This document shows positions 1 to 10,316 of a DNA stretch of 10,316 nt, piece by piece. The DNA is from an uncultured bacterium (GTDB lineage: Bacteria > Krumholzibacteriota > Krumholzibacteriia > Krumholzibacteriales > Krumholzibacteriaceae). A program made the translations under genes and the position numbers. The stretch is from NCBI GenBank assembly GCA_965371515.1, contig CBDUYR010000075.1, forward strand, positions 1 through 10,316. Direction: 5' to 3'. The notes under the pieces were generated by a model. It had not been told where the DNA came from and did no database searches. It worked only from the letters and a program-made list of their open reading frames with translations. How positions within the stretch are numbered: position 1 is the stretch's first letter; each line of letters opens with the position of its first letter.

Positions 1-1
1 G

Positions 2-88
2 TCGTCGGGGATCTACTTTGCAAAACTAAATATTGGTGATTCTGGGAACCGAAGGGAGATGACGAAGAAACTGATCCTTCTCAGGTAA
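2..88 (+). CDS. 3' end of a secreted protein with a T9SS type-A / FlgD-Ig-like C-terminal sorting domain (partial)
   Basis: Frame 2 reads SSGIYFAKLNIGDSGNRREMTKKLILLR* (TAA 86-88), matching the SGxYF...TKKxxLLR end typical of T9SS/FlgD-Ig C-terminal domains. Not in the ORF track because it is 5'-truncated. Confidence 0.75.
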   Translation, partial: SSGIYFAKLNIGDSGNRREMTKKLILLR

Positions 89-127
89 GATACGCGGGAT
101 CAATGAAACCGAGGGGGGTCGGTTTGG

Positions 128-165
128 AAGATGGTGGGCTGCGCTATAGCACAGCCCACCATCTT
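128..165. terminator. Near-perfect 38-bp palindrome between convergent genes; bidirectional terminator or REP-like element
   Basis: AAGATGGTGGGCTG (128-141) / CAGCCCACCATCTT (152-165) is a perfect 14-bp inverted repeat, and the inner GCTATAGC is itself palindromic. A second small hairpin AAACCGA/TCGGTTT lies at 106-125. Confidence 0.6.
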
Positions 166-172
166 GTATTAT

Positions 173-391
173 CTAAAGGATCTGCTCCTCATCCTTCTCC
201 CTGAAAAATACCATGGCGGCCGTTACGCACCAGACCGGCATCAATACCAGGGCAAGAGGGGAGAGCACTACGGTCAGTTCGAGAACTCCCATGATGAGGG
301 TCACATAGGCAAAGACCTTTATCAGCTCGTTCTTTCTCTCTTTTATCTGCAGGAGACGCAGGCCTAGGAATATCTCGATGACGCTGGCAGA
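173..391 (-). pseudogene. C-terminal remnant of a membrane protein gene, no start codon
   Basis: Minus-strand frame reads SASVIEIFLGLRLLQIKERKNELIKVFAYVTLIMGVLELTVVLSPLALVLMPVWCVTAAMVFFREKDEEQIL* (stop at 173-175): hydrophobic helices plus a charged tail. It is bounded upstream by an in-frame TGA (392-394) with no convincing start or RBS. Confidence 0.5.
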
Positions 392-506
392 TCACGGAGA
401 TAAAATCCGACTACGGAAATATGTTCAGGTGTAAGCCATTTATTTGGTATATTAGGTCGAGTAGAAAGGCGTGTTTTATTATAACCGTGCAATTGGTGAA
501 ATGGAC

Positions 507-779
507 ATGAAGATGAAAAATTATGCTGGAATAAGCGAGATACTCAAGGCACTATCGCACCCCGCAAGGGTCGAGATCATCGACAGGTTGGAAAAAAACG
601 GCTGCAATGTGTCGAAGATCCAGAAGAACATCGGATTGCCACAATCAACTATCTCTCAACACCTTAAAATACTCAGGAACGCCGGTATCATCAAGAGCCG
701 CAGGGAAGGGACAAAGGTCTGCTATGAGGTCGAGATCAAGGAAGTGCGCAGCATAATAAGGATGCTCGGAGATCTCTAG
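507..779 (+). CDS. ArsR/SmtB-family transcriptional regulator
   Basis: LKALSHPARVEII...LPQSTISQHLKILRNAGII..RREG...Y winged-helix signature. ATG 507 is preferred over GTG 471 because GGTGA lies at 495-499; ATG 501 or 513 are alternatives. Confidence 0.93.
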   Translation: MKMKNYAGISEILKALSHPARVEIIDRLEKNGCNVSKIQKNIGLPQSTISQHLKILRNAGIIKSRREGTKVCYEVEIKEVRSIIRMLGDL

Positions 780-807
780 AAGATGAAACCCCGCGTTTTT
801 TTAGGTG

Positions 808-837
808 TATCTATCTATATTACAATATAATTGAATA
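808..837 (+). promoter_or_regulatory. Putative operon promoter (-10 TATAAT) overlapped by a palindromic ArsR-type operator
   Basis: AT-rich island with TATATT-AC-AATATA palindrome (816-829) overlapping a perfect TATAAT (826-831), directly downstream of arsR and upstream of tusA. No good -35 is visible. Confidence 0.6.
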
Positions 838-990
838 ACCAGATGAAATAATGCTTTCAAAAGACCATGCGGTATGGTAGATTTTCTCCGTTATAACTCT
901 GCGTGACCCGGTTGATCCGCCCAATGGAGATCGTATTGGAGAAACCGGGAAGGTCTCGTATCCGGGGTAATCCCGGAGGAGGTAGTCTAG

Positions 991-1224
991 ATGGATTTCA
1001 ACGTCGACAAGACCGTTGACTGCAAGGGTCTGTCCTGCCCGATGCCTATCCTACGGCTCACTAAGGAGATTAAGAGCCTCGACAGCGGCCAGGTTCTTGA
1101 GCTTCTCGGCACCGATCCCGGCTCCAAGAGCGATATTCCAGGCTGGTGCGAGAAGACTGGAAACGAGTGCCTCGGCCAGGAAGAAGACGGCGGTGTCTTC
1201 AAGTTCTATATACGTAAAGCATGA
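991..1224 (+). CDS. tusA: TusA/SirA (YedF/YeeD-like) sulfur carrier protein
   Basis: VDCKGLSCPMP with CPxP motif, TDPGS..DIPGWC..TGN, 77 aa; strong RBS GGAGGAGGT at 975-983. Confidence 0.93.
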   Translation: MDFNVDKTVDCKGLSCPMPILRLTKEIKSLDSGQVLELLGTDPGSKSDIPGWCEKTGNECLGQEEDGGVFKFYIRKA

Positions 1225-1292
1225 TTCCATAGAATACGCGCTGATTTGAATGTTCGATCTGCCGTAGTTACGCTTAAAAGGAGCGGTATTCC

Positions 1293-2504
1293 ATGGAAAA
1301 TAACGACAAAAGCGCCCTTCGCCAGCTGTGGGACACATTCTTCAGCAAGAGCTGGCCGTTGTGGGTAGGCGGGATCCTGCTTGCCTTTCTCAATGTTCTT
1401 CTATTTCTGATCAGATCCCCCTGGGGTGGAAGCGGAACATATATGAGCTGGGGGGAGAACCTGTACCAGAAACTCGGATTAATCGGACTCCACGATATCA
1501 CACCAGTGATCCTTCATCCCTACGGACTACTCGGTACGTTAACGCTTCTCGGCGCCTTCGCCGGGGCTCTGATGGGACGCGATTTCGCGGTCAGGGTTCC
1601 CCCTGTGGGCGAGATGGTCAAGGGATTCATCGGCGGAGCGCTCATGGCACTGGGAGCGACGCTCGGCATCGGCTGTACGATCGGCGGATTCCTCAGCGGT
1701 TGGGCGGCCCTTTCCGGCGGCGCGATACTGCTGTCCGTAGGATTCCTGATCGGGACATATGTCGCACTGAAATATCTCTTCTGGGAGATGGAAAAATTTC
1801 CGCAGTTCAGTATGGGGAAGAGCTTCACATGGTTCGCGGCAAAGGGCTCTTCGGGTGTCTGGCAGCCGATTCTCGGTGTCATACTGACCCTGGTCATACT
1901 GATCGGTTTTTCTCTCCGATTCAGTGCCGATAACGTTTTCGCAATGTTCGCAGTAGTTGGCCTGGTTATCGGGATAATCCTTCAGAGGTCGCGTTTCTGC
2001 ATAGTCCGAGCTTTCCGTGAGCCGTTTATGACCGGTGAATCGGAAGCGCCTGTCGCCGTGATGGCTGCGCTCGCCGTAGGCATCATCGGTTTCACAGTGA
2101 TCAAATACATGGGAGTGGGCACCTCGACCCCGGGTGCGGCGAGGGCGCTTGCCATGACATGGGTATATCCCCATTTCTGGCTCAGAGCGCTTATCGGCGG
2201 CACGATCTTCGGGTTGGGAATGACGGTTGCCGGCGGGTGCGCCGTGGGAACGATCTGGAGGGCCGGCGAGGGACATGTCAAGCTCTGGTTCGCCGCTCTC
2301 GGGTTCCTGCTCACCTCCCCGATATCGAAGAAATTCATCGTACCGGCATTTTCAGAGATGCTGCCCGAATGGGCTAAGCAGAAGCTCTTCCTTCCCGACC
2401 ACCTGGGATACTGGGGCGCGCTGCTCGTCTTCTTCGTGCTGCTCGTGGCCTGGTACGCATTCGTCAAGTGGAACGAAAAGACCGGCAAATTCTCTGCCAT
2501 TTAG
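1293..2504 (+). CDS. yedE: YeeE/YedE-family sulfur (or selenium) compound inner-membrane transporter, YedE-type domain order
   Basis: 403-aa polytopic protein with three family Cys motifs: GIGCTIGG (C128), QRSRFC (C236), AGGCAVG..WRAGEG (C316); RBS AAGGAG upstream; adjacent to tusA. Confidence 0.9.
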   Translation: MENNDKSALRQLWDTFFSKSWPLWVGGILLAFLNVLLFLIRSPWGGSGTYMSWGENLYQKLGLIGLHDITPVILHPYGLLGTLTLLGAFAGALMGRDFAVRVPPVGEMVKGFIGGALMALGATLGIGCTIGGFLSGWAALSGGAILLSVGFLIGTYVALKYLFWEMEKFPQFSMGKSFTWFAAKGSSGVWQPILGVILTLVILIGFSLRFSADNVFAMFAVVGLVIGIILQRSRFCIVRAFREPFMTGESEAPVAVMAALAVGIIGFTVIKYMGVGTSTPGAARALAMTWVYPHFWLRALIGGTIFGLGMTVAGGCAVGTIWRAGEGHVKLWFAALGFLLTSPISKKFIVPAFSEMLPEWAKQKLFLPDHLGYWGALLVFFVLLVAWYAFVKWNEKTGKFSAI

Positions 2505-2519
2505 TGAGGAGTGTGTGAG

Positions 2520-3032
2520 ATGAAGCTGTTTACGCTGTTTACGATCGCCGCCCTCGCCATCGTCTTCTCCGGATGCGGAGGAGCAGGTATCGAAGGCAGG
2601 GGACCGAAGACTTACGAGAACGCCGGGCAGATCGTCTCGGAGGCGAAGGCCGGCGTTGACCGGATCGAGATAGACGCGTTCAAGGTGAAGATGGAAAGCG
2701 ACGATATGTTCGTCGTCATCGATGTCCGTGAGCCTGACGATTACTACGAGGACAGCATCCCGGGGTCGATCAACATCCCGCGCGGAATCCTCGAGTTCAA
2801 GATCGCCGACGAGAAGTACTGGGACAGCGAAGGGCTCTTTGCTCCCGGGAGGGATGAGGAGATCATTGTATATGGCCATAAGGTCGACCGAGGCGTTCTC
2901 GCGGCTGAGACTCTCGTGAAACTCGGCTATAAAAATGTGAAGCATCTCTACGGAGGGTGGATCGTGTGGACGGAGGGCCCTGAGGCTCTCGACGTAGAAG
3001 AGGTCGTTGAGGAAGGCGGATGCGGGGGTTAA
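2520..3032 (+). CDS. Rhodanese-domain lipoprotein lacking the active-loop Cys, with C-terminal GGCGG
   Basis: Start ATG 2520 after GAGGAG. Lipobox FSGC, rhodanese motifs IDVREPDDY..SIPGSINIPRGILE and LGYKNVKHLYGGW, active loop VYGHKVDRG, and C-terminus EEVVEEGGCGG*. Confidence 0.85.
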   Translation: MKLFTLFTIAALAIVFSGCGGAGIEGRGPKTYENAGQIVSEAKAGVDRIEIDAFKVKMESDDMFVVIDVREPDDYYEDSIPGSINIPRGILEFKIADEKYWDSEGLFAPGRDEEIIVYGHKVDRGVLAAETLVKLGYKNVKHLYGGWIVWTEGPEALDVEEVVEEGGCGG

Positions 3033-3206
3033 TTCGCATAGATAAGAAAAGGCATGTTTAATCAGTTGTAAGTAATTGTCCTAAAAGGAGGTAGAGCAAC
3101 TTCCATACGGGATTCAGGCCTCCCGGCGGTGGGGATGCAGGAGACACCCTGCCGGCGAACAGACCTGGTGCGTTGATTTGAATAAAATGTATTTCTGGAG
3201 GATAAG

Positions 3207-4175
3207 ATGAGTTCAAAGTACAGGTATATTCTGGTCCTGCTGGCCATAGCCGCGCTGTTTATCTCCGGCTGCAGCGAGGATTACACCTCTCCCGAGGATG
3301 GAACAAAGTCGGAGACATTGAGGAACTACCTTGTCGCCAACGACATGGACCTTCCCGATATGATCACCGACTGGCTCATTGGCGCCGACGTGGTGCACGG
3401 CAACGAGTCGACATATTATATAATCGATATCCGCGATGAGGGTGTTTACAACACGGGGCATGTACCCGGCGCCGTTAACACTACACTGGGCAACATTCTT
3501 GTCGAGGCGACCAATGCGGACGGCAAGCCGATCGTTGTTGTCTGCCTCACCGGTCAGGTCGCCGGCCACGCCGTGATAGCCCTCCGCCTAAGCGGATATT
3601 CCGACGCCATGGTGATGAAGTTCGGTATGAGCTCCTGGCACAGCGATTTCGACAGCTGGACAGCTAACACTGGTAACATCGCTTCCAGTCTTGAAAGCTG
3701 GATCGATCCTCCCGGCAATATCGCTGCCAGCACCGAGCATGACTATCCGTTGCTATCCGCCAGCGCGGCCGATGGTGCCGGTATCCTCGCCGAGCGCGTA
3801 TCCGCGATGCTCGCAGGCGGATTCAAGGGCATCAGTGCCTCCGACGTCCTTGCGGCGCCGTACGTATATTTTATCAACAACTACTGGGCCGCGAGCGATG
3901 TTACCACTTACGGGAACATCACAGGCGCCAGGAGGATCAATCCGATGGGTCTCGCAGACGGCTTTATCAAGTACAACGATTCCGGCGCTACCGTGGTCAC
4001 CTACTGCTGGACCGGCCAGACATCGTCGATGATAACCGCCTACCTGACGGTTCTCGGCTACAACGCCAAGAGCCTGAAGTACGGTGCAAACGCCATGATC
4101 TACGACGACCTGACGGCGCACAACTGGACAGGATCGTTCGATTACACGTATGAAGCGATTACGGCTCTTCAGTAG
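3207..4175 (+). CDS. Tandem two-domain rhodanese lipoprotein
   Basis: Lipobox ISGC, IIDIR...GHVPGAVN, and two Cys loops VVCLTGQVA (C113) and TYCWTGQTS (C267); RBS GGAGG at 3197-3201. Confidence 0.88.
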   Translation: MSSKYRYILVLLAIAALFISGCSEDYTSPEDGTKSETLRNYLVANDMDLPDMITDWLIGADVVHGNESTYYIIDIRDEGVYNTGHVPGAVNTTLGNILVEATNADGKPIVVVCLTGQVAGHAVIALRLSGYSDAMVMKFGMSSWHSDFDSWTANTGNIASSLESWIDPPGNIAASTEHDYPLLSASAADGAGILAERVSAMLAGGFKGISASDVLAAPYVYFINNYWAASDVTTYGNITGARRINPMGLADGFIKYNDSGATVVTYCWTGQTSSMITAYLTVLGYNAKSLKYGANAMIYDDLTAHNWTGSFDYTYEAITALQ

Positions 4176-4279
4176 AATTCGATCTGGTCCGGTATGAGCC
4201 GGACAAAGTAAATGGTCTTACCGGGAAAGAAGGAAACGGCAGGGAGCCGCTTCCCGACTCCCGCCCGAAAGGAGAACAA

Positions 4280-5320
4280 ATGAAGTTTCTTTCACTTCTC
4301 TTACTCGGAATCGCTCTTCTTATTCCCGTCTCTTCCAATGCCCAGGGGTGTATGGAAGGCGGGTCAGATGAGGGAGTGAACGTGATTGGCTTCATCCAGC
4401 CGCAGTTCGACTGGTTAGATATAAACGACTCAAATAACAGCGATGCAAGCTTTGCGTTCAACAGGGCGAGGCTGGGAGTCACCGGCAGCGTTCCCTATGA
4501 TTTCAGCTACTACTTCATGATGGAGTTCAGTCCGAGATTTGATGATGCTCCCTACATGCTCGACGGATTTATAACCTACACGAGATTCGGGGATCCGGCG
4601 AAGTTCACCTTCGGTCAGTTCAAGCAGCCGTTCAGTCTTGAACGTAACATGCCCTGTCACGCTCTTTACACGATCAACAGATCGATGGTCGTCGAGCAGC
4701 TCGCGATGGACAGGGACATGGGGTTCATGTTTTTCGGTGATTATAAAAAGAAGGTCAGCTACAACCTGGCCGTCATGAACGGAACGGGACTAGGCATGCC
4801 CGACGACAACAACGCCAAGGACTGGGTCGGAAGAGTCGTTGTGACTCCCATGACCGGTATCGATATTGGCGGAGGCTTTCGATACGGTACATCCGCACCG
4901 AGCGTAGTGGATGCAGAAGAGGATACACATACACGTGGCGGCCTTGATCTCACGGTCACATACAAAGAATTCAAATTCTTTGCCGAGTATATCTACGGCA
5001 AGGACGAGGGTTCCTATACCGAGGGTGGTGGCTGTGGGGGGCCCGGCGAGATCGTCGAGGGTTCGAAGAAACGTAACGGTATGTACGCCATGCTCATATG
5101 GTCCACCAAGTGGAATCTGGAGCCTGTGTACAAGTATGAGTTCTTCGAGGAGGACATGGATATAACGGATAACACAAGGCATGGTCATACATTCGGATTG
5201 AACTATTACCCGAACGACTGGACCAGGCTTCAGGTCAACTATCTGCGCTGCATCGAGGAATTCCGGCCTGCGCTGAGAAACGACAAGCTCCTGGTCCAGA
5301 TGCAGATCAAGATCATGTAG
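4280..5320 (+). CDS. Outer-membrane porin, OprO/OprP (phosphate-selective porin)-like
   Basis: Signal peptide (SNA|Q), F.FNRARLGV.G, GQFKQPFSLE, TINRS, GLNYY and RLQVNY beta-strand motifs, amphipathic terminal strand LLVQMQIKIM; RBS AAAGGAG. Confidence 0.85.
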   Translation: MKFLSLLLLGIALLIPVSSNAQGCMEGGSDEGVNVIGFIQPQFDWLDINDSNNSDASFAFNRARLGVTGSVPYDFSYYFMMEFSPRFDDAPYMLDGFITYTRFGDPAKFTFGQFKQPFSLERNMPCHALYTINRSMVVEQLAMDRDMGFMFFGDYKKKVSYNLAVMNGTGLGMPDDNNAKDWVGRVVVTPMTGIDIGGGFRYGTSAPSVVDAEEDTHTRGGLDLTVTYKEFKFFAEYIYGKDEGSYTEGGGCGGPGEIVEGSKKRNGMYAMLIWSTKWNLEPVYKYEFFEEDMDITDNTRHGHTFGLNYYPNDWTRLQVNYLRCIEEFRPALRNDKLLVQMQIKIM

Positions 5321-5338
5321 TTTTCTGGAGGAATGTAT

Positions 5339-6196
5339 ATGAAGAAGCACTTTATTCTTGCGGGGCTTATTATTGCGGCTCTGTTCGTGGGCCAGGTGGC
5401 CGAGGCTCAGGTAATCTCGGTAAAGGAACTTGCGGGATTGATGGATGCCGGCGATGTGATCGTCGTCTCGGCGAGAAAGACCGCAGATTACCAGAAGGTT
5501 CACCTTCCAGGCGCTGTGCATCTCTGGCATGAGGACTTCTACGTAGATGGTGACATCAAGGCCATGCTGAAGAGTCCCGATGAGATCGCGAAGATCCTCG
5601 GCGAGAAGGGGATCTGCGGCGAGAAGGCGATAGTGGTATACGACAACGGCAAGAACACATTCGCCGGCAGGATCTACTGGATCCTCAAGTACATGGGCTG
5701 CAGTGATGTCCGTATCCTCGACGGCCATATGAAGATGTGGCGCAAGGGCCGCAAGCCCGTGACCAAGGATCCGGTCGAGATCACCGCCGTCGAGTTCAAG
5801 GGAACGGTCAACACGGCCGCGATAACCACGATGGATCAGGTGATAGCAAAGAAGGGTGATCCAGGGACCGTTCTCGTCGACAACAGGGACAAGGAAGAGT
5901 TCGACGGCGAGAAGGGGATGATCGACCGCAAGGGGCACATCCCCTCTGCGATCAATTTCAATTACAAGGAGATCGTCAACGAAGACGGAACGATCAAGGA
6001 TAAGGCCGAGATCGAGAAGCTCTTCTCCGGTGCTGGAATCACAGCGGACAAGGAAGTGATACTCTACTGCGAGACAGGGATAAGGGCCGGGATCGTCTAC
6101 ATGGCGCTTACTTCAATGCTCGAGTATCCGAAAGTCAGCGTTTATGACGGCGCCTTGTTCGAATGGGTATCAGTCGCGGACAACGCGGTGGAATAA
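5339..6196 (+). CDS. Exported two-domain thiosulfate/3-mercaptopyruvate sulfurtransferase (SseA/RhdA-like)
   Basis: Signal peptide (AEA|Q), HLPGAV, inactive N-domain VVYD, GRIYWIL, LDG, GHIPSA, catalytic loop YCETGIRA (Cys codon 6068-6070), VYDGALFEW. ATG 5339 is preferred since GGAGGA (5327-5332) abuts ATG 5333. Confidence 0.92.
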   Translation: MKKHFILAGLIIAALFVGQVAEAQVISVKELAGLMDAGDVIVVSARKTADYQKVHLPGAVHLWHEDFYVDGDIKAMLKSPDEIAKILGEKGICGEKAIVVYDNGKNTFAGRIYWILKYMGCSDVRILDGHMKMWRKGRKPVTKDPVEITAVEFKGTVNTAAITTMDQVIAKKGDPGTVLVDNRDKEEFDGEKGMIDRKGHIPSAINFNYKEIVNEDGTIKDKAEIEKLFSGAGITADKEVILYCETGIRAGIVYMALTSMLEYPKVSVYDGALFEWVSVADNAVE

Positions 6197-6224
6197 TCTG
6201 TTGACCCTGAAAGGGGAACGTGAA

Positions 6225-6584
6225 ATGAGCAAGACAGCCATAACGATCAACGGCGCAGACGCCAAGAGCGTCTACCCGGCGATCATAATCGCGGTATCCT
6301 CCGCGGCGACGGGCGACGAAGTCGTCCTGTTCTTCTCGCCGTTCGGCGCACCGGTGATGGTGAAGGGCGCGTTCGAGAAGATGAACGAGGAGACCGAGCA
6401 TATGCCCGACCTCATTGAGATGATAGACGGGCTCAAGATGCTCGGCGCAAAATTTCTCGTATGTGAACTGGCGTTGGATTATCACGGAATCAAGGCAGAG
6501 GATTTTATAGAGGAAGCGGAAATCGTCGGCGCGACGACATTCGTCGGCGCTGTTCAGGGCGCCGAGCTGACGCTTTCTTTCTAG
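6225..6584 (+). CDS. DsrE/DsrF-like (DsrE2/DrsE-type) sulfur relay protein
   Basis: 119 aa from ATG 6225 (RBS AAGGGG): A..GDEVVLFF...GA, GAKFLVCELAL, IVGATTF...TLSF; single conserved Cys. Confidence 0.85.
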   Translation: MSKTAITINGADAKSVYPAIIIAVSSAATGDEVVLFFSPFGAPVMVKGAFEKMNEETEHMPDLIEMIDGLKMLGAKFLVCELALDYHGIKAEDFIEEAEIVGATTFVGAVQGAELTLSF

Positions 6585-6617
6585 GGTCCTGGAAACATCT
6601 ATCAAGGAGGATAGAAA

Positions 6618-6842
6618 ATGGCAACCGAGCAACTGGACGCTTTGGGACTTAAGTGCCCCCAGCCGATTCTCAAGGTCGTCGCTAAAATTCCGACGATGAC
6701 AGCGGGCGATATCCTCGAGGTTCTCGCAGATTGTCCTTCATTTCCGACGGATATGAAGGCCTGGTGCGAAAAGACCGGCAAGCCCCTTCTCATGCTCACG
6801 ACCGATGGAGAAGGCAAGCACACAGCTCAAATACAGGTATAA
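6618..6842 (+). CDS. tusA: Second TusA-family sulfur carrier protein
   Basis: LDALGLKCPQP, GDILEVLADCPSF..DMKAWC; RBS AAGGAGG. Confidence 0.9.
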   Translation: MATEQLDALGLKCPQPILKVVAKIPTMTAGDILEVLADCPSFPTDMKAWCEKTGKPLLMLTTDGEGKHTAQIQV

Positions 6843-6850
6843 ACGTCCAC

Positions 6851-6915
6851 CGGGGAGCGCTCGAACGAGACATTCACGCGGATATCTTACCTTACCGGGT
6901 GCTCCCTGACTTTTT
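6851..6915 (+). terminator. Long imperfect hairpin followed by a short U tract between tusA2 and mvhD (terminator, attenuator or mRNA-stabilising stem)
   Basis: CGGGGAGCGCTCG (6851-6863) pairs with CGGGTGCTCCCTG (6896-6908) allowing G-U; inner GAGACATTC/GGATATCTT extends it; followed by ACTTTTT. Confidence 0.45.
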
Positions 6916-6948
6916 CCGCCGGCTGTTCTGCTGGCAAACGAAACGGAT

Positions 6949-7383
6949 ATGACGGGCAAAGAAAAGGAATTCAGTCCGAACATCGTTGGATTTCTCTGCA
7001 ACTGGTGCACATACGCTGCGGCCGATCTTGCTGGTTCGACGAAACTCGAGATCTCACCGGCTTTCTCGGTGGTGAGGGTGATGTGCTCGAGCCGCGTCGA
7101 TCACAATCTTGTCCTGTCGACCTTCTTCGAAGGGGCGGATGGGGTACTGATCGCAGGCTGCCATCCTGGCGACTGTCATTACGGCAAGGGTAACTATTAT
7201 ACGAGGCGGCGTTACGCCCAGCTGAAGAAGGTCCTCGTGACCCTTGGTCTAGAACCGGAGAGGATCCGCCTCGTCTGGATATCGGCTGCAGAGGGAAAAA
7301 AGTATGCGGAAGTTATCAACAGTTTTACCGAGAAGATCAAGGAACTCGGGCCGAGCCCGATAAACAGCGATCAGCGTCTTTAA
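6949..7383 (+). CDS. mvhD: MvhD/FlpD-family [2Fe-2S] subunit
   Basis: IVGFLCNWCTYAAADLAG, RVMCSSRVD, GADGVLIAGCHPGDCHY.KGNY, GLEPERIRLVWISAAEG, LGPSP. Confidence 0.96.
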   Translation: MTGKEKEFSPNIVGFLCNWCTYAAADLAGSTKLEISPAFSVVRVMCSSRVDHNLVLSTFFEGADGVLIAGCHPGDCHYGKGNYYTRRRYAQLKKVLVTLGLEPERIRLVWISAAEGKKYAEVINSFTEKIKELGPSPINSDQRL

Positions 7384-7398
7384 AGAAGAGTGTGAGGG

Positions 7399-8724
7399 AT
7401 GAACAGGGATAGCGTTCTTGTAATCGGGGCGGGGCTTGCTGGGATGAAGGCCGGACTCCTTCTGGCCAACGCCGGGAAAAAGGTCTACCTCGTCGAGAAA
7501 CTTCCATTGATCGGTGGGATGGCGATAAAGGACGAGGAGAGCTTTCCCAATTTCGAATGTTCCACGTGCATGGTAGCGCCGATTCAGCAGGAGGTGCTGC
7601 AGCACCCTGACATCGAGACGATGACTCTGTCGACAGTCGAAAAGGTAGTGGGGGTCGTCGGCGATTTCAAGGTCACGATCATGAAGGCCGCTCGTTACGT
7701 AAGCATGACAGACTGCATCGGGTGTGGGATGTGTTACGAGCCGTGCCCCGTGTCGATCAGCAACGAGTGGGAAGAAGATCTGGGGGAGATGAAGGCGATA
7801 TACGTTCCCACGGCGGGTTCGCTTCCTAACGTACCGACCATAGACCCGCAGCATTGCATCAAGCTCAACGGAAGCGAGGAGTGCAATGCGTGCGCGGAGG
7901 CCTGCATGTTCGGTGCGATCAAGCTCGACGACAACGATGAAAAAATCGATGTCGAGGTCGCAGCGATAGTAGTTGCTACAGGCGCGGATATATACGACGT
8001 GTCGGGTCTCGAAGCTCTTGGATACGGTTCCTGCCCCGGGGTGTTTACGCCCCTCGAGTTCGAGAGGCTCTTTGCCTCCAACGGTCCGACGTCGGGTGAA
8101 CTGACGATCAGGGATACGGGAATCACACCGAGTAAGATAGCCATAATACATTGCGTTGGCAGGAAAGAGCAGGGTTACTGTTCTAGCGTCTGCTGCATGT
8201 ATTCGCTGAAGTTTGCTCACTTCCTCAAACAGAAACTTCCAGAAGCTCTTGTCAGAAATATCCACTCAGACATATGTGTGCATGACAAGACGTACCAGAA
8301 GTTCTTCGACGGAGTCAGGGGCACGGACACCGAGATGCTCTACTGCTCCTCAATAGAGAATATTTCCGTCTCAGCCAATGGTTCAGGGCTGAAGGTGAAG
8401 TACCCTGATGGGAAAGGGGACGAGCAGACCGTGGATGCCGACATGGTCATCCTGGCGGCGGCGATGGTTCCCGAAAAAGGATTGTCCGGTCTGGCCGAGC
8501 ACCTTGGAATAGAGCTTGATGGAAATGGATTTGTAAGGTCCCTCGAAGAGAATATCGGGTCGATCGAGACAACGATAGAAGGCATATTCATCGCAGGTTC
8601 GGTAGAGGGGCCAAAGGACATACAGACATCTGTGATACAGGCCGAGGCTGCGGCCGGAAAGGTCATGGCATGTCTCGATGCCATGCCGGAGGCGGAGATG
8701 GTCGAGTCAGGGACAGGTGAATAG
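7399..8724 (+). CDS. hdrA: HdrA-like FAD/Fe-S protein, short form (core plus inserted ferredoxin; no N-terminal domain, no C-terminal ferredoxin)
   Basis: VIGAGLAG FAD motif at the very N-terminus, FPNFECSTC, CIGCGMCYEPCP and CIKL..ECNACAEAC, LEFERL, HCVGR..YCSSVCCMYSLK, GPKDIQTSV.QA.AAA. Confidence 0.92.
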   Translation: MNRDSVLVIGAGLAGMKAGLLLANAGKKVYLVEKLPLIGGMAIKDEESFPNFECSTCMVAPIQQEVLQHPDIETMTLSTVEKVVGVVGDFKVTIMKAARYVSMTDCIGCGMCYEPCPVSISNEWEEDLGEMKAIYVPTAGSLPNVPTIDPQHCIKLNGSEECNACAEACMFGAIKLDDNDEKIDVEVAAIVVATGADIYDVSGLEALGYGSCPGVFTPLEFERLFASNGPTSGELTIRDTGITPSKIAIIHCVGRKEQGYCSSVCCMYSLKFAHFLKQKLPEALVRNIHSDICVHDKTYQKFFDGVRGTDTEMLYCSSIENISVSANGSGLKVKYPDGKGDEQTVDADMVILAAAMVPEKGLSGLAEHLGIELDGNGFVRSLEENIGSIETTIEGIFIAGSVEGPKDIQTSVIQAEAAAGKVMACLDAMPEAEMVESGTGE

Positions 8725-10316
8725 ATGAAAGCTAAAGTCGGCATATATATCTGCGAGTGCGGGCCCAACATCTCCGAGAGAGTAGACATCCCGAAGATCA
8801 GCGAGGAACTCCTCTCATCTGGTCGGTACGACGATGTAGAGCTGATAGTGAAGAATTACGGCCTGCTCTGCTCGGGTGACGGCAAGACATTCCTCGAGGA
8901 AGAGATAAAGGAGAACGGCTTCACCCACCTCGTGATAGCCGCCTGTTCTCCTAGAGATCACAACAAGACCTTCATCAATGTCTGCAAGCAGACCGATCTG
9001 AACCCTTATCTATATAAGCTCGTCAATATACGCGAGCACTGTGCCTGGATCATCCCGGACAAGGAGGAGGCATCCAGAAAGGCCATCCAGTACATACACG
9101 GTGGCATAAAGAGGGTGCTTTACCAGTCACAGCTTCTGGAAAAGCAGATCGATATCACGCCGGACGTGCTCGTGCTCGGCGGCGGGATCGCCGGGATGGA
9201 GGCGGCTCTCTCCCTGGCGGGGGAGCAGAGAAGGGTCTACCTGGTGGAGAGATCCGAGGAGTTGGGAGGCGTTTCCGCCGGTTTCAGCAGGTTGCTTCCG
9301 AGGCAGGGAGGAGATACGGGGAAGATCCGCTCTCGTCGCGAAGAAGTTGAAAAGAACGAGAACATAAGGGTATTCAGGAACTCGGAGCTGACCAGGGTCG
9401 TCGGATTCCTCGGCAACTACGAGGTTGTTGTAGAGTCACGCAGCGAAGGGAACCCGGTAGATCTGGTGGTCGGGGCGATAATTGTCGCCACGGGCTTCAG
9501 GCTCGCCAAGCTGGGAGAGATCGCGGGTTTCGATTATTCCGACGACGACGAGGTATACACCTCACTCGAGATCGAGAGGATGGTCGCGAACGGCGACGGG
9601 GTGAGAATGAGGAACGGGGAAGAGCCGAAATCGATAGCGCTCGTTCACTGTGCCGGTCGCAAAGAGAAGGGTTACTGCTCACAGATATGCTGCAATTACA
9701 TGATGAAGATAGCCAGCTATATAAAGGATCAGTCGGCGGACATAGATGTAGCGGAGTATTTTAAGGGCCTCTGTCTTCCACACAAGGAGGACCAGAAGTT
9801 CCAGGAGAGCGTTGCTCAGACTGGAGTCGATTTCAGGAGATCTGAGTCGATCGGCATCATGGGAACGACGGTCGTGTCGGTGGGGATGGATAGTGAAGAG
9901 TCTAAGCAGAAGTTCGACATGGTTATAGTCGCTCCGGCAATGGAGCCGGCAGGGGGGACCGAGGCTCTTGCAGAGCTTCTCGAACTTCCCCTCCACGAAA
10001 CAGGTTTCTTCGAGGAAGCCCACCAGTCGATAAATCCGACGGGGACTACTACTGATGGAATGTTCGTGATAGGCGCGGCGCAGGGTCCGAGAGGGATCAG
10101 CTCATCGATGCTCTTTGCCCAGGCGGCGGCAGGCGAGATTGCCACTCAACTCATCCCTGGACAGAAGATCACTCCAGAGGTAAAGGTTTCCGAGATCCTC
10201 GAGGCTTACTGCACAGGGTGCATGACATGTCTCGAGGTCTGCGCTTACGGAGCTATTTATTTCGATGATGACAAGGCGATATCAGTGGTCAACGAGGCCA
10301 TATGCCGGGGATGCGG
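8725..10316 (+). CDS. hdrA: Second HdrA-like FAD/Fe-S protein (N-terminal domain, core and C-terminal ferredoxin), 3'-truncated by the window
   Basis: Manually translated open frame of 530 codons from ATG 8725: MKAKVGIYICECGPNI, LLCS, AACSPRDH, LNPYL..VNIREHCAW, VLGGGIAG, LEIERM, HCAGR..YCSQICCNYMMK, GPRGI, CTGCMTCLEVCAY, ICRGC. Missing from the ORF track because there is no stop in the window. Confidence 0.93.
   Translation, partial: MKAKVGIYICECGPNISERVDIPKISEELLSSGRYDDVELIVKNYGLLCSGDGKTFLEEEIKENGFTHLVIAACSPRDHNKTFINVCKQTDLNPYLYKLVNIREHCAWIIPDKEEASRKAIQYIHGGIKRVLYQSQLLEKQIDITPDVLVLGGGIAGMEAALSLAGEQRRVYLVERSEELGGVSAGFSRLLPRQGGDTGKIRSRREEVEKNENIRVFRNSELTRVVGFLGNYEVVVESRSEGNPVDLVVGAIIVATGFRLAKLGEIAGFDYSDDDEVYTSLEIERMVANGDGVRMRNGEEPKSIALVHCAGRKEKGYCSQICCNYMMKIASYIKDQSADIDVAEYFKGLCLPHKEDQKFQESVAQTGVDFRRSESIGIMGTTVVSVGMDSEESKQKFDMVIVAPAMEPAGGTEALAELLELPLHETGFFEEAHQSINPTGTTTDGMFVIGAAQGPRGISSSMLFAQAAAGEIATQLIPGQKITPEVKVSEILEAYCTGCMTCLEVCAYGAIYFDDDKAISVVNEAICRGC

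Follow-up and report, generated by a model that had tools for sequence, protein, structure and literature searches.

FlxABCD-HdrABC, reportedly found in Desulfovibrio vulgaris, is among the described systems closest to the locus analyzed here, with which it shares a small protein thiol as the presumed acceptor. Like the present locus, it and Hdr/Flox-HdrL of Syntrophobacter (in the relevant part of PMC5947623) combine FlxA, FlxB, a FlxC-like protein, MvhD/FlxD, HdrA, and HdrC in one operon. In the sHdr-LbpA system of Hyphomicrobium and Aquifex, a YeeE-type importer, TusA, DsrE, and rhodanese feed an HdrA-containing complex, accompanied by an ArsR-type regulator, and sHdr types I and II are defined by the syntenic shdrC1B1AHC2B2 or by shdrC1B1AHB3 plus etfAB (sections of PMC11094781). 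Geobacter ExtH/ExtI, encoded beside the polysulfide reductase MccSep, likewise pair an OprP-like porin with a rhodanese lipoprotein, and their genes precede that of a polysulfide-reducing enzyme (portions of PMC5877670 and PMC13510729). YeeE-YeeD (TsuAB) thiosulfate uptake and the YTD clusters share with our locus a three-cysteine YeeE, TusA/YeeD partners, and a DsrE-family gene (PMC11073785 and parts of PMC13047784 and PMC13490349), and SoxY presents a C-terminal GGCG(G) cysteine arm on an exported protein (PMC5336275). Two 2026 papers (PMC13510729 and PMC13490349) state that it has not been identified how polysulfide or thiosulfate crosses the outer membrane.

The window, that is, the whole 10,316-nucleotide stretch analyzed, comes from an uncultured anaerobe, is the entire contig C75, and carries the following genes:

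507..779, + strand: ArsR/SmtB repressor (HTH_5; NF033788 above cut-off)
991..1224, + strand: TusA1 (CPMP) (PF01206)
1293..2504, + strand: YeeE/YedE inner-membrane sulfur transporter (PF04143)
2520..3032, + strand: RhdA, rhodanese-fold lipoprotein with a SoxY-like arm (Pfam, lipobox, homolog alignment)
3207..4175, + strand: RhdB, tandem rhodanese lipoprotein (Pfam, lipobox)
4280..5320, + strand: porin, OprO/P fold, 16-strand (PF07396, homolog alignment, AF2 model)
5333..6196, + strand: RhdC, soluble exported tandem sulfurtransferase (Pfam, NCBIfam, SPI-type leader)
6225..6584, + strand: DsrE-family protein, Cys80 (DsrE_2)
6618..6842, + strand: TusA2, two-cysteine TusA/YeeD-type carrier (Pfam TusA; Cys13 at 6654, Cys39 at 6732)
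6949..7383, + strand: MvhD/FlxD [2Fe-2S] adaptor (PF02662)
7399..8724, + strand: HdrA half 1, HdrA1 (NCBIfam, alignment)
8725..10316, + strand: HdrA half 2, HdrA2, truncated at the contig end (NCBIfam, alignment, contig overlap)

The initial annotation had described twelve co-oriented genes for a porin, three exported rhodaneses, YeeE, two TusA, DsrE, MvhD, two HdrA, and ArsR. All 12 open reading frames were confirmed on the + strand, with intergenic spacers of 0-211 bp, and the Pfam calls (HTH_5 for ArsR, two TusA, Sulf_transp for YeeE/YedE, three Rhodanese, Porin_O_P, DsrE_2, and FlpD for MvhD) bore out that description, as did the signal peptides read from sequence (lipobox Cys19 in rhdA and Cys22 in rhdB, SPI-type leaders on the porin and rhdC). 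The truncated HdrA2 gene continues into C68 or C69 via a 55-bp exact overlap. The locus joins two modules, an envelope cassette consisting of the OprP-fold porin, RhdA, RhdB, RhdC, and YeeE/TusA, and an arsR-dsrE-tusA(two-Cys)-mvhD-hdrA-hdrA-flx core. Because its order is kept in five relatives from three genera, the gene row is more than chance.

The porin matched PF07396 with 63 bits, and its AF2 model (pLDDT 92.4) contained 16 barrel strands, with OprP (2o4v, TM 0.75) as the best PDB match in Foldseek. Three cysteines, Cys24 in the N-terminal tail (4349), Cys126 in loop L3 (4655), and Cys252 at the GGGCGG tip of loop L6 (5033), were kept in 120, 120, and 118 of 120 homologs, respectively; from the strand order in the model they lie in three layers and not at one site. 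ExtI, in contrast, has one cysteine according to the portions of the Geobacter papers that describe it, and against the ExtI model NF040900 the porin scored 36.7 bits, far below the cut-off of 150 (four porin homologs, 44-60 bits). Judged from sequence, this porin is a candidate for the polysulfide route across the outer membrane. The three rhodaneses and the cytoplasmic Hdr-type back end further distinguish the locus from ExtH/ExtI. RhdA is without an active-site cysteine, its loop reading YGHKVDRG (C in 69, G in 35, and S in 16 of 120 homologs at this position), and its acidic C-terminal arm ends in EEGGCGG, where Cys168 (3021-3023) was kept in 116/120 homologs. The arm resembles that of SoxY, as does the similar motif in porin loop L6, but RhdA combines a rhodanese fold with a lipid anchor, and the genome is without SoxY. 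RhdB has conserved active-site cysteines in both domains (113 and 267), whereas the active Cys246 of RhdC sits in domain 2 (CETGIR); the two proteins are present in 77 and 76, respectively, of 80 porin loci, which are related and partly redundant, so that counts over them overstate independence.

An in-frame TGA occurred at porin position 252 in 7 of 86 matches (Cloacimonadota and kin), and the frame of these porins stayed open for 92-105 aa to the normal C terminus. A SECIS-type hairpin 16 nt downstream was present in six of the seven TGA porins versus 4/74 Cys versions, by a bSECIS criterion (hairpin 16-37 nt downstream, G in the loop) with an energy cut-off looser than that of the PMC13188914 model. 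At the known MvhD Sec site, which served as a control, the hairpin accompanied 25 of 26 TGA versus 0 of 58; relatives read TGA at this site, and L040, L083, and L093, three of the seven porin-TGA loci, also have it there. YeeE Cys316 was replaced by TGA with a SECIS-type hairpin in 2/26 matches, and the RhdA tail read GG-TGA-x-stop in three loci. Three relay cysteines therefore exchange with TGA, and selenocysteine is likely at these positions. A Sec/Cys rule has reportedly been formulated, and likely Sec at three relay positions suggests catalytic turnover. In a 2026 selenoproteome review, neither "porin" nor PF07396 had a match in the main text or the table of families.

The YeeE cysteines were similarly conserved (Cys128 in 25/25, Cys236 in 25/25, and Cys316 in 24/26 matches). 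TusA1 lies upstream of yeeE in those porin loci that have it and is likely the cytoplasmic partner of YeeE. TusA2 Cys39 was found in all 64 orthologs, as Asp-Cys in 62, and the numbering of Cys13/Cys39 is identical to that of C13/C39 in E. coli YeeD (PMC11073785). Of the YTD genes, yedE, tusA, and a dsrE-like gene are present; no unassigned open reading frame between them could be chp1/chp2, and the window has no gene of chp1/chp2 size; unlike in YTD clusters, the row sits between a porin-rhodanese unit and MvhD-HdrA. ArsR belongs to the core module, being found in 28/80 DsrE-anchored loci, mostly immediately before dsrE. Persulfide-sensing ArsR proteins (BigR/SqrR/SoxR) have a cysteine pair in helices 2 and 5. 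This ArsR scored 55.9 bits against the BigR model (cut-off 155), and its two conserved cysteines, Cys31 and Cys70 (numbered from ATG 513; both seen in seven orthologs), include a second one outside the last helix.

For both FAD/Fe-S proteins HdrA was the top NCBIfam match, below cut-off. HdrA1 has an FAD domain with an inserted ferredoxin and is without the N-terminal domain; HdrA2 has the N-terminal domain, an FAD domain, and a C-terminal ferredoxin and is without the inserted one. The two are complementary halves, and the HdrA pair of one relative aligns end to end with a 1019-aa tandem HdrA downstream. In alignment, both halves show LExER and CCxYxxK at the positions of Glu356/Lys409 (5ODC numbering) and of the FAD-adjacent HA4 cysteines, residues that reportedly have a role in bifurcating HdrA. 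Past the window, the operon extends into Flx, HdrC, FrhB-like, and Nuo-like genes (C68/C69 and relatives), with flxA, flxB, flxC, and flxD/mvhD adjoining hdrA (Flx names from domain content and order). Of the hdrBC genes expected nearby by the initial annotation, hdrC was found in the operon, but hdrB was missing from the operon both in G028, where the operon was followed to its end, and in G000, and it occurred in 0/80 porin loci. The genome encodes only three CCG proteins, on C7, C34, and C5; none lies in the operon, and HdrB is the one encoded on C7. All five cassette-bearing relatives encode, at another place, a CCG protein that matches HdrB in type or size, and most same-family genomes have canonical HdrA. 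With an operon without hdrB, the presumed persulfide-cleaving subunit is therefore not encoded at the locus.

These features separate the locus from FlxABCD-HdrABC, since here hdrB is missing from the operon and DsrC from the genome, several HdrA modules occur with FrhB-like and NuoEFG-like subunits, and a two-cysteine TusA plus DsrE stand in the place of DsrC. The TusA, DsrE, and rhodanese that accompany sHdr are all present in the window. Unlike sHdr-LbpA, however, the locus has methanogen-type HdrA with MvhD and Flx, is extended by an outer-membrane porin and exported rhodaneses, and would run in the reductive direction. Neither sHdr gene set (shdrC1B1AHC2B2 or shdrC1B1AHB3 plus etfAB) was found in the operon, which is without a CCG protein; sHdrB1/B2/B3 and sHdrH were not found, the genome's three CCG proteins all lying outside the operon, and for LbpA the sole GcvH-family match of the genome was on C1, far from the locus. 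DsrAB/AsrC, DsrC (PF04358), PsrC/NrfD, SoxY, AprA, and NIR_SIR sulfite reductase were not found in the 99.6%-complete genome, in agreement with the Dsr/Psr independence proposed earlier. No alternative dissimilatory route for sulfur turned up in it; RnfD and NiFe hydrogenases were present.

Of 36 same-family genomes, five kept the gene order, with relay genes and mvhD-hdrA in synteny, and exactly these five have a close HdrA1 ortholog; the order recurred, rearranged, in other phyla. The cassette was inserted at varied sites within or next to Hdr-type operons, in other phyla too (the arsR/dsrE, dsrE/tusA2, and hdrC/frhB gaps), and was also found upstream of a Qmo-like dsrE-tusA-mvhD-hdrA-hdrA-qmoC set. 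In 30 of the 80 porin loci a periplasmic Psr/Phs (21) or octaheme tetrathionate-reductase-type enzyme (13) was encoded, with a Tat motif in 17/18 full-length PsrA; the porin-rhodanese unit adjoins such reductases in Bacteroidota. Full-length YeeE or TusA occurred in none of these 30, YeeE and/or TusA in all 17 porin loci with Hdr-type genes, and no locus among the 80 had both a periplasmic reductase and Hdr-type genes. Judging by this partition, the inner-membrane importer accompanies a cytoplasmic enzyme. On a quick porin tree the Hdr label requires six changes (12 Hdr rows of 74), and 27/80 porin loci, many of them short contigs, had neither partner. In L030 and L087 the cassette includes YeeE, and no Hdr lies within about 10 kb; one of the two genomes has an unlinked HdrA1 ortholog, the other none above 36% identity. 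Of 20 DsrE loci flanked by 3 kb or more in each direction, 16 had the core but no cassette, and the chain is therefore optional and not obligate. In G039 the core has 2-oxoacid oxidoreductase-like, fumarate-reductase-like, and SucCD-like genes around it (labels from sequence reading). The continuous envelope-to-Hdr persulfide chain of the initial annotation is, overall, partly supported: conserved relay cysteines and synteny speak for it, the operon without hdrB and the optional envelope genes against it as first worded.

We favor, with a probability of roughly 55%, a reading in which a sulfane-sulfur import line feeds an HdrB-less HdrA/MvhD/Flx complex. This would give the fermenter studied here an electron sink, in which sulfur from external polysulfide, S0, or thiosulfate is reduced to sulfide. 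Porin Cys252 in the outer loop (Sec in some relatives) would take up sulfane sulfur and pass it to Cys126 in the pore loop and then to periplasmic Cys24. RhdB and RhdC would shuttle the sulfur, RhdA could bear it on the GGCGG arm as SoxY does, and the three YeeE cysteines would carry it over the inner membrane to TusA1. DsrE would load TusA2, whose Cys13/Cys39 pair could hold a persulfide or trisulfide and which would take the role that DsrC has for the Flx-Hdr of sulfate reducers. TusA/DsrE feeding of an Hdr-like complex has precedent in the sHdr sections of PMC11094781. Electrons from NAD(P)H (FlxA, NuoEF-like) and ferredoxin would pass through MvhD and the HdrA flavins, with release of H2S; S-S cleavage, the weakest step, would most likely be performed by the C7-encoded HdrB docking on the operon's orphan HdrC. 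Polysulfide, at about -260 mV, is a poor high-potential acceptor, which makes true bifurcation doubtful and less likely than confurcation or the mere disposal of electrons.

The cassette might instead import thiosulfate or sulfane sulfur for the assembly of the numerous Fe-S clusters of Flx-Hdr, with DsrE/TusA2 as maturation factors and not substrates. E. coli YeeE/YeeD take up thiosulfate for growth and need C13/C39 (PMC11073785), and the missing NIR_SIR sulfite reductase, the operon without catalytic HdrB, and a core that often stands alone are consistent with such a supply. We nevertheless consider it rather unlikely, given that in 30/80 loci the porin-rhodanese unit accompanies respiratory reductases of the periplasm, with no full-length YeeE present, and that the likely Sec positions point to turnover. 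Conservation of the core without envelope genes would also fit an internal loop, in which a TusA2 (Cys13/Cys39) and DsrE disulfide cycles between HdrB and thiol-dependent enzymes, e.g., thiol:fumarate reductase, and external sulfur is only an optional re-oxidant or merely detoxified. Supportively, the G039 core adjoins hdrCBA and fumarate-reductase-like genes, hdrB and HdrF/HdrD-like genes gave unrefined matches in 1 and 7, respectively, of 80 DsrE loci, and canonical HdrA and HdrB-type or -size CCG proteins are encoded as described above. The repeated insertion of the cassette into the same operon at different positions is left unexplained by this loop, which we judge unlikely; at the electron-transfer step it is compatible with the favored sulfur reduction and differs only in what oxidizes the carrier.

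Handling of Se, Te, or thiophilic metals, as proposed for Geobacter ExtH/ExtI, would make the porin cysteines a binding place for selenite, As(III), or Hg(II), with ArsR as the metal sensor. Loss of selenite/tellurite reduction in extI mutants (part of PMC5877670), ExtM-like cytochrome matches in 19/80 porin loci, and the weak NCBIfam matches to ExtI and ExtH point this way. However, the best-matched neighbors were PhsA/PsrABC and octaheme tetrathionate reductase, the subset of neighbor clusters annotated showed no ars, mer, or selD, the ext cluster enzyme prefers polysulfide (a section of PMC13510729), and the cysteines, by strand order, fall in three layers and not at one site, making this explanation improbable. 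An oxidative direction, with protein-bound sulfane sulfur oxidized to sulfite as by sHdr in sulfur oxidation or disproportionation, appears very improbable: although sHdr is fed by the same carrier types (parts of PMC11094781) and YeeE-TusA-DsrE clusters were proposed as disproportionator markers (PMC13047784), neither sHdrB1/B2/B3 nor Sox, AprA, Dsr, or DsrC was found in the genome, whose three CCG proteins are all encoded outside the operon and whose single GcvH-family match is distant.

Within the favored sulfur reduction, a bolder proposal, which we hold tentatively and with more doubt than belief, is that the porin acts as a covalent sulfur conveyor with persulfide hand-off along its three cysteines. 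It might be the first such outer-membrane channel, a seleno-porin in those lineages whose outer tip would carry selenocysteine, and the common front end of sulfane-sulfur respiration in Bacteroidota and uncultured FCB-group phyla; here it might drive a pathway that does without HdrB and has a two-cysteine TusA in place of the heterodisulfide. A Sec porin, if true, would be an addition to the known selenoproteins of prokaryotes. The porin family offers a concrete outer-membrane route candidate with three mutable cysteines, and, as it occurs in the named isolates Draconibacterium aestuarii, Maribellus, Ancylomarina, and Marinifilum, it is testable now. Should the Hdr link prove correct, there would be a substrate for HdrA modules without HdrB, and fermenting sediment bacteria that marker-gene surveys count as non-sulfur-reducers, having no dsr and no psr, would reduce sulfur intermediates.

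The initial annotation had named twelve genes in the window, and all of them were confirmed on the + strand with Pfam families as stated; among the matches listed, their closest named homologues belong to Ca. Krumholzibacteriota. The host genome comprises 3.08 Mb and is 99.6% complete, and the window is its entire 10,316-bp contig C75. HdrA2 is truncated at the contig end, and its reading frame carries on through a 55-bp exact overlap into either C68 or C69, two contigs that are 88% identical. Two operon copies were considered and rejected, because there is a single upstream contig and three other contig pairs of this genome are 84–91% identical, which suggests that C68 and C69 are assembled variants. 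The pairs C68/C69, C83/C119, C142/C143, and C72/C149, all at 84–91% identity, are probably co-assembled variants. Promoter and terminator scanning remained at chance level (6 vs 6.9 and 7 vs 7.0). Separately, positions 1–160 match, apart from some mismatched bases, the 3′-terminal part of a C41 gene that finishes in a sorting-domain-like tail, which is unrelated to the sulfur finding. The genes that follow hdrA2 are:

C68/C69, first part: two FlxC/FdhB-like genes, MvhD, a 1019-aa tandem HdrA, MvhD
C68/C69, second part: FlxC, FlxB, FlxA, HdrC, an FrhB-like protein, an HdrA′-NuoE fusion

In a relative's genome where the contig is unbroken (G028), the operon ends with NuoF and then a 1111-aa NuoG/tandem-HdrA gene, and contig C84 of the host genome begins with the 3′ part of its equivalent. 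Of the downstream partners considered by the initial annotation, hdrC, flx, and further mvhD genes were found, but hdrB was not, either on C68/C69 or in the G028 operon to its end. Window HdrA1 and HdrA2 complement each other as the two halves of a single tandem unit; each retains the residues corresponding to Glu356 and Lys409 of 5ODC, which are associated with bifurcation in HdrA. CCG proteins are encoded elsewhere in the host genome, on C7 (canonical hdrCBA-mvhDGA), C34 (ETF-linked), and C5, and they also occur outside the operon in all five cassette-bearing relatives. The C7 locus (60744–70030) carries hdrC-hdrB-hdrA-mvhD-mvhG-mvhA plus hypothetical genes, and holds the sole HdrB-sized CCG protein of the genome adjoining an hdrC. 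Directly 3′ of the operon in another relative, G025 (L023:8056–20000), lies a block read from sequence as membrane-bound NiFe-hydrogenase-like/Mrp-type.

Family searches of the 99.6%-complete genome gave no match for NIR_SIR (DsrAB/AsrC), DsrC, NrfD/PsrC, or SoxY and nothing over the cut-off for AprA; one GcvH-family match, RnfD, and NiFe hydrogenases were present. C21:1–1226, running on in C83:6281–8497 or C119:947–3163, encodes a molybdopterin oxidoreductase that lacks a Tat leader; its best local match is PsrA (28%), and its C-terminal part merges into cysteine-desulfurase-like sequence, a possible Mo-enzyme/NifS fusion.

A close porin homologue was found in five of the 36 same-family genomes, covering three genera, and the same five carry a close HdrA1 orthologue. 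As far as their contigs reach, gene order is kept, in line with the proposed linkage of relay and mvhD-hdrA genes. Three genomes from another family have HdrA1 and DsrE orthologues without a close porin. We then examined the best 80 of 163 confirmed metagenome loci anchored on DsrE, which contained tusA2 (64), mvhD (55), hdrA1 (46), hdrA2 (37), arsR (28), HdrF/HdrD-like matches (7), the porin (6), and hdrB (1); named relatives include Cloacimonadota and Aminicenantes. Cys39 of TusA2, numbered as in E. coli YeeD (PMC11073785), is kept in 64/64. The cassette of porin, exported rhodaneses (RhdA, RhdB, and RhdC), YeeE, and TusA1 was absent from 16 of the 20 DsrE loci that had flanks of 3 kb or more on each side. 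Because the core mostly occurs without it, the window is a composite, in which the cassette is placed between arsR and dsrE. Elsewhere the cassette sits in the dsrE/tusA2 gap, in the hdrC/frhB gap, or upstream of Qmo-like genes; in L199, hdrA2 and flxC are separated by tusA-yeeE.

Several related arrangements were also observed. The cassette-free dsrE-tusA2-mvhD-hdrA core at L136 (G039:C2:1532000–1551999) is surrounded by hdrCBA, sucCD, and genes resembling those for 2-oxoacid oxidoreductase and, as a pair, fumarate reductase, and the Cloacimonadota operon version has an extra DsrE2 gene between flxB and flxA (L093:4476–5015 and L096:4406–4945). In the host genome, where no AprA was found, C7:1–7587 and C40:17682–24877 each carry dsrE/tusA together with genes resembling MvhD, HdrA (two), and QmoC as well as a small gene, with an NADH-oxidase/CoA-disulfide-reductase-like gene also at the latter (labels by sequence reading). 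Both loci are similar to the type II Qmo described as of unknown role in PMC10504309, and the same set lies downstream of the porin cassette in L051, L052, and L055.

The porin was next used as the anchor, with the best 80 of at least 552 confirmed relatives' loci from genome contigs being compared; some of these are contigs of the same-family relatives, and kin are not independent. The rhdB (77/80) and rhdC (76/80) genes were nearly constant, and the reductase partners separated cleanly. Thirty loci encoded a periplasmic Psr/Phs (21) or a cytochrome of the octaheme tetrathionate reductase (OTR) type (13), and none of these 30 had a full-length YeeE or TusA; a split YeeE pair, mostly following psrC, occurred in ten of the 80. 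Hdr-type genes were present in 17 loci, all 17 with YeeE and/or TusA. Six further loci had YeeE/TusA without an Hdr call: one showed an HdrA start at the contig end, the contigs of three extended under 10 kb further downstream, and two were followed by about 10 kb of unrelated genes. The other 27 had neither partner type. "hdrL" candidates at L077 and L084 were GltD-type matches and were removed from the Hdr count. Six changes of the Hdr state were required on a quick porin tree, which covered 74 of the 80 loci and omitted six with a porin ORF below 300 aa, all Hdr-type. An ExtM-like cytochrome match adjoins the Bacteroidota cassette in 19 of loci L025–L104, often accompanied by a Rieske gene and encoded on the other strand.

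The porin was modeled as a 16-strand barrel (pLDDT 92.4; below 50 for residues 1–3) with OprP as the best PDB match. Among the best 120 homologues, Cys24 and Cys126 are kept in 120/120 and Cys252 in 118/120. By strand order in the model, rather than by distances, Cys24 would lie in the N-terminal periplasmic tail, Cys126 in loop L3, and Cys252 at the tip of loop L6; loop L3 of general porins folds into the pore. Membership of the ExtI family was rejected, the score being far under the cut-off, and Geobacter ExtI has one cysteine versus three here (PMC5877670). RhdB and RhdC retain their active-site cysteines, whereas RhdA has lost its own, as have 51/120 homologues. A GC(GG) tail ends 116/120 RhdA homologues and resembles the SoxY arm, whose end is readable from a primer in PMC5336275.

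Across 160 fetched loci, in-frame TGA replaced porin Cys252 in 7/86 matches (four Cloacimonadota and one Delongbacteria among them), YeeE Cys316 in 2/26, and the RhdA tail cysteine in three cases. The porin frames stay open past TGA for 92–105 residues, up to the normal C terminus. A G-bearing hairpin loop from 16 nt past the TGA was found in 6/7 porin TGA versions versus 4/74 Cys versions; at the known MvhD Sec site, the same test gave 25/26 versus 0/58. For porin and YeeE this alignment-based test replaced a motif-pattern scan that had missed 4/7 porin TGA sites. At the RhdA tail, the motif scan picked up ordinary stops (3/19 passed, mostly unrelated), and 2/3 true TGA sites passed the SECIS scan. 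Cys/Sec exchange is a sign of a redox-active thiol; its occurrence at relay cysteines therefore argues against a purely structural role, and TGA at all three positions likely encodes selenocysteine. The porin hairpins fit the bacterial SECIS model of PMC13188914 at a looser energy cut-off, and its main text has no "porin" or PF07396 entry. The host genome encodes tRNA-Sec, but the window relay genes have Cys wherever relatives show TGA.

Sequence alone had led the initial annotation to propose a sulfane-sulfur relay coupled to MvhD-HdrA. We favor, at a probability of roughly 0.55, a putative persulfide chain from the porin to TusA2, from which sulfane sulfur would be reduced to sulfide, NAD(P)H and ferredoxin supplying the electrons. 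That the front end handles sulfane sulfur is the firmer part and is probable. The weak part is the cleaving subunit, which we can only guess to be an HdrB acting in trans with the orphan HdrC. In a bolder and less likely reading, the porin would be a covalent thiol relay feeding a pathway that works independently of HdrB. The TusA/DsrE relay resembles that of sHdr, here as if run in reverse, but the system has neither sHdrB nor LbpA, and assignment to sHdr was rejected for this reason. Similarly, TusA2 would take the place of DsrC in a Flx-Hdr system, but membership fails because the operon lacks hdrB and the genome lacks DsrC.

Among other functions, a relay supplying sulfur for biosynthesis is unlikely, and an internal disulfide loop between TusA and DsrE slightly more so. 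Handling of Se, Te, or metals is improbable, and operation in the oxidative direction is the least credible.

No description of the gene set, a three-cysteine porin, or a seleno-porin was found in the literature searched, which was mostly open-access. The present analysis adds a three-cysteine porin that probably bears Sec in relatives, a SoxY-like arm carried by RhdA, a TusA with two cysteines, and the partition of loci between Psr/OTR and Hdr. The cassette has the appearance of an exchangeable front module serving sulfane-sulfur reductases: for a periplasmic reductase the porin and rhodaneses would suffice, and for a cytoplasmic one YeeE and TusA would join them.

Follow-up and report, generated by a model that had tools for sequence, protein, structure and literature searches.

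Sulfane sulfur is transferred in the periplasm by the rhodanese-fold proteins PspE and Sud, which use a cysteine of the active-site loop and have no tail. DsrC and TusE are carriers with a C-terminal arm, which in DsrC, a cytoplasmic protein of another fold, is flexible and bears a reactive Cys. The C-terminal motif of SoxY is GGCGG. The intermediates of the pathway are attached covalently to the C-terminal Cys of SoxY, as described in PMC5336275. YeeE-family channels stand beside TusA-like and DsrE-like proteins in the YeeE/YeeD (TsuA/TsuB) and YTD (YedE-TusA-DsrE) clusters; the latter are discussed for sulfur disproportionators in a 2026 proteomics paper (PMC13490349), where the passages on these clusters describe neither a periplasmic Cys-tipped donor nor a dedicated porin, and the outer-membrane sulfur import step is called "yet to be identified." In Geobacter sulfurreducens the rhodanese-family lipoprotein ExtH is encoded with ExtI, a Porin_O_P-type outer-membrane channel that handles chalcogens; the Ext cluster also includes multihaem cytochromes and a bc-type complex, and the passages describing it name no YeeE, TusA or DsrE (PMC5877670).

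The window, that is, the whole stretch of 10,316 nucleotides analysed here, carries a gene cluster that shares something with each of these systems. All features discussed below lie on the forward strand. The earlier note on this DNA had described a SoxY-type arm on a rhodanese scaffold. The arm itself stands, as the protein ends in GGCGG (residues 166-170), but the likeness to SoxY is one of analogy: both proteins have a Cys in a Gly-rich motif at the extreme C-terminus of a periplasmic protein. Unlike SoxY, the window protein has a rhodanese alpha/beta fold without a SoxY match by Pfam or NCBIfam, is predicted to be lipid-anchored, possesses a Cys that appears to alternate with selenocysteine (Sec), and is coupled to the importer YeeE rather than to oxidising enzymes, with no SoxZ in the genome. 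We infer that the arm is analogous, not homologous, to that of SoxY. With DsrC it shares a Cys on a flexible C-terminal arm but neither the fold nor the cytoplasmic location, and it is missing the loop Cys on which PspE and Sud depend (PspE model, 19.7 bits against a cut-off of 102). It falls well below the cut-offs for ExtH (NF040901; 19.3 bits against 200) and for the LYCAU rhodanese-related (seleno)protein (NF041203; 32.1 bits against 115). The neighbouring porin likewise scores 36.7 bits against 150 for ExtI, and the YeeE of the window is no TsuA equivalog (86 bits against 645; 86-100 bits over the TsuA models).

The tail-bearing rhodanese lipoprotein

The gene (2520..3032, defined by its open reading frame and sequence; stop codon TAA at 3030-3032) encodes 170 amino acids, in which the sole Pfam domain is Rhodanese (PF00581; residues 55-151; 56.3 bits, the cut-off being 22.2; E 4.8e-15). 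The AlphaFold2 (AF2) model has a mean pLDDT of 86.1 and its top PDB matches are rhodanese-like, i.e., 6mxv, 2hhg, TSTD1 (6bev) and GlpE (1gmx). A confident rhodanese core is followed by a disordered tail (pLDDT below 50 for residues 163-170), which is compatible with a carrier arm.

The earlier note called the protein a lipoprotein, and the prediction is borne out by the N-terminus. A signal peptide and lipobox (FSGC), read from the sequence, occupy 2520..2576; the N-terminal sequence is MKLFTLFTIAALAIVFSG-C, and Cys19 (2574-2576), the predicted lipidated residue, is invariant in all 70 aligned homologues. The model has low confidence over residues 20-33, as would suit a flexible tether. Apart from Cys19 there is a single Cys in the whole protein, Cys168 in the terminal GGCGG. 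Metatranscriptome contigs from one run, with 95-99% likeness, cover only 2400-2590 of the window, a part that lies outside the tail.

Loss of the catalytic cysteine

Alignment with relatives (YCKKGxRG) places Gly119 (GGC, 2874..2876) at the position of the catalytic Cys. The active-site loop, residues 117-125, reads VYGHKVDRG, and the Cys that opens the CX4R loop of active sulfurtransferases is replaced by Gly119. As GGC differs from a Cys codon by one base, a sequencing error at 2874 had been a concern. One study provides contigs from two runs, with a word depth of 31.6 and 46.3, and these agree at 2874; a variant contig from another study differs on either side of it (2873 T>C and 2876 C>T), giving TAT>TAC and GGC>GGT, both synonymous. 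Nine of the 11 differences between this contig and the window within the gene are synonymous and two are conservative. Because the independent variant has GGT and 27 homologues from other assemblies also have Gly here, Gly119 is not a sequencing error, and the claim that the protein has no catalytic Cys holds.

The catalytic Cys has been replaced in 33 relatives that possess a tail Cys, by Gly in 27, Ser in five and Thr in one. It was lost at least three independent times and the tail Cys is present in every one of the 33 losers. Conversely, the catalytic Cys is found in all 18 tail-less relatives and in all nine forms with TGA in the tail; the combination of catalytic Cys and tail Cys is the commonest form (54 of 114 relatives). 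The Cys-plus-tail form is ancestral, and the Cys-less state a derived clade trait arising at least three times. Selection for the absence of the catalytic Cys is supported, and within the family the catalytic Cys seems dispensable and the tail Cys indispensable. The loop of the dead domain is itself conserved, as GHK[IV][DE]RG.

The C-terminal arm

The GGCGG motif (3015..3029) places Cys168 (TGC, 3021-3023) at the tip of the flexible arm. The earlier note had proposed aligning homologues for conservation of this tail, and 87 of 114 full-length relatives end in a Gly-flanked Cys, G-G-C(-G-G), with a further nine ending in "GG." The 87 tails comprise GGCGG (61), GGCG (8), GGC (8), SGCGG (4), SGCG (3) and three others. 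At 50% identity, the tail is present in at least 33 of the 147 top cluster representatives. What is conserved is the length of the arm and not the sequence of the linker: the Cys lies 19-33 residues past a conserved GG (median 21), and 20-23 residues past it in 76 of the 87. The acidic linker that the earlier note pointed out is a trait of this protein's clade; other clades have linkers rich in Pro, Lys and Asn. With the tail conserved across the family, and no other stop-to-stop frame of 60 or more amino acids in the 3.08-Mb genome ending in GGCGG, the tail is not due to chance. Of the refuting conditions named in the earlier note, the two open to computation, a tail that homologues do not share and a base error at 2874, both turned out to favour its reading. 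The literature searched contained no description of a tail-bearing rhodanese family.

The tails also bear on a reading in which the terminal Gly-Gly is activated to a thiocarboxylate in the manner of ThiS or MoaD, with the rhodanese domain as sulfur donor. The protein does end in GG and its best NCBIfam matches are MoeB/MoeZ proteins with rhodanese domains, but the MoeB score (51.7 against a cut-off of 449) reflects the rhodanese domain only, the protein is exported and predicted to be lipidated where there is neither ATP nor an E1-type enzyme, and tails ending in GGC, GGCG, GCGS, GCGA, GCGE or U-D do not conserve the GG; since the tail Cys alone is invariant, we reject this reading as highly improbable.

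TGA codons in place of the tail cysteine

The tail codon was examined at 32 loci. In ten of ten loci whose protein ends in "GG," TGA occupies the Cys position and is followed by one codon (D or G) and then TAA or TAG; the other 22 are sister loci with C-G-stop at this place. All ten TGA loci have a hairpin that begins 12-14 nt further downstream, with a minimum free energy (MFE) of -4.4 to -15.4 (mean -9.0), as against a mean of -1.16 at the 22 Cys loci, where it is weak or absent in 19. The stem sequences vary between groups, and with compensatory changes in two of six pairs the covariation support is modest. SelB scored above its cut-off in five of five genomes with the TGA form and in five of five with the Cys form, and so does not separate them; it is present in all 11 genomes tested. 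The TGA-tail orthologues combine an aligned TGA, a SECIS-like hairpin and the Sec machinery, as predicted selenoprotein families do, and we read the tail Cys and the in-frame TGA as a putative Sec/Cys pair. Because only one codon follows the TGA, the putative SECIS element would be placed past the stop codon, nearly all of it in the 3′ untranslated region; against this, a 2026 review (PMC13188914) describes bacterial SECIS elements as located within coding regions. The proteins encoded in the window itself carry Cys, not Sec.

Within the part of the module that comprises the transporter and the periplasmic and outer-membrane proteins, TGA stands in for Cys at three positions only: the tail, Cys316 of YeeE and Cys252 of the porin. 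No catalytic Cys, whether of TusA or of the remaining rhodaneses, is replaced by it at any of the module loci compared. Alternation with TGA is a mark of reactivity, and in this respect the suggestion that the tail Cys is the reactive residue is upheld. A sorting-signal function of the tail was also considered and is rejected, because the apparent use of Sec points to chemistry at the tail residue.

Gene neighbourhood

The cluster is headed by an ArsR/SmtB-family regulator (471..779; Pfam HTH_5, 4.2e-14), also found in the related loci L100, L101 and L103. It is followed by a predicted cytoplasmic TusA-family sulfur carrier (991..1224; Pfam TusA, 5.1e-27), located upstream of yeeE in an order that is kept in related loci. 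The YeeE/YedE-family membrane transporter (1293..2504; Pfam Sulf_transp, 8.8e-48) lies directly upstream of the tail-bearing rhodanese, its end a few bases before the rhodanese start, and is 54-76% identical across phyla. A yeeE gene adjoins, on the upstream side, 41 of 45 tail-bearing loci versus one of 35 tail-less loci. Of the four exceptions, L026 and L034 have a short or missing upstream flank; the others are L043 and L044, and in L044 8 kb of upstream sequence is present with no yeeE there. Cys316 of YeeE (2238-2240; AGG-C-AVG) is replaced by TGA in five of 41 loci. No fusion of the two proteins turned up: a search for longer homologues gave nine matches without a YeeE domain, and Pfam recognised nothing but rhodanese domains in nine tail-bearing representatives that are long or are not lipoproteins.

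Downstream is a second lipoprotein (3207..4175, by Pfam) with two rhodanese domains that contain Cys113 and Cys267. It occurs in 31 of the 45 tail-bearing loci, and its two cysteines are kept in 31 and 29 of these. After the porin gene comes an exported two-domain rhodanese (5333..6196; Pfam Rhodanese, 5.4e-35) with an intact active site (Cys246, CETGIRAG); its NCBIfam match to 3-mercaptopyruvate sulfurtransferase (141 bits) is below the cut-off of 250, and, of 22 loci, 21 retain Cys246 while the last did not align. A DsrE-like protein (6225..6584; Pfam DrsE_2, 1.2e-13, and DsrE, 7.9e-10), whose start is uncertain (the listed open reading frame begins at 6144), and a second TusA-family protein (6618..6842; Pfam TusA, 7.2e-18) precede an MvhD-like protein and two HdrA-like flavo-FeS proteins (6949..10314). 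The MvhD-like gene covers 6949-7383, and the HdrA-like genes cover 7399-8724 and 8725 to the contig end, where the second is open at its 3′ side. Their matches are to Pfam FlpD (1.2e-51) and to NCBIfam HdrA2 (365 and 350 bits, where the cut-off is 1100). The related locus L101 has the same MvhD/HdrA-like genes followed by Fer4, FrhB-like and second MvhD genes.

The order TusA-YeeE-tail rhodanese-rhodanese-porin-rhodanese is kept across phyla, with DsrE, MvhD and HdrA nearby. As the earlier note supposed from the window, there is no sign of a Sox carrier: SoxY (PF13501) and SoxZ (PF08770) gave no match in the whole genome, which is estimated to be 99.6% complete, and DsrA is also absent from it; by these markers no alternative pathway for sulfur came to light. 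The decisive context, which that note missed, is the link to yeeE and the Gly-flanked Cys/Sec of the neighbouring porin.

The porin

The gene at 4280..5320 encodes an OprP/OprO-type 16-strand porin (Pfam Porin_O_P; AF2 mean pLDDT 86.5), whose model gives OprP (2o4v) and OprO (4rjw) as best PDB matches. Three cysteines, Cys24 (4349-4351), Cys126 (4655-4657) and Cys252 (5033-5035), are invariant in all 120 homologues, and Cys252 is predicted by the model to lie in a GGGCGG loop facing the cell surface. Isolates of Draconibacterium and Prolixibacteraceae are among the named sources of porin homologues. At 15 of 21 loci the Cys252 codon is TGA. A hairpin lies 10-12 nt downstream in four of five of these, but Cys-type controls fold equally well (z -1.42 to +0.45, the groups overlapping). 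The case for Sec in these porins comes not from the hairpin but from the alignment of TGA with an invariant Cys and from homology that runs on in frame for about 90 codons.

Two selenoprotein types seem to be uncatalogued here: the OprP-type porin and the rhodanese whose Sec is penultimate at the C-terminus. Rhodanese-like and YeeE selenoproteins are catalogued in PMC13188914; the rhodanese motifs listed there are UxxS, UxxG, CxU and UxxxxU, none of which is a C-terminal GG-U-(G/D), and the words porin, PF07396, phosphate-selective and lipoprotein are absent from that paper.

Proposed function

With modest confidence, we propose that the tail Cys of this lipid-anchored rhodanese-fold protein is a mobile sulfane-sulfur carrier, in persulfide form, that hands over to YeeE. 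We infer the presence of sulfur on the tail Cys from the features above. Cys168, the only free Cys, would take up sulfane sulfur as a persulfide on its flexible C-terminal arm of about 20 residues and pass it to YeeE, the importer whose gene lies directly upstream. Loading of the arm would fall, in the ancestral form, to the rhodanese Cys of the same protein. In the Gly clade the donors might be the two periplasmic rhodaneses with a Cys whose genes lie downstream, or else the porin; the dead rhodanese domain may be kept for docking, as a scaffold comparable to the inactive domain in tandem rhodaneses. Once past YeeE, sulfur would proceed to the cytoplasmic TusA and DsrE and then to the HdrA/MvhD-type oxidoreductase, and the relay would serve a metabolism of the sulfur reduction or disproportionation type, not Sox oxidation.

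The cargo could instead be selenium, carried by the arm as a selenotrisulfide or perselenide from a selenite-permeable porin to a YedE-type importer for selenophosphate synthesis. The best NCBIfam match of YeeE is selen_YedE_FdhT (114.4 bits); ExtI, a porin for selenite/tellurite, is the only match of the window's porin (36.7 bits), and ExtH is matched by the exported rhodanese (57.9 bits). The Geobacter porin ExtI and rhodanese-like lipoprotein ExtH are tied to selenite/tellurite reduction and uptake (PMC5877670), and SelB occurs in every genome tested. All of these scores, however, are far under the curated cut-offs (350, 150 and 200, respectively), SelD exceeded its cut-off in only three of five further module-bearing genomes (of which the completeness is not known), and three rhodaneses and a porin are a heavy outlay for a trace element. 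The module moreover sits amid TusA, DsrE, MvhD, HdrA and FrhB-type redox genes in two phyla, a scale that fits dissimilatory sulfur metabolism rather than trace-element supply, and selenium traffic seems unlikely to us.

A further reading starts from the commonest form of the family, in which catalytic and tail Cys occur together (54 of 114): the tail Cys would be a resolving residue that attacks the rhodanese persulfide and releases sulfide, by way of a disulfide or trisulfide, making the protein a half-site of a periplasmic thiosulfate/polysulfide reductase. In redox enzymes, Sec is typically found where a residue has to resolve or attack, as is generally known and as a table in PMC13188914 indicates. 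This reading leaves unaccounted for both the repeated losses of the catalytic Cys with the tail always kept and the tight link to a transporter, and the module holds no periplasmic reductant (DsbD or thioredoxin-like gene); we consider it quite unlikely.

The regulator that opens the cluster (88.9 bits to NCBIfam HTH_metalloreg, over the cut-off of 55) would suit an ArsR-controlled detoxification or uptake module in which the tail, as a thiolate or selenolate, binds As, Hg, Te, Cu or the like, that is, a soft metal or metalloid, and several predicted Sec-containing transporters are tied to metal/metalloid resistance (PMC13188914). Members of the ArsR family also sense sulfur species, though the BigR-like match (56 bits) is below its cut-off, and genes for resistance to arsenic, mercury or copper are missing from the module; TusA, DsrE and Hdr belong to sulfur relay and redox. 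A metal-binding role is very unlikely.

Returning to the sulfur carrier, we put forward tentatively, as a possibility, that the module forms a continuous Cys/Sec bucket brigade from the outside of the cell to the cytoplasm, in which the porin would fill the role of the outer-membrane thiol protein long postulated to activate elemental sulfur, and the rhodanese arm would be the missing periplasmic link. The thiolate or selenolate at the tip of the porin surface loop would attack insoluble or polymeric sulfur; the chain would then pass through the pore via Cys126 (loop L3) and Cys24 (flexible periplasmic N-terminus) to the lipoprotein arm; after the arm would come the Cys/Sec of the YeeE channel, followed by TusA, DsrE and an Hdr-type reductase.

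It is an open question by what means sulfur, especially insoluble elemental sulfur, is activated at the cell surface and taken across the outer membrane and the periplasm, and this family offers widespread candidates: a periplasmic carrier arm linked to YeeE, and a porin with an invariant Cys/Sec in a predicted surface loop. If the arm does deliver to YeeE, this would be a hand-over step of bacterial sulfur uptake not identified before. The three TGA/Cys positions are likely reactive residues and so provide precise targets for mutagenesis. The module is found in anoxic-sediment genomes labelled Krumholzibacteriota, KSB1, Cloacimonadota, Zixibacteria and Bacteroidales, and may therefore be of importance to the cycling of sulfur in sediments.

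Rhodanese lipoprotein

The ORF at 2520-3032 (+ strand) encodes a lipoprotein of 170 residues. A signal peptide with lipobox (…VFSG-C19) forms its N-terminus, and Rhodanese is its sole Pfam domain (residues 55-151, E 4.8e-15). All models of the NCBIfam scan remained below their cut-offs, the top one being a MoeB model (51.7 bits vs 449); LYCAU reached 32.1 against 115 and ExtH 19.3 against 200. In the active-site loop, VYGHKVDRG, the position at which relatives have their catalytic Cys is taken by codon 119 (GGC, 2874-2876). The C-terminus is …EEVVEEGGCGG; Cys168 is encoded at 3021-3023, and the stop is TAA. Among lipoproteins with a rhodanese homology domain, this one belongs to the inactive class. 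The AlphaFold2 model, built from 70 sequences (mean pLDDT 86.1, pTM 0.73), has only rhodanese-like proteins as its top Foldseek matches in the PDB; pLDDT is below 50 for residues 163-170 and 58-68 for the segment after the lipobox. Such a profile agrees with a globular domain between two flexible parts, an N-terminal tether and a C-terminal arm; of the arm's contacts the model shows nothing.

An earlier note on this DNA had described the loop Gly and the GGCGG end, and had considered an error at 2874 that would hide a Cys. Its coordinates and residue letters are correct by ORF and alignment, and the Gly is genuine. Assembled contigs, not raw reads, were used here: a single study contributes contigs from two runs, at word depths of 31.6 and 46.3, which span 2502-3300 and leave 2874 unchanged. 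A variant contig from a separate study differs from the window at 17 positions, including 2873 T>C (TAT to TAC) and 2876 C>T (GGC to GGT), both synonymous; within the lipoprotein gene there are 11 differences, nine synonymous and two conservative (A53V, R111K). Gly also occupies the catalytic position in 27 homologues of other assemblies, within a conserved YGHK[IV][DE]RG loop. The agreement among these assemblies excludes a sequencing error at codon 119.

Conservation of the C-terminal tail

At a threshold of E <= 1e-3 the homologue search returned 148 proteins. The top 120 were taken, and removal of six fragments or chimeras (P0028, P0033, P0039, P0056, P0104, P0115) left 114 for classification. 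A Cys tail accompanies an active-site Cys in 54 of these, Gly in 27, Ser in five and Thr in one; the others, all with an active-site Cys, either end in GG (nine) or have no tail (18). The Gly-flanked Cys tail is thus found in 87 of 114 relatives and the GG end in nine, and the arm noticed in the window is conserved. The 87 tails end in GGCGG (61), GGCG (8), GGC (8), SGCGG (4), SGCG (3) or other forms (3). From the conserved GG in the last strand to the tail Cys the distance is 19-33 residues, with a median of 21 (20-23 in 76 of 87), and the linker varies in composition, being acidic in the window's protein and Pro/Lys/Asn-rich in others. Judged from these alignments, the tail defines a protein family. 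When 1.84 billion cluster representatives were searched with a profile, 50,794 of them matched as rhodanese relatives (E <= 0.001); among the best 150 matches were 147 new identifiers, 33 with a Cys tail and one with a GG end.

L042, L047-L050 and L053 (loci in records labelled Zixibacteria, Ignavibacteriales and Myxococcales) encode lipoproteins of about 408 residues, in which three rhodanese repeats in tandem, each with its Cys, are combined with a single SSG-C-GG tail; five of these six loci have a complete yeeE immediately upstream, and L042 has only a fragment at the contig start. The window's own genome has two further short stop-to-stop frames ending in GGCG (86 and 87 aa, contigs C19 and C31); one of them, rich in Arg, seems spurious.

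A quick maximum-likelihood tree was built for the 114 proteins (short search, SH-aLRT support only); it implies three or more losses of the catalytic Cys: in the Gly clade of 27, nested within the Cys-bearing P0026 and P0029; in P0030 and P0031 (Ser); and in P0059, P0066, P0071 and P0073 (Ser/Thr). Kin not being independent, three is a minimum on that tree and no statistic. The tail Cys is kept in 33 of 33 proteins without a catalytic Cys, and the catalytic Cys is present in all 18 tail-less relatives and all nine TGA-tail forms. Therefore the tail Cys appears to be indispensable and the rhodanese Cys dispensable.

Putative selenocysteine at the tail

DNA was obtained for 80 related loci, and the gene ends of L002-L033 were inspected. 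All ten loci with GG-ending products (L002-L008, L012, L020, L023) have TGA exactly at the Cys codon of their sisters, with one more codon (for Asp or Gly) before a TAA or TAG stop; the remaining 22 read …GG-C-G-stop. We interpret the alternation as a Sec/Cys pair, such as usually marks a chemically reactive residue. A hairpin starts 12-14 nt past the TGA in 10/10 TGA loci, where the minimum free energy (MFE) of the next 45 nt is -4.4 to -15.4 (mean -9.0); at the 22 Cys loci the mean is -1.16, with appreciable values only in L011 (-8.7), L014 (-4.0), L013 (-3.5) and L018 (-3.0). The stems vary in sequence between groups, and compensatory changes at two of the six pairs of the consensus fold lend the hairpin modest covariation backing. 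With a single codon past the TGA, the putative SECIS falls in the 3′ untranslated region, which is atypical of bacteria according to the accessible text of PMC13188914. SelB scores above cut-off in five of five TGA-form genomes, five of five Cys-form genomes and the window's genome, so the Sec machinery is present in all of these; SelB does not tell the two forms apart.

Genomic neighbourhood

The genes of the window run in the order ArsR, TusA, YeeE, tail rhodanese, two-domain rhodanese lipoprotein, Porin_O_P porin, exported two-domain rhodanese, DsrE, TusA, MvhD and two HdrA-like proteins. The part from TusA through YeeE, the tail rhodanese, the second rhodanese and the porin to the third rhodanese is repeated in two relatives of the same family (L100 and L101, the latter extending into Fer4, FrhB-like and second MvhD genes). 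The same order is found in L004, L008, L010 and L023, labelled in their records, as are all related loci, by taxon (here Cloacimonadota, Delongbacteria and Armatimonadota), among HdrA/MvhD, Fer4, DsrE and FrhB-like genes.

A local tblastn census covered L002-L081 (45 tail-bearing and 35 tail-less loci); its counts are lower bounds because many loci are cut by contig ends. An adjacent yeeE was found in 41 of 45 tail-bearing and one of 35 tail-less loci (L066). Of the four tail-bearing loci without it, L026 and L034 have a short or missing upstream flank; the others are L043 and L044. Counted in tail-bearing loci only, a second rhodanese lipoprotein is present in 31/45 and a porin in 22/45. Some Cloacimonadota loci with long downstream flanks have no porin (e.g. 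L027, L032), which is therefore not an obligatory partner. Across these phyla, YeeE shares 54-76% identity with the window's and ends a few bases before the rhodanese start; fusions of YeeE to the rhodanese were not recovered by the searches. Close orthologues occur in 6/208 genomes of the window's phylum, all in one family, and in 2/7 of its genus; the module is therefore accessory.

Cys and TGA sites in the porin, YeeE and MvhD

Cys252 of the porin (4280-5320) lies at 5033-5035 in the context …GSYTEGGG-C252-GGPGEIVEGS…. An in-frame TGA stands exactly there in L004, L008, L023 and both porins of L010, and homology runs on for about 90 codons past it; across loci the codon is TGA in 15/21 and Cys in 6/21. 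Cys24 (QG-C-ME), Cys126 (P-C-H/Q) and Cys252 (GGG-C-G loop) are each present in 120/120 of the best 120 of 746 homologues, and TGA never occurs at the first two in the related loci. Folding of the sequence past the porin TGA did not separate TGA from Cys forms. The two porins of L010 are tandem paralogues (10508-12727), each with TGA at the loop position; the lipoprotein tail of that locus has Cys.

The AlphaFold2 model of the porin (mean pLDDT 86.5, pTM 0.81) has 16 strands, and its top PDB matches are OprP (2o4v) and OprO (4rjw). With strands counted on the secondary-structure string from a presumed periplasmic N-terminus, as in classical porins, Cys252 would belong to the long loop L6 on the outside of the cell, at its disordered tip (residues 250-254, pLDDT <50); Cys126 would be part of L3, a long loop bearing a helix, and Cys24 part of a disordered stretch at the N-terminus, facing the periplasm. 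Cys24 (4349-4351) is the third residue past the predicted signal cleavage, in the disordered QG-C-ME segment; Cys126 is at 4655-4657. These two invariant residues could form a structural disulfide or serve as relay sites.

In YeeE (1293-2504), Cys316 (MTVAGG-C-AVGT, 2238-2240) is an in-frame TGA in five of 41 loci (L015, L022, L024, L025, L033), and TGA is never found at Cys128 or Cys236 in the 41. No TGA occurs in the related loci at the catalytic Cys of the module's other two rhodaneses or of the TusA proteins. Cys71 of MvhD (6949-7383; IAG-C-HPGD) is TGA in 15/18 related loci, which we take to be the known VhuD-type selenoprotein form; in L004, gene calling breaks MvhD at this TGA. The accessible text of PMC13188914 already lists a selenoprotein of the YeeE family (motif GUxSG); neither a Porin_O_P selenoprotein nor a rhodanese selenoprotein of the C-terminal-tail type is among those described there, and the words porin, PF07396 and lipoprotein are absent from it.

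Possible function

SoxY, SoxZ and DsrA have no match in the window's genome (estimated 99.6% complete), in accordance with the earlier note, which saw no sox genes in the cluster; the arm therefore serves no Sox or Dsr pathway. The SoxY-type arm proposed there holds for the C-terminal GGCGG Cys and fails for SoxY family and fold (Pfam, NCBIfam, Foldseek). With its Cys on a swinging C-terminal arm the lipoprotein would work like SoxY or DsrC, but by fold and family tests it is a member of neither. The nearest described system is the ExtH/ExtI pair in architecture, and YeeE/YeeD with the YTD clusters in pathway; no description of a Cys-tipped rhodanese arm was found in the literature searched.

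We lean towards the tail being a mobile carrier that takes sulfane sulfur from periplasmic donors and presents it to YeeE. This is the simplest reading of the data, each step of which we infer from an exported, tethered domain with a length-conserved flexible arm bearing one reactive Cys/Sec; from genetic welding to the YeeE channel, whose Cys316 is also a Cys/Sec site; and from the TusA and DsrE sulfur-relay proteins and the HdrA/MvhD-type oxidoreductase on the cytoplasmic side. Ancestrally, the arm could receive its sulfur from the rhodanese Cys of the same protein; in the Gly clade the sulfur may come from the downstream-encoded pair of rhodaneses that have a Cys, or from the porin, and the dead domain would be a docking scaffold. 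We tentatively put forward a Cys/Sec relay that starts at the porin's surface loop and reaches the cytoplasm by way of the lipoprotein arm and YeeE.

Selenium as the cargo has a precedent in Geobacter ExtH/ExtI and draws on YedE/FdhT-, ExtI- and ExtH-like scores, every one under its cut-off; the dissimilatory-scale redox context of the module and a SelD over cut-off in only 3/5 further carrier genomes speak against it, and we consider it unlikely. It is quite improbable that the tail Cys is a resolving Cys and very improbable that it binds metal, and a thiocarboxylate on the tail can hardly be credited.

According to the accessible texts of PMC10045233 and PMC13490349, outer-membrane proteins activating or importing sulfur have not been identified so far; the module supplies named residues that can be tested. 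At the head of the cluster, the ArsR/SmtB regulator (471-779) has two Cys (NG-C-NV, KV-C-YE) and a BigR-like score of 56, below the cut-off (155); it may sense persulfide.

Follow-up and report, generated by a model that had tools for sequence, protein, structure and literature searches.

How insoluble or reactive forms of sulfur (S8, polysulfide) cross the outer membrane is an open question in the field. The available parts of three papers state that the mechanism of polysulfide transport across the outer membrane of Geobacter "has not been elucidated" (PMC13510729), that the true S0 transport proteins of Sulfurovum and of acidophiles still lack identification (PMC10045233), and that in sulfur disproportionators the porins, or sulfurtransferases of the outer membrane, "have yet to be identified" (PMC13490349). 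The window analysed here, by which is meant the whole stretch of 10,316 nucleotides from an uncultured member of the Krumholzibacteriaceae, carries a gene for a cysteine-containing porin between genes for rhodaneses. On the evidence of the sequence we propose, with moderate confidence, that this porin would use reactive-thiol chemistry to let reduced sulfur in through the outer membrane, as polysulfide or as sulfane sulfur derived from S0, and possibly as thiosulfate. The gene and its parts are as follows.

4280..5320, + strand: porin gene, 346 aa, stop included in the coordinates; 16-stranded barrel of the OprO/OprP family, three-Cys subfamily
4280..4342, + strand: signal peptide, residues 1-21, with a predicted signal peptidase I cut after SNA
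4343..4375, + strand: mature N-terminal tether QGCMEGGSDEG with C24 (codon 4349-4351), predicted to be periplasmic and flexible
4625..4711, + strand: loop 3, residues 116-144, the constriction loop with invariant C126 (codon 4655-4657) and R134, from the secondary structure of the model
4970..5101, + strand: long beta11-beta12 hairpin, residues 231-274 (strands 231-248 and 257-274, from the model)
within this hairpin: loop 6 (residues 249-256) at its tip, GGGCGG with C252 (codon 5033-5035), the Cys/Sec position
5249..5251, + strand: codon of C324, in strand 15; unconserved and outside the conserved Cys set

The protein belongs to Pfam Porin_O_P (PF07396; 63.3 bits against a cut-off of 20.9, E 3.2e-17). 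A preliminary description of this DNA had reported an internal GGGCGG motif and three further cysteines in the porin, together with a resemblance of the motif to the tail of a lipoprotein encoded two genes upstream. Both observations hold: the translated reading frame has cysteines at 24, 126, 252 and 324, with C126 in the motif MPCH and EGGGCGG encoded at 5021-5041 (codon 252 is TGT), and the upstream lipoprotein (RhdLipoA, 2511-3032) ends in EEGGCGG, so that GGCGG is common to the two proteins. Cleavage after SNA is suggested by the sequence itself, and homologues have A, G or S before an invariant QGC; since the signal peptide ends in SNA, 4343 is taken as the first codon of the predicted mature porin. 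In the alignment of homologues Q22 and C24 of the tether are invariant and G23 is present in at least 90%. The possibility that C24 is a lipid-modified cysteine was considered and rejected: six polar residues appear to lie between it and the hydrophobic core, only A, G or S precedes the invariant Q, which is the pattern of a signal peptidase I site, and an invariant Gln at -2 is no feature of a lipobox.

AlphaFold2 models of the porin (pLDDT 88.1 and 90.9) have 16 strands and a short helix in the loop formed by residues 116-144. Foldseek ranks OprP (2o4v_A; E 1.9e-14, TMq 0.73) and OprO (4rjw) highest, and these two proteins are also the only sequence matches in the PDB. In the profile alignment to OprP, from which loop 3 appears to fold into the pore, C126 falls on S125 and R134 on R133; both lie in the central phosphate site, whose residues are given in the available text of PMC5877670 as R34, Y62, D94, K121, S124, S125, K126 and R133. 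An extracellular position had been suggested beforehand for C252, a position at the constriction for C126 and a periplasmic one for C24. The model taken together with the OprP alignment agrees on each count: C252 would be outside the cell on the tip of loop 6, C126 in loop 3 at the OprP S125 position, that is, in the central binding site of the pore, and C24 on the periplasmic N-terminal tether. C252, at the tip of a long hairpin, may be distant from C126. In the second model, which was of the mature protein, the tether does not dock; because its pLDDT is below 50 in both models, any reach of the tether into the pore is a guess.

Conservation singles out three of the four cysteines. C24, C126 and C252 are invariant in all 120 protein homologues (45-93% identity), while C324 is Cys in just 16 of the 120; the expectation that the cysteines would be conserved is therefore borne out for the first three and fails for the fourth. 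The same picture comes from the genome loci, where C24 and C126 are retained in 80/80 and position 252 is Cys or TGA throughout. This invariance exceeds what chance would give. All three cysteines are present in each of the 16 full-length 50%-identity cluster representatives that score 214 bits or more; in those at 157 bits or below they are absent and the GGGC loop is an alignment gap. The exception is P0144 (157 bits), which has another Cys-containing loop, GACCAPP, and no Cys at 24 or 126. Judged by these alignments, the three cysteines and the GGGC loop mark a discrete subfamily of Porin_O_P, the loop being an insertion that other members lack. The subfamily occurs in several anaerobe-rich phyla around Bacteroidota, including cultured strains: Draconibacterium aestuarii Z1-6 (locus L030), Maribellus sediminis Y2-1-60 (L068) and Maribellus sp. 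CM-23 (L019). Searches of the literature, which covered open-access papers, found no description of such a Cys/Sec porin subfamily.

Evidence for selenocysteine at position 252 comes from relatives only; every such position in the window is Cys. Among the 80 loci, position 252 is encoded as Cys in 69 and as an in-frame TGA in 11, and the TGA genes contain no other stop. A SECIS-like hairpin (5-6 bp stem, 4-nt NGGU loop) lies 13-14 nt downstream of the TGA in 8 of the 11 TGA forms, with compensatory changes in two of the six pairs of its stem. The 69 Cys forms have no such hairpin; four of them show looser 6-nt loops. The NGGU hairpin was not found in the TGA loci L041 and L043, where a different hairpin is present, and in L020 the NGGU loop stands on a stem of only 4 bp, under the 5-bp test. 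A scan of three TGA loci against Rfam (E up to 1) returned no SECIS family, the single weak match being unrelated. The selB gene (TIGR00475) scores above cut-off in four of the five TGA genomes tested and is split across two contigs in the fifth; it is also present in the window's own genome. On a quick tree the Cys and TGA states require three changes, of which at least two are forced. From the aligned TGA, the hairpin and selB, the TGA at 252 is judged to encode, in all probability, selenocysteine that replaces cysteine in some lineages.

MvhD, a known selenoprotein encoded further downstream, has TGA at its Cys71 position in 4/80 loci (L025, L026, L031 and L039), and three of these also have a TGA porin. 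The possibility that an altered code makes TGA a sense codon was rejected, as each gene has one TGA at a single position; the TGA at MvhD Cys71 in four loci and the presence of selB speak against it as well. The word porin is absent from a 2026 review of prokaryotic selenoproteins, among which a Porin_O_P member would thus probably be new. Selenocysteine is reported, in the available part of PMC1794560, to arise from redox-active cysteine.

These data bear on the possibility that the porin is a passive channel, selective for anions, through which thiosulfate, polysulfide or tetrathionate would diffuse in the manner of OprP, with its cysteines as structural or non-covalent parts of the site and the chemistry left to the rhodaneses. 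The fold and family are indeed those of OprP and OprO, arginines are conserved at ladder or site positions of OprP (R62 on R60, R134 on R133), a simple import role has been suggested for OprO/P-like porins encoded beside ttr-like genes (PMC13490349), and ExtI, the nearest named relative, has a single Cys (PMC5877670). However, a passive channel leaves unexplained both the three invariant cysteines in a family otherwise 45% identical and the use of selenocysteine for C252, at least twice and with its own hairpin; furthermore, machinery for structural disulfides (DsbA, DsbB, VKOR) was not found in the window's genome, which is 99.6% complete. We consider such a channel unlikely. For C252 in particular a purely structural disulfide is an unlikely role, because exchange for selenocysteine occurred at least two times independently and the genome also lacks DsbA, DsbB and VKOR. 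The porin is likely to capture sulfur compounds chemically, beyond mere diffusion.

The genes for three rhodaneses lie close to the porin gene.

2511..3032, + strand: RhdLipoA, a lipoprotein with one rhodanese-like domain and the C-terminal arm EEGGCGG (3015-3029)
3207..4175, + strand: RhdLipoB, a lipoprotein with two Pfam Rhodanese stretches and active-site cysteines C113 and C267
5333..6196, + strand: Rhd2dom, an exported two-domain rhodanese (Pfam Rhodanese, 120.3 bits) with active-site C246

RhdLipoB is found no more than 500 nt upstream of the porin in 78 of 78 loci, and its active sites are conserved (C113 in 75/76, C267 in 76/76). After the lipid Cys, 51 of 70 RhdLipoB homologues have an acidic stretch that resembles an export signal; for RhdLipoA the figure is 2 of 44. 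The lipoprotein export signal was defined for Bacteroidota (available part of PMC5080379); with this Bacteroidota-derived rule extrapolated to the present phylum, RhdLipoB is predicted to be exposed on the surface. Prediction of a complex between porin residues 22-346 and RhdLipoB residues 23-322 gave a score of 0.00 in two runs, which counts neither way for binding. Rhd2dom is encoded within 500 nt downstream of the porin in 71 of the 78 loci and is missing there in seven; its C246 is retained in 73/74. RhdLipoA differs in that its active-site Cys has become Gly, as in 7/50 homologues; the residue in its tail is Cys in 39/50 homologues and TGA in six. Folded as one alignment, the six TGA tails give a weak consensus of -0.34 kcal/mol, the two sequence types being one base out of register, and each type alone forms a perfect 6-bp palindromic stem.

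The remaining genes of the window extend this context on both sides.

471..779, + strand: ArsR/SmtB-family regulator (Pfam HTH_5), which heads the cluster
991-1224, + strand: TusA (Pfam TusA, 94 bits)
1293-2504, + strand: YeeE/YedE inner-membrane sulfur transporter (Sulf_transp, 163.9 bits)
6222-6584, + strand: DsrE-like protein (Pfam)
6618-6842, + strand: second TusA (Pfam)
6949-7383, + strand: MvhD (Pfam)
7399-8724, + strand: HdrA (Pfam)
8725-10314, + strand: second HdrA (Pfam), which runs off the contig

By their sequence assignments the genes for the DsrE-like protein, TusA, MvhD and the two HdrA proteins (6222..10314) form a cytoplasmic sulfur-carrier and flavin/iron-sulfur module, and the same gene order is seen at loci of Krumholzibacteriota, KSB1, Neomarinimicrobiota, Eisenbacteria and Cloacimonadota. 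The upstream TusA and YeeE are predicted to provide the next step inward. YeeE is found at 21/80 loci; against NCBIfam it falls below cut-off both for TsuA (thiosulfate transporter) and for the selenium-linked YedE/FdhT, the latter being its best score (114.4 bits, cut-off 350). In Bacteroidota the sulfur modules consist of genes for Psr-like molybdoenzymes or multihaem cytochromes: PsrABC-like genes (molybdoenzyme, NrfD subunit) are near the porin in 12 of the 80 loci, and 8 of 14 sampled Bacteroidota loci have, upstream, genes for a Cytochrome_cB multihaem cytochrome, cytochrome b and a Crp regulator. The 12 proteins of the window include no member of a cytochrome c family. The association with sulfur genes noted in the preliminary description thus extends well past this DNA: homologues do not lie mainly in unrelated contexts, sulfur genes being present at essentially every locus.

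The proposed route would begin at the cell surface, where RhdLipoB, a double-rhodanese lipoprotein, would stand beside the pore. The Gly-flanked Cys252 on the tip of loop 6 (Sec in some lineages) could act as a nucleophile that opens the S-S bonds of extracellular polysulfide or S8; alternatively, it could accept sulfane sulfur from RhdLipoB. Either way a Cys252 persulfide would result. Sulfur would then pass inward by way of Cys126 in the central anion-binding site of the constriction, either bound as a persulfide or set free as a polysulfide anion, which the conserved arginines would guide through. On the periplasmic side it would be taken over by Cys24 on the tether, by RhdLipoA through the Gly-flanked Cys of its C-terminal arm and by the periplasmic Rhd2dom. 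In the organism of the window, YeeE and TusA would next carry it to the cytoplasm, where the DsrE/TusA/HdrA-MvhD module would receive it. The thiol relay suggested before this analysis passes all the sequence-level tests that were named for it and is partly supported, covalent transfer from Cys to Cys being a prediction. In its complete form, a catalytic porin with a covalent sulfane-sulfur relay from the extracellular Cys/Sec loop to the constriction Cys and on to the periplasmic N-terminal Cys, fed by the surface rhodanese and emptied by the periplasmic rhodaneses, it is put forward tentatively and with some doubt.

The element that enters could be selenium, the porin and rhodaneses capturing selenite, selenide or Se0 for the synthesis of selenoproteins or selenouridine or for detoxification, as has been proposed for Geobacter ExtI. 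The only NCBIfam match of the porin is porin_ExtI, the porin of a selenite/tellurite operon, YeeE scores best with the selenium-linked YedE/FdhT, selB is in the window's genome, selD is present in four of the five Bacteroidota genomes tested that have a Cys-form porin, and an effect of ExtI on selenite and tellurite reduction is reported in the available text of PMC5877670. Yet the modules linked to the porin are of sulfur type (TusA, DsrE and HdrA; Psr-like molybdoenzymes with an NrfD subunit; multihaem cytochromes), one genome carrying the porin (G129) has no selD above cut-off, and the match to the ExtI model reaches 36.7 bits where 150 are required. The selD count, with four genomes of five positive, does not discriminate between selenium entry and its alternatives. 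The ExtI cluster itself is now tied to polysulfide respiration through MccSep (PMC13510729, available part). Entry of selenium is, on balance, very unlikely.

We consider it equally improbable that the porin is a redox-gated channel or sensor, in which a reversible disulfide or selenenylsulfide between Cys/Sec residues opens or closes the pore in response to redox state or sulfide outside and no substrate is carried. Such a device would be suited by reactive residues that are odd in number and lie on a mobile loop, in the constriction and on a mobile N-terminus, and Sec is typical of fast thiol/disulfide-like exchange, at least by a title cited in PMC13510729. A gate, however, has no need of a fixed pairing with three rhodaneses, and the same Gly-Cys/Sec-Gly motif recurs on the carrier-type C-terminal arm of the neighbouring lipoprotein RhdLipoA, which points to transfer chemistry. 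A thiophilic metal or metalloid site (Hg, Cu, As or Zn), at which the three thiolates would bind during uptake or exclusion, is scarcely credible: an ArsR/SmtB-type metalloregulator heads the cluster (NCBIfam HTH_metalloreg, 88.9 bits) and the three thiols are invariant, but no transporter, reductase or chaperone for metals is encoded in the window, rhodaneses and sulfur carriers make up the conserved partners, and the ArsR family includes sulfur sensors too, this regulator having a weak match to BigR (just 56.4 bits against a cut-off of 155).

Were the complete covalent relay to prove true, the porin would be the outer-membrane protein long sought as the bearer of thiols that activate sulfur, and the first diffusion-type porin shown to use covalent chemistry, with selenium in some lineages, for the uptake of its substrate. 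The subfamily is in any case a concrete and testable candidate, with reactive residues marked by invariance and Cys/Sec exchange and with fixed rhodanese partners, and mutants are feasible in the cultured Draconibacterium and Maribellus carriers.

Comparison with known systems places the porin nearest in structure to Pseudomonas aeruginosa's OprP and OprO (2o4v, 4rjw), which are selective for phosphate and diphosphate. The Pfam family, the 16-strand fold and a loop 3 that lines the constriction are the same, and of the OprP phosphate site and arginine ladder only R60 (as R62), R133 (as R134) and D94 (near D95) are retained. Identity to OprP is, however, about 16%; at the place of S125 stands the invariant C126, and the window porin has F38 for R34, R64 for Y62, L for K121 and H for K126. 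Other Porin_O_P members have neither the GGGC loop 6 nor the QGC N-terminus of this subfamily. Nor is the gene context one of phosphate genes; sulfur genes stand beside the porin here and across the 80 loci.

Further parallels are partial. In SoxY the Cys of a C-terminal GGCGG arm binds the sulfur substrate covalently (PMC6067878, available text), and GGCGG occurs both at the C-terminus of RhdLipoA and in loop 6 of the porin. RhdLipoA is not a SoxY carrier, as Pfam finds only Rhodanese in it; without a SoxY domain, the Gly-flanked Cys is here on a rhodanese lipoprotein and on the loop of a barrel, where its covalent loading would be a prediction. The lipoprotein and barrel pairs of Bacteroidota (SusCD-like, BtuBG) likewise have a gene for a lipoprotein with an acidic signal adjoining that of an outer-membrane barrel (PMC5080379, available part), but their barrel is a 22-strand TonB-dependent transporter whereas here it is a 16-strand diffusion porin, and the exposure of RhdLipoB is predicted. 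For Acidithiobacillus and Acidiphilium it has been proposed that thiols of outer-membrane proteins bind extracellular S0 as persulfide and hand it to the periplasm (PMC10045233, available part). The idea is the same as that put forward for the porin, but it concerns acidophilic Proteobacteria that are aerobic, and no protein family is named in it.

Of all known systems, Geobacter ExtH/ExtI comes closest. In Geobacter sulfurreducens the gene of ExtI, a Porin_O_P porin, adjoins that of the rhodanese-like lipoprotein ExtH (PMC5877670 and PMC13510729, in the parts available), and the ext cluster, where MccSep (ExtKL) is a polysulfide reductase with selenocysteine, is now given a role in polysulfide respiration (PMC13510729). 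The likeness is that of a porin beside a rhodanese-like lipoprotein in a sulfur/selenium cluster, here with RhdLipoB upstream at every one of the 78 loci. The window porin is not an ExtI equivalog, because its match to that model (NF040900, equivalog) is at 36.7 bits against a cut-off of 150, and against NCBIfam ExtH (cut-off 200) Rhd2dom scores 57.9 and RhdLipoA 19.9, with no match for RhdLipoB. A multihaem neighbour like ExtKL (MccSep) is not present in the window; in some relatives from Bacteroidota a multihaem cytochrome is encoded upstream. ExtI has one Cys, whereas the present subfamily has three that are invariant and one of these is exchangeable for Sec; and the selenocysteine that Geobacter places in the reductase is placed, in relatives of the window porin, in the porin and in the tail of a rhodanese.

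The porin encoded in the window is 346 residues long, with cysteines at 24, 126, 252 and 324 (codons starting at 4349, 4655, 5033 and 5249) as the preliminary description had listed them, and its EGGGCGG motif is indeed encoded at 5021-5041. Position 4343, taken there as the start, is the Gln directly after a signal peptide with an SNA end. The protein matches Pfam Porin_O_P at 63.3 bits (cut-off 20.9). AlphaFold2 with a 79-row alignment gave a model of 16 strands (pLDDT 88.1, pTM 0.82; mature protein, pLDDT 90.9, pTM 0.88), whose top Foldseek matches were OprP (2o4v_A, E 1.9e-14, TMq 0.73) and OprO (4rjw). These two porins were also the only matches when the PDB was searched with the family profile (three distinct sequences at E <= 1). 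It is clear that this is a genuine OprO/OprP-family porin.

The window is an entire contig (10,316 bases) from a 3.08-Mb genome of 99.6% completeness, and its closest relatives bear Krumholzibacteriota labels. All of its long genes lie on the + strand:

471-779, +, ArsR-family regulator
991-1224, +, TusA
1293-2504, +, YeeE/YedE sulfur transporter
2511-3032, +, RhdLipoA, a single-rhodanese lipoprotein with the C-terminus EEGGCGG
3207-4175, +, RhdLipoB, a double-rhodanese lipoprotein
4280-5320, +, porin
5333-6196, +, Rhd2dom, an exported two-domain rhodanese
about 6222-6584, +, DsrE-like
6618-6842, +, second TusA
6949-7383, +, MvhD
7399-8724 and 8725-contig end, +, two HdrA-like flavoproteins

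The relatives' cluster extends past both HdrA genes, and the window contig therefore truncates a larger cytoplasmic flavin/iron-sulfur cluster. What follows the two HdrA genes in relatives (L003, 16190-21041) is a pair of FrhB/FdhB-like 4Fe-4S proteins and another MvhD-HdrA-HdrA set. The ArsR/SmtB regulator (471-779) has two cysteines and matches the model of sulfite-sensing BigR weakly (56.4 bits, cut-off 155); its signal may be sulfur species rather than metals.

Three of the four cysteines proved to be invariant. In the best 120 of 746 homologues (45-93% identity) C24, C126 and C252 are Cys in 120/120 and C324 in just 16, and C24 and C126 are also Cys in all of the 80 genome loci retained out of 466 confirmed relatives. 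A search through all 1.84 billion cluster representatives revealed a gap in score: all three cysteines are present in each of the 16 full-length representatives that score at least 214 bits, whereas representatives scoring no more than 157 bits lack Cys at all three positions and have a gap in place of the GGGC loop. The sole exception, P0144 (157 bits), has the loop GACCAPP and lacks Cys at positions 24 and 126. The QGC N-terminus, the loop-3 cysteine and the Gly-rich loop-6 insertion therefore jointly mark one clade within Porin_O_P.

In standard porin topology both termini are periplasmic and the odd connections extracellular. Combined with the model, this makes residues 116-144, which include a short helix, loop 3, and residues 249-256 loop 6, the tip of a long hairpin from strands 231-248 and 257-274. 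Profile alignment to OprP places C126 on S125, R134 on R133 and R62 on R60. In excerpts of PMC5877670 the central phosphate-binding site of OprP comprises D94, Y62, S124, S125, K121, K126, R34 and R133, so the counterparts of C126 and R134 are phosphate-site residues; by the same alignment R34, Y62, K121 and K126 are not retained in the window porin. With the site partly kept and partly lost, the constriction is of an anion type but is not a phosphate site, and a thiol replaces the OprP hydroxyl. C24, residue 3 of the mature chain, belongs to an acidic stretch rich in Gly whose pLDDT stays under 50 in both models. The fold matches of the porin model include the chitoporin VhChiP, in which an N-terminal segment plugs the pore from the periplasmic side. 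The placement proposed in the preliminary description, C252 in an outside loop, C126 in the constriction and C24 on the inside terminus, is thus what topology, model and alignment together predict. That the porin is a passive anion channel is an unlikely reading.

Position 252 differs among the lineages. In 11/80 loci codon 252 is a lone in-frame TGA (GGG-TGA-GDDP and similar) in a loop with no other Cys, and in the remaining 69 it encodes Cys. A hairpin of 5-6 bp with a 4-nt NGGU loop begins 13-14 nt past the TGA in 8 of the 11 TGA forms but in 0/69 Cys forms, 4 of which have looser hairpins with 6-nt loops. An alignment of the hairpins of nine TGA forms shows compensatory changes at two of six stem pairs; L041 and L043, both Bacteroidales TGA forms, have a hairpin of another type, and the stem in the TGA form L020 is merely 4 bp. 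Four of five TGA genomes have selB over the curated cut-off, the fifth having selB split across two contigs, compared with just 2/14 control genomes. A quick maximum-likelihood tree covering all 81 rows (SH-aLRT support only) requires three Cys/Sec changes; at least two are forced by well-supported branches, one of them in Bacteroidales and one in a Cloacimonadota clade that holds nine TGA rows. The sequences of several metagenome cluster representatives also break off after ...GG or ...GGG close to residue 251, which would be expected of gene callers that halted at this TGA. In some lineages, therefore, C252 is exchanged for a candidate selenocysteine. The window porin itself has TGT at this codon, despite selB in its genome.

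Sec/Cys pairs generally mark catalytic redox cysteines. Evolution of selenocysteine from redox-active Cys, and its occurrence in oxidoreductase active sites, are reported in excerpts of PMC1794560. That the porin takes up selenium is improbable. The Cys71 position of MvhD, a known selenoprotein, is TGA in L025, L026, L031 and L039, three with a TGA porin and L026 with a Cys-form porin. L026 and L031 have TGA in two MvhD copies each; the window MvhD (6949-7383) has Cys there despite the selB in its genome.

The gene context of the homologues is linked to sulfur, as had been anticipated, and the rhodanese neighbours are fixed: in all 78 loci with upstream DNA, a homologue of RhdLipoB has its end no more than 500 nt upstream of the porin, and in 71 of the 78 with downstream DNA a homologue of Rhd2dom begins no more than 500 nt downstream (the exceptions being L041, L043, L045, L049, L056, L073 and L076). 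Both active-site Cys are kept in RhdLipoB (75/76 and 76/76), as is the one in Rhd2dom (73/74). Around this triad the 80 loci carry RhdLipoA in 46, YeeE in 21, HdrA in 18 and DsrE in 12, and a Psr/Phs-like set (molybdopterin subunit, 4Fe-4S subunit, NrfD) lies within 10 kb in 12, all Bacteroidota-labelled. In Prolixibacteraceae rhodanese-porin-rhodanese is followed by Psr/Phs-like molybdopterin oxidoreductase, 4Fe-4S and NrfD genes (L030, 12018-15835; also L017, L023, L032, L033, L035, L053 and others). Upstream of the cassette, 8/14 sampled Bacteroidota loci have a Crp regulator, a multihaem Cytochrome_cB cytochrome of ~530 aa and a cytochrome b, the domain search having taken in 71/126 candidate ORFs from 12 of the 14 selected loci. 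These are L014 (4781-8425), L034 (4432-8257), L058, L037, L027, L029, L042 and L049; Cytochrome_cB is PF11783, and the cytochrome b561 is often fused to PAS. Some Bacteroidales have a second Porin_O_P paralogue after Rhd2dom (L071, 12200-13294; L052, 2674-3078), of 32% identity, with one Cys and without the three conserved ones. The porin occurs in 5/121 genomes sampled of the window's phylum, its own included, all from one family, and is absent from all three same-genus genomes examined; such patchiness points to a module that is accessory and may have been transferred.

Of 50 RhdLipoA homologues, 39 have a Gly-flanked Cys as their C-terminal end and 6 have GG-TGA-Asp-stop, and the other five, without the tail, form a second, non-lipoprotein paralogue. 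The six TGA ends are candidate selenocysteine tails, judged from sequence. A 6-bp palindromic hairpin follows these tails (L016, L021, L024, L025, L039, L080). In the window protein an acidic linker precedes GGCGG (tail codons 3015-3029). The rhodanese active-site Cys is Gly in the window's clade (7/50, plus the window), leaving the tail Cys as the sole candidate carrier; a C-terminal GGCGG is described in part of PMC6067878 as the sulfur-binding arm motif of SoxY. At least two acidic residues occur at +2 to +6 past the lipid Cys in 51/70 RhdLipoB homologues, typically as KDD, KED or SDK..D (SDKDD in some; SED in the window), against only 2/44 for RhdLipoA. Excerpts of PMC5080379 give K-(D/E)2 or SDDDD as the Bacteroidetes lipoprotein export signal, and this resemblance leads to the prediction of a surface location for RhdLipoB and a periplasm-facing one for RhdLipoA.

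Envelope disulfides are made by DsbA, DsbB and VKOR, and the window's genome (G000, 99.6% complete) has no match to any of these families, which argues against permanent structural disulfides. A redox gate, which would also make use of the porin's cysteines, is as improbable as selenium uptake, and metal binding by them is very improbable indeed.

What is observed is thus an OprP-type barrel with fixed rhodanese partners and sulfur modules downstream, and three invariant cysteines placed outside, in the constriction and inside, of which the outside one is exchanged for Sec in some lineages. Of the readings considered, a sulfur-uptake porin with chemically active cysteines is, in our judgement, the most likely, at about even odds. 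The loop-6 Cys/Sec would attack extracellular polysulfide or S8 at the S-S bonds or, alternatively, take sulfane sulfur from a surface rhodanese; past C126 the sulfur would cross the constriction, whether bound or in the form of an anion steered by the conserved arginines, and C24, the RhdLipoA arm and Rhd2dom would collect it on the inside. In the window's organism YeeE and TusA could then import it for the DsrE/TusA/HdrA-MvhD module. The thiol relay of the preliminary description, with sulfur handed from C252 through C126 and C24 to the rhodaneses, finds partial support: it passed all tests at the sequence level, and its chemistry stays a proposal; a complete covalent relay over all three stations is rather doubtful.

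No description of a Cys/Sec Porin_O_P subfamily was found in the literature searched, although supplements of the selenoproteome review and the deep-Sep paper may list more families. The word porin is absent from the main text of the 2026 review as far as it is available (PMC13188914), which lists an MtrB/PioB-family outer-membrane barrel selenoprotein, and excerpts of the deep-Sep paper (PMC12013277) include a TonB-dependent receptor among new selenoproteins; there are thus precedents for predicted selenoproteins in the outer membrane.

The closest known system is Geobacter ExtH/ExtI beside MccSep. Jahan et al. 2019 reportedly deals with ExtI and the localisation of ExtH. In both systems a rhodanese lipoprotein accompanies a Porin_O_P porin; the Geobacter pair belongs to a polysulfide-respiration cluster, and the available parts of PMC5877670 and PMC13510729 call the outer-membrane route of that cluster unresolved. 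The window porin scores 36.7 against the ExtI equivalog model (cut-off 150) and is therefore not an ExtI equivalog; ExtI has one Cys, whereas the window porin's subfamily has three that are invariant. By analogy, its working mode may resemble those of SoxY carriers and SusCD-type pairs, although the porin is a member of neither.
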